DNA from: Podarcis liolepis
Taxonomy: Eukaryota
DNA: 64,000 nt
Direction: 5' to 3' (one strand)
NCBI GenBank assembly: GCA_965112155.1
Contig: OZ218099.1
The notes beneath the pieces were generated by a model, which was not told the origin of the DNA, did not search any database, and saw only the letters and a program-made list of their open reading frames with translations. Positions 1 to 64,000 of the stretch are shown here, piece after piece; the first letter of the stretch is position 1; each line of letters starts with the position of its first letter. The position numbers were made by a program, and so were the translations under genes.

Positions 1-1589
1 AAAGTATATAATGGCTACGAGTAAAGTTGTATCCAGAGCCAGGAATGCCTTGAGTTAGTATAGTAAATTTCAGCTCCATACTATTAACTAATGTCATGTT
101 AATTTCCTTTTTAAATATATGTACGTCAAACATAAGGTTAATTAAAGTTAATGGAGTTTTAATACTTACTTTTATGGGCCACTAATTTAACATGAATGCA
201 AATATATTTATAAGTAGACGGGGGGGGGGGTGTCTATATACTGCAACAAACCATGGGGACCAAGAGCTGTCAGAAGCTACTCTGCGGAGTAGTGGCATCA
301 GGTGGAGGCTATTTTGGAAATACTAAATTTAAGGATAAACTATAGACATTCATTTTTATGCTACATGCTTGATTATACTACAAACTTATAATCTCTTAAT
401 GGGGAGCATGTTCTGTTGAACTTAATTGTATTACTTTGGAGTAAAAAACTGAAGTACGCATACTTTAATGTCCTTCCCACTGATATTGTAAAATAACATT
501 TTTCTTTATTAAGGTATGGTCTTTCCTCTTGATACTTTTTGATTTTAATTACCAGCTTTTGATATGAAGGGAAGTGCTGGTGTTCAATATGCACCAACAC
601 TGTTGAGAACAGATATGGTGCATTATTTCCTCGGACAGCTCTACTGGCAGTATCTGTTGAGAGAAATATTTTTGTTTTCCTTAGCAATTTAAGATGCTGA
701 GAAGGCCTCCATTCATATGTAGAATGAACATGAAACACTATATACCTTTGTCGCTTTTATTGACAAATGCATTTTTCAGCTTTGCAGCTGAATTTTACTT
801 TCACTAACAGTTTCATAATTTTAGTCCAAACTAAGTTTTCTTAATGTATTTTCATTTTCTCTACAGCTGTAAAAATAGAAAAACTAAAAAACAAAGAAAA
901 TAAAACTCAAAAGGACTTGAAATTCATTCTTATAGAAATTCAAACATGCTATTCTCTTTATATTTAATTTTTATAATAAAAAGGATAAATGTATAAAAGT
1001 GTTTTATAATATGTGCATTTATATGTAATAGAATATTTTAAAGAGGAGAAAAAACATGAGTTTTCCCTTTAAAGTGGCCAGTATGTTTTTGCTCTGGCAA
1101 TGCTAATGTCTTCTTCGTAGTCTTTTCAAATGAAAATGTAGCAGGATTGGTGTATCTGTTCCATGCTTTTTCAGTTGATAATAATGCGAAGTTGCTAGTT
1201 TGTGAAATCACAGAAGTCTATTGCAATTTTAATGCTGAAATATAAGAACAGATTGAGGAGCATATTTTAAAGCAGTCACAAGTATGCAGTGACTTCCTTG
1301 CTAGTCCATCATTTTTTCAATTATAATACACCAACTCAATTTTCTTTCGACACAACTTGCAAACAAGCATGTAATGAGTAGATATTGTTGTTTTTATTAC
1401 CAGAATAGTCTCCATTTGATTGAATGCAATTTTGCCACCAGTTTACTTTATCGTCTTTCCTTGCCCATCAAGTGAGGCTGAGAATAAAATGTTGTTACTC
1501 AGAACATGCTTGAATTGGTATTTTGATGGGTTTATATAGCAAAGGGACACCCTCTAACATTTCTGCTTCTCCTGAGTTCTTTAAGTCAT

Positions 1590-2290
1590 TTTGAGATATT
1601 TTTGGGTGACACCATATTCTTCTGGATCCACTACTGTCACGTGAGGCAGAGATGGCATCAGTAGTACAGAGTGCTTTTCAGCAGTTGGTGGCCCAACTAC
1701 AACCCTATCTGGACTGGGATAACTTGGCTACTCTAACCTATGCTCTGGAAACCTCAGTACTGAACTATGGCAATGCACTTTACCCAGCTGCCTTTGAAAA
1801 TAGGTTGGGAACTTTAATTAATGCGGAAAGCAGCTGCCCAGCTGTTGACAGGTTTGAGACAAATAGATCACCAATTCTGTTCCCGTTACACAGGCTGCCC
1901 CTGTTCTTCTGAGCCCAGTTCAAAGTCCTGGATAGCTCAGGACCCCAGTATCTTATGGGATGCCTCTTCCAATATGAATCTATCCAGATCCTTAGATTGG
2001 CATTTGAGACTCTGCTGCTCCTCTGAATGAGGCTTGGAGGGTGATGACAAGGGAGAGGGTCTTTTCCATTGTGGTCTTGTCTGTGAAATGCTCTTCAGAG
2101 CTTGGGCTGCCTACTACCTTCCCAGGCTTTTGAAAGACAAAAGAGTGGAGTTTGTATCATTGTTAGTGTGTTGTGAAAGTTTCCTATTGCTGTTATGGGG
2201 ACGATGTGTGCTTTTTTATGTTGTATATGGTATATTATATTTATGTCTATCTTTTTACATGTAAATTGCTTAGAGACTTTTAGGTAACAA
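1590..2290 (+). mobile_element. Degenerate L2 LINE 3' fragment
   Basis: Frameshifted translations (VVQSAFQQLVAQLQPYLDWDNLATLTYALETSVLNYGNALY; LRQIDH..LHRLP) resemble the L2 ORF2 C-terminal region, followed by an L2-like 3' UTR. Ends approximate. Confidence 0.7.
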
Positions 2291-4853
2291 GTAACTATTA
2301 AATAGATAATCATAATATTGTTCCAGTGTTGTGTGAGGAAGAAGTGGATAAAACACAACAACCATTTATCCATGTATTACGTAAATATCATCAAAAGATA
2401 GATGTTGCTTCAGTATTTTGAAATGATCATGAGGTTTGCTTTGCTGAAGAGGCTAGTACCAAATGAACTTTAAATTATATAAATGGTTTGAGTTACTGGA
2501 AGAACAATGAGCAAGTATGCATTTTTTATAATATTGTGCATTCCTCCTTTCCAGTTGCTCATAATTGTTGTTTTCCTGTTGTTATAAATACGTATCTGCA
2601 TTTTCCTGTGTTCTGTTCATAATGCACAGTGGAGGGCTCCCATTGTACACCCTGACACTGTGGTAAATTAAAATCATCATCAAAATGAACGACAAAGAGT
2701 TATATATTCAAAAAGAAATGTAAATAGTAAAAACATTCCCTCTTTGTCTGCAAGGCTGATACATTTAATGGGTTCTTTTCAAATGGTTCAGCGTTACAAA
2801 GAGCACACTACTGCGAAGGAACTGGATTTGAACCAGATGCTATTCCCCCCCCCCCCAAAAAAAAGGTGCTTCACAATCTATGATGTTCTTTCCTCTGTGT
2901 TCTTTCTAGGAATACAAATTAATTCTCCTTTGTTCAGGTGCCCACTTAATCTGATTGGTTTGGCAGACAAAGGAAGTGGAGGTGTTGCCATTTCTTCAAG
3001 ATCCTTAGTGGGATTCTCAGCCTCAACTGGGAACAGGGACAAAAAGAGAGAGGCTCAAAGCCTTCCCTTGTGTAGAGCAACTGGATTTTCCCTTTCACAT
3101 TCTCTCTTCTTCTCTGTTCTTTCACATAAAGATCAAGGACATGTGTATCCGAATGTTCATGAGGCCCAGTTCTTGATACATTGATTTAAACAGAGAGAGA
3201 AGCTTGGCAAGATACAATGTTGAAAAACAGGGTCAAAATCTGAAGTGACTTACTGCTTCTATTTTTAAATAACTCAGTACACTTAAGTTCATGTGAGATA
3301 AGAAGTAAGATCCACATTTTCAGAAAACAACCTCCACTTGATCCACTTGGTGCTTAAAATGCATGCCATTTGGTCAGTTGTGCTCAAGAGTGCCATGATA
3401 TTCAGCATTTCACGGATGAAAACATGGACACTGATATGACCCACTCCCATCCTCACACCAAGGATCACCGCCTATGGCAGCCCTCTCCTCCATACTGAAG
3501 GCTTTCCCCCATCAACTATATATTGTATTTATCTATCCCCCACAAGCTCCTGAAGGAGGTATTTTACTAATTTGGTCATAACACTTTCCCTTTACTATCA
3601 GAGTAGCCATTAGAAGGAGAACAACAGAATGGCAGTTCACATACTTTTAGATTGCTCTACACACGTGAGAATGAGGTGACAGAATTCTAAATCACTAGGT
3701 TACTCCAGGAAGTAGTTGGAATGTAGAATTTTCAAATGCCCTCCCCTACATAAACATTTGCTGCGAGAAAAGAACAAGCATACCAGCAAGAAAGTCTACA
3801 GAGCCCAAATCTCTGCCTGTTATTCTTGTTTCTGCTTACAAGAAGCTTTTGGGTCGAATTCAGCATCACACATTGCAGTTTGCCAGAGAAAACAATTCCC
3901 CTTCTCCTCCCATGTACTGTACTAGGGTTCTTTCAACCCCCCACAGAGCCAATTTGTTGTGCAAGTGGAAGCCGTCACAGAGTGCTTGTGCTGACAGGAA
4001 TCATTAGGTGAATCCCACCCTTGGTTTCTTTATTTTCATTTTTTTAAAAAAAAAAAAGGTAATCCCCCACCCCCCACCCTCTGAAGCGGTACTGGCCATC
4101 TTCCCACTTCATTCTGTTGCATGGGGCATCGTATATTCATTTCACCCTCTCCCTAGATGTAATTTCCCCAGAAATGTGGCAAAGCAGGGCTGAAACCTAA
4201 GAAACTCTTAGTGCATGTATATGCACACCAATGACATTTTTAAAAGGTATCCCCAACATCTCCCCCAAAAGGCAAAATTGAGAAAAAAATGGGTAAGGGG
4301 ACTAGAGAGAGGTACCAGAAATTGAGGATGGTTGCAGAGCGTGTTACACTAACATTTTAATAATTTGAGAAATAGTACAAATTACGTTTGCACATGGTTG
4401 TTGATTTGAAAAAAAGATCATGTGTGCAATTACTGCCAACATGGCATGAGCATATAAAATGTGAAACTTGAGGGCTTCTTTACACAATATGGCTGTGAAT
4501 GCCAAACCTTATCAGTAACACATTTTTTTCATAGCATAGGGACAAAAGTTCTTTGGGGTTGTGGATGTGTAAGAATTAGAACAAGTCGAGCAAGTTCACG
4601 GCATGTGGCTTGAACTGCTGCCTTTATATAGCAGCTGTATCAGATGAAGCAGCCCTGAGGATGAGTTTGTAACCCATTCATAGCAGTTGCAACAGCTGAT
4701 ACTCTTTGATGAATTTACCTTTGCATGGCCACTTCGAATTTTATCTCCATTGTTTCTGAGGCTACGCAGGGCCTACTGGATTCAAGGGCAAAACACTGGT
4801 GTTTTGGAACTGTGTATGCTTCATAGGATAATCCAATACACATAAATTCTAGT

Positions 4854-4971
4854 GGGTTGGATCCAGACTTAGCAACAGTTAAAGAAGACCTAGTGAAATG
4901 ACTTAAGTTATAATAACTAACCTGAACGGTCTATTTCAATGGCTCAATGCTAAGTATGCAATCCACAACCC
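4854..4971. mobile_element. Old palindromic MITE-like element
   Basis: Imperfect inverted ends GGGTTGGATCC...ATCCACAACCC; similar in style to copies at ~9430-9548, ~38339-38440 and ~44264-44367. Confidence 0.4.
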
Positions 4972-6980
4972 GACTAGGTAGTGGGGTTCTTAACAGCAGT
5001 GGGGCCACACCAGTTGTCTTGCTGGTCAAGCTGTAATGGAATTGGGATAACTGTTGGACCCAGTGCCGTCATGTGAAAGCAAGAGCTAGCTTGGGTCAGC
5101 TTAGCTCCTTGTCCTACCTGCTGAGTTCAGTGAGGCTTGCTTCTAGGGAAATGGATATGCAGTTAAAGTAGAGTTGAAGTACCAGAGTACCCATACTATA
5201 GCAGCTTAGGTATGTTTTGGAAACAGACATTTGAAATGTGACATTTTGAATTTTATACATTTATTGACAATTTTTAAATGTTCAAGGGATAATATAATAC
5301 TTTTTGGTTCCACCCCACCTCTCACTTGATTCTTTCCTATCCATACTGTGATAGCATTTCACTGGATAACTGTGAGAATGCCATGGAGTCTAGCAGCAGC
5401 TGCATACCAGCAAGAGTGCTATCACACAGAAATGGCCCAGGCATTTTTAATATCGGGCACTGCTGCTGGATTTGCTGTTGCTAAAACACAGTATGGGGAA
5501 ATTCTAACATACCTCTTCCCATCTCAGTCATTCACATCCTAGACGGTTATTTCACAATGCAATTAGATCCTCCAAGACATTATCCACCTTCCCCCACCTC
5601 TCCGAGAGAAGAGGCAGAGATTTTGCAACATGCAATGGCATGTTGCTGTCAGCCTTATTGAATTCCATAATGGATTGAGGGTGGTGGCCTTGAAAAGTAT
5701 TCCAAAATCATGTTTTCAAAAAAGGTTAAATTGGGTGTTTGGACCCAATGTCACTACAACATTGGGTTCAGCCATGGCCACCAACACTTACTGTGAGCCA
5801 TTAATCTACTCCAAGCTGGACTAGCACTTTACGCAGCATAGGAGTACCACACAAACCCTTGCACAGCAAAGAAGCACCGTGCAGGGGGGCTTTCTTCAAG
5901 GTCGGGGGAAATTAGAGAGGACAGGGGGGATGCTGTTAGTTCTGAGCCTCATCCTTAAGGCTTACTGAGTAGGCTGAACTGCACAAGGTGGTGCTCAGAA
6001 TGGCAGCTGCTGCTGTGCAAGCTTTTATTGTACCACAAAGCACCAGGAGTGGGCTGTTAGTTCCTAAATCCTGTTTAGTGTACAAAAATTGTTTTCCTTA
6101 TAAAACATCCATCATTCTGCCTTCCCCATAACACTGAGTGCACTTGCAAGTGCGAGGATAAATCTAGTTCAGAAACCACTGGATGATTTGTCAACGGGTG
6201 CTTTTAAAAAAATAAATTGCACTATTTATTTTCTGCTTGAAATTCCCTAGTTGGTGGCTAAAGGAAATTCTCTGTTGATCCATATGGTGCATAATGAGTT
6301 TGTTGTAGTGCTTTGATGTGTGAATGCTTAGATATAACAGAAGGATATGGGCACTTACTGACTGGGAAAGCTTTCCGCAAATGTTAAAAGGATGGCTTGT
6401 GTCAGACAAATACAGATTGGATTGTAATGATTTTTAATTTAATAATGGCAACATCCACTTTCACAATTTGAGAGATAACATTGAAAAGGTAGAAATCTAT
6501 CATTTCCTAGTTGTATCCTTTATGAATATATTCATCATTTACCTCTCAGAAAATACAATCTGATAGCTGCAGCAGTGGCTAATTAATTTTTCACTGCAAT
6601 AGGTGTGCGATGAGATTTTTTCTTCCAGATAATTAGTAAGTACTGTAGCCCTGCTCTGCTATTAGATTCACTCAGACAGTTATTCATCACAGGAACTCAA
6701 GGTCTGCAGTGAACTGTCACTACACTTATCTGGCTTAATAAAGATAGTTATATAACAGTTGCTTCCCTCTAGCTGATTGAATTTAATTTCCCAAGCCGCC
6801 ACTGGCTTATAATGCTGAGTGTCGATCTGCAAAAGTGTTTCTCCCCTCTCCTCTGTGCTTTTCTACTTGCATCTGTATTTGAGGGTTATTAGCACAAACC
6901 AGCTCAGAGTGATGGCTTGGACACCAGAGAGTCTAAAAGCCTCTAATAGCCATAATAATAGAGTTGGTTGAAGGATACTG

Positions 6981-7004
6981 GTTGCCTTGGCAACTGTGCA
7001 CGTG
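6981..7004. promoter_or_regulatory. RFX X-box (GTTGCCTTGGCAAC) with adjacent E-box (CACGTG)
   Basis: 6981-6994 differs from the palindromic X-box GTTGCCATGGCAAC at one central base; CACGTG at 6999-7004. Confidence 0.5.
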
Positions 7005-7369
7005 CCATACAAGATAATATAACTGCGCTGGTAGCGAAATCTGCACTGCATTTCTATTCCAGGAGTTTTCTGCCATGTTGTGTTTTACACAGCATCCTAA
7101 ATTTCTGAGCAGACAAATAATGTAGTTAGCTAAGTTAACAGATTCCTTTTTACATAAACAAGAAGCCTTGTGTTGTTTTCCTGAGTCCATAATGTTTGCC
7201 AGTGTGGCGCACAATCCAAAAGCTCACATCTGTCTCTGCTTATGTGTCAGGAGAAGTTTCTTATTTTTCACCATAGCGTCCACAACTCAATCCACTAAAC
7301 AAGGTGTTTTTAAAGCTCCCTAAATATTAGGCATGGGACTAAGAGAAATGGTGTTGTGTCAAGCGCGCG

Positions 7370-7391
7370 CACACACACACACACACACACA
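7370..7391. repeat. (CA)n microsatellite
   Basis: About 11 CA units preceded by a short (GC)n run. Confidence 0.9.
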
Positions 7392-7980
7392 TGTGTGACG
7401 TGCAATCTGTTTGTGCATGCAAATGAATTTGCTGAATTGTGGCCTCTAGATCTCATAGATTCCTGTTAAAATTATATTCTGTATAGGTCACAGCTTTGGC
7501 ACAAAGTCACAGAGACAAATAAGAATGGTAAAATTCTTCATACACCAGAAATGGTTTTAAAAAAAGTATTAAAGTTCCTGTTTAAATAATAGCAATAATA
7601 AACACTCAGTGCCTTTTGAATGCTCAAATTGCATATTACAATAATCTTTGAAATATGACTCTATAAAAAGGGGTGCCAACTCTTTCCTGCCTGTGGGTAC
7701 GTTTGCATTCCAGAGAAATCATCATGTTCCCCTGATGTGTTCTGCAAATCTCCTGTCTCCAGCTGTAACCCCATGCACTTTGATTTGGCTTGGGAGAAAG
7801 TATTTTATTGCCTTCTTCTCTCAAGACTAATGTCAGTGGTGGGGGCAGGACACTCAAGGAAAGGCCTCTGTGTGCAGTAATCCATTGGTGCCGTGTGCTC
7901 TGTAAGGTAGTATTTATTTGAAGATGATGGGAGAATTAAGGTAAAGAGATAGTGGCTTGCCAAAGGCAAAATTGTGACTT

Positions 7981-8339
7981 TGTCACTCAGGTGAGTTTTG
8001 AAGTAGTTACTTCACGGCTCACTCTCTTAACCACATTACAACAACTCTGTTCACAGCCTTAAAAATGATCTTAGATGCTACTTCACAACAACTCTATAAG
8101 ACAGTTTAAAGACTGTGAGCTTAAAGACAGTGACTTGAAAGGCCGGTTATGGCTGTTTTCCGTCCTCCTGGTGAGCGGCGGTTGCGGCCTGACGCGGCAC
8201 CTCCTCTTTTGCCCGGACGCGCCACCCCATCTTACCCGTTCCCCTTGGCCACCACAGAGGCTCACAGGTTCCCGCCAAACCCATCCATTCAAATAGACCA
8301 ATCCGTGGCAGCTCCCCCCCCCCAGGGGGGGTGCTGACA
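7981..8339 (-). mobile_element. Candidate solo LTR (359 bp)
   Basis: Termini TGTCA...TGACA; 5-bp flanks GACTT (7976-7980) and GAATT (8340-8344) match at 4/5; CpG-rich half at 8140-8330. Confidence 0.45.
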
Positions 8340-8987
8340 GAATTCGAATCTGGATATCATTGCTGACATCAAAATCCAGCATTTCAGTGACTGTATAATT
8401 TGCTTGTTGGACATTTCTATCTGTACCAAGATAACAGAATTATGAGACTGTATAGCTACAAGTGCAGTGTAGGTGATGTGATAGACTGAAGTTGGCATGT
8501 GCATCCTCTATACCCCAAACAGATGCCTGGATCATACCCATAGCTGAGGTATCTCAAGGAAAAATAATAGGCATATGTTTTAAACAAGTCAACAGAGTCT
8601 CTGAGGCTGCACACCTTAAAAGTTGGTGATAATGTAAGAGCAGAATTGGTGATTACCTAGTTCTTAGTTCACACACTTACAGCCACAATGCTTTCATTCT
8701 GATGGTATGCTTTGATGGAGCACCTTTCTTTTTTAGAGCAACATTACAGTCCCATCTCTGTAATCACTCTTCAGCCATCCTCACTACGGTGTATGGGAGC
8801 TGAATTACTCCCATTTCAAAGGACCAACACAGCTGCCTTTCTGTACGCACCAGTAGTTCCCTTCTGCTGTTCTTATTTCCATGTGCTTGATTTGCTGATT
8901 ATATTGTCCCTTTTCCCCTCAAGACTATATCATCAACACCATTATCCTCCTCCTCCTCATTATATGCATGCACTCTTTTTCTGTGTG

Positions 8988-9059
8988 TTGAGATTCCTGC
9001 ATTGCAGGGGGTTGTACTAGATGACCCTAAGGATCCATTCCAACTCTACAATTCTATGA
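8988..9059 (+). mobile_element. Short CR1-type 3' end
   Basis: GATTCCTGCATTGCAGGGGGTTG..CTAGATGACC..TTCCAACTCTACAATTCTATGA is a typical CR1 3' terminus. Confidence 0.7.
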
Positions 9060-9429
9060 CGGTGGCAATGGCACTCAGACTAAACTCTGCGTGGAATATC
9101 TTTATCTATCACCCCATGAAACATATATGACTTATTTGGCACTACAGAAAGGATGATGTGCGTCCACCAGCTAAGGCCTCATGATTTTTGATGCAAACTG
9201 ATTCGTATATGTATATATTATTTAAAAGCAGCCACACTCCTTAGTTAGTGGCACATTTTCCATGCTTCCTTGGTGCTGCCCACATCTTCCATTCCTTCTC
9301 TAGAAGGAGAAATGTAGGGGAATTGCAGTGGTTTGGACTTCAGTAGAGAATATGACTCTTCCTATCATTTCCAGATGAATAGCAAAGTTTCATAATATGC
9401 TTAGTAACAGATTAAAAGCAACTGAGCAT

Positions 9430-9548
9430 TGGTTTGGATCCTGACCAAGTTAGTTGAACTTAATTCCCATTAAAATCAAGTAATTGCTAAGTTGTCTCAT
9501 GATTGCAGTGGGGACAGAGTTCAACTAACTTAATTTATATTCAACCCA
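9430..9548. mobile_element. Old palindromic MITE-like element
   Basis: Internal inverted arms AAGTTAGTTGAACT (~9448-9461) and AGTTCAACTAACTT (~9518-9531) with imperfect inverted ends. Confidence 0.5.
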
Positions 9549-11217
9549 CTGGATTTATATATGGTTGCTGACTGCAGATGCCAATTTTTTGGGTTTAGCC
9601 ACTGCACATGTTACTTGATTCTCAAACATTTGGTGAAGGATGAGCAAAAAAAGGCAATCTGTGAATCAGCAGGTGTATCTGCTTAGCTTCAAAATGTTGA
9701 TAAATAGCAATGCCTCGCATGCTTTTCAAGTTCAGTTTTCAGATATATTTTATGCCACTTTTTAACTCTCAGGTTAAGAAGAATTGGAAACAGCAACACG
9801 GAAAAATGGGCTGAGAATAAAACTTCACTGAGGGAGTGTCACAGTCTTACAATGCGCTTGTTTATCCCCATTCTGTTCTGGGGTCCATGGTTTCCCAGGG
9901 CAGCCACTAGTTGAGCAGGAAGTAGGAAGTAGGCCACTGTCCAGTTCACAGCATGCTTGACAATGCATTGCAAACCATGACGAGGGGGATAAAAGAAACA
10001 CTAGCTGCTGCCAGTTCTCCAGAGGAGACAACTGCTTACTATTTTGAAGGTCTCTAACATACTTCTGGCATTTCAGAACCTGTGTTTCCATGTCAAAATC
10101 TGGAATGGAATTCGTATTATCCTGTAAAGTATCAATCTAGCATTGGTTTGTGTATGTCTTGTTTGTGAGATGTTTCCTGCTGAAGATGAACGCTTATGAA
10201 AGGAAAGATTTAGAAATGCTTGTTCCTAACATTGTTATCTTCAGTGATTACCTGCAGGTTTCTTTTACTCTAGTCATCAGCTGTGGGTAATTTGGAATGC
10301 CATTTTCATATTCCCAGTGAGTTCTGTTTTTCTTCAACTTATTATCTTTCTTAAATCATCTTGTTGCAATTCAGAAAAGCATCTGGTTAATTTAATGGCA
10401 ATCCATAACTCCCTTATATTATAACTTCCTTTTGGCTGCCCTGTCTCTTGATATCATTATTTTTTTATTTTATTTTTTGCATCCTTGGAGAGGAGGGTGT
10501 GTTTCATTCTGGCTGACTAAAGCTAATTGGGGGAAATAGTTGTAAGGTCTCCTTTCATTCAGAAACAAACTCATTTTCCATTAAAAAAAATCTTACTGAA
10601 GGAGCTGTTATTTGAGCCTGTGTGGTGCTGTATTACTTTTATGAGAATTTTAGTTTTCTTCAAGCTTCTATGGTGAATGGTACTAGTGAATTTTTATCTT
10701 TTTTATTGTGGAATTTACAACCCTAAAATTAGGAGTGTTAAGCACCCTGCTAGGCATGCTCATCCCTTTGATGCCCTTACACAGGGTCCAGTTTTAGCAG
10801 CCTGACAACTAAGCATATTACCTGAATATGTCCCATTATTTTAACAGACAGTGCTACCACACCAATTCAGGTGCTTACTGTGGATCATGGTATAAAGCAC
10901 ATTACAGAAAAATTGTGCCAGAATATAAGTGCTTAGGACTGAATGTGCCACTAGTGCCTTACCATAACCTGGCCTTCCATTTTCTGATATTTTTCTTCCA
11001 CTGTGAAAGAAGCTTCTGTTTTTCTTCCTCATTCTTAGGGCATTTTAGAATTTCTTTATAATTTCAGTGGATTTGGAACTTACTTTCATCATGATGAGAT
11101 GGCTGAGGGTGGTGTGTATGTTTTGCTTTCTATTAAAAATTGATCCAGTACTGAGTTGCCTTCCTAGCTACCCATGCTTCCTCATCTGGAGGCCCCATGG
11201 GAGGAGTAATGGCATGA

Positions 11218-12272
11218 TGTCATCTCCTAGGCTTTAGCTGAAGCACTGGACACCCTGGGAGGCTGCAGAATACACACCAGAGATGTGGTTTGTAGAATGA
11301 AAGGACGCAGACGGCCATTTATTTTAGCATGCCCTCTTTACTATTCCACAGTACTGTCTGACTCCATCAGTAACTTAGAGAACTACAAGGACAGAACCAG
11401 TAGATAAAGACTGCTTATCCTTGGTGACAGCAGCGGTTTCAGCCTGGCATGGCCTTGGGTGAGCTGGGAGGAGAGAAAGCCTCTCATGCAGTTGGCTGGC
11501 TGGCGTTATCAGCCCAGCCAGCCATGGGGAGTATGGGGCTTCCCTACCTTAAACAGGCCAATTAGAGGCCAGGCAGCAGGATGGGAATTTGGAGACAGAC
11601 CTGGGTAAACCTGTCTTCTCAGGTCCACCTCCAAAATTCAAAAGCAGGCTGTGCCACCTTCCTGCATTCCATCCACCACCCTGGTAGATATTTGGCCCTG
11701 CCTGAAGGTAAGCAAGCAGTGCATCCATATGTCCTTGCCGTGGAGTGAATCCGTCGCTGTATTTGGGGCCAGGGAAGAATTTTCTTTGCAGACCAATCGG
11801 GCCGGTCTGGGTTTTTTGCCTACCTTGCAGCAATTGTCACATCTTTTTGTCACAAAAAGGCATTGGGCTGGATCCTTTTTATAATCGGGGTGGGGGGCAG
11901 GAAGGAACCTTATTTCCCCTATCCTATGGATGAAAGTATCAGGATACCCTGGTAAGGGGGTCCCAAGGGGAAGGGTTATGTCCACATGGCCAGATGGAGG
12001 CTAATGGGCCATAGAACTTCCAAACTTGTCCTGGAGGGATTGTCCGTATCTGATGTGTGTCAAATGGGAAGCCCAACTGGCTGGTTCAGAGCAATAAACG
12101 GGGAGGAAAAAATCCCGAAGGGGTAGCAACCTGCATCCTATCAAACACAAATCCTCCTGAAGGGATTTGGGTCATCTTTAAAATTTCATAGAGCTTTATC
12201 AGCTCCCAGTGAAAGCTCTGAAATGGTGCTGCCTAGCTCTGCCTCATTGAGATCCTAGTTCAAGTTTTCACA
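11218..12272 (-). mobile_element. LTR-like segment, boundaries uncertain
   Basis: GC-richer block. Minus strand has TATAAAAAGG (~11874-11883), AATAAA (~11317-11322) and ends in ...GATGACA; possible start TGTGAAAA at 12272. No convincing TSD. Confidence 0.3.
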
Positions 12273-13151
12273 CATTGCCCAGTATGGGCTGGGGGAGTCT
12301 GTGAAATTTGAAGGGGCTTGCATGCTGTTGCTTGGGGGGGATTGGCATCCCACTTAACCCCCCACTTAACTTCAGCACCAACAAGCCTCCTTGGATCTTT
12401 ACCTTACAGGGAGAAACTCTTTTTCTTCTTCCGCCATAAGGAGATACACCTCCCATGAAAGAGAAAATATGAAAGAGAAGGAGAGAACTTTCTGACCTTC
12501 TGTGCCATTTTTTCAAGAAGAGAAGGCATTTTATTTTTGAAAACCTCCATGCTGTGTGTGTTGCGGAGAGCGGTCTCTTCCTTTTCTCTTCATCTACCAC
12601 TCCCCACGAGTGAGGCATCATCTTGTGAATGGAGGAAGAAAAAATAAACACTTCTTAGCTCACTTTTATTCTTCCCTGAAATGAGCTGGGGAGGAAATTT
12701 AGGGATTTTCTTTTTCAAATTTGTAGACTTTCATCCTCAAAATAAATTAAAAAACTAGGCTGATGATGGGGGAGACCCCAAAAAGGCTGCCACTTATCTA
12801 AAATAGGCACTTAATAATTTTAATTTTGTTACTTTTTGTTTTCTAGGTATTTTGAGCTCCCTTGTTTATTTATTTTACAAAGTGTTCACCAGTATCATAC
12901 AGAACATTTTTATATGTGGCTAAACTACAAAGGGTTCAAATGCAAGGGACAAATTAAGGAAATCAGCAAAAACAAGGTTTATAATTAGAAAATGGGGTAC
13001 CTTGGAATACAAAACATAAATATAAGATGCATTTCTAAAACAATCTGTATCCCATGGGAGTAGGGCATATAATTTATTGAGCTATCATTCTAAGATCAAA
13101 AATCCATTTTCCAAAGGTTGTGATGACGTTGACATATTGGCCATGACCAAT

Positions 13152-13176
13152 AAAACAAAACAAAACAAAACAAAAC
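13152..13176. repeat. (AAAAC)5 microsatellite
   Basis: Seen directly. Confidence 0.85.
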
Positions 13177-13532
13177 CCAGAACTCACCGGTACTCAGTTC
13201 TGGCACCTCTCAGGTAGGCATCATTTCCATTCTAAGAGAACAAGGGAGTCATCACAACCTAGGATCATAATATTTTGCAGGTTTCAATTTGTACTTGCAA
13301 AATTAATTGTCACAAAATGATTAAAACCTAACACAGTAAACCACAATTTCAGGAAAAGAAAACTATTCAGTAGAAAAGCATGTTAATATATAGTGGGCCA
13401 GCTGAAGGTATTATTGGATGATGTAGACCGGGGGTCGGCAACCTGCGGCTCCAGAGCCGCATGCGGCTCTTTAAAGCCTTTGCTGCGGCTCCGGGGCGGT
13501 GGCGAGGGGAGGAGGCGAGGGGCGGAGGTGAC

Positions 13533-14021
13533 CAGCCTGCCGCCCGGCGGGCGGGGCGCCCTAAAGCAGAGCGCCCCCCTCGCCAGGCAGACATCTGCAG
13601 CGTGGGGAGCCTTGCCGGAGGTCCCGGCAAGGCTCCCCACGCTGCGGATAGCAGCCTGCCGCCCGGCGGGCGGGGCGCCATAAAGAAGAGCGCCCCCCTC
13701 GCCAGGCAGACATCCGCAGCGTGGGGAGCCTTGCCGGAGGTCCCGGCAAGGCTCCCCATGCTGCGGATAGCAGCCTGCCGCCCGGCGGGTGGGGCGCCGT
13801 AAAGAAGAGCGCCCCCCTCGCCAGGCAGACATCCGCAGCGTGGGAACCTTGCTGGAGGTCCCGGCAAGGCTTCCCACGCTGCGGATAGCAGCCTGCTGCC
13901 CGGCGGGTGGGGCGCCGTAAAGCAGAGCGCCCCCCTTGCCAGGCAGACATCCGCAGCGTGGGGAGCCTTGCCGGACTTCCCGGCAAGGCTCCCCACGCTG
14001 CGGATAGCAGCCTGCCGCCCC
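13533..14021. repeat. GC-rich 119-bp tandem repeat (4 units plus partial), each with a 26-bp-stem hairpin
   Basis: Unit starts (CAGCCTGC) at 13533, 13652, 13771, 13889 and 14008. Each holds ATCCGCAGCGTGGGGAGCCTTGCCGG-N5-CCGGCAAGGCTCCCCACGCTGCGGAT or a close variant. Confidence 0.95.
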
Positions 14022-14089
14022 ACAGGCATCGGCCAGCCCCACAAGCTCGGGGGACAGCAGGGAGGCGAAGCGCCGCCATCCCGCTGTTC

Positions 14090-14220
14090 CTCGACCTGGT
14101 TCAGTTTCCCCGACCTGCTTTTGGGGGGGAAATAAAGGGAAATTTTTTTCCCTTTATTTCCCCCCCAAAAAACTAGGTGCATCCTATGGGACGGAGCGTC
14201 CTATGGGGCGAAAAATATGG
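14090..14220 (+). mobile_element. Right end of a pogo/Tc2-like (Tc1-mariner superfamily) MITE inside the hAT
   Basis: AAAACTAGGTGCATCCTATGG..CGTCCTATGGGGCGAAAAATATGG followed by TA; resembles the reverse complement of a CCGTATTTTTCG-type TIR. No matching left TIR found. Confidence 0.6.
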
Positions 14221-14586
14221 TATTTTTATAATGACGAATGCCTCATTATTAATTATTATTTACATCAGGCACTGATTATGATTTATGGTACACTGGGGCC
14301 CTGATTAATTTTCTATGGCATTTTGGGGCATTGATTATTGGGCATAGCAAGTCGCGGTCGCGTGGAATTTGTGCTTTGTGACCGTTTGAAGTGGGGTTTT
14401 TTTCTTGGGAGGCTGGGCGGCACGAAGAGAGGGATTATTTTTATAATGATGAGGATGACATTGGGCCCTCATTATTAATTATTATTTACATCAGGCACTG
14501 ATTATGATTTATGGTTCACTGGGGCCCTGGTTAATTTTCTTTGGCATTTTGTGGCATTGATTATGCAGTCGCGGTCGCGTGGAATT
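14221..14586. repeat. Imperfect ~150-bp direct duplication inside the hAT
   Basis: 14221-14369 and 14436-14586 share TATTTTTATAATGA..CCTCATTATTAATTATTATTTACATCAGGCACTGATTATGATTTATGG..GTCGCGGTCGCGTGGAATT. Confidence 0.9.
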
Positions 14587-14668
14587 CCACGTGGAGTTAG
14601 TTGCCTGAAGCCCCTTTTTAGTTGCTTGAAGCCCCTTTTTAAACTTAAGCAGGTGAAAGTTTGGTGAA

Positions 14669-14807
14669 TTGCTGCCAAGGAGTGTGGTGGAGTCTCCTTC
14701 TTTGGAGGTCTTTAAGCAGAGGCTTGACAACCATATGTCAGGAGTGCTTTGATGGTGTTTCCTGCTTGGCAGGGGGTTGGACTCGATGGCCCTTGTGGTC
14801 TCTTCCA
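14669..14807 (+). mobile_element. CR1 3' fragment inside the hAT
   Basis: Near-identical to the reverse complement of the CR1 copy at ~31073-31212; stops at TCTTCCA without the CR1 tail. Confidence 0.85.
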
Positions 14808-14974
14808 CATATGTATGTGAGCAGGTCTTCTCCAACATGAACTATATTAAAAACAAGCACCGATCACGCCTCACAGATGACAGCTTGCAAGCCTGTGTGA
14901 AAATGAAGGTGACGTCTTACAGCCCTGATGTGCAGACACTGAGCACTGAGGTTCAGGAGCAAAAGTCCCATTAA
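14804..14974 (+). pseudogene. hAT (Charlie/GTF2IRD2-like) transposase C-terminal remnant
   Basis: STYVCEQVFSNMNYIKNKHRSRLTDDSLQACVKMKVTSYSPDVQTLSTEVQEQKSH* matches the hATC signature STYxCExxFS..K...RSRL. Confidence 0.9.
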
Positions 14975-15949
14975 CCTGGTTACCTGGTTGTAAATTAAAT
15001 ATTTTAATTAGCTATTAATTTGTCCTTTTTTCTTGAGATTGACAGCTGACTGCACGATCCTGTATATATAGCATTAAGGCCAGAAACAATATATGTAGTG
15101 TTATATTTGTTTTAAATATTGCAATGTTTTTGCGGCTCCCAGTTGTTGTTGTTTTTTCGGAAACGGGTCCAAGTGGCTCTTTTTGTCTTAAAGGTTGCAG
15201 ACCCCTGATGTAGACTATCTGAACCCGTTCTAATCTGAGTTTAGGCATGACTGCCAAAGTCAATTATTGGCCTTGGTTGCCCTGATGGGTAGCCTTTACT
15301 GAGAGCGGGACAAGTGTGACCTTGCTCCTGCTTCTTATCTCTCAGCTGCTTTTGACCATGGTATCCTCCTGCTCTATGGGATGGGAATTGGGGGCCCTGT
15401 GCTAATGCAGTTTCAGTCCTATCTACATGGCCAAATTCAGAGAGTAGCATTTGGAGAGTTATACTATGGGGTGCCTCTGTGCACTTGTTGTATCCTCAGT
15501 TCTGTTATTCTATAAGAATAATATAAGAATAATGTTATATCTATAAGAAGCTGCTTGGAGCAGTCATTAGGTGATTTGAGGCAAAGCACCAAGGGTATTA
15601 CAGCACTCAGCTCTATTACTGCATAGCATCTGCATCCGGTGAGGGCCTCCAAGCCCTGGACTGTTGTCAGGATGAAGAGTGGGAGGGATGAGGGAAAATA
15701 GGCTGAGCTTGAATCCAAGGAAGTCAGAGGGGCTGTGGGTGAGTAGTTCCCATTTCTGAGAAATTAGACAGGATGAAGTTCTGGACAGGATGTGGTTTGG
15801 GAGTTCTTCAGGATCCAAATTTGTCACTGATAGGAGAGCATAAGCACAGCAGTGCGGGTATTAGTGACTTCCAAGATTGTCTGGAAACTGCAGTTAGTGC
15901 AGAAATTTTCAGCATGGTTGTTGACAGGGATGAGATCCTTCCAGCACAT

Positions 15950-16460
15950 AACACCACTGTTTAAAGGTCTGCACTGGCTACCAATTCATCACTGGCCAAG
16001 TTCAAGGTGTTAGGATTAGTACATAAAGCCTTTCGCATCTTGGGACCAGTTTACTTGCAGGATTGCCTTAGCCAATATATGCCCACTCAACCACTTTGTT
16101 TTATGGAACTTACACTTTTGCAGGTGCCATGCAATGCACATTCTGCATTTGTAAGGATCCAGTATTTTAGTGAGGCAGCTCCTACACTCTGGAACTCCCT
16201 GCCCATTGACATTAGGTAGGAGGTTTCACTGTATCCTTTTTCACATCTGCTAACACCTTTTTGTTGTTGTTGTTTAGGCAAGCCTACCCAGGCACCTATG
16301 TTTGATATGTATTTTAATATGTAATTTTAGCATACAATGCATGCATTTAATAGTTGGTTTTATTCATTTTGCTTTTTAAACCTTTTATATTCTTCCTAAT
16401 CCACTTAGATGTTTTATTTGCAGTTGAGGCGCATACAAATTTTGTTAAATAAATAAATAA
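15950..16460 (+). mobile_element. Degenerate L2 LINE 3' end
   Basis: LKGLHWLP..FKVLGLVHKAF..GPVYLQDCL..AAPTLWNSLP, then a 3' UTR ending in (TAAA)n. Confidence 0.8.
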
Positions 16461-16884
16461 ATGCTAGTTCACAACCCAAATTTCAGCTTAAAGAGGAAAA
16501 TGTTCACATGCCTTCTAAGGACAAAGAGTCAGGCCTCAACTGCAAGAAAATTCCAGAGGGTAGAAGCCCTGATGGAAAAGGCTTTTCCCTGTGCTCCATC
16601 AAGCTTACATCATGGAAACATGAAATTCAAAGCCGCACCTCCTTTATGATCTAAAATGGGATCTGATGTGTGTATCTAAAGGATACACTCTTCTCCAGGC
16701 TGGTGTAAGGCTTTGTAGTTAACAATCAGGCTAAAACAGACACATGTGATAATTAATGTCACATATTTATGGGCTGTGTGCTCTTATTAGTATTTTGCCC
16801 TAGCTGTAACTTTTGGAGACTTGTCAAGGGCAGCCCACAATACACTCCGTGTCCTGGTGAGCTAGGCGATGCTAATTAAAGACA

Positions 16885-17236
16885 ATAAAGGTAATGGGAC
16901 CCCTGACCATTAGGTCCAGTCGTGGCCGACTCTGGGGTTGCGGTGCTCATCTCACTTTATTGGCCGAGGGAGTCGGCGCACAGCTTCCAGGTCATGTGGC
17001 CAGTATGACTAAGCCGCTTCTGGCGAACCAGAGCAGCACACGGAAACGCCGTTTACCTTCCCACCGGAGCGATACCTATTTATCTACTTGCACTTTGATG
17101 TGCTTTGAACTGCTAGGTTGGCGGGAGCAGGGACCGAGCAATGGGAGCTCACCCCGTCGCGGGGATTCAAACCGCCGACCTTCTGATCGGCAAGTCCTAG
17201 GCTCTGTGGTTTAACCCACAGCACCACCCATGTCCC
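16885..17236 (-). mobile_element. Sauria SINE, full length
   Basis: tRNA-like head with B-box (GGTTTGAATCC on minus), Sauria core, ACCTTT-type tail; 10-bp TSD ATTAAAGACA (16875-16884 and 17237-17246). Confidence 0.9.
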
Positions 17237-17319
17237 ATTAAAGACATTACAGTTCTTAGAATACAACAGTTAAGCTAGGCTGAAGCCAGGAGCACCCTCA
17301 GGTTAATAATAATATTCTA

Positions 17320-17733
17320 ATAATAATTTATTATTTATACCCCGCCCATCTGTCTGGGTTTCTCCAACCACTCTGGGCGGCTCCCAACAGAATATTTAAA
17401 AAGCGATAAAATATCAAACATTAAAAACTTCCCAAAACAGGGCTGCCTTCAGATTTCTTCTAAAAGTCAGATAGTTGTTTACTTCCTTGACATCTGATGG
17501 GGGGGCATTCCACAGGGTAGGCGCCACCACCAAGAAGGCCCTCTGCCTGGTTCCCTGTAACTTGGCTTCTCGCAGTAAGGGAACTGCCAGAAGGCCCTCG
17601 GTGCTAGATCTCAGTGTCCGGGCTGAATGATGGGGGTGGAGACGCTCCTTCAGGTATACTGGGCCAAGGCAATTTAGGGCTTTAAAGGTCAGCACAAACA
17701 CTTTCATTTATGCTGTGAAACGTACTGGGAGCC
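17320..17733 (-). mobile_element. Young L2 LINE 3' fragment
   Basis: ORF 17414-17707: VLTFKALNCLGPVYLKERL..RTLRSS..RAFLVVAPTLWNA..LKAALF; (AAT)n tail; paralogous to 30290-30703. Confidence 0.85.
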
Positions 17734-18622
17734 AAAAAAAACCCCAAAACAAACTCTTCATATTCATATTTGTTGCTTCATTTAGGTAGGTTCTTTATCT
17801 TGGTACTTCGGTGGCATATCTTGCTTTATTTTCTTCCCAATTCCTAGGGCCACTTTTATTTTTATTTTTAAAGGAAAAGCTTTATTTGCATTTCTCATTG
17901 ATTTAAATGAGGAAGTCACAATGTACCCATCATGGTTACTTTTCTTCCCCAACAGAAGTGCATGAAATTTGCAAAAAATCCTGAAGAGATGAAGCTGGCT
18001 GAATGTCAGATAGGCACCTATAAAGCTGTTGGAGGTTTAAACCTGCTACCTTTTTTGTAGCAACAGTAGTCTCTCCCCCCTGACATGGATCCAGAAAATG
18101 GACCCCACCAGTTTCTACACTCTACTCTGTTATCTTTGCATTTAAAAAATAAAAAAAAAAATCGGTTGGTTAAGAGAAACAAAGAGATTGTTACTGTACG
18201 TAATGTTTCTTTGTATACAGATTGTCATTTCCGGAAATAATACACATTGTAACAGAATTGGTTACTATATGTATTCACACAACCCATATTGTTCTCTGCA
18301 GCTTAAAACTTTGCTGATAATTATATAACCAGCTGAGTCCCCTATGGGAGTCTGTATGTAGTAGGTAATCAGTCTTTCCTTCTATTAGTCCTTAGGTGCT
18401 TATTTATGCAAACACTGTTTTACAGACAATATCCTATGTTTCCTCGTTATTCCGCAATTTGGGTTTTTTGCACATGGTTGCTTATCGATGAAATATAATC
18501 AAACTGATAAAATAATCTCCCGGGCTTAATAGGCAAGATACAGCAACTAAGTGCTCAGCGAGAAGTAAATTCGCTAACTGTGCCTAAGGCCTTTAAGTGT
18601 GTATAGTTGTAATTCTATAATG

Positions 18623-18864
18623 CAGTGGTACCTCGGGTTAAGAACTTAATTCGTTCTGGAGGTCCGTTCTTAACCTGAAACTGTTCTTAACCTGAGGTAC
18701 CACTTTAGCTAATGGGGCCTCCCGCTGCCGCCACGCCGCTGTCGTGCAATTTCTGTTCTCAGCCTGAAGCAAAGTTCTTAACCAGAGGTACTACTTCCGG
18801 GTTAGCGGAGTCTGTAACCTGAAGCGTCTGTAACCTGAAGCGTCTGTAACCTGAGGTACCACTG
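18623..18864. mobile_element. Tigger-like MITE (family A)
   Basis: TIRs CAGTGGTACCTC / GAGGTACCACTG; TA on the right, TG on the left; paralogues at 19287 and 38061. Confidence 0.85.
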
Positions 18865-19059
18865 TATTGATTATTATAATGCATTTAATAATTACCGTAT
18901 ATCCCACCCTTCCGTGAATGATGCCCAAGGCGGCTCACAACAACAATACAATTAAAATAATTAAAACAGAAATACATCAAATTTAAAACAAAAAGACGAA
19001 TAAATAAGTGGGGGTTAAACATGATAAAAGGGCAGTCAAATTACAGTAGCTATAACATA

Positions 19060-19225
19060 GAGCCTGTGTGGTGGGGTGACTTGAGTGGTGGGCTAGGGCC
19101 TGGGAGACCGTGGTTCAAAGCCCCACTCACCCATGAAGCTCACTGGGTGGGTGGCCAGTCACTCACTCTCAGCCTAACCTACCTCACAGTCCTGGTGTGA
19201 GGATGAAATGGGGAGGAGGAGAACT
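19060..19225 (+). mobile_element. Older tRNA-derived SINE (Squam3/MIR-like)
   Basis: B-box-like GGTTCAAAGCCC, core CTCACTGGGTG..CCAGTCACT..CTCAGCCTAACCTACCTCACAG; similar to the 25048 copy. Confidence 0.6.
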
Positions 19226-19286
19226 ATCTATGCCAATGAATGAATGAATCTTTATTTGCGTCAGCCATAGCAATGAAACAAAAATA

Positions 19287-19501
19287 CAGTGGTACCTCTG
19301 GTGATGTACTTAATTTGTTCCGGAGGTCCATTCTTAACCTAAAACTGTTCTTAACCTGAAGCACCACTTTAGCTAATGGGACCTCCCGCTGCTGCCGTGC
19401 CGCCGCCGCGCAATTTCTGTTCTCATCCTGAAGCAACGATGTATTATTTCTGGGTTAGCAGAGTCTGTAACCTGAAGCGTATGTAACCCGAGGTACCACT
19501 G
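19287..19501. mobile_element. Tigger-like MITE (family A)
   Basis: TA-CAGTGGTACCTC...GAGGTACCACTG-TA. Confidence 0.85.
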
Positions 19502-19970
19502 TACAATATACAAAGAACAGAAATAAAAAGTCAGTTATATAAAGTACATTTTAGGGTTTTGAAACAATAGTCAAATGGTGGATCTTATTCTGAACTGCCC
19601 CAGCTAAAAACCTTGCAACCTTTGCTGTCCCCTGCTCATCTTGATCTGCCAAGAGAAAGGACACTGTGGCAGTGGTGGGGTGACGCAGAATGGACAGTAA
19701 AAGAGGGGTGATAATCTCATTCTTCAAGTCTTTATAAAGAGTGCAAGCCAAGTGGCCATCTATGCCACTTTGAGCTCTTTGGATGAAAGGTGGGATATAA
19801 ATGTGTAAAGAGGATGGAGTAAATGGGGCAGCTGGCTTTTTGGATATCCCATGCCCATTTAGCTTCTCCATGCCCATTTCTGTACCACGTAAAAGTTTTG
19901 AACAGGCAGGATGTTGCCAGTAGAGTAACATTAACACATGCTGCTATCCTCCTGCTGGGTTGGACTTGAT

Positions 19971-20152
19971 GGGTCACATCCACACCACAGATTTAAAACT
20001 ATTTTAAAGCACATGACTTCTCTCCCCCAAATTCCTGAGAACTGTCATTTGTTAAGGGCGCCGGGAATTAAAGCTCTGTGGTGGGTAAACTACAGTTCCC
20101 AAGGTTCTTTGGGGGAAGTCATGCACTTTAAATGTATGATGTGGTTTGCACT
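19971..20152. mobile_element. Palindromic MITE (Chompy/Harbinger-like)
   Basis: Long imperfect inverted arms (TTTAAAGCACATGACTTC..CCCCCAAA / TTTGGGGGAAGTCATGCACTTTAAA); a partial copy lies at ~26605-26740. Confidence 0.6.
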
Positions 20153-21221
20153 GAGTCCTCTTTGCTTATTTGGCTGCACAGTGCCTCATTTACATCAAAT
20201 CATAAGCTTTTTACTACTTTAGTTATTTGTTACATTTATATCCTGCTTTTTCCAGAAGGAGCCTCTGAGCAGTCTTTTTAGCTTTAAGACAGCCACATGT
20301 AAGAACTGAGAGATAGTGCTTTCACAAAGCCACCTAAGTCAGTTTAACATCTACTGTCAATGTAACAATGATATACTTGCGATAATTTAGGAAATACAAG
20401 AGGCTGCTGGGGAAGGGATCTGATCTATCTAGGAACATGTTGGGAAGCATTAAAATTTTAAATCAGAAAGTGCCACAGATCCAACAATGTTACTCACATG
20501 TGGGGAAAATCTGAGGATGTAGCCCTTTTTGCTTCCAAACTAAATTAAGTATTGGAAATTTCTTAGAAAATAAATCACTGAATAGTCCACTTTGAATATC
20601 TGGTACTGGGATTTGCTGTACAAAGGTTAAACCAGGTGTCCCATCTCAGACAAGGTCTCTGAGTTCAGGACAGCAATTTTATCTCTATCTAGCAAAACAC
20701 TGAATGTTTACTTCTTGCTTCATTGCTTAAAAGCAATCTCTTTTTTTATTCCAATCAATTTCATATTCAGCTAGCAATGTATCTTATTGAATTGTTTCCT
20801 TTAATAATACTTAACTGACTATTCAATAAAATTACATCTCTTTCTATAACAGATAAGCAAATTTGATCCAGTCTACTGCTGAGATGACTGCTCCTCACCA
20901 GAGGATTTTCTTTTGAAACATTTCTACAGTTTGGCACCAGGTGTAAACATTTTTCATAATTCTATAATGGAGTCCACTGTTTATTTCATCCTTTAAGTTT
21001 TGTATCATTCCTTGGATCACGCTCCATTATATATATCCCCCGATGATGATCAGATCCAGTCAAGCAAGCAAATACCGCTTCACAAATAAGCTACTAAAGA
21101 ATTAAGTAAATAAATAGTTAGGGAGGATAAAGCAGTTTGTGGCTACCTCTTTTGGGCTGTTGACATTGACTGGTTCTGTATTTTCACCTCTCTTTGTAAG
21201 CTGGTATCCCTGAATTTAAAC

Positions 21222-21357
21222 CAGGCATAGGCAAACTCGGCCCTCCAGATGTTTTGAGACTACAATTCCCATCATCCCTGACCACTGGTCCTGTTAGCTA
21301 GGCATCATGGGAGTTGTGGACCCAAAACATCTGGAGGGCTGAGTTTGACTATGCCTG
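21222..21357. mobile_element. hAT MITE (136 bp)
   Basis: TIRs CAGGCATAGGCAAAC / GTTTGACTATGCCTG; perfect 8-bp TSD ATTTAAAC. Confidence 0.9.
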
Positions 21358-22059
21358 ATTTAAACCCTATATCCTCATCCTGTGGTGCTTGGTTTTTCCA
21401 TCTCCTGCACTTCATGACTTAATTTCAGTTTATGCCCAGGGTCTCTTAAGGATCATTACCTTCTGCCATTGTTGAAAGGGCTTGTTTCATGTCCAGCCAC
21501 TAGGCCCACTGGCAGGAGGACCCCCAACACTACCTCCTTGCTGCTCCTGCTCATCTTCCCCTCCTGCCATGATACCACAGCACTATACCTTTCCTCTCCT
21601 TTTTGCATGTGAGGGGGCTCCTTTTCACCTGTCTGTCCACCAATAACAGACCTCTATAAAGGGGAAGTACCGGAGAATAAGAGAAGAGCTGGGATTTTGG
21701 TAATTTATCATGGGAAGGATAAACGGAAAGATTTGTTGGGGTGGAGGCTTAGTGGTGGCCAGGACAGTTTCAGTCCTTTATCTTAAAACACAGTTGTGTT
21801 GAGATTTAGAGCTCCTCTTGGCAGCCACTGGCTGACAGCTACATTTTCCTCTTTTCACAATGCCACATACATAGCTTTTTTTTCCTAAGGCATTTTTGGA
21901 AGGGGGAAGGGCAGTCACCACAATTTTTTTGTGGTAGGTGCCATTTTCTCCCAAAACGCCTCCAGTATTGCTACATCCAGGGCATTCATGGGAAAGAAAA
22001 GTCAGAAGCCAAACAGATGTTGGCAAGAGGAGTTCTGCTACTCCCTCCAGCAGCAGAGC

Positions 22060-22060
<1 letters not shown>

Positions 22061-22105
<45 letters not shown>
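22061..22105. repeat. (ATT)15 microsatellite
   Basis: Seen directly; explains the poly-I and poly-N ORFs. Confidence 0.95.
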
Positions 22106-22715
22106 GAAAAAGTGAAAGAATGCGCATCTTTTTTCAATTGTTAGCAAATATGTGTGCCTGTACATACATACTTGCAAACCTGAATCTTCTTACACATGTG
22201 CTCATGGACCTGTTGTTATGGGGATCTTGACTAGGCTCAAGTATACATCACAGAGGTTGTCAGGCTATCAGGTCTCAGGCCTTTCTATGGATGCCCCAGC
22301 TGTGTGATGTGAAAGGGGCTTCTCAGTAGTGGCCTCACACTTGCTTGGCTCCTGTATAAATGTCAGTTCAGCATCAGACAAGCACCTTTTAAATTTCCCC
22401 CAATTATGGAGTGATTCTAAAATTTGCTTTAACACAGTGGGTTTTACTGTACTGTTCTGCTCTCTCACACATTAGTTTTGTCCTGCACACATACTTCTTG
22501 CTTTTTAGGGATGCATTTTGATCACTTGTGTGTTCTTCTTTAATTTGTTGACTTATATTGTTGCTGTAATTTTTGCTCTAGGGAACTTGTTCTTAGGCGG
22601 ACATAAATGAATAAATAAATTTTGCAGTAAACTATAAATGGCTGAAAGCCGGAAATAAAACAAAGTGAGTAGTTTCAGTAGTTCGGTCCTAAAACCATTG
22701 GTTGCCAAGCTATTG

Positions 22716-22851
22716 CAGGCATAGGCAAACTTGGCCCTCTAGATGTTTTGAGACTACAATTCCAATCATCCCTGACCACTGGTCCTGTTAGCTAGGGATC
22801 ATGAGAGTTGTAGTCCCAAAACATCTGGAGGGCCGAGTTTGCCTATGCCTG
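22716..22851. mobile_element. hAT MITE (136 bp)
   Basis: Same family as 21222; perfect TIRs; 8-bp TSD AGCTATTG. Confidence 0.9.
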
Positions 22852-22899
22852 AGCTATTGACTGTCAAGCTATTTACAAGGAGGAAAGCAAGGGACTTAT

Positions 22900-23970
22900 G
22901 TAGGCATTCTCATATGGCCCTGGACAGTTCTCTGAACGGAGAAGTATAGAACGTGGAGTCCCCTAAGGGGCCTGTGTTTTTTTTTACTTTTAACTTATAA
23001 ACACTCCAGAATTAGGGATGAGCAGTGAAGTGGCCAGGTTTGCTCATTAAAATACACAGATATTTTGAAGGGCTTGAAAAGGACCTCTTCAGATTCAGTT
23101 GAATGAGCAATAAAATGCTAAATTCAGTTGAAACATAAAGTGATGCATGTCATGGAAAAATAATCTGAATCACACATTTACAATCATGGGGTCTAAACTA
23201 GCTGCGACTGACCACAGGTGAAATATTGGGGTCATAGTGGGTAGCTTGATGAAATGTTGTCCCTGTGTGCAGCAGCTGTGAAAAAGACAAATTCCATGCT
23301 AGAAATCATTAGCAAAGGAGTTGAAAATAAAACTACTGATATCATAACGTTGTTACGCAAATCTACGATGCAGCCACATTTGGAATACTGTGTACAGTTT
23401 TGGTTGCCTCACCTCAAAAAAAGGTTATTGTAGAGTTGAAAAGGGTTCAGAAAAGGGTATCCAAAAGGATAAGGGGATGGGAAAACTCCCCTATGAGGAA
23501 AGGTTACAGCATTTGGGACTTTTTAGTTAGAGAAAAAGTGAGAGGAGGCCTGGCAGAAGTTCATAGCATAGAGGAAGTATAGAAAACCTCCCCCCCCCAA
23601 TAACACTAGAATTCATGGACATTTAGTGAAGCTGAATGTGGAAATATTCAAGACAGACAAAAGGAAGCAATTCTTCATGCACCACGTTGTTGAACTATGG
23701 AACTCACTGCCACAGGATGCACTGATGGCCACCAAGTTAGATGGCTTTAAAAGATGATTAGACAAATTCATGGAGGGCGATGCTATCTATCTCTGTTATA
23801 CATGATGGCTATGCTCTGCCTTCACAATCACAGGCAGTTGCCAGACACTGCCATGCTGTTGTGCCCAGGCCCTGCTTGCGGGTTTTCCACAGGCATCAGC
23901 TTGGCCACTGTTGGAACAGGATGTTGTTGGACTAGATGGGCCACTGGCCTTCTCCAGCAGGCTCTCCTCA
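22900..23970 (+). mobile_element. Degenerate CR1 LINE (ORF2 3' part and 3' UTR)
   Basis: Frameshifted CR1 motifs (AAVKKTNSML.II.KG; PHLEYCVQFW.PHLKK..ELKRVQKR; WNSLPQD), then 3' UTR ..GGACTAGATGGGCCACTGGCCT..CCAGCAGGCTCT. Confidence 0.8.
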
Positions 23971-25047
23971 AATTCTTAGAACAATTTAGCTTTGCTAAAA
24001 CATTTGTTACCATCTGAAATAAATTTGTGCATGCTGATGTTCCCTTAATATTATTGGCTGCTAATGTGTTAATATACAGGTGCCATAACGCGTTGGGTCT
24101 TTACTGCTGTAGTGAAAATGGATTTGACTACTTATCTGGCTGCAGTGCACCTACTGCTAAAGGAAGCTACGTCTGCTTATTCTTAGTGACATGTATGCAG
24201 GGCCAGGCAATTTAAAGAAAATAACCTCTTATTAGCCAAAGAGGAACTGTCTTCAAGCTACAATAAAGCATTTTTTTCTTTTAAAAGCAAAGCAATAGCA
24301 GTTTGTCTTTAAAAAGTGAGCTGTAACTCTAGGGTAATCACAGGTTTGAAAGCCAGAAGAAGAATGCAATTCATACAAAAATCTGAAAGGTAATTATATG
24401 GTTGTAGGCAATGGATGGATATAACACACCAATTCCGCTTCACTAAGTCCTGGAGGAGGTCATTCTACTCCAACCAGAAAAAAGAGAGTGGGTGGACCCA
24501 GAATGGCTTTTACTGCCCATTTCAGACATGCCCACAGAAGCTTAACATGGCTGAGCATCTCTGTACACCACAAAGCCATTAAGTTAAAAAGTGGTTAAAA
24601 TATTGGCCCCTTGCGGTATTGAGGAAGGCCATGAGGAAGTGATATGGGGACCTAGTCCCACATTCTGATAGTCTGGTATACAAGAAGAGTGTGCTATTCT
24701 TACAGACCCCTTGCCAGGATCCAAAGCCCTAGTGTTAAGACACATCATCCCAGCCCCATGGCATCTGATGTGGAAAGGGTACATGGATACAGCAAAGATA
24801 TCACACCTGGGAGCACGGGGGCGCATTAATCTAAATTTTCTAATTGCACAAACTCCCCATCAGATATCCCACACTGAAAAATTAAGCCAAATGAACACAA
24901 AGCATGCTTTGCTTCTTGCTTGCGCCCAGTATAAGCAGCAGTTTCTCCATAACTCAGTCGGATTTTTTTATCTACTAACAAGATAATCAATGTAAATCCC
25001 AAGTCAATGACACTTACACTGGTGCAACAGCCACTGGATCATCCCAA

Positions 25048-25296
25048 GAGAGCCAGTGTGGTGTAGTGGTTAAGAGCGGTAGTCATGTAATCTGGGAAAC
25101 CGGGTTCGTGTCTCCGCTCCTCCACATGCAGCTGCTGGGTGACCTTGGGCCAGTCACACTTCTGTGAAGTCTCTCAGCCCCACTCACCTCACAGAGTGTT
25201 TGTTGTGGGGGAGGAAGGGAAAGGAGAATGTTAGCCGCTTTGAGACTCCTGAAGGGGAGTGAAAGGCGGGATATCAAACCCAAACTCTTCTTCTTC
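25048..25296 (+). mobile_element. tRNA-derived SINE (Squam3-like), full length
   Basis: A-box TGGTGTAGTGG, B-box-like GGTTCGTGTCTCC, core, L2-like 3' end and (CTT)n tail. Confidence 0.8.
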
Positions 25297-26964
25297 TCCT
25301 TCTCTATCTATTCCTGTTGCCTCATCAAACTTGTGCTGGCACAGCTAGTACCTCTCAAACACTGGGCTTCTCCCTTTCTCACTAAGATTGCCTGTTCAGC
25401 ACAACTCAGCTGGTGGCTTAGACTGATCCATTTATGGTGGAGAGAAGGTTTGGCATGGTGCCACACAGCATCATCATTATTCAGCTACTATTCCAGAATA
25501 ATATACTTGAAAAGCCACATTTTCATCTACTGCAAAAAATTAACTTTCGTAAAAGATCTGGAATGGATCCTCAGCATCTTAATTTGTGTGATATGTGCAC
25601 CATCCAAGTTTCTGAGTGGAAGGGTTGGAGGTTGGTGGGTGAGGTTTAGGAGAAGTCTCTTTTATGCCACTTCCTTCTGACTGCCTATGACAGCAATCAT
25701 TAGCTGCAGACAAAATTTCATCGCAATAACCAGGTTTTCCATAGCTCAGGCAGACACGTAGTTCCTCTTCTAATTTGCTTCACACCCACAACGTCAACAT
25801 TTCAGAATATTAGGCTTTAAATAGAAGAAAAGCTGCAAAAGGGCTATCCCTGTGCACATGCTAATAACTCCGACAATTACTTGATGGAGGAGCACAAGTG
25901 TCTGTAAGCGGTGTGACTACAATCACATAACTTTTCTTAATTTGGGCATAAACCATCATTAGTGTGGAAAGGAAATTGTACATCTGTGATGTTAAGTATC
26001 CTTAAAAAACTATTGTTCCCAAGATTTGGGGGGGGGGACGCCTTGATTGTAGGGAAAATGTATGCTATGGGTGTGATCTATGATACTTAGCCAAGCAAGA
26101 GATATATTTTTTTTATGCTGTACAAGAAATATGCTCCCAAAAGATGGTAATTTGCTCCAAGGCAGCAGTGGGCAACTGTGGCTTTGGCCTAATTTCATGC
26201 TGTTGGCAGAGTACCTGGAGGGAAAGAAGGGCGGAAGAAGACAAATGAAGAAGAACCAAAACAGATAGAACATAGGAGGGAGGAGGTGGGAAGCCCTCTG
26301 CAAGTCATCAGTTCAGACCTTTGGCAAGAGTGATATGTCCCTCCCACAACAGAGAGGAAAGACAGACAGAACCAGAAAGAAAGGACCCAACATTTAGCTC
26401 TGACCCCACCTACCACAAGCTTTAGTCCAGCCCCAGCTACTGCAGCTACACACCTCCTGCTGGATTACGCCTCTGTAGGATGCAGCTCTCTACAGAGAAA
26501 GAGAGTTCTTCACCTATGCATTAAGGAGAAGAAAGCCATGCAAAGTCAGAGAAGACTAGAAGAGAACGGGAAAGCAAGTCACAACTAGGATAGAGAACAA
26601 CTATGGGCAGTTCCTCACTATACATTTAAAGCACATTCAATGTACACTTAGAGCACATGACTCTCCCCCCAAGAAACCCAAGAGCTAGTTTTCCCCTCTA
26701 CAGAGCTACAGTTCCCAGCACCCGTAGCAAGTTACATTTGTATTCCTCTATTTTGAAGACTCCCCTCCATTTATTTTTGGATTTCTGCAAATGTGGGGAT
26801 TTCACCAAACCCTCTGATACCTGCCTCTTGTGCCATTTTGTTTATGAGCAAAGATGCCTAAAGACTGAAAATAAGAGGAAATGTGTAAATCCTTGAGTTC
26901 CATCTGTAGAAGGCCTTTCACATAACCCTTAAATGTCATTTGTGGAGGTCCGGGGGGGGGGGCA

Positions 26965-27285
26965 ACACAAGAACAGGTCTTTTCTGCAGTGGCTCCCCAC
27001 TTGTGGAATGCTCTACCCAGGGAGTCTTGCCTGGCACCATCATTATATTTGTTTAGACTCCAGGCAAAAGCTTTCCTCTGTAGCCAGGCTTTTGGCCTTT
27101 TAACTATCTGGGGCCTTTTAGAAGTGGGTGGGATGTTCTCTTTCCTCTTGGTTTTAATATACCTATGTGGTGCGGGGTGTGTGTGGTTTGTGTTTTTTGT
27201 CTGTTTATTTGTTTGGTTGTTTGTAAGCTGCTTTGGGTTGCCCTGGGCAAGATAAAACAACTAACAAATTTAGTAAATAATAAAT
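26965..27285 (+). mobile_element. Degenerate L2 3' end
   Basis: FSAVAPHLWNALPRE..FRLQAKAFL followed by an L2-type 3' UTR and A-rich tail. Confidence 0.65.
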
Positions 27286-30200
27286 GATAATATATATTGT
27301 AAACTTCTACCATGAAAGTTATTTAGCTGTCATAACAGGGAAAGCAAAGCTAAAGGTATTTGATAGACAGCATACATGCTACAATTCACCTAAAAACATG
27401 AAACATTTTATTTATTAAATGTGTTAGTCACTTTTTATCTAAAAGGTGTCTTACGTTTAAAAACATAGACACAAATTCATTGTGCTATAGAGGGGGGAAA
27501 AAATCATATAAACATTAGCATTTCATGGACCAAAGTGTTATGGGCAAAAGTCCAAAGCTGGATGACAAAGAGGTTCATATTTTTTTTAAAAAAATACAGA
27601 AAGCATTTATAAAACAAAAATATCAACAACAGCAACAGTAAACCACTTTCATAATTCAAAAGATTTAAACTCTGATAGGTTAATAACCTATTAATGCTTA
27701 TGTCCTTAGATAATCCTCTACCCTCTCTATCAACTAACGTTTTCACCTCCCAACATAACCATGAAAGACACTCACCCAGCTTTCTTAAAAATCTTCAGTG
27801 ATTGAGGTTCCAAAATTTTCTCTGGCTTTACATTTAGAAGATTAAGCTGCTTGCTAAAGAAGCTTACCTTTGGTGGGAGAAAGTACATCTAAAATTAGTC
27901 CACCTTAGGCTATTGAGCTCCAGTGAATGTTTTTATAAGTGGAAAAAATCACAAAATCCATGACCAGCCACGGCAGCATTTCCTCCCCCCCTTTTAAAGC
28001 CCCAGACTTTTAATGCATGGTAGTTTTGTAGGATCAGAATGGAGAGCATTTATTTATTTATTTGTAGTTCCAGGTTTGGGCAGACATGGGGCAAATTGCG
28101 ACCTTTCTGGTTTGGTTTTCAACATTGGCTGATGCCCTGACATATAGGCCAGCATCAGTCCCCCATAGCTGGCAGAACACAATGGATTGTGAAGTTGTGA
28201 TGCTGCAAGCATCACATACCTTTGGGCAAAAGAATGTTGGGTCAAAGGACTAGTCACAAGGTTCAAGCTTTGTGAAATTTCTTTGAATTATACTATACAG
28301 AAGCCCAGTCAGAGCTCAGATTGGAAAACGGTACCAACACAATGAAACAACAACAGAGCAATAAAGTACTTGTGTGTAGGAAAAATTATATTAGGTCTGA
28401 ACCAACAGGTTTTCACCTGAGAACCCTTAGCAAAATGGGACCTAAAATTGCAGTGGTGAAAGTTTGTAGGGATGATTTACCAAGTGTGCGGCAATGTACT
28501 TCCTCCGTGGTTACTTAAACGGGGTGGAGTGATACTGCATTTGTGGCACTGTTGAAGGCAATACCTTTTCCTGGCTATACTCCATGTTTACTTTTCCATA
28601 ATACCCCTGGAATAGCACTGCATCACAGCAAAGGGACAGTTTCAAGGAGCATTATTGGGAATTGGGGAAGTGAAAGCATTTTTAAAAAAACAAAAACCAG
28701 AATATCCCTCAGAATGTTGCATTGTGATGTTCATTCCAGGGACATGGTGCCCAACTGACTCCATAAACCCACTACTACCAAAGGTCAGTCTAAAAAGCCA
28801 AGGTTCTACCAATAGTCAAGAAGTAACCTGTGCTTGATAACACCTCCAAGCACAATGGTCTTGGGAGGCCAACACCAGGTACATATACTTGAAACTGACT
28901 GGGAAAGGATACTTGGAAAATGAGATGCTCAAAAGCCATCTATTGCCAACATGGCAAACAAGGTACACTGAGATGGGAGAAATGTAAGGCAGCTCTGAGC
29001 TACTTAATTCTACTTCCTCTCATAGACTCCCAATGCAATATTTCCCACCCAAACACATGACAAACAAAAAACACACACTAAAAGTAAACATCAAAATGTT
29101 TCTACAAATATATATATATATATGAAAATGTGTTTTTCAGGGGCTACATACTTGCTATTTTACAGTCCAACCCATGCTTTTACCATAAATCTGGATATTT
29201 TCCCATATAGCTTAGAAATTAGGAGCTAAATAACTCAGGGCAAGATCTTGGCTCTAGAGATGATTACCATGAACTCCACCCTCGTCTTGGCAATGGATGC
29301 CAAGGATGCTATCACTCTCTTCTGCCCCAGAATAAAGCCCAGCCAGCTCTTGCATCATGGCCTTGCAATTCTCTTTTCCCAGCATATTGATTTAAATGTT
29401 AGGCTCTTGTCAAAATGTTTAGCAGGTTGGTCCACTCAAAGGTTCCATATAATTTGAGAATCTTCCATATTTCAGGTTTCTGTCTTGTTTTTAAAGAAAG
29501 TGTGTTCAGTTACTTTGCTGTTCAGATGTTCTTTGTTTTAGAAGGTCTATATTTAAAAAATAATAATTAATTAGACACTAAATGTTTTTAAGATTTTAAG
29601 CTCTCTTATGATCCTATACTGATTTATGGAATAAACATAGAAGCAAACGCTGTGCCATTTGGTTTATATGTTGCTAACTCTAGACTGTCCTTTAATTTCT
29701 TCATGACATCCCATTTGCTTTATTTTGGACAGTTCCTTTAAGGTGGAATGCAAGGAATGGTATCCTTAATTGCCATTTAATCAGGGAGCCTAATTAAGTC
29801 TTAGCACAAAACATTTCCATGGGAAAGCATCTACATATGGTTAATTGCAGCTGGAATAGCAATTATAGGCAGTCACTGCACAAACATGAATAGTTCATAA
29901 AAATTAGGAATGCTGAAAAAGAGAGCTCAGTTTTCTCAAAGCTCAGAAATTTCTGAAAAATTATCCTTAGTATGAACATAACATTGCTATGTGACTTTCC
30001 TGGCTGATGATTAATTGTAAATAGTTTATGAAATTATTTTTTAAAAACCTGGTTTTTCACTAGATTTTGTTTTTGATATTTTAATAAGTTAGATTGATAT
30101 ACGGTGTGATCATTTACCAAATACTGCTCATCTTTCAGTAGGATCAATGTGTAACTATTGAAGGCATATTATTATACTATACCGGAAATTTGGATAAATA

Positions 30201-30289
30201 TTGCATGATAAGGCACAAACCACAAAGGACTTTTCCCCATGCTAATGTGCAAAAAAATTTTATATCCTAGGTTTAGGAATGGAGGAGGA

Positions 30290-30703
30290 ATAATAATAAT
30301 ATTATAATAATTTATTATTTATACCCCACCCATCTGGCTGAGTTTCCCCAGACACTCTGGGCGGCTCCCAATCAAGTGTTAAAAACAATACAGCATTAAA
30401 TATTAAAAACTTCCCTAAACAGGGCTGCCTTCAGATGTCTTTTGAAAATAGGATAGCTGCTTATTTCCTTGACTTCTGATGGGAGGGCGTTCCACAGCGC
30501 GGGCGCCACTACCGAGAAGGCCCTCTATCTGGTTCCCTGTAACCTCACTTCTCACAATGAGGGAACCGCCAGAAGGCCCTCAGCGCTGGATCTCAGTGTC
30601 TGGGCTGAATGATGGGGGTGGAGACGCTCCTTCAGGTATACAGGACCGAGGCCGTTTAGGTTGTTTAAACATCAGCACCAACACTTTGAATTGTGCTCGG
30701 AAA
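30290..30703 (-). mobile_element. Young L2 LINE 3' fragment
   Basis: Closely similar to 17320-17733 (CCCATCTGGCTGAGTTTCCCCAG..CTCTGGGCGGCTCCCAA..AAACAGGGCTGCCTTCAGAT). Confidence 0.85.
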
Positions 30704-31062
30704 TTTTAAACAGATTTATACCCTGAATTTGGCAGTTCTAACCCAATTGACGCTGGCCTGCATCTGACCACATCTTGTCTCAAGTTTGACCAAGCCATTC
30801 ATGCATTGCTGAGTTCTCTTTTTTAAAATGTTGAACTAATTATACACAAGATTATGTGTACATATGTGTACATTTAATATACATTTAAAATGTATAAAAG
30901 AATCAAGATGAGTATTTTATGCAGTTATATGCATTGGTGCAGGTATCTGTTTATGTGCTGATTCCTTTGAGAAACATGGGGTATAATATCTGTATAATAC
31001 ATGTAATATACAAGAAGAGTTTTTAGAGGAACAGGTAAAAAATGACAGAATTGGGGGGGTGG

Positions 31063-31296
31063 ATCATAGAGTTGGAAGAGACCACAAGGGCCATCGAGTC
31101 CAACCCCCCTGCCAAGCAGGAAACACCATCAGAGCACTCCTGACATATGGTTGTCAAGCCTCTGCTTAAAGACCTCCAAAGAAGGAGACTCCACCACACT
31201 CCTTGGCAGCAAATTCCACTGTCAAACAGCTCTTACTGTCAGGAAGTTCTTCCTAATGTTTAGGTGGAATCTTCTTTCTTGTAGTTTGGATCCATT
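31063..31296 (-). mobile_element. Young CR1 3' fragment
   Basis: ATCATAGAGTTGGAAGAGACCACAAGGGCCATCGAGTCCAACCCCC.. is the reverse complement of a CR1 terminus. Confidence 0.85.
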
Positions 31297-32198
31297 CAAA
31301 AAATCCCTATCTAGAATCACAGAATTCTAGGGTGGGAAGTATACTGAAACATATTTTACTATGTTCTATATATGCTGCAACCTGCCCAGAGTGGCTGGCA
31401 AAACCCAGTCAGATGGGTGGTGTATAAATATTATCAATTAATTAATTAATCCCAATCCACAAGCCTGGAATGACCATCATCCAATCTTCCTCACTTCTAA
31501 TAGATTATATATTTGTATTGCACCACAAAGAGAGAATATGAGGCATGGGGAGAAGCATTGCATAGACCAAAAATTGGGAGGTGCAAACCAAAGCAGTAAT
31601 ACTTTTAAGATAAAGAGCAAAGTTTAATTAGGACTGGAATAATCAAAGCAACTGGTCATTTAGTTATATGCTGGGGTATATGTTTCCCATTGCAGTTCTG
31701 ATTTTCAAGTTGGAATTAGATGCATTTATTCACAGGCTAATTTATTATGCTAATTAGTTCATTCACAATTACTGCACCATAACAACCAAAGGCAACTGTC
31801 CTCCTCCAGAGAAAGCGCAAAATAATCCCTTTTTGAAAAATGCATTCAGTAATTTTCCGTGTGAATTTCTAGAGTGTAGGGAAAGGGCATGGATGAAAAA
31901 GGGTGAAAGGGATTAGAAAAAATATTATGCAAGTCCATTCTACCAAAGCTGGCCAAGTAATGTTCAGAAATACTGTGGAAGACTCCGAAAATAGTCAGAG
32001 TTGGAGAGTCTAGTAAAAATTCCTCTGATTTAAGATCTTGTCATCTTCAAAGTATCCTTTCTCTAGCCCAGTGTTAATTAATTCAGTGGAGCATACTCCC
32101 ATTGAAGTGGGTATAGGATTGCTGCGTATTTCTGGCCTGTCTCTGTATTGCATGTGTTAATTGAAAAATCCTTCCTAATGCCATGTTAAACCCTAGGC

Positions 32199-32220
32199 TG
32201 TTGTTGTTGTTGTTGTTGTT
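32199..32220. repeat. (GTT)7 microsatellite
   Basis: Seen directly. Confidence 0.85.
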
Positions 32221-34884
32221 TTAAATGTATCTTTAAATTCATATTTTACCCCCAAAATACATATTCAGTGTGTATTTTATATCAACATACACATCTCTAA
32301 ACATATTTTACCCTAAAATTGTGAAAGCTTTTGCATGTTCTTGTACTGTTTTTGAGCCAAGAACTTTATTACAAAATTCGAAGAAGTGCAAAATCCTAAG
32401 GAAAATTACATGTGAATTAGGGCAGTAAATTAGTTCAGGAGGTGTAAATTAGGTTAAACCACTTAAAATGAGATTCTTCTCCGTGTCTACTAACAGCACC
32501 GTCTTAGACATATCTGTTCAGAATGGGGTTTATTCCAAGATAACCCTAAATGCATGTATATTAAAGAAAGAGTGAGTGTTGGGAGGACACAATCTAGATG
32601 AAGTTAAATGCTTTTAAACCCAGGGCAGTCCAACATTTCATACCAAATGGGCTGCAAGAGCACACAGAACCCAAGGGCTGCACACAACTTTGTTGCATGG
32701 GAGGTAGAGTGAGAGCAAAGTTTGACACACACACACACACACAAGCCCTTCACGCTGCCTTCCCAAAGCTGGCTAAGCTTTGAGTAGGAGCTGCAAGCAT
32801 CTGGCAGAGCCCTAGAGCCTTCCTATTTCCTTTCCAAAGCTGGGAAAGTGCTAACTAGATTTGTGGAAGAAGACAGGAGACAGGAGGCCTTTAGGACCTT
32901 ATCAGAGCCCTCATACCTCCTTCCCAAAGCCCAGCACCTTGCTTACCAGCACAAGGGCTGCAGGGAGCATCAAATCTTGTCGAGAACCACCAAAATAGGT
33001 CTTGAGAGTCACATGTCGCCATTGGACCACGTGCTGGACCACTCTGCTTTTGAATCCATTGATTCCAATGTAAGACGTTCAAATACAGGTATATGCTTAA
33101 TGCTTCTGTAGAAATCAGTGGGACTTACAGTATTTTAAATCTGGAGTGGCATTCAAGTATTTCCATTATGCACAGAGAACCAACAACAAATAAACTCTGC
33201 CCTCTGTCTGTTGTTTGTTTTCACTAAAATTGAGAGTAGGAAAACATCATATAGACTGGTTTTGAACCAACATAAGGGCTGTGCAGCATTCCAACCATAG
33301 GAATGCAGAATCTACTGCATATGAAGGAAAATAATGATAACACCTTAGGGCTCACCTGTGAATCTCCAAATAAAATTCAGTGCAAGACATGATCCCAAGG
33401 AGAATGCACTGAAATTATCTGTAAGGTGCGCCAACCTTACAGATGTGAATAGTTAATTGCAGAAAGTATCAGCTGCTTGCTAGCATTAGCTACACCATCA
33501 AAGCTTTTATTTTTAAGTTTTACTTAAATAATCAGAATTGTTCTAAACATACTGGTAATAGCTTCCCTTCTAGTTAGTGGCCTATGGAGCTTGTGTTTTC
33601 TGTAGCGACTTCTCTGCTATCAAATGGTAGAATACAGCCTTACCTCTAGTATTGTCTTATTCATTTCAACACGGTTATTTTGGAGAAAGGCGTTTCAGAA
33701 CTGCCATATTCAGTAATATATGTTTTATTTAAAATACCCTTTTATTACAGCAGCTTCATGGAGAAATTGTGGCAGCTGAAAGCTCTGTGAAAAATGGACG
33801 TAGTGTTGAAATAAATGGAGAAAAAAGGAACGTGTGTTGCTTTGTCAATATATTAATGAAATTCAATCAGCATGCAAAGCAAAAGAAGGCCAGTTTTCAC
33901 CTATTGACCTCTTGCAAAATATATAAAAACTTATCTTGAGCTCCTACTTTTTGAAGTGAGATGAAAGGCACTGCTTCGGTTTATCTCTTACCTTCAGAGC
34001 AAGCTTACTGATTGTTTGTCCTTATCACTTCAAGCCAGAAACTTACCAAGATTGCTAGACACTTCAGCAGCACACAGTTTTAAATTCCCAATTTGGCAGG
34101 AGGTGGAGATTTCTTGTTTCCATTTAAACTGCTTTCATTTCAAAATGAAATCCCATTTAAACCCAAAGGTTTGGATTGAAGCCTGAGGATCAAAAGAAAA
34201 GGGGAGGAAAAAAAGAAATTTGGGTTTAACTTGAATTGGTAGCTGAAAAGGTAACAGTCACATTCAATTGCTTTTCAGCTCCAATTTCTTGCACTCAGGC
34301 CAAACAAAATCGTCCTCCCTCCCCTGTGTTTATAATAGGACTGTCATATGTTTTTAATTTATTGTCATAGCCTTGAGCCATCATAAAAGATTATACAAAA
34401 CATATGAACAGACCACTCCCCGCCAGAAAATTGGATCGTATTAGTCCAATGTATCAAATAACAATCACAATCATTATGAAATTGTTGGTCTTACCTTAGC
34501 AGCTAGAAAAGGGATATAACATATAGTATATTGTTATGAGTTCAGGGATGCCAAACCCCTCTCAACTCTAGAATCCAGTAAGCGTTAGGATTTAATCAAG
34601 ACTTGGGGTGTTAACCAGAGTGCTAGATACATCTAATCTCTGGAGCCAGCAAGTGTTAAAAGATAACCAAGTCAGGTTAGCCTCCTGGCAAAGTGTAAGG
34701 AGTAAGGAGAACAAAGGAATCAGCTCTGTGGGAGATGCAAATGGGGGGTTCCCTTCTCCCTCCCTCTACTTGCAGCTAGTGAGAAGGACCAAAACCAGAG
34801 TTTATAGCTGAAAGTGTGTGTAGTGTGACCTAGAAGGGGGGAAAGCAGCAAACTGGAGAAAGTGTCAGGGAACAATATTTGAGT

Positions 34885-34998
34885 ATGTGACACAATGAGT
34901 CAGTTTGTCTGGCTGTTAACCAGTAGGTTGGTGGTTCAAACCTGCCCAGGGATCGCTGTGGGCAGAATTCCTGCATTGCAGGGCATTGGACTATATGA
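34885..34998 (+). mobile_element. Degenerate tRNA-derived SINE with CR1-like tail
   Basis: GGTTGGTGGTTCAAACC B-box followed by ATTCCTGCATTGCAGGG..TTGGACTA.ATGA. Confidence 0.5.
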
Positions 34999-35424
34999 AA
35001 TAGCCAAAAGAAACTTCTGCCAAATATTTGCAAATTTATCTGGAGTCACCATTTTTAGATAGCTCTTATTAGTTATGAGGGTCAAGAGGTCATGAGATCA
35101 TGAGTGTGTGTGTCTGTGTCTGTATGTCTGTCCTTTTTATGGCATATATATATATCAAACCCTATTTCCAGAATGATAGTAATATGTTACATCCCCAAAG
35201 CATATGGCAAATGCCCTCTCCTGTAGCAGCAATTGTGGCAAGAGGCTAGGCCTTGAGTACACAAGCAGGCTGGTGTCCAATGCATTTGAAATATTTATTT
35301 GTTTGATTAACTTAAGTCTGGGACCCAGAGGAAACCTTCCCTGCAAACAATGCAGCCTTCCATTTGAGTGGCTGCATAAGCAAAGGGAGCTCTCCATTCT
35401 CTTGCTACCTAGGATGATCTAATG

Positions 35425-35560
35425 CAGGCTTTCTCAACCTCAGCCCTCCAGATGTTTTTGGCCTACAACTCCCATGATCCCTAGGCGGCAGGACCAGTGG
35501 TCAGGGATGATGGGAATTGTGGTCTCAAAACATCTGGAGGGCCGAGGTTGAGGAAGCCTG
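35425..35560. mobile_element. hAT MITE related to the 21222/22716 family
   Basis: TIRs CAGGCTTTCTCAACCTC / GAGGTTGAGGAAGCCTG; same internal sequence in opposite orientation; no TSD seen. Confidence 0.8.
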
Positions 35561-35588
35561 CATCACACAAGCACTAGCAAATATATTG

Positions 35589-35704
35589 GTAGCCGTGTTG
35601 GTCTGCCATAGTCAAAATAAAAAAATTCCTTCCAGTAGCACCTTAAAGACCAAGAACTAACTTAGTTGGTCTTTAAGGTGCTACTGGAAGGAATTTTTTT
35701 ATTT
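35589..35704. mobile_element. Penelope-like element remnant arranged as a fold-back
   Basis: Starts GTAGCCGTGTTGGTCTG..AGCACCTTAAAGACCAA, which resembles reptile Penelope termini; perfect 40-bp inverted arms 35614-35653 and 35666-35705; 14-bp direct flanks TAGCAAATATATTG. Confidence 0.75.
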
Positions 35705-36809
35705 TAGCAAATATATTGTTGAACATATATGGTTTTCAATGGTTCAAAGAAACGGGGGGGGGGGGATGACCCCAAACCAAAGGCAGCCGCTATTTCCAAG
35801 CATCTGTGCCAAATTAAGTCATGCTGCTTTTGCACCACTGCATATATTGCCACACTGCCAAACCAGTCTCATTCTGTAATTCAGCAAAGAGCTTAAAGGG
35901 CAAGACTTCTACTCTCTGTCCTGGAGCAGAGATATCTTTGCTGAAATGGCATTAGTCTCCTCTGACTAATCATAAACACTCCTATATCTGCTTAACAAGG
36001 GCCCAATTGCATGTTATGTTAGACACAACTATTAAAAACCATGTTTACGCTGGTCACTTTTATTTGGAAAAGAAGTCAGCTATGCATCTGGATCACACTC
36101 CCAGGCAAGACTGGGGGGCTCACACCCATTTTCCATCCCAAAACTATAGCTCTTATTTTACCCTGAAGGGTGCTGTACAAAATAAAACTGGCCAACTTAA
36201 TCATGTCTTTTTTTGAAAAGGATGGTTAATTTAGCATGTAGTTTGGCTCCTAGTACAAGCTTTCCCTTAAAGTATGAACAGAAAGTTTCTGCTCTCAACC
36301 CTCCTGATCAGACTGGAACATATTTTGCAAGTGTGAGAAGTGATCTACATTCTTCCAAGGTTTAGTTTTTTTCATGCCTCAGAGTCTGAACTTAGATTTC
36401 AGCATTGGCAGTGCTGCTCCAAAAGCAGTTCTCAAAACTAAGGTGTCACTCTTCTAGTGGCTAGAAATGGAGCACAGCATCACAGTGCAGACAGGATAGC
36501 ATGACTTCCCCAAATAGCAACTGCTAGCAGCAAAGCTAGATATGCTACAGTCTCCCCACTGTCAGAAGCAAAACATTTTGGTCTCTCTCCTTCGTATCTC
36601 TTCAGTAATTATTACTTATTGGATACTCACTCAGTTCAAAGTGTTAATTGACTTCGGTAGACTTGAAGACAATCAGTTATATGCTAGAAATCAGAGAATT
36701 CAGTGATTAAAGAGCATTGTAAAATGTATAAATTTACACTCATGCACATCCCTTAATCTTGAATATACAACCCACCACAACAGATTTTTCAGTACATTTT
36801 CTCCTCATA

Positions 36810-36878
36810 CTCAACTTAAGCCGAATTTTCCAGATAAAACATTATTTCTTTTATCTGGAAAATTCAACTTAAGTTGAG
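36810..36878. repeat. 30-bp inverted repeat with 9-nt spacer
   Basis: CTCAACTTAAGCCGAATTTTCCAGATAAAA-CATTATTTC-TTTTATCTGGAAAATTCAACTTAAGTTGAG; 28/30 complementary. Confidence 0.9.
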
Positions 36879-37517
36879 ACATGGGTCATCAGTTGACTAG
36901 CAACACAATCTCATTACCCAGAATCTTGCTGACACCAAGGCATCTATGAAAAGCGTCATCTTCAATAGGCATCTTGATCCTCATCCCACTATCTCCCTCG
37001 GTTTTCAGAACCATGGCGTAATGGATAGAGAGAACCCCTTAATCTTCACTCAACCACCCACACTTGGAAGTCAATGTTAAATATTCATTCCTTTCTTGGG
37101 TATAAGGTAGCTGAAGAGTTAGTTGGCCAAGGGCAGTATGTTCAGTGGTAGATAGGAGCACTACAGCTGGAAAACTATTTGAGAGATGGAAATTAAAAGG
37201 AGGAAATGTGTATTTTCAGGATCCCTAAGCATTAAATATTAATGCTGTTTGCTAAATAACTGTATATGAAACAAACTATCATTTCTGTGCTATAGAAGAA
37301 TATTTGGCCCATTAATTCTCAGAAGAACCTGCAGTTTACAATCTGAGCATGTACTTTAACAGCATGTGGATCATTTGGCAGGTCAAAAAAAATTGAATTC
37401 TTTTGTATAATTAGCTTTCATTACCCCTTTTTACAAGGCAACTTCAGTTAAATCTCCTGAATTCTCATGTATCCATTTAAATCTCTGTACAACACCAGAT
37501 TGTAATTCTGGAAGTCG

Positions 37518-37574
37518 TCTTCTTCTTCTTCTTCTTCTTCTTCTTCTTCTTCTTCTTCTTCTTCTTCTTCTTCT
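37518..37574. repeat. (TCT)19 microsatellite
   Basis: Seen directly; explains the poly-R and poly-K ORFs. Confidence 0.95.
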
Positions 37575-38060
37575 GTTGTATTCTGCAAAGGATTGCTGAC
37601 ACAAAATGAATGCATTCACATCTGAATGCTGGGTAGATTGTATGTGCACTTTGGGACCACTTAGCAAGCACTTGCCAGCCTGATAGCTCAGCTTGTGTTT
37701 AAAGCACTGTTCATAGCATCCAGCAAGCAACATCTGCAGAGTGCCTTGCAAGTTATACTGTCATCTGCATATAAATTAAACTGAGAATTTAAAGTGGAAT
37801 GTTAGAAACTTCCTTAGGATACAGGCAGGGACTAATGGCAATCAAAGGTTCACACAGATTTCAAATTCAAAGTTCCTTCTCTGATGCAATTAAATGAAGC
37901 TGATTAGTAATTATCAGGGAAATAATTCACATTAAATATGATATTTATGCTCAAGCTGATAGCTAGATTTCACTCTCCACTTGCCATATCATTATTAATA
38001 GGATATGTATTATCAACATGGAAAATATACGGAAGATGCCCCAAATCAATATATATTATA

Positions 38061-38286
38061 CAGTGGTACCTCGGGTTACAGACGCTTCAGGTTACAGACT
38101 CCGCTAACCCAGAAATAGTACCTCGAGTTAAGAATTTTGCTTCAGGATGAGAACAGAAATTGTGTAGCAGTGGCACGGTGGCACAAGAAGGCCCCATTAG
38201 CTAAATTGGTGCTTCAGGTTAAGAACAGTTTCAGGTTAAGAACGGAGCTCCAGAATGAATTAAGTTCTTAACCCGAGGTACCACTG
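38061..38286. mobile_element. Tigger-like MITE (family A, opposite orientation)
   Basis: TA-CAGTGGTACCTCGGGTTA...TAACCCGAGGTACCACTG-TA. Confidence 0.85.
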
Positions 38287-38338
38287 TATAGGGATATACA
38301 CAGGAAGCTTTGAACCTTTCTTCAGTCTCTAAGAAGCA

Positions 38339-38440
38339 TGGGTAGCATTCAACTAAGTTTTACTCAGACTAGGTCTACTGATATAGGTTCATTAATTTCA
38401 GTGTGTCTTCTCTGAATAAAACTTAGTTGAATACTGCCAC
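38339..38440. mobile_element. Old palindromic MITE-like element
   Basis: ATTCAACTAAGTTTTA / TAAAACTTAGTTGAAT inverted arms. Confidence 0.55.
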
Positions 38441-41400
38441 ATGTAGAAGAAGGAGAGAAGGAAACAGAGTCAGAAGAAGAAAACATGTTCTGCTTGCTTG
38501 CTTCCGGTGGTAACATCACACAACAAAGTTGGGTGAGGATCGTTATATTCATTCAAGTTGTTTATATCCTGTTTTTCAGGTGAACATTCTAAAGCAGTTT
38601 ACACAGAACTTCATATATGAAAACTATAATAAAAAGGCAGGAGACAAGCTACAGGGGGGGGAAAGGCCTTTTGAAAACTGTTCCCCTCAGGCAAAGATGG
38701 TTTGTGAGTAAACCTGTGATGGCAATTTAGGGTGCCAATAAAAAGTTGGCCATAGAAAGAGGAGGGATGGCTGGGCCAGGCCACTATTTAGGAGCTAAAT
38801 AATGGGCTGCCTGTTCTGTCTTCTCTCTCTCATTCGTCAGGGCAATATTAGGTAGCTCTGTGGTGGCAGCTGGGAGAGGAGAAACATCCCATCTGAAACA
38901 CAGGGAGCTAAAGGGTGGGCAGCTGTTCAAGCTTGTAAGATCTTTCCCCCTCAAAAACACGCCTGTTGCTGTTGCAGTTCAAGCTGGTGTGCATCAGGAG
39001 CCCTGTACAGTATTAAGGACACAAAACTCTTCTTAGCACTGCAAATTCTCTTTGCCCTCCTATAACCCAGACTGGGCCAAAGGGCAACCGTTAGGCAGGC
39101 TCCATCCACATGCTGCAAGCCTGTCCCCATTTTACATCTGCCAGACTCTGCAGGCTGCTGCATCCCTGCAGCCATAAAAGAGAGGAAGTTATCTTTTTAG
39201 TGCTTTGTACTCACCAGAGGGGATGCTCTGTACTATGGTCTAATTTTATTACGGCAATGTTGCCTCTGGAAGTACTGACTTTCTAACATGCTGTTAGGCT
39301 ACAGGGTGCCATGTCTTGATACAACTTCTTTTTTGGGGGGGGGGAAGCCTAAGGTTTTGTCTTCCTCTTATAGGTGGTCAGCCAAGAATGAGCAGCTGTT
39401 TTATGACTCATTAATTCTCTCTTATCTCTCCTGTGTATTGGAGGGACAGAAATTATAAGTTCTGGTTTCCTCTTACTTCAGTAGAACAGTCCATCTGTGA
39501 TTCCAGGCACTGTACATACATTATTGGCAATGGAGCTCTGCATCTTGGATGCCCATATGGGTGAGCCAGGGTCCTTCAAGGAACCACCCTGGGGAAAACA
39601 GTTCTTAATCCCCATCTTCCAGCAGTCACTAGTCATGAAATACAAGCTAAGCAATGTCTCTGTTGAGCTAGCCTTGTAAAAGCTGAATAAGAAAGCATCT
39701 AAAGACATACTAAAATATTATTATTGTTATTTAAATTTGTTAGTCATTTCTCCCCCACAAAACTGATCCAAGAGAACTAAGTGTTGGAGGGGCATTAAAT
39801 CCAAGCATAATTAAAAGGGACCTGACTCATTGTTGACAGATAAAGTTGTTCCTCTGTAATCTCCTGTTTTCCTAACACAGGGAGGATGTGTAACTGGATT
39901 GAATGATGGGGAGGGTGGAAGAAACTGTAACCACCATCCTTTGGGGTGGGGGCAGGACATTAAACTAAAGGAAGGTTCTTTGGGCTGCAAGCTGGCAATC
40001 CTAAACAGACTGAGGGTAGAAAGAGTCACTTACGGTAATTTTAAAGGCAATGAATGCCTTTGTATCTCTAACTTACGAAGTGTTTCCTCCATATTTGTGA
40101 GAGACTGGACTAGCAATTCCCATTTAAAAGGACAGGGCAATATTAATCTAATACTGACAATAGTATTCCTCTGCAGATGCAAAGATGACCTTAATATGAA
40201 GAAAACATACAGGCTTTGACTCTCCGTCTTTATGCAAAGTCTTTGCCATTGCTCCTTCCGACCGTGCCTTTAGGCACCAGCTAGCCCAGCTGCAGCTAAT
40301 ATAAAGAGTCACTCGTGTAGCAGTAAAGCAGCCAACGGGAGTGGAAGCAGTAATTGAATTGCTGTAGAGAGACATGACAGTGAAGCCTGGGGTTTATTTC
40401 TGCTAGGAGCTGGAGAGAATCAGGGCAGTCTGAGACAAAGCGTTCATGTAGCCTCGGGAACTAAAGGCCTAGTTTTTCATGGTTCTCAAGACATGCAAAG
40501 GTAAAGACCATGTACATTTTTCTAATTCAGGATCTTCCTCATTTCCAACCTAAGATATTAAAAAAATATATATCTCATGGCTGTCACTAAAGTCTGAAAT
40601 AGAATCATTTGTAGTTCTTTTTAATCAGTTCCTAGCACCTTGAGTGCTTCAGGTGGCCTCAAGCTTTTATGTTTGACTTGACTAATAAAAGAGTTCAGCT
40701 TTCAATGGAATTCCAAAACCAAATAATACCATTTAAGAAGCCAGTGTTTTGAGTATCTTCCACTTCTGTGCAATGTGCTGCAGTTATTAGAAATTTTAGT
40801 AATTCCTTAAATTTCACTTCCGAATTGTTACCTTCAAACACTTTTCTAAGAAGCAACTGAGGGGTAAATTAATTCACTTAAGATTGTCAGCATTTCTGGT
40901 CCAGCATTTCTTGTGTTAACAATCAAGCACTCCCTCCAAATATATACATGAGTTCTCCTACTCCTGCAATTTCTTCAATTTCTTGATAAATGCCTGCTTC
41001 CATATAACTAAGCTGTACTAGGTTTCTGAACTACCACGGCATTCTTTTAAGAGCATGGACCCTGACATGTGGACATGTTTGTTTCAGTGGTGCAAGTCTT
41101 TTCCCAAGCATTTTCATCTAATGTATGACCTAAGTCTGTCTCTCAATGCATCTAATGTTTCCATAGAAAGTCCTAGCAACCTAATGAGTATATTCAACAC
41201 CATGTCTATATGACACTGTTCTGTGTCCAAAATTATGTGTTTGAAGGCTGTTGGATATGAGGGGAGACCACAGAAGATGAAACAACTGGTCTTCTGTAAT
41301 CAACACAACAGGGAAGCAATTTCCATGCAGCTGAGGAAGTGTATGAAAGCTGACTCTGTTGTATAGTAACATCTTTGCTTATACTGGTCAACAGTAAACT

Positions 41401-41577
41401 ACTATTTTAGTTACATTTTCCATCTTACCTTGACTTTTCATCATATTATAGACAGGGTTGTTTTAAGGTTTGGCAGCAGTGAATTTCTCAATTTTGTCGC
41501 CAATGTAGTTTAAGGTTATTTCACTTCCTGCACACTGGGTTGCTGGTTATTATTTATAAATGATTATTAACACATAT

Positions 41578-42105
41578 TGTGCCAACAAAGGCCCATATAG
41601 GAGACAGCATCTTAAAAAGCAGAGGCATCACCTTGCCGACAAAGGTCCGTATAGTTAAGGCTATAGTTTTCCCAGTAGTGGTGTATGGAAGTGAGAGCTG
41701 GACCATAAAGAAGGCTGATCGCCGAAGAATTGATGCTTTTGAATTATGATGCTGGAGGAGACTCTTGAGAGTCCCATGGACTGCAAGAAGATCAAACCTA
41801 TCCATTCTGAAGGAAATCAGCCCTGAGGGCTCACTGGAAGGACAGATCCTGAAGCTGAGGCTCCAATACTTTGGCCACCTCATGAGAAGAGAAGACTCCC
41901 TGGAAAAGACCCTGATGTTGGGAAAGATGGAGGGCACAAGGAGAAGGGGACGACAGAGGACGAGATGGTTGGACAGTGTTCTCGAAGCTACAAGCATGAG
42001 TTTGACCAAACTGCGGGAGGCAGTGGACGACAGGAGTGCCTGGCGTGCTCTGGTCCATGGGGGCATGAAGAGTTGGACACGACTAAACGACTAAACGACA
42101 ACAAC
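41578..42105 (+). mobile_element. BovB (RTE clade) LINE, 5'-truncated
   Basis: DSILKSRGITLPTKVRIVKAIVFPVVVYGSESWTIKKADRRRIDAFEL*CWRRLLRVPWTARRSN..LQYFGHLMRREDSLEKTLMLGK..; (CAA)-type tail; 12-bp TSD ATTAACACATAT (41566-41577 and 42106-42117). Confidence 0.92.
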
Positions 42106-44235
42106 ATTAACACATATATTACCAAATGTGTTTCCAGGGTGCCTCAAATAATAAAATAAATAAATAAATACCAAAAAACATGAAAATAGTACAGTTTAGA
42201 AGAGCAGCATAAAGCAGTAGAAGGGCATATTAAATGTTTTTATTTTTTTAATGGAGCTAAGTTCATAAATGCTAATCTATTATTTGGCTGTGCCTGCCTC
42301 TTAAATACATGAATGTGATGGCATAATTTATTTATTAAAGTTTCCCCTAACCTTGACAGGATTGTATGCCATTCATTCTTCCTTTTTAGAGCTTTCTGGT
42401 GCTTATTTCTCAAGCCCAGTGTTATTTTAACATTGCATATAGGGCTGAGTCAATACTAAATGTCCTGTTTTAGTTCTTTCTAGTTGTTGAAAAAGCTTGT
42501 GTTGTGTATGTCAACAACTCTAACCAAAATTTCACTGTTTTTGTCTAAATCCTGAATACAAAGTGCTACTCACAGGAACTGTGGTGGAAGCCCCAATAAA
42601 TAACATCTTGGTTTGGTTAAAGATTTTGGTAATAGTGCCATTCTGGAACTAGAGCTTTATGCAAAGGAGTTGGACAAAGTTATGCAAAGGTTTTTGCATA
42701 ATTCTCATACCTAATCAATTAAAAATATGATTTTGCATACTAAAAAATGTGATTTGGGAGATCTGAGCAAATATTGCACTTATATTGCACTTATTTTATA
42801 CTGGAAAACAAAACTGGAAATCTTGATAACAATGTACTGATAAAAAGAAGAAACACCTCATTTGTCCTTCTAATTTTCATCAGTAGGTGGTGCTAGAAAT
42901 TTGTGCACTGGCTATTTCAGGCACATTTCTATTATTCAATGATGCCATCAATCTTTCTCCCAGATAAAGAAACTCACATTCATTGTGGGTATTTTTTGCA
43001 GGTGTCTCAATATTCTGCACACACAAATCTACACTCCTTTTTGAATTAGATTGTTAGGTTAAAAAAATGAATTGGGGGCAGGACAGAATATTCTGAACTC
43101 AAATTTGAAAGAAAGGCCCTTAGGATGAATTTGGGAATGCAAATAATGTGTCATTGCCCCCGAGAATAGGGTAATGCTATTAGCAAATGTTGGTGCTCAT
43201 GTGGATTCTGAGTACTATAACCCCTTTCCAACAACCCCTCTTTTTTAACATTTACAATTACAATAAAAAAAGTTAAGGAAGGTTATCTTCCCATGTCCTT
43301 TACTTCATCAGCAGACATAGGGAAATATAACAGTTCCCAAAGAACCGATTCCAACTTGAACTTGTGAATCAGCAATGTTTACGAACCCAGATGACTGCAA
43401 GACAAGTGATGCTCTTTAGAATGAAAAAAGAAAGAAATTCTTCCATTTCATCAGCTCATCTTTTCCTTTTCATCTTAATTGGCTCATCCTTCCATTTTTC
43501 TTTTTTGCCTGCTGTGTGATCAAATGAAATAAAGGCAAGAAATATCAATTTTTACAAGACAATAAAATAAAATGGAAGTTAGCCACAGTAAAGTGAAAAT
43601 TTAATCTAGTGTGGATTATGATGAGCAAAGGAAGCCCAACACATTGAGGACTACAGAGACCCATGAAAATCTCGTAAAAATTTGAGCTGGTCCCAGTAAA
43701 ATGCATGACTTGTCTTTACAAAGTCTTACTCTACCAGATTCTGTGTATAAAATGGATTTGATTGTGTAATATAATCACAACAAGCAGAGGGGCTTGTACT
43801 TCAAATGGAGGTACACACATTTCTAAAAATGCTGGATGCCAGTGACTGAATGCAGTGGTGGACAAAGTGCAGGCACGCTAAATTGTTCTTTACCCAGCAG
43901 ATTCAAAAATATTGGTCTAAATGCAATGCTGCTTCTCTGAGATGCAACTGTAGAATAAAGGGGAGAACAGTTTAGCTAAGAATTTATAGAAAAGAGTTCT
44001 GATTACTGACATTTTGATTGGAAATAATGGCCAGAAGGCTGTAATTGAAAAGCTAATATATTTGGATTATAATTTATCACTGATGGGTTCCTCATCAGTC
44101 ATACTGACAGTGCAACAATTGTCCATTAGGCATTCACTGAGCTATTTTTTTAAACCAAAGCTTGCATTCATTATATGCTTAATACTAAATATTCATTTTA
44201 TCTTCTAGTTCTTTCAAACAATGAAAGTTGAAATG

Positions 44236-44367
44236 CATGGGTCCACTCAGAGTAGACCCATGCTGGTCCACTCAGAGTAGACCCATTGAAATTAATGGAC
44301 AGAACTAACTTAAGTCTATTAAGTCCAACAGGGCTACTTTGAGTAGAGCTTAGTTGGATACTATCCT
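44236..44367. mobile_element. Old palindromic MITE-like element with a local tandem duplication
   Basis: GGTCCACTCAGAGTAGACCCAT occurs twice; ACTCAGAGTAG pairs imperfectly with CTACTTTGAGT downstream. Confidence 0.5.
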
Positions 44368-44532
44368 ATGGATCCATGTTCTATTTAAAAAAGTTTTAGT
44401 TTCATTGCTATAAGCATAGGCAGCTACTGTGCAGTCCATTGTAAAATATAAATATTTGGTGGTTTGGTGTGTGTTGTTGTTGTTTTTTTTTTTTGCATGG
44501 GAGTTATCTGAAAGGGCAACAAAGTAAAATAC

Positions 44533-44678
44533 CTTGGGAGGACTCTCCTTTGATGGAGGTTTCTAAGCAGACATTAGATGGTTATCTGCCAGGGATGCTT
44601 TAGTTGAGATTACTGCATTGTATGAGGTTGGACTAGATGACCCTTGGGCTCCCTTCCAACTCAACGATTCTGTGATTC
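44533..44678 (+). mobile_element. Degenerate CR1 3' end
   Basis: GGACTCTCCT..TGGAGGTT..AAGCAGA..GGTTGGACTAGATGACCCTTGGG..CCCTTCCAACTC..GATTCTGTGATTC. Confidence 0.75.
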
Positions 44679-45165
44679 CATTAGTACACAGTGTGACAAA
44701 GGTATCATAAAAATAATGTGATCATTATAAACCACTAGCTGAAATGATCACAACATTTGTGATCATTTCAGCTTCTGATTATGATGGTTCTCTCTGCCTT
44801 GTCTTGGTTCATTTACCTGAAATGTGTACTACAAAAGCAATTATTACTGCCATTAAACAATATTGTATTATCGTAACCATACTTGTATAATATACAACAA
44901 GTATACTTGTTGGCTTGCATATTGCCTGTTTGTTTTTCTTCAAAGAAATCCAGCAGCGATCGAGGGAAGTTAAGGTGCAAAGTTAGACCTGAATCCTAAG
45001 AAGGTTTCCCTTTGTTTCTTATGTTGTACAAGTAAGAATAGCATTATGACCAATTTGCAGAGCAAAATAATTGCACCCTGCATTCAGATACTTGAGACAC
45101 ACCTGAATGGTGTCCTAGCGGTATGGGAGCAGCTTTCCAGGGAGCGGTTCCCACAACCCCACAAG

Positions 45166-45356
45166 GAGACCAGTCATAGTTCAGTGGCAGAGCACAAGCT
45201 CTGCATACAAAGGATCCCAGGCTCAGTCCTTGGCATCTTCAGGTAGGCCCAAGAAAGACTCGATTTAAATCCTATTGAGCCACTGTCATTCATAGTAGAT
45301 AATACTGATCTAAATCGGTCAAAGTTCTGACTCAGTATAAGACAGCTTCCTATGTT
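45166..45356 (+). mobile_element. Old tRNA-derived SINE
   Basis: tRNA-like head CATAGTTCAGTGGCAGAGCA..CCAGGCTCAGTCCTTGGCATCT and 3' end CTGACTCAGTATAAGACAGCTTCCTATGT. Confidence 0.6.
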
Positions 45357-45479
45357 TAAATGCCTTAAACAGACCATAAAGTGTAATGATTTGCTAACCC
45401 TTTAAAATCCAACCTTTGAGAAAAGATTAAAGGTTTTATTGTTTATTTATTTGATTTATCAAGTATTTGATTTATTTTT

Positions 45480-46160
45480 TGTTTATATGGTTAAACCACC
45501 TAATTCATAAGAAAGCTATTGTGATGGTGGTGGTGGGCACCAAAAAAGTACAACCACTATTGATAAAATCATAACTAGAACCAAATGACTAACAATAAAC
45601 AGAATTAATTATCTAAAACATTTGAGAAATTAAAATGTTTTCAACGGATGACAAAACATCAGAATTGTAGGTGTCCATCTAATTTCAATAAGATCAGTGC
45701 CACTACGCTGAAACCCTTGAATCAAGTAGAAGATAAAGGAATATGTGGCTTCTCTAGATGATCACAGTGATCTGGCTGGTGTATAAGGCAGTCTTTCAGG
45801 TAACCTGTTCCTTTAAACACAAATAATAATACCTTGAGCTTAGCCATTGCAGTTTCCAGTAATATGCTGATGCAGAGCTGTTCCAGGGTGCAGCATTCAG
45901 CAGCATCTGTAATTTCTGAACCAGCCTCAAGGGTAGGTCCATGTCGAGCACACAACAGTAGTCCCATCTAGAGGTTACTAAGGCCTGCAACACTATGGCC
46001 AAACTCTCCCTGCCCAGAAACAGCCAATGCTGGAAGGAAGCATTCCTGACCACTGAGGATACGTCTACCTCCCAAGCTATGTACATGCTCCTTCAGGAAG
46101 GGAGCAACCCCATTAAGAACAGGCAACTGGTCTATTTCCTGAACCTGGGAGCTCCTCACC
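45480..46160 (-). mobile_element. Degenerate L2 fragment
   Basis: Minus-strand translations PVLNGVAPFLKEHVHSLG and LQALVTSRWDYC..LPLRLVQKLQMLLNAA resemble L2 ORF2. Confidence 0.75.
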
Positions 46161-46624
46161 CACAAGGCTTCTTCCTCTCGTCTTCATTTTATGATTGCTA
46201 CTTCCTCGTGTATTTTTTTTTAATAACTTAAAAAAACCCTGAGTGTAATTTTGAAAAACATGGTGTTGTGCATTTATCCGTGCATCATTTGTTTTGTGAA
46301 TTGTTGGGTGTTGACAAATGTCATGAGTTAAACTCCCACTCATTCTAAGAAGGACTCGTGTATTTAGATAAAAAGTACACTTTCATGGCTGGTTGTGATC
46401 AAGGGCACAATCTGAAAATACAAGTTACTGAAAGGATTTGAATTTAACTGTGATCGTTTCTGTGTAAGGCCCAATTTAAAAAATCTCCTGGTCTTGTTTT
46501 GCAGATCAATACGGACACCTATTACAAGATACCTGTTTGGATTTTAACACTCTCAAGCATCACCTCCACTGCTATTTTAACAATCCCATCAAGCTTTGGT
46601 TGGGTAGTCAACAGCCGCAAAGCT

Positions 46625-46648
46625 GCTGTCCACGTGGACTGGTGCTGA
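46625..46648 (-). promoter_or_regulatory. Non-canonical REST RE1/NRSE (9-nt spacer) overlapping a palindromic E-box
   Basis: Minus strand TCAGCACC-AGTCCACGT-GGACAGC: both half-sites match consensus; 12-bp palindrome GTCCACGTGGAC at 46628-46639. Confidence 0.55.
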
Positions 46649-46694
46649 CATTTCTCGTCCAGCTGCGAGAGCCTCTCCATCTAAACCTAGAGAC

Positions 46695-46932
46695 ATGGCA
46701 ACAAATGGAACAAAAGTAGCTGATGGACAAATCTCCACAGAACTCAGTGATGCCTCAATCACCAATGACAAGCCTAAGACACTCGTGGTCAAGGTGCAGA
46801 AGAAAAAAGGAGATATTCCAGACAGAGACACCTGGAAGGGGAAATTTGACTTTCTTATGTCCTGTGTTGGCTATGCGATTGGCTTAGGAAATGTTTGGCG
46901 GTTTCCATACCTTTGTGGAAAAAATGGAGGAG
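46695..46932 (+). CDS. SLC6A1: GABA transporter GAT-1, coding exon 1 (238 nt)
   Basis: [55 protein letters not shown]; GAT-1-specific N-terminus and TM1; GT donor at 46933; likely upstream acceptor TTTTGCAG ending 46504. Confidence 0.97.
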
Positions 46933-47786
46933 GTACTTATTTCAGTTTATGTAATTAAGTGCTAAATATTTTTTATCAGAATCCACTACTTCCTGTTAAG
47001 CAGAGAAGGGAGAGCAGGCTGAAGTTCTTAACACAGGTCTTTCAAACTGCATGATAATGCTTTTTGGAAAGGCACGCTAAACAGATTTTACTACTTGCAC
47101 ACTGGATTCCTTGGCCATGATAGCCGATCACTTCAGTGAAGGATGACAATCGATGTATTTTGAGTTCCCATCTGGTTGGTTTGGAAGGCAGCAGAACACT
47201 TTCCCTATTCTTCATTTGGAGGAGAGCAAAGAGGCTCACAGGGACTGCTCTGCTGATTCTTTGCCTCGTCCCATTCAGAGTGCCACCATGATATACTATT
47301 ATATTTGGCGACAGCCACAGCAGCTAGGTTTTAGGAAAAGGATATGCCTTGTGTACTATGAGAACATCTGCTTTTGCCTTTATCAGGAAAGCAGTCTCTT
47401 CCAGACTAATATGGCACCAAAAAGCCAGGTTCTGCAGCCAGGTCAAGGTTATGTCAGGGTGCTCAGTAGCAAGAGTAACTCATTCTTGCTGTGACACAAA
47501 GCAAGACCTTCGTGGTGGTATTAATTGCTGGTGAAGGCTGTCTGCTCCTATAATAAAAAAAGAGCAGAAACTCATCTGCAAACATTCTTTGTAACATGTG
47601 ACTCAGCTCACACTGCAAAACAGCAAAGCATATCCCTAACCATGCATATGATTAGGGCAATAGTATCAGAGGAGACCTAGAGCAACTAGGTCACAAATAG
47701 TGTTCATTTGCTTTCTGCTGCATTTAAAGGAAAAAAATGAATGTTGAATTCTTGCTTAATGATACATATGTTGGTTTTCAGTATAA

Positions 47787-47957
<171 letters not shown>

Positions 47958-48444
47958 TAAATACAATGCTATTAATACCATAGTAGGTGTTAACATTCAG
48001 GTCATTCTTTTACCAATTTAATATTGGCCCACTTTTTCTGGACTAAGAATTCAAAGTTATTTAAGTATATTAAAAGATGCACCAAACCAATAAATATTTA
48101 TTGCAAAAGAAATAATAAAATGATAACATAACTCTGAAATTGCACTTTTACAACAAGCCAGTATAAACACTGTCTATATGAGAAAAATAGACCGAATAAC
48201 CAGATAGTTCTGCAATTTAATCCCAGGCATCTCCACCTTTTATCCTATTTTTCTTTCCATACACATCTCTTGACTATGGCCAGTGTTGCAATGTGTTATC
48301 CTCAGTCTCAATTTCTCAGTATATTGTTTCCAGCTGTAGGCTGGCTAAACATTCAGAACCCTTATTTCATTTGGCAACAGAACACTGCTTTCTAATGAGG
48401 CACTCTCTTTCCTTTGCCCAACAACCCTAATTTGCTTACTTGTA

Positions 48445-48859
48445 CAGTGGTGCCCCACAAGACGAAATTAATTCGTTCCGCAATTTTTGTTGTCTAGCGA
48501 ATTTTTCGTCTTGCGAATCACGAAATCCCATAGGAATGCATTGAAAATCAATTAATGCGTTCCTATGGTCAAAAAAAGTCCAAACAAAGCCAAATTTGGT
48601 ACAACAACAGTTTATTAACTGCTCTTTAAAGTCACACATACTGTAAAGAGCAGTTCAAAAATTTAAGGGAAAATAAATTAACTTTATAAACAAAACATGT
48701 CTTTGTTTTTAGACAAAGAAAAAAAAGTCGCGAGACGTTTTCGTCTTGCGAAGCAAGCCCATAGGGAAATTCGTCTTGCGAGGCAAATCGAAAAAGGAAA
48801 AACCTTTCGTCTAGCGAGTTTTTTGTCTTGCGAGGCATTCGTCTTGCAAGGTACCACTG
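48445..48859. mobile_element. Tigger-like MITE (family B)
   Basis: TA-CAGTGGTGCC...GGTACCACTG-TA; repeated TTCGTCTTGCGA motifs; paralogue at 55928. Confidence 0.85.
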
Positions 48860-49180
48860 TAGTGTACATTTCTTGTGATATCTCTTCCCCCTTCACGTGG
48901 TTGCTCCCTGCCCATAGCAAAAGGGTTATCTGACTTTGTAGAAACATAAACTGAAAGTGTAGTTTTTTTGTGTTACTCTTCAACCCTCATTAAGAAGACT
49001 GATACCTCAAACTGCAGTTCACGTAACCACTACTTTCTCATAACCATTTTCATCTTAGTATAAGTGCGCAAAAACACATAGCAATTTTGTCTTATTTAGG
49101 TTTACATCCCTCCAAATGTACTTATTATTGTTATATTCTGAAACTCTACTGCTAAGAATATGAGTCCTAAAATGCTCTGA

Positions 49181-49324
<144 letters not shown>

Positions 49325-50039
49325 TAAAAAACCCTCACTCCTCTCATCAATCCCTCACCAACTTCTTCACAAGTTACTTTACTTACCTAATGGACAAATC
49401 ATTTCAGCTTCTCCTTTCTGTTGCATAGGGAAATGATTTAAATTGGATGAACTTGAAAACTGGAGAACAACAGTTGTGTATGGACATAGATTAGGACCTA
49501 ATAGCGTTGCTAGGAAGTCATGCTGATTCCTTGACCACTAAAAGTTCCACCCATAGCATTTTGAGATTCTATTATTCCAACAGGTATTATAATGTTTTGG
49601 TCCATAAAACACATCATGGCAACATACTGGCGTAATATATAGCTTTAATTTCCAGAGGCAGCCAGAAGTTCATATAGCAATGGCCTTCCTCTATTCCACA
49701 GGTCCATATATTTATTTTTAACTATTTCTTTACTGTCTCTCACATCAACCTTGAGGTGGAATACATCTATTTCAAAACTTTAGGGCATGTTCACGTATAA
49801 CCAACCACTCCACCCTGCCTACCGAATGATGGTGGCAAAGAAAGCTTACTTCTCCACTACCATTACATCTGCAAGTAGTCACCCAAAAGAGTTTTTTCAA
49901 GTGGTGAATGGTGTTGTGGTTTTTTTGTGTGTGTGTGGTTTTTTTGCTTAATCTGGACAAGCTTCTTGAAGAACTGCCCCCTTGACTCTTGCACATCTTA
50001 TCTTCTTTGAGTGAGCCATAGAAGGTTAATTAGGTGGGC

Positions 50040-51085
50040 CTAGGGAGTGATTAATGCTTTACTGAAAGAGGCATTGGTTGGGTCCCTCCTTAAGAAGACC
50101 TCCCTGCACCCAGGGACCATACCCTTGATATGCTTGAGAAGGTAGTGGTGGTCCAACTTCAGGGATGCTAGGAGGAAACCGATTCCTTGGATCCATTCCA
50201 ATCTGGCCTCAGGCCTAACCATGGCACTATAACTGCCTCGGTTGCCCTAGTTGATCACATTTTTGGAGAGAAAGATAGAGGGTGTGTGACCCTGCTAATT
50301 CTTAATCTTTTAGCAGCTTTTGATACTGTTGGCCACAGTATCACTCTGGAGCATCTCAGGGAGGTTGGGGGCACTGTACTTCAGTGGTTCCACTTCTACC
50401 TCCAGGACCATTTCCAGAAAGTCATTATGAGAGGCTACTATTTGGTGTCATGGAAGTTTTCTGTCGTTTCCCACAGGGTCCCATCTTGTCTCCCATGTTA
50501 TTTAATGTCTACATGAAGTCTCTGGGAGTTGTCATCAGGAGATTTGGAGTGAAGTGTCCTTAATGTGTAGATGACACCCAGCACTATCTCTTTGTTCCAA
50601 CTGAATCAGGAGAGACAGTTGAGATGTTAAACCTGTGCTTGGAGACAGTGACAGGCTGGATGTAATCCAATAAATTGAAGCTGAATTCAGAAAATACAGA
50701 GCTGTTATGCATCCTGAGTTCTCACATCCAGGAGCTGAGAAGGACAGCCTGTTCTGGATGGGTTGCACTTCCATGGAAGGAGCAGGTCCACAGTTTAAGG
50801 GTTCTTCTGGATTCTGCTTGTCAATGGAGGCTCAACTGGCCTAAGAGGCTAGGAGTGCCTTTTTACAGCTCTGGCTGGACCACAAGCTGCAGCTCCTTTT
50901 GGACAGAGATGATGATTTGGCTATGATATTCCAGGTTCTGGTAATTTTCAAACAAGGAACTCTTTATGCGACTGCCTTTGAAGATGGCTTGGAAACTTCA
51001 ATTGGTCCAAAAATGCAACAGCCAGATGGCTGGCTGGGGTTCCATTTAGATTTCACACAACCCATGTTTTTAAACAGCTGCATAA
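50040..51085 (+). mobile_element. Degenerate L2 LINE reverse transcriptase fragment
   Basis: LDPFQSGLRPNHGTITASVALVDH..LLILNLLAAFDTVGH..GGTVLQWFHFYL; KLNSENTELL; LPWKEQVHSLRVLLDS; multiple frameshifts. Confidence 0.85.
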
Positions 51086-52189
51086 GCCCAGTACAGCCAT
51101 AGCCCAGCTGCATGGGCAGCAGGAATGGATGTGTCGGTCTTCTTAATTTATCTTTTGCATGTGTTCACCAATACATGTATTCTATCCAGTATCTGTGTGC
51201 ATTTCCCCCTGCACAGATTTAATATTTTTACAATAAAAAGTGCCTCAAGTGCTGGCTTTAACACATTTTCTCCCTCTTTCTTTTTTAAACAGGTACTAGC
51301 TGTCTGCAGCAGCTAGAAAGCATAGCTGCTGCCATACCCATTGAAAATGTGGTCAGAGCTGTCCCTGGGATTGACAGCACATGATTGATGGCTTCCTCCA
51401 TGGGTTCATAGGGGCAGCCATACATTTTTCATATGAAGTCCCTGGAATGGATGACACATAATCACATCCTGTCAGCCCAAGGGGCTTTTCTGACCCCCAT
51501 CTTCAATGCAAGTGGTGTGAGTTGTGCTTTCTAGAGGCTCCAGGTGGCTAGCAGGCTAGCACCTGCTGTTATAAAGTGTGTTAAAGTCAGGCCTCAATCA
51601 ACCTCACACAAATTGGTTGTGGTGCAGAATTCCTACAGAGACCTGCAATCTGATTGTTTCAGAATGCACTTGCCTAGGAATTCACAACCAACACATTTCT
51701 TATGGACCCATAAAGTGGTAGAGCTCTTTTTAGCAGGCTCCACCAGAATAACGTACAAAATGGGTCTGAGAGAAAAGGCTAGTAGGAAAAGAAACACTCA
51801 ACTCAAGTTAAATTTTTGTTTCAGCTTTAAAAAAGAAAAAGAAAGCATGTTTAGTTCTTCCTAATTGTGAAGAGTAAATCAGAAATGCTGGGAAAAGATT
51901 AGATCAGTGCCACTCTTCATGTCCAATAATGTACTGTGTGTCTTCAGAAGTATGCATATATAATAATGTAAGTCAAGAACATTTAAGAGACAAAAGTTAC
52001 AACAGAATATTGACAGGCATGAACTCTGTGGAAGCTTAATGCCCTGAAAAATTGGAACCAGCTTAGTTTTAACATTGGCTATCATTTCTAAGCGAGCATG
52101 ATATACTAGCTGTTAGCTCTTAAGATGACTTTAAAACACTGATGTTTTTATCTTCTCTCCCCATTCTTTATCCTTGCCTTTTTAATTAG

Positions 52190-52299
52190 AATCTTCCATG
52201 GAGACACTGTAACAACCCCTGGAACACAGACCACTGTTTCTCAAATTATAGTATAGCAAATACCACCAACATGACAAGTGCTGTTTTGGAATTCTGGGA
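52190..52299 (+). CDS. SLC6A1: GAT-1 coding exon 4 (110 nt)
   Basis: TTAG| [36 protein letters not shown](E) |GTAAGT; EL2 with two cysteines and three N-glycosylation sequons. Confidence 0.97.
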
Positions 52300-52413
52300 G
52301 TAAGTTGAGAAAAATCTTTTCCTCATCCTAATGAATATGCTCAGTTAATTTCTTACTAGATGTATAAGGTCAGCTAAGTTCAAGAAATTTATACATTTCC
52401 TCTTTGATTTTAG

Positions 52414-52546
52414 ACGTAACATGCACCAAATGACAGATGGATTGGAAAAACCAGGCCAGATCCGTTGGCCATTAGCAATTACTCTAGCAATTGCCTGGGT
52501 TTTAGTGTATTTCTGCATCTGGAAGGGGGTAGGCTGGACAGGAAAG
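52414..52546 (+). CDS. SLC6A1: GAT-1 coding exon 5 (133 nt)
   Basis: TTTTAG| [44 protein letters not shown] |GTAAGA. Confidence 0.97.
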
Positions 52547-52700
52547 GTAAGAATATGTTCTAAAAGCCTGTACATTGTAATCAGAGTCAGCATAGAATTC
52601 TAAAGCTTCGAAATAGACTAGTCTTGCTGATACATCCTTCCATGAGATGTGAATGTTAATGCTCTTTTTTAAACTCTTTGGATACCCCTGTAAATTACTA

Positions 52701-52852
52701 GAGGGATAGTGGTGCTAGTCTGTTGCAGCAAAAAACATAAAGACTCTTCCAACACCATAAATATTAACAAATTTTATTATGGCACAAACTTTCATAAACT
52801 TGGATAAAACATGCAAGCTTTAAAGGCGCCACAAGATTATTGTTATCTGCTG
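52701..52852. mobile_element. Old Penelope-like inverted remnant
   Basis: TAGTCTGTTGCAGCAAAAA..AGACTCTT..ACC followed by the inverted CTTTAAAGGCGCCACAAGA..TTGTT..TGCTG. Confidence 0.45.
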
Positions 52853-52928
52853 TAAGTTGTATTTCAAGCATGCATATATATATTCCATTACTGTACAAAT
52901 TGAACTTTTAAGTTTTTAAAAGTGAGTA

Positions 52929-53183
52929 GTAGGTAAAGGACCCCTGGACGGTTAAGCCCAGTCTATAGGGTTGTGGCACTCATGTCGCTTTCAGGCCGAG
53001 GGAGCCAGCATTTGTCCACAGACAGCTTTCTGGGTCATGTGGCCAGCATGACTAAAATGCTTCTGGTGCAACAGTACACCGTGACGTAAGCCAGAGCACA
53101 TGGAAACACTGTTTACCTTCCCGCCAACCTAGCAGTTCAAAAGCACACCACTGCAAGTAGATAAATAGGTACTGCTGTGGCGG
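52929..53183 (-). mobile_element. Sauria SINE, 5'-truncated with an inverted segment
   Basis: Minus-strand 3' part to ~53125, then a plus-strand segment; 12-bp TSD TAAAAGTGAGTA (52917-52928 and 53184-53195). Confidence 0.8.
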
Positions 53184-53326
53184 TAAAAGTGAGTAAGAGC
53201 AGACTTAACTATAAAAGGTGGAGGACGGCAATCCGTACAAGAGAACCAAGCATGGGCATGTCTAGCAAGGAGGGGATTGTGTAGCCCTGTGCTTAACATG
53301 CAATAAGAAAGAGCACCTGTCTCAGA

Positions 53327-53689
53327 CGAGGGGCAGTGGAAACGTTTTCAGTTTGAGGGCCACATTTCCTTCTTAGTAACCTTTTTGGGGGGTGGCCACA
53401 TGCTAATCGTGGGTGAGGCCAGAGGCAAAAGTAGGCAGAGCAACTAATATGAATTTTAACTTCTCTCAGTAAGCTAGTTTCTACACACACTGTTGCACAC
53501 CTCTTCTGTCCTCCATCCAGGCAAGCAGTAAGTATTGCAGCCAGGCAAAAACACTCAAGGAGGGTGCAAAGCAGGGCTTACAAGAGGAGTGGCTGGGATG
53601 GGGTGTGTGGCCTAGGAAGAGTCATGAGGGCCTAGTATGAAAGTCTGAAGGACGGCACTTGGTCCCTAGGCCTGAACTTCCCATCCCTA
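53327..53689. mobile_element. Old hAT-type MITE
   Basis: Degenerate hAT-like ends; 8-bp flanks GTCTCAGA and GTCTTAGA match at 7/8. Confidence 0.45.
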
Positions 53690-53800
53690 GTCTTAGATTC
53701 AGATGTGTACAGCATCACCACATTTATTTCCCCTGTATTTCTTAAACCTCAGTGTTAAACTCATTGCTTCTAACACTACACACCCCATTCTTTGTTTCAG

Positions 53801-53935
53801 GTAGTGTACTTCTCTGCCACGTATCCATACGTCATGTTGATTATCTTGTTCTTCCGTGGAGTAACATTACCAGGAGCAAGAGAAGGCATTTTATTCTATG
53901 TAACTCCTAAGTTTGAGAAGCTCTCTGACTCTGAG
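53801..53935 (+). CDS. SLC6A1: GAT-1 coding exon 6 (135 nt)
   Basis: TTTCAG| [45 protein letters not shown] |GTAAG. Confidence 0.97.
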
Positions 53936-54262
53936 GTAAGCATTCAGGCCTGGTAACCTAATAATCCTATGGGGAGGAGTTCAAGTGATGCACTCTTCTG
54001 ATCATTCTGTTGGAGCAAGTGTTTCTGCATTCCAGATTAAATCAAACCCCCTCTGCTCTCCCCTCCATGTGGTGTTCTGGGGTTTCTCCAGTCCTACCAG
54101 GCATGTTGCACTAGCAGGAGCCCTTGTACTGATTTCTGGGCCATTTGTAGTAGTATTGCTCATATTGTCATTGCACGCTCATTATTTATTATCACCTGTT
54201 TGCAACTATATATAAACTACCAATCATAGCCATGTGGCCCTGTCTTTGTCCTTTATGACTAG

Positions 54263-54367
<105 letters not shown>

Positions 54368-55452
54368 TAAAGCAGTTACCATTCTTTAGTAGCCTAGATT
54401 CCTAGATGCTGCAGATAGGGAATATTTGATACAATTCACAGGGCACAAACATAATCCCTCAGAAGCTGAAAGGGAACGATTCTCTCCTACTGCACACAGA
54501 GCACATGGTGTTTCCAGATTCCTCCCATACTGGAGGAGCAGCTGTATTGTTCAAGGAGAGATCCTCATGAGATGCAAAGTGGGCAACATCATTCCTTCTA
54601 ATACGTCATTTGGATGCTTTGGTCCCTATCTGTTTTGGCAGCAAAATGGAGCCATTCAAAAGTACTAGTAGTGGTTTCCACCTTTTTAAAAAAGGTTCTC
54701 AGCAAGGACCTACATTCAGTGTGGCTTCCACCAAGACCTATGCTTCATTTGGGGTTAGAGAGGAATATGAAGAAATATCTTATGGAGACCCTAAATTGAT
54801 CTGCTTCCAGCTCTCAGCATTTCTATGAGAGGATGACTAAACTATGTAACAATAAAGCAATGCAGATGGATCTGGCAACTTTTAGCATTATATAGAATAG
54901 CAGGGAGAGATTTCAGGTGAATAAGATAGATTTAAAGTATCTCTTTTCCTCCCCCCCCCCATCCTGACATCTTCCCTTCTTTCTGTCAATCCTGAATTGC
55001 TCAAACTCTGAACAGGAACACTTTTGTTAGGCGCTGCAACATATTGCTGCAGAGCCCCACTTTTAATGTCAGAATATCAAACTTCCCCTCTTTGCAGGCT
55101 CTTGGGGACTAGGATGGCTAGGGCAGTAAGGCTACCTTTGCATGTCCCAATATTCCCGAGCAAAAATCATTCAGCCAGCTCATATCAGTGTAATGTGAAT
55201 TAGTACTTTCCCCTGCAAAACAGACACAGTGCTTAATAAGAGACGGACCAACGAAAGGCTTCTTTATCAAATGAAGAAAACTAGCTAGAGTGCACTGATA
55301 ATTTTTGTATTTAAAAAGTTGGTCCTACATATACAGAGTTATAATCCAGTATCATAAGCCTTAAACAATTTTCCCTGTCAACAGGAATGTTGCTTGAAAG
55401 CCTGACTTTGGACAGTATTACTACCCTCTTCTCTCTCTGTCTCTTTTTTCAG

Positions 55453-55577
55453 GGATTCCATCATAGTGTGCTGCATAAATTCTTGCACAAGCATGTTTGC
55501 TGGTTTTGTTATCTTCTCCATTGTTGGATTCATGGCTCATGTCACCAAACGTCCTATTGAAGAAGTTGCAAAATCAG
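55453..55577 (+). CDS. SLC6A1: GAT-1 coding exon 8 (125 nt)
   Basis: TTTTCAG| [41 protein letters not shown](G) |GTGTG. Confidence 0.97.
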
Positions 55578-55927
55578 GTGTGCAACATCTTAACAGTTTG
55601 CAGTGTCTTATTGTTTCAGAAGATAGCAGGGAAGACAAGTTACACTATAATTGGGGAATCTGCACTTGAGAGAACACCCCCCAAAAGTTCATTAGTCCTA
55701 ATGGCTGTCTAGGAAAATAGAGCGGCAGTCACTTGCATAAACGAGGCACTAATATGCTTGTGAGATCAGTAGCCATTACCCCAAAGTAATCTGAGAACTG
55801 CCTGCAAGCCTAGTGACCAACACACCTCACGCCAAAGGTTCAAGAATCAATGTAGACATGCATAAACAAGTAACTACCAGCACAGTTACTTGTTGGAAAT
55901 ACAACATAGCAGCTTCATATGTTTATA

Positions 55928-56267
55928 CAGTGGTGCATCGCAAAACGAAAAGAATCCGTTCTGTGATTCTCTTCGTCTAGCGGTTTTTTCGTCTTGCGAA
56001 GCAAGCCCATTGACGGATTAGCGGATTAGTGCTATTAGCGGCTTTTAGCGGCTTTTAGCGGCTTATCAGCTTATCGGATCAACTGATAAGCGGCTTAGAA
56101 AAAGGGGGGGAGAAAGGGAAAAAAACCCGCAGGAACTCGCAAGACATTTTCGTCTTGCGAAGCAAGCCCATAGGAGATTCGTTTTGCGAAGCACCTCCAA
56201 AACGGAAAACTCTTTCGTCTAGCGAGTTTTCCATCTTGCGAGGCATTCGTCTTGCGGGGCACCACTG
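55928..56267. mobile_element. Tigger-like MITE (family B)
   Basis: TA-CAGTGGTGC...GCACCACTG-TA; internal TTAGCGGC-type short repeats. Confidence 0.85.
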
Positions 56268-56556
56268 TACGAGATAACTTCATAATGCTTTAAGAGTTCA
56301 GAAGCTATTGTGTATATAGAAAAATATATTGTAATTGTTTTTCACAAAAATATAATTGTTTCTATATCCATAGATATATAGAGATAGATATTCATGTGCA
56401 TATTTAAACCTACTTTCTAAGCTCCATTTCGTGTCTGTCTCAGTTTTTCCAGCTTTGTTATTATACAGTAGTATGAAATGAGATATTAGTACAGTAAAAT
56501 GACTAAATTAGTTTATAATTAATAAATTGAGCTGCTAGATATTGCATTCATGGTAA

Positions 56557-56727
<171 letters not shown>

Positions 56728-58484
56728 TAAAACGCTATTACTGAAGACAAATGTCCAACAGTTCATTATATGTTTCTATCAATGCTAGCTGTATCTCTGT
56801 ATCAGTCTTCACTGATACTAGCCAACTTCATGAACCACAGTTCAAAGCTGGCTTGTTTCTCTAAAAAAAATAATAATAATTAAGACCAGCCCATTTCTTG
56901 AGTTTCAAGCATAATACTGAACAAGTTAGTTTAAAAGGAAGTAAAGACTCCTGATCTCCTGGTTGTAGATGCAGAGGAGAAAAGGGAGGAGAGCACACAG
57001 GTCCAAGGCTCATTATGTCAGAATGAGGTCTATGGCTGAACTGGGCCATTAACACTAGTGAACATAATGGGTGGCTATTTAAATTTGTATGACACCTTTC
57101 GTCCAGTGATTCTAGGGTAGTTTACAGACAATAAAACAATACAAAAGAACCCAACTAATAAAACAGTAGATTGCAGAACTTTAACAAGTATTTAAATTAG
57201 CAAAATGTTAAATAATATACCTAGAATTTTTAAAATGTTTGCCTGGTTTCAAAAGCATTACATCAAAGAAGTTTCTTTGGAGAAGGCTTACCAGAGATGG
57301 GCCACCGCAGCCAATTAAATTTTTCTTTAAAATATGTCTGTGCACTGTGGCTTAGAATATGGAATCCGATAAAGTGAGCGTCCCCATTGTCTTGGTCCCT
57401 ATAAGTGCCCTTGGTTCATGAAAGCAGCAGCCTTTGCTGATCTTTTTCTCAGTCACCGAGAGCAGGACTGAAGGTTCTCCACTCCTTGTGTCAAAGGAGC
57501 ATTGGCAGAAGCATGCTAAACTATGCATTAAAAATGCCTCGTAAAACATTTTCCTATAATGTTTAATTCTAACTTTTGTGCATTTGTGAATTTGTGATTG
57601 TGTGTGTGTACAACTCACTTTCAGTACAATTTAGCCCCCCAAACAATTGTGCCTATTTTCTTAAACTAAGCAGCCAATTATTATCCTGTCTCATGAGATG
57701 ATGCCTTTATAGTAGCATAAATTTCCTCACTCTAACTACTTTCAGGATATTGATCTTGCCCAACATTGTGAAGGCTTGACCCCCATGTCCCCCATTTACT
57801 GTTTCCTCAGAGGACACATTCCTGGTTTGGCTACATCCCTTGAGTGCCCTGGGTTCTCTCCCCCAATGTCCTATGCAAGAAGGGAAGGTACTCACCACAT
57901 CATCAGCATCAGTTCCATTGGTCTACAGAGTCCTCACTCCTCCCTATTAGTAGTTCAGGTACTGGGCCCATTACATGGATGTTCCCTCAAGCCAGGCTAT
58001 TATTGACAAGGCAGCTTCTATACTAGTGGAAGCTCGGCTACCATCTTTGGGTCCACGACCAAGTGTTTCCACTTCTCCAGTTCACTCTGGAATAAGCTTT
58101 TGGAGGGGATGCCAGCGTGTTGTCAGGATGTCCATGTGCCAGCACCAGTGACAGACCACTTTACTTCTGCCTGGGCAATTCACAAAATGGAGCCCCTGTA
58201 CCCTATTGCTACAGCTCCAAACAAACAAGATTTCCATGCTTTTATAGAGTATTAAAATAATTTAGAGTGCCATTTTGTTTACACAAGGCTGACATGAAGA
58301 CCTTTATTAGCATTGAACCAATGAAGCCAGAGCTGTTGCATTTTGAATGGGGGAGGCCCAATTTCATTTAACAGACAGTTCAGCCATGAAATTCAATGGG
58401 TGGCCTTAGAGCTAACCTGCATCATTGAGGCAGAATATAAAATATAGAACTGTAAATCCCCTTTACTCACTAATTCACCAAACA

Positions 58485-58836
58485 AGGTAAAGGTAAAGGG
58501 ACCCCTGACCATTAGGTCCAGTCGTGACCGACTCTGGGGTTGTGGAGCTCATCTCGCTTTACTGGCCAAGGGAGCCGGCGTACAGCTTCCAGGTCATGTG
58601 GCCAGCATGAATAAGCCACTTCTCACAAACCAGAGCAGCGCACGGAAACGCTGTTTACCTTCCCGCTGGAGCGGTACCTGTTTATCTACTTGCACTTTGA
58701 CGTGCTTTCGAACTGCTAGGTTGGCAGGAGCAGGGACTGAGCAACGGGAATTCACCCGGTCACAGGGATTCGAACCACTGACCTTCTGATCAGCAAGCCC
58801 TAGGCTCTGTGGTTTAACCCACAGTGCCACCCGTGT
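58485..58836 (-). mobile_element. Sauria SINE, near full length
   Basis: Paralogous to 16885-17236; (ACCTTT)n tail; B-box GGTTCGAATCC on minus. Confidence 0.9.
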
Positions 58837-60016
58837 AAACAAACACAGTGGAATGTATGTACATACATGTCAACAAACCTTATTTTCCATAGTGCACCTT
58901 ACTTTAACTTTTGGTGAAAGTACATACACAGTACATTAGCAACAGCAATAGCTATTCCATAATGGGATGGAAATAATGAAGAGTCCTTATTCATGAAGCC
59001 TAAAGTTCTTTTATAAAAGAAAATCAGCAAAATTAATAATTCATTTTGAAGAAACTGCTGTTAATTTAATTGAGTCAAACATATCCTTAACTAAGTTTAG
59101 CTTTAGGCTACTGAAATATAAAAAGTAGCCTAATATTCCCCCCACATCAAAAAAAAAACACAAAAAACTAGGCCTGTGTGTAAGAGCTTTCGGGCTTTCT
59201 TATTTTAGTTTTCTTTAACTTCTTCAACTTCTTCATCTGTAGTATAATATGAAATAGTTCCACTCTACTGTCACAACACAGATACCACCAAAAATGGCTC
59301 CTTGTCTCATATTATCCTTAGTCAATCTATAGTATGTTAAAACATTTACCATTGTGTCTTAACACACTTCTCAGTGGCTGTCAGAAATGTACACACTCAT
59401 AGCTTGAGGGGAGAATGTCATGTGCTTAGTAGTTCTTTTGGCAGGTCAGCAAAAGTAATATTTGCTTACTGGAAAAAAAAATGTTTACTATGGCCTTAAG
59501 AAGAAACTTATATATCACTTTAAGCATGTACAGGAGCTCTGCATGTGCATCAAAATGCACAAAGCGATCTAAGTCAGTTTGACTATCTATTATGTTTCTA
59601 AACTGAGGTCTAGAGTCTCAGCAGGAACAAGTTAGCTTAATTATGATTAGTCCAGACAACCTGTCCCACATTTTGCCAGATTTTAAAAAGCATGAGTTTC
59701 CTATTTTTAATTTCCGGTATATTTTAATAGGTTCAGAAATGTTACCCTATAAATAACCCACCTGTGCTTTAACATGATTGCAGAAGCTGCACCACAACTC
59801 ATGAAATGAGTCAACATTAGTCTGATCAAAGTATATCAGAACTGGGCATATTGGTTTGCCCTGTTCCAGATGTATCTTGACTATTGATCTGCATCACAAC
59901 AGAATAGTTTGGGAGAAGAGAAATCGGAGAAGAGATAGGATAAAGCTGGATGTTGCTTTATCTCAAATCTAATGTTGCTAGTTTGGTTTGTGTGTAACCT
60001 CTCATTCCACTTTCAG

Positions 60017-60148
60017 TTCTGTACTGTTGAAGGATTCATAACAGCACTAGTGGATGAATTTCCAAGACTGTTACGCAGTCGGAGAGAAATCTTTATTGCT
60101 GGTGTGTGTGTCGTTTCCTATCTGATAGGACTGTCGAATATTACTCAG
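60017..60148 (+). CDS. SLC6A1: GAT-1 coding exon 10 (132 nt); gene continues beyond the window
   Basis: TTTCAG| [44 protein letters not shown] |GTAAAT; cumulative spliced CDS 1323 nt, in frame. Confidence 0.97.
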
Positions 60149-60696
60149 GTAAATACTATATTGGGAACTTTTTATCTCTAATTTGCTGTGGTCACATTTT
60201 CTACTAAACAGAATTATGAAGTAAGAGTCCTCTGTGGATTGCCTGTTAATTTAAGAAGGTGGGGAGACAGGAGAGATTCAGCTTTTCCTAAACCTTCAAA
60301 TGTCAATATCCTCTAAGGATTTGAGATTAGTATAATGCATATATAATATATAATACCTATATTTACTGGCATGTTGTCAGGCTTAATGCTACTCTTAAAA
60401 TCTTCAGCTTGTTCTATTAAATTGATTTACAACCACTGAGGATTCCATCTGTTTTGGTAACTCTTAGAAACCCTTGGATAGAAAAAAACACATAAAGGGT
60501 TGGTTATCATCAGCCAATGACATTGCTGCATTCAGGAACAATATTTGATGTAGTATGGAATGTAAGTAACACCAAAAAGCCATGGCAACATTTAAAACCA
60601 ATACACAAATGGTATATTTAAGGAATCTTTCTTTGTACAAGAGCAAGACATTGACGTATTTATTATTCCTTCCCTATCCTATTGTGAGTCTGCTTT

Positions 60697-60970
60697 GAAT
60701 TACAGAATTGTAGAATTGCAACTAACCCAACCCCCTGCAATGCAGGAATCTCAATTAAAGCATCCCTGAGAGATGGTCACCCAACCTCTGCTTAAAAAGC
60801 TCCAAGGAAGGAGAGTCCACCACCTTACAAGGGAGTTCATTCCACTGTCAAACAGCTCTTACCATCAGAATATTCTTCCTGATGCTAAGTTGGAATCTCC
60901 TTTCTTGTAACTTGACTCCACTGGTTCAGGTCCTACCCTCTGGAACTGGAGAACATCTTCCATGTGACAG
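60697..60970 (-). mobile_element. Degenerate CR1 3' fragment, interrupted by the Gypsy element
   Basis: CCAACCCCCTGCAATGCAGGAATC..CTCTGCTTAAAA..GGAGAGTCCACCACC..TTCCACTGTCAAACAGCTCTTAC; similar to the 31063 copy. Confidence 0.75.
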
Positions 60971-61436
60971 AACCTCGAGCTCAACTATTTACTCTTATCA
61001 ATAAATATGGAATTATCCCTATACCACCTGTGAGGGTTTGATTAGCTGCTTGTGCGTGAAAACGTGCTCCCTCAGAGTTTGTGCGACCCCACAAACCTCC
61101 GTGTGTGACGGAGCTCCTCAGACATGTCTGCTCTAGTCACTAGTAGAGTCCGACAGTGGCTGTCTGCGGAAACGTTTCCAGCAAAGAAGTTCCTTAACGG
61201 AAACGCGTCTCCTGGACTCACGGCGTGACAGTTTCCTGCGAGGTGTGGGTCTCCCTATGGGAGACTCCGATACCTCCCCACTGTTCTCGCTGGAAGCCTC
61301 CCTGAGCCCTCCCTCCTGCTCGCATTCCCTCAGAGACCCACTCCTCCCCCTGCTGGTCCCTGCTTCAGCAGTTGAGTCTCTTTCATCCTGCCTGAGTCCC
61401 TCCACCACCTGATGCTCTGATGGCAGTTCCCTGACA
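60963..61436 (-). repeat. 3' LTR of the Gypsy element (outer end approximate)
   Basis: Minus strand begins TGTCAGG directly after the PPT; AGTAAA signal at ~60987-60992; ends near ..TGTCACA, overlapping CR1-like sequence. Confidence 0.7.
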
Positions 61437-64000
61437 TCCATCTCCCCTCCAGGGCCCCCCTCACCCCCTCCCAATTCCTCCCCCCTGGGAGGTGAAGGGC
61501 TAAAACCCCGAAACGAATCTTCCTCATCTTCTGACGTCTCGAACAATTCTCTCCATCGATCGTCGTCCTGGCCAGCTGAATCCTCCTCCTCTTCAGAATC
61601 TGGGAACCCCTCCAACTCCTCTTCCTCGTCGGTGGTGGCAAAGTATTCCCTTCGGAACCTCGCTACAGGCTGAGGTTTACGTGGGAACCTCTGATGAAAA
61701 GTCTCTATTAAAACCTCGTCATTGACATCCTCTGCCCTAACCCAGGTGTTTTCCGACTCCGGTTCCCCTTCCCACATTACCAAATACTCTACTTGATCTC
61801 CCTTCCACCTGGAATCGAGGATCTCCGCTACATGGTAGCTGTGTTCCTTCTCCTCCATTGCTGGTCCCCTAGTGACCCTCCCCTCACTGTCTCCTCTATA
61901 CGGTGACAGCAACGACCTGTGAAAAACTGGGTGCAGCTTCATGTGGTTCGGTAACCGGAGCCTGAAAGCCACTGGATTGACCTGCTGTATGACTTCAAAC
62001 GGACCCAGCCTTTTGGGTCTTAATTTCTTACACCCTCCTTTGAATGGCAACCCTTGGGTTGACAGCCACACCTGGTCCCCCACCCTGATGCTTTCACCTT
62101 CCCTTCTGTTTTTGTCTGCCTGCCTCTTATATTCCTCCTTAGCCCTGTTTAAATTGAGTTGGAGCTGGCGATGGATCGCTTCCATTTCTTCCACGAACTG
62201 TTCTGCAGCTGGAACGCTCCAGTTCTCCCCCTCCCCCCCTGGGAAGGCTCTGGGATGGCACCCGTGATTAGCCAAAAAGGGGCTCATCCCCGTGGACACG
62301 TTCTCTGCATTGTTGTAGGCAAATTCTGCCAACGCCAACTTCTCCACCCAATCATTCTCTCTGTCATTAACATAACACCTCAAATATTGTTGGAGAACCC
62401 CATTTGCTCTTTCCGCCTGCCCGTTGGTTTCAGGATGACGGGCCGTCGAGAAATTAACCTCTACATGCAGTAAGCTCATGAGCTTCCTCCAGAACCTGGA
62501 AGTAAATTGTTTCCCTCGGTCTGAAACCACCCTCAAGGGGGCGCCATGCAACCTAAACACATTCTCTACAAACAATTTGGCGGTTTCTTCTGCTGTAACC
62601 GCATGTGAGCAGGCTATGAAGTGGGCCATTTTAGTTAACAGGTCTACTACAACCATGATGGCTGTTTTCCCTCTAGACCTTGGCAGATCAGTCATGAAAT
62701 CTATTGCCACTGCTTCCCACGGTCTCTCAGGTGTGGGCAGTGGTTCTAATAAACCAGCCGGCGCCTGCCTCTCCCCCTTGGCTCTTTGGCATTGTTCACA
62801 CCCTCTCACATACTCCCGCACATCTTCCCTGACCTTGGGCCACCAAAATTCCCTGGTAACCAGCCACATGGTTTTGTGTTGCCCAAAGTGCCCTGCTGTG
62901 GGGCTATCGTGCAGCTGCTTGAGTACCTTCTCCCTCAATTCCCCTTCAGGTATATATAACGCTCCCTTATAATACAATGCCCCATTTCTCTCCTCAAAAC
63001 CACCGGATTTGTCTTCCTCCCCTCTGAGATCCCTGAGTTTCCCCTGGGCGTATGCATCCTGCACCGTACCCTCTACCAATTCCCTTTGCCCCACCAAAGT
63101 CGCCCCACACACCCAGCGGTCCTCTGGAATGATATGGGTTTCTTCGGGTGCTCCCTCCCCCTCCAAATATTCAGGTTTGCGTGAGAGAGCGTCCGCCCTA
63201 ACATTCTCTGGGCCTGGCACATAACAAATCTCAAAGTTAAATTTGGAGAACTCTTGGGCCCATCTCAACTGCCTTTGGTTGAGCACTCGCGCCGTTCTCC
63301 AGTACTCTAGATTTTTATGGTCCGTGCACACCTGCACTTTATGTTGTGCACCAACTAGCAGATGCCTCCATCTCCGGAACGCCTCATGAATAGCAAGCAG
63401 TTCTCGGTCGTACACCGTGTAGTTCCTCTCGGATTTGTTCAGCTTCCGCGAGAAGAAGGCACACGGACGCCACTCTGACTCCTCCTTCCCCGGCTGCAGA
63501 AGAAGCACCGCCCCTATGGCTCTGTCAGATGCGTCTGTTTCAACCCTTAGCTTCTTTCGTAAATCCACATGCAGAAGTTGTTCTTCAGAGGCGAAGGCCC
63601 TTTTCAGTTCCTCAAACGCTCGCTCCGCCTCCGCCGTCCATACAAACTTCTTTTTACTGCTGAGACAGTCAGTGATGGGCGCCGTCAGATGGGCGAAGTT
63701 GCGGATGAACTTACGATAAAAGTTTCCAAACCCTAGGAACCTCTGCACATCCTTCTTGGTTTTGGGTGTTTTCCATTCCAGCACTGCCTGTACCTTGCCG
63801 GGATCCATGGCCAATCCCTTGTCTGACAGGCGGTACCCCAGGAATTCCACCTCCTTGGTATGGAACCGACACTTCTCCAGTTTGACCCACAGCCTGTTGG
63901 CTTGCAGTCTGCTCAACACTTCTCTGACGTCTCTCACATGTTGCTCCTCATTCTCAGAATACACCAACACATCATCTAGAAAGGCAACGCAATTCTTGTA
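61133..64000 (-). CDS. Gypsy Pol (partial RT, RNase H, integrase, chromodomain, acidic/basic tail); open at window edge
   Basis: RT FLDD (63971-63982); RNase H ETDASD, RELLA, TDHKNL, ADALSR; IN HDSPTAGH..CEQC, IDF, SDRG, AER; GPF motif; chromodomain ~61673-61837; no stops or frameshifts in about 955 codons. Confidence 0.95.
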   Translation of the reverse strand, partial: YKNCVAFLDDVLVYSENEEQHVRDVREVLSRLQANRLWVKLEKCRFHTKEVEFLGYRLSDKGLAMDPGKVQAVLEWKTPKTKKDVQRFLGFGNFYRKFIRNFAHLTAPITDCLSSKKKFVWTAEAERAFEELKRAFASEEQLLHVDLRKKLRVETDASDRAIGAVLLLQPGKEESEWRPCAFFSRKLNKSERNYTVYDRELLAIHEAFRRWRHLLVGAQHKVQVCTDHKNLEYWRTARVLNQRQLRWAQEFSKFNFEICYVPGPENVRADALSRKPEYLEGEGAPEETHIIPEDRWVCGATLVGQRELVEGTVQDAYAQGKLRDLRGEEDKSGGFEERNGALYYKGALYIPEGELREKVLKQLHDSPTAGHFGQHKTMWLVTREFWWPKVREDVREYVRGCEQCQRAKGERQAPAGLLEPLPTPERPWEAVAIDFMTDLPRSRGKTAIMVVVDLLTKMAHFIACSHAVTAEETAKLFVENVFRLHGAPLRVVSDRGKQFTSRFWRKLMSLLHVEVNFSTARHPETNGQAERANGVLQQYLRCYVNDRENDWVEKLALAEFAYNNAENVSTGMSPFLANHGCHPRAFPGGEGENWSVPAAEQFVEEMEAIHRQLQLNLNRAKEEYKRQADKNRREGESIRVGDQVWLSTQGLPFKGGCKKLRPKRLGPFEVIQQVNPVAFRLRLPNHMKLHPVFHRSLLSPYRGDSEGRVTRGPAMEEKEHSYHVAEILDSRWKGDQVEYLVMWEGEPESENTWVRAEDVNDEVLIETFHQRFPRKPQPVARFRREYFATTDEEEELEGFPDSEEEEDSAGQDDDRWRELFETSEDEEDSFRGFSPSPPRGEELGGGEGGPGGEMDVRELPSEHQVVEGLRQDERDSTAEAGTSRGRSGSLRECEQEGGLREASSENSGEVSESPIGRPTPRRKLSRRESRRRVSVKELLCWKRFRRQPLSDSTSD
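61437..61450 (-). other. Polypurine tract
   Basis: GGAGGGGAGATGGA immediately 5' of the LTR's TG on the minus strand. Confidence 0.75.

Follow-up and report, generated by a model that had tools for sequence, protein, structure and literature searches.

The window analysed here is a stretch of 64,000 nucleotides of Podarcis liolepis DNA, which is without N stretches. On the minus strand, at the end of the window, lies the open reading frame of a Ty3/Gypsy chromovirus-type Pol, whose features are listed in Table 1. The stop codon of this frame occupies 61133-61135 and its 5' part lies beyond the window. Within the window the frame contains the end of the reverse transcriptase (RT), RNase H, the integrase, an SH3-like domain, a chromodomain and a tail of 184 amino acids. 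The Pfam domains matched along it are RVT_1, RNase H, Integrase_H2C2, rve, SH3_Tf2-1 and Chromo, and this order of RT, RNase H and integrase with a chromodomain at the C-terminal end is the one that defines chromoviruses. The intronic location named in the first-pass annotation found no confirmation in the five other long open reading frames of the window, which had neither an exon nor a Pfam match. No second copy of the element and no LTR was found elsewhere in the window.

Table 1. Features of the Pol frame and its 3' end in the window (aa, residue of the Pol frame).
Feature	Position	Strand	Remarks
Ty3/Gypsy chromovirus-type Pol ORF	61133-64000	minus	955 codons, open frame leaving the window end
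Integrase zinc-binding domain (aa 354-408) and catalytic core rve (aa 426-523)	62432-62941	minus	PF17921, 1.8e-23; PF00665, 1.1e-10
Tf2-1-like SH3 domain of integrase (aa 641-702)	61895-62080	minus	PF24626, 3.2e-19; with GPF motif
Chromodomain (aa 722-771)	61688-61837	minus	PF00385, 1e-11
TIM-like motif 1 (aa 782-799)	61604-61657	minus	FRREYFATTDEEEELEGF; anchor Phe, 8-residue T/acidic linker, LEGF
TIM-like motif 2 (aa 816-833)	61502-61555	minus	WRELFETSEDEEDSFRGF; anchor Phe, 9-residue acidic S/T linker, FRGF
Purine-rich tract, probable polypurine tract	61441-61488	minus	75-90% purine in 20-nt windows
Probable start of the 3' LTR	61029-61436	minus	TGTCAG at 61436; Pol reads through to stop at 61133
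Basic C-terminal module	61163-61243	minus	PRRKLSRRESRRRVSVKELLCWKRFRR; kept in P0005 and P0121, partly in family D

The two tail motifs

The tail carries two motifs that resemble the TND-interacting motif (TIM) of cellular proteins. The first-pass annotation had given their sequences and positions and had placed them after the chromodomain; translation of the two minus-strand intervals in Table 1 reproduces both peptides, which follow the Pfam Chromo match in the same Pol frame. It had further claimed that the second copy fits (E/D)x(E/D)xFxGF exactly and that the acidic linkers contain CK2-type sites. Both claims hold, as motif 2 reads EEDSFRGF, with FRGF preceded by acidic residues and D at position -2, and each of the two linkers has two S/T-x-x-D/E sites.

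As published, a TIM has three parts: an obligate helix with F, V, L or I; an acidic linker of 8-16 residues, in which D/E/G/S/T abound and which CK2 phosphorylates; and FxGF. TIMs frequently occur several in series. The related consensus for the IBD-binding motif (IBM) is D/ExExFxGF together with an upstream motif that has a conserved Phe. Conservation of the FxGF contact with a LEDGF-type domain reaches to Drosophila JIL-1/JASPer. The lizard tail shows FxGF, acidic residues before it, a predicted short, amphipathic helix upstream with an anchor Phe at its end, a linker and a disordered surrounding, and the tandem TIM-like layout proposed in the first pass agrees with the published arrangement of helix, acidic S/T linker and FxGF. 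Judged from this likeness, there is about an even chance that the tail carries two tandem motifs of the TIM, or LEDGF IBD-binding, type which tether the integrase to LEDGF/HRP2.

A direct alignment of the tail motifs with IBM peptides is not possible because the motifs are too short for phmmer or hmmsearch. PDB sequences gave no matches, either to the 70-aa motif region in phmmer (E up to 10) or to the two-motif profile in hmmsearch. The scores of an ESM Atlas search with the motif region were at most 0.78 and are uninformative. With regard to a possible capture of the motif from a host gene, 1.84 billion representatives were scanned by HMMER with the chromodomain and tail. All matches were chromodomain or retroelement proteins, the motif being too short to detect in this way. 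No relatives of the element were found in metagenome or viral contigs, and pieces of it are present in two sequencing runs that are guessed to be RNA. In the literature, no earlier description of TIM-like motifs in such an integrase tail was found.

Conservation and chance expectation

The motif-bearing lineages form a single Podarcis clade (SH-aLRT 100), and the path length in the tree from the window element to family D is 1.2 substitutions per site. Over this distance the tail flanks around the motifs have become unalignable between lineages and the rest of the tail has diverged. Only four tail positions have the same residue in 9 or more of the 10 lineage representatives, and all belong to motif 1: the anchor F (9/10), the linker T (9/10), the G (10/10) and the final F (9/10). 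In an alignment of 14 sequences, F72, T75, G83 and F84 of the tail are invariant or nearly so, as are P58, P61 and P63, just past the chromodomain. The first-pass annotation had proposed to compare the conservation of FxGF and the upstream Phe with that of the flanking disordered tail, and the motif stands this comparison: for ten lineages, the mean conservation is 0.70 at eight pre-defined key positions versus 0.41 at the other 55, with a permutation p of about 1e-4.

The spacing from the anchor F to FxGF is also nearly fixed, at 8 or 9 residues in all 24 listed motif instances from 17 clade proteins, which is the lower bound of the published range. In these instances the linkers contain 4-7 acidic and 2-5 S/T residues, family D excepted. 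For motif 2, six of eight lineages have Phe as the anchor and family D has Trp, and an invariant Trp (8/8) stands four residues before it. The forms of FxGF are FVGF and FRGF in P0121, FEGF and FRGF in P0004, FVGF in P0122, FEGF in P0124, FIGF in P0175, FLGF in P0005 and FQGF in family D. The strict pattern seen in motif 2 of the window element occurs also in P0001, P0004, P0121, P0122, P0124 and P0175, and some copies have S/T instead of an acidic residue at -2. When compared with the cellular TIM consensus, two departures are found. In motif 1, the first Phe of FxGF is replaced by Leu in the window element, and by Leu or Met throughout the element's own subfamily, whereas this motif reads FEGF, FVGF, FIGF or FQGF in P0004, P0121, P0122, P0124, P0175 and family D; family D has an S/T-rich, non-acidic linker with no acidic residue before FxGF, and its second motif is not clear. 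In P0005, motif 1 is lost.

To evaluate the chance expectation, the 184-aa tail was shuffled 200,000 times with its composition preserved. D/ExD/ExFxGF, the strict pattern, appears in 0.19% of these shuffles. The full two-part pattern (hydrophobic-F, acidic linker, (F/L/M)xGF), a post hoc definition drawn after the data were seen, appears once in 0.064% of the shuffles and twice in none. Among 253 related proteins outside the clade, with 177,611 residues in total, the strict pattern has 0 matches. Because of this rarity in shuffles, the lack of matches outside the clade and the position-specific conservation within it, the motifs, on these sequence comparisons, are no chance product of an acidic tail, and we take the motif to be real and conserved.

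These figures bear on the reading that the motifs have no function at the protein level and are a by-product of acidic low complexity, a trace of recent descent, or the result of a nucleotide constraint near the polypurine tract. All named relatives come from one host species, Podarcis muralis, and the lineages therefore share host and ancestry, as this reading would have it. Against it, the pattern is rare in shuffles and missing from the non-clade residues, and the motif persists across the whole depth of the clade amid neighbours and lengths that change freely. Moreover, the conserved positions are isolated residues separated by variable ones, a pattern consistent with protein-level selection. 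In favour of the reading, the peptide GGPGGE.DV of the tail is probably conserved for nucleic-acid reasons (polypurine tract, LTR end). On balance we consider it very improbable.

The 3' end of the element

Both motifs fall between the chromodomain and the purine-rich tract, which is probably the polypurine tract; this call is an inferred one because the 5' LTR falls beyond the window. The tract also encodes GGGEGGPGGE. This peptide is conserved throughout the motif-bearing clade, and most relatives end in a similar (R/E)GGxV. Likeness to other copies ends at 61029, with loose ends at 61028, and the summed contig depth is 3-5x higher over 61033-61476 than over 61477-61698, which is weak evidence for an LTR. 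The last ~100 amino acids of the tail are probably encoded by the LTR. They include the basic C-terminal module, for which a nuclear localisation signal, a contact to nucleic acid or the nucleosome, and an LTR cis-element are candidates. The 3' LTR of the window copy is interrupted and breaks off at 61029, and this copy is uninformative on target choice.

The 955-codon frame is intact and the UniRef name of its relatives is 'Gypsy retrotransposon integrase-like protein 1', as would be expected if the ORF were a domesticated, GIN1-like host gene whose motifs serve the host. We regard this as hardly credible. The relatives combine protease, RT, RNase H and integrase, and they fall into clusters of up to 24 members in Podarcis and 366 in Anolis. 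Several divergent subfamilies exist within one genome, and contig pieces of 85-100% identity number in the thousands and come from several organisms. The motifs are also followed by a polypurine-like tract and a high-copy segment that resembles an LTR.

Chromodomain cage

The aromatic cage was located by alignment with Drosophila HP1 (1KNA; Y24, W45 and Y48). In the window element the cage residues are Y722, W743 and E746, and this Y-W-E has Glu at the third site, where HP1 has Tyr48; the H3K9me-reading Y-W-Y cage of group I chromoviruses is thus absent from it. About 96 of the 113 relatives have a full aromatic cage (YWY, FWY and similar). In the motif-bearing lineages the third cage position is non-aromatic and the first is also lost in most of them, giving N/S-W-E and N-W-A, and in family D N-R/K-T, with one member N-K-F. 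Loss of the cage is confined almost wholly to this clade. Because the clade that gained the motif is the one without an aromatic cage, these sequences suggest a targeting switch from heterochromatin to a host tether. Both changes fall on a single branch, and their association therefore counts as one event (n = 1).

Predicted structure of the tail

AlphaFold2 predicts the tail to be intrinsically disordered, with a pLDDT of 45-55 versus more than 90 for the chromodomain. The only helices predicted in the motif-bearing stretch are VARFRREYF (61640-61666) and RWREL (61544-61558), which lie directly upstream of the linkers of motif 1 and motif 2, respectively. Their pLDDT is only about 50, a low confidence, and the alignment used was a shallow one of 14 sequences. 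One further helix, of 4 residues, is predicted in the tail near its C-terminal end.

Docking of the tail on the chromodomain of the same molecule was also considered. It would belong to a reading in which the motifs regulate the integrase itself, through CK2-dependent import, stability, multimerisation or contact with the cage-less chromodomain. The CK2-type sites are conserved, including the linker Thr of motif 1, and the conserved basic C-terminal module could pair with the acidic part. The AlphaFold2 model has no confident contact between tail and chromodomain, with the tail pLDDT at about 50, and the invariant G-F and the fixed two-pocket spacing are left unexplained. Self-regulation is therefore, in our opinion, improbable.

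Proposed mechanism and choice of partner

The overall proposal, to which we give slightly less than an even chance, is that a lizard chromovirus clade has swapped H3K9me reading for tandem TIM mimics, with which it hijacks LEDGF/HRP2 or else a sister TND protein. Once in the nucleus, an integrase bound in the intasome would use its disordered tail to dock on the TND-type IBD of LEDGF/p75 or HRP2, where two hydrophobic pockets and a basic patch would provide the docking surfaces. Phosphorylation of the linker would probably strengthen the contact between tail and IBD. Binding could gain from avidity, since each integrase has two motifs and an intasome contains several integrases. The PWWP domain of LEDGF/HRP2 reads H3K36me2/3, and therefore insertions would be steered to transcribed gene bodies. 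It is from sequence that we infer LEDGF/HRP2 as the partner, the phosphorylation of the linker and the targeting outcome.

A selected short linear motif could also have been kept for a partner other than LEDGF/HRP2, since conservation and fixed spacing show constraint without naming what is bound. The candidates are the other TND proteins IWS1, TFIIS, Elongin A, MED26 and PPP1R10, as well as histones H2A-H2B, contacted as they are by acidic-aromatic motifs of chaperones, and a protein of the element's own. Acidic-aromatic motifs can bind partners other than TNDs, and this tail, with its strong acidity and its aromatic anchors, resembles many histone-binding regions. Acidic histone-binding stretches, on the other hand, need no Gly-Phe pair at a fixed spacing. 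Within the TND family, TIMs bind several TNDs, with selectivity set by details, according to a review. The same review points back to LEDGF/HRP2: FxGF is optional for TIMs generally, yet all known partners of LEDGF and HRP2 carry it and cannot do without it. What the lizard clade retains is precisely F...FxGF, together with the acidic residues at -2 and -4. We judge a different partner unlikely, though it deserves serious weight.

Comparison with known systems

The cellular IBM/TIM proteins JPO2/CDCA7L, MLL1/KMT2A, IWS1, POGZ, MED1 and ASK/DBF4, and JIL-1 of Drosophila, were compared via the published definition and have the same layout, often in tandem. They differ in that the cellular motifs sit on host transcription factors, whereas the lizard motifs sit on the integrase of a mobile element. 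The proposed partner and outcome are those of HIV-1 integrase, namely tethering via the IBD to H3K36me-marked transcription units. The first-pass annotation had called the lizard element convergent with HIV-1, and this stands for the proposed host partner only. The interface is not shared, as HIV-1 integrase binds LEDGF through the folded dimer interface of its catalytic core whereas the lizard element has a linear motif. According to a review, LEDGF does not bind the integrases of other, non-lentiviral retroviral genera.

In mechanistic terms, the proposal is nearer to the cellular IBM partners and to the integrase tail of the gammaretrovirus MLV, its closest analogue, which binds the ET domain of BET proteins. 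The disordered MLV tail, C-terminal to the integrase domains, contacts this host chromatin reader through a short conserved motif that is dispensable for catalysis. The MLV motif is different (W-x-Phi...PL-b-Phi-b-Phi-xR), as are its BET partners and its targets, which are promoters and enhancers. The yeast LTR retrotransposon Ty5 is tethered to the chromatin protein Sir4 by a motif of 6 residues at the C-terminal end of its integrase. This targeting motif of Ty5 is phospho-regulated. Ty5 differs from the lizard element in being a Ty1/copia element, in targeting heterochromatin and in the sequence of its motif, which is unrelated. A review on integrase-tail tethering (MLV-BET, Ty5-Sir4) predicts further cases. 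The lizard element, too, has a conserved short motif in a disordered tail past the integrase domains, and a new variant of such tethering is a plausible reading of its sequence.

The group I chromoviruses, such as MAGGY and Sushi, use the chromodomain for targeting. They share the Ty3/Gypsy Pol backbone with a C-terminal chromodomain, and the nearest relatives of the lizard clade keep the YWY-type cage of this group. The clade itself departs from group I in two respects: the third cage residue is absent, and usually the first too, and a motif-bearing insert of 60-100 amino acids lies between the chromodomain and the polypurine tract.

To our knowledge, tethering by LEDGF has been known only from lentiviruses, via a folded interface. 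If the proposal is true, the lizard element would be the first retroelement outside the lentiviruses that uses the LEDGF axis, and no mobile element before it would have been found to mimic a TIM; the TND-TIM network would be shown to be open to parasitic mimicry. The motif pair would represent a compact "gene-body targeting tag" of natural origin, to be compared in its logic with HIV. The cage-intact sister families, of the P0023 and P0025 types, and the motif-bearing families would also offer a within-genome contrast for chromatin-niche switching. For the lizards, it would mean a new route by which a retroelement aims its insertions at active genes, and it would bear on the accumulation of some lizard LTR elements in or near genes.

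Integrase tail and the two motifs

The coordinates of the element and its adjoining repeat are summarized in the table. The G+C content of the element is 0.46-0.51 compared with 0.35-0.45 in the surrounding DNA (60001-64000 versus the rest of the window), and the GC skew of the element region is strongly negative on the plus strand. Pfam domains follow in the Pol frame in the order end of RVT_1, RNase H, Integrase_H2C2, rve, Tf2-1-like SH3 and chromodomain, beyond which there is a tail of 184 residues, rich in E, R, S, G and D. The first-pass annotation had read two peptides resembling TND-interacting or LEDGF IBD-binding motifs (TIM/IBM) after the chromodomain; both were exact on translation and are located in this tail.

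Features of the Ty3/Gypsy element and the adjoining repeat
Feature	Position	Strand	Remarks
Ty3/Gypsy Pol open frame	61133-64000	minus	955 codons, continues past window end
Chromodomain	61688-61837 (aa 722-771)	minus	Pfam
Motif 1	61657-61604	minus	FRREYFATTDEEEELEGF
Motif 2	61555-61502	minus	WRELFETSEDEEDSFRGF
Purine-rich tract	61488-61441	minus	75-90% purine, just past motif 2
TGTCAG	at 61436	minus	after purine-rich tract
Putative Pol read-through into 3' LTR	61133-61436	minus	about 100 codons
Basic module ending LLCWKRFRR	61163-61243	minus	probably LTR-encoded
SINE-like repeat	60727-61028		very high copy, adjoins LTR break point

According to a review, a TIM consists of an obligate short helix anchoring via F, V, L or I, an acidic linker of 8-16 residues that is rich in D, E, G, S and T and CK2-phosphorylated, and an optional FxGF, which every known partner of LEDGF and HRP2 has and requires; in several proteins, two or three TIMs are arranged in series. 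Other papers give the consensus D/ExExFxGF with an upstream helical motif containing a conserved Phe. The contact between FxGF and the LEDGF domain is kept as far as Drosophila. The lizard motifs have every sequence feature of this class. An AlphaFold2 model from a 14-sequence alignment was confident for the chromodomain and gave a disordered tail (pLDDT 45-55), where short helices (VARFRREYF and RWREL) were predicted at low confidence immediately before each of the two linkers; the sole other tail helix, of 4 residues, is near the C-terminal end.

Relatives and motif conservation

A word search with the tail as query gave three close Podarcis-type proteins, and querying with the integrase-chromodomain region gave 1,278 relatives, 120 of which were retrieved. 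HMMER with the chromodomain and tail against 1.84 billion representatives added the proteins P0121, P0122, P0124 and P0175, the last three having Podarcis muralis as UniRef source, which makes a lacertid lizard the most likely host. Near-identical sequence occurs in the runs of about ten organisms, mostly as many contig pieces, and the element family is therefore multicopy; that the ORF is a domesticated host gene is extremely unlikely. One NCBI model of Podarcis muralis (P0006, "vomeronasal type-2 receptor 26-like") joins an integrase fragment from this family, at 73% identity, to V2R receptor domains, so that a copy with matching orientation lies within or adjoining a V2R gene. This is one further genic insertion, a single anecdotal case.

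In a quick IQ-TREE analysis of 115 integrase-chromodomain rows, the window subfamily, the related proteins P0004 and P0005, and family D (P0010-P0017) formed one exclusive clade (SH-aLRT 100), with a path of 1.2 substitutions per site from the window element to family D; the next relatives are Anolis and two other squamate families (support 87). Chromoviral relatives mostly stop 0-30 residues past the chromodomain. A long insert is present there in one group only, and every lineage of that group carries a motif: both in the window subfamily, P0004 and P0121; motif 1 without motif 2 in P0122 and P0175; motif 1 and a second helix-and-acidic stretch without FxGF in P0124; motif 2 without motif 1 in P0005; and FDDWLFTPTLSASTFQGF at the motif 1 position in family D. 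Within the tail, identity in 9 or more of the 10 lineage representatives is confined to motif 1, at its anchor Phe, a Thr in the linker, and the Gly and Phe of xGF. The first residue of the motif 1 xGF is Phe in 7 of the 10 lineages, and the window's subfamily alone has Leu or Met there. Across the 24 listed instances, anchor Phe and FxGF are always 8 or 9 residues apart, whereas the stretches between and beyond the motifs differ among lineages in length and content.

The first-pass annotation had suggested testing whether FxGF and the upstream Phe are conserved above the rest of the tail, and they are: mean conservation was 0.70 at the eight key positions it had named and 0.41 at the other 55 (permutation p ~1e-4). 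The lineages are not independent, although one tree is common to all columns. Shuffling the tail 200,000 times at constant composition gave the strict [DE]x[DE]xFxGF in 0.19% of trials. For a more complete pattern (hydrophobic-F, acidic linker, [FLM]xGF), defined post hoc with the data already seen, a single occurrence was found in 0.064% and a double occurrence never. The cleaner control, in our view, is the count outside the clade, where the strict pattern had 0 matches in 253 related Pol/chromodomain proteins (177,611 residues). Beside these figures, motifs without protein-level function are very unlikely. In Anolis carolinensis, two relatives with an intact chromodomain cage (P0020, P0022) have DIVMPDEEENLGF in the LTR-encoded tail, an acidic stretch and xLGF without the first Phe, which may be the motif in weak form or an independent counterpart of it.

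Probable polypurine tract and LTR

The purine-rich tract encodes GGGEGGPGGE.DVR, a peptide conserved across the clade; most relatives end in a similar (R/E)GGxV(R). We interpret the tract as the polypurine tract followed by the start of the 3' LTR; about 100 Pol codons would therefore extend into the LTR, and both motifs would be in the internal region, outside it. Summed contig depth is 3-5x higher over 61033-61476 than over 61477-61698, which weakly favours this boundary. GGPGGE.DV is probably conserved for reasons at the nucleic-acid level. An ending of the form (R/K/E)-G-G/D-x-V-(R), matched by GGPGGEMDVR in the window, is common to many vertebrate chromoviral Pol proteins (P0020, P0023, P0025, P0057, P0060, P0063, P0064, P0075, P0076, P0087, P0092, P0100 and P0113), and this recurring ending probably reflects translation of the polypurine tract and LTR terminus and is not a protein motif.

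Tails of 106-125 aa past this peptide also exist in Anolis P0020 and P0022, in P0023 and in P0025, and read-through may be a trait common to this squamate clade. The LLCWKRFRR module is kept in P0001, P0002 and P0121, as GLLCWKR in P0005 and loosely in family D (RKRWSKARILSW). The similarity of other copies ends at 61028/61029 beside the SINE-like repeat, and hence the 3' LTR of the window copy is interrupted; the repeat, whose contig depth is 10-50x the element's in all four runs examined, probably interrupted or replaced the remaining LTR. The window edge also cuts this copy.

Chromodomain cage and proposed integration targeting

Integrase tail tethers are known for MLV-BET and Ty5-Sir4, as noted in an integration-targeting review that predicts further cases. 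A full-text literature search of incomplete coverage found no description of an LTR-retrotransposon integrase with TIM-type motifs. In our preferred reading, held at about even odds, the tandem TIM/IBM mimics would dock on the IBD of LEDGF or HRP2, aided by CK2 phosphorylation, and the docked integrase would steer integration to H3K36me-marked gene bodies. That the motifs are a regulatory switch for the integrase itself is unlikely.

Aligned to Drosophila HP1, the window chromodomain has Y-W-E at cage positions Y24, W45 and Y48. The aromatic cage is complete in about 96 of 113 relatives; the third residue is non-aromatic in all motif-bearing lineages, the first is also lost in most, and all three are gone in most members of family D. 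According to a Beta vulgaris paper, group I chromodomains (YWY) read H3K9me, and the group II type, without the first and third aromatics, is known only from plants; the same absence (N-W-E and similar) is seen in P0003-P0005, P0121, P0122 and P0124. A selected motif that binds some other TND protein, or a histone, is a less probable alternative to LEDGF/HRP2 docking. Cage loss and motif gain fall on the same tree branch as one event, and this would fit a switched mode of targeting in the clade.
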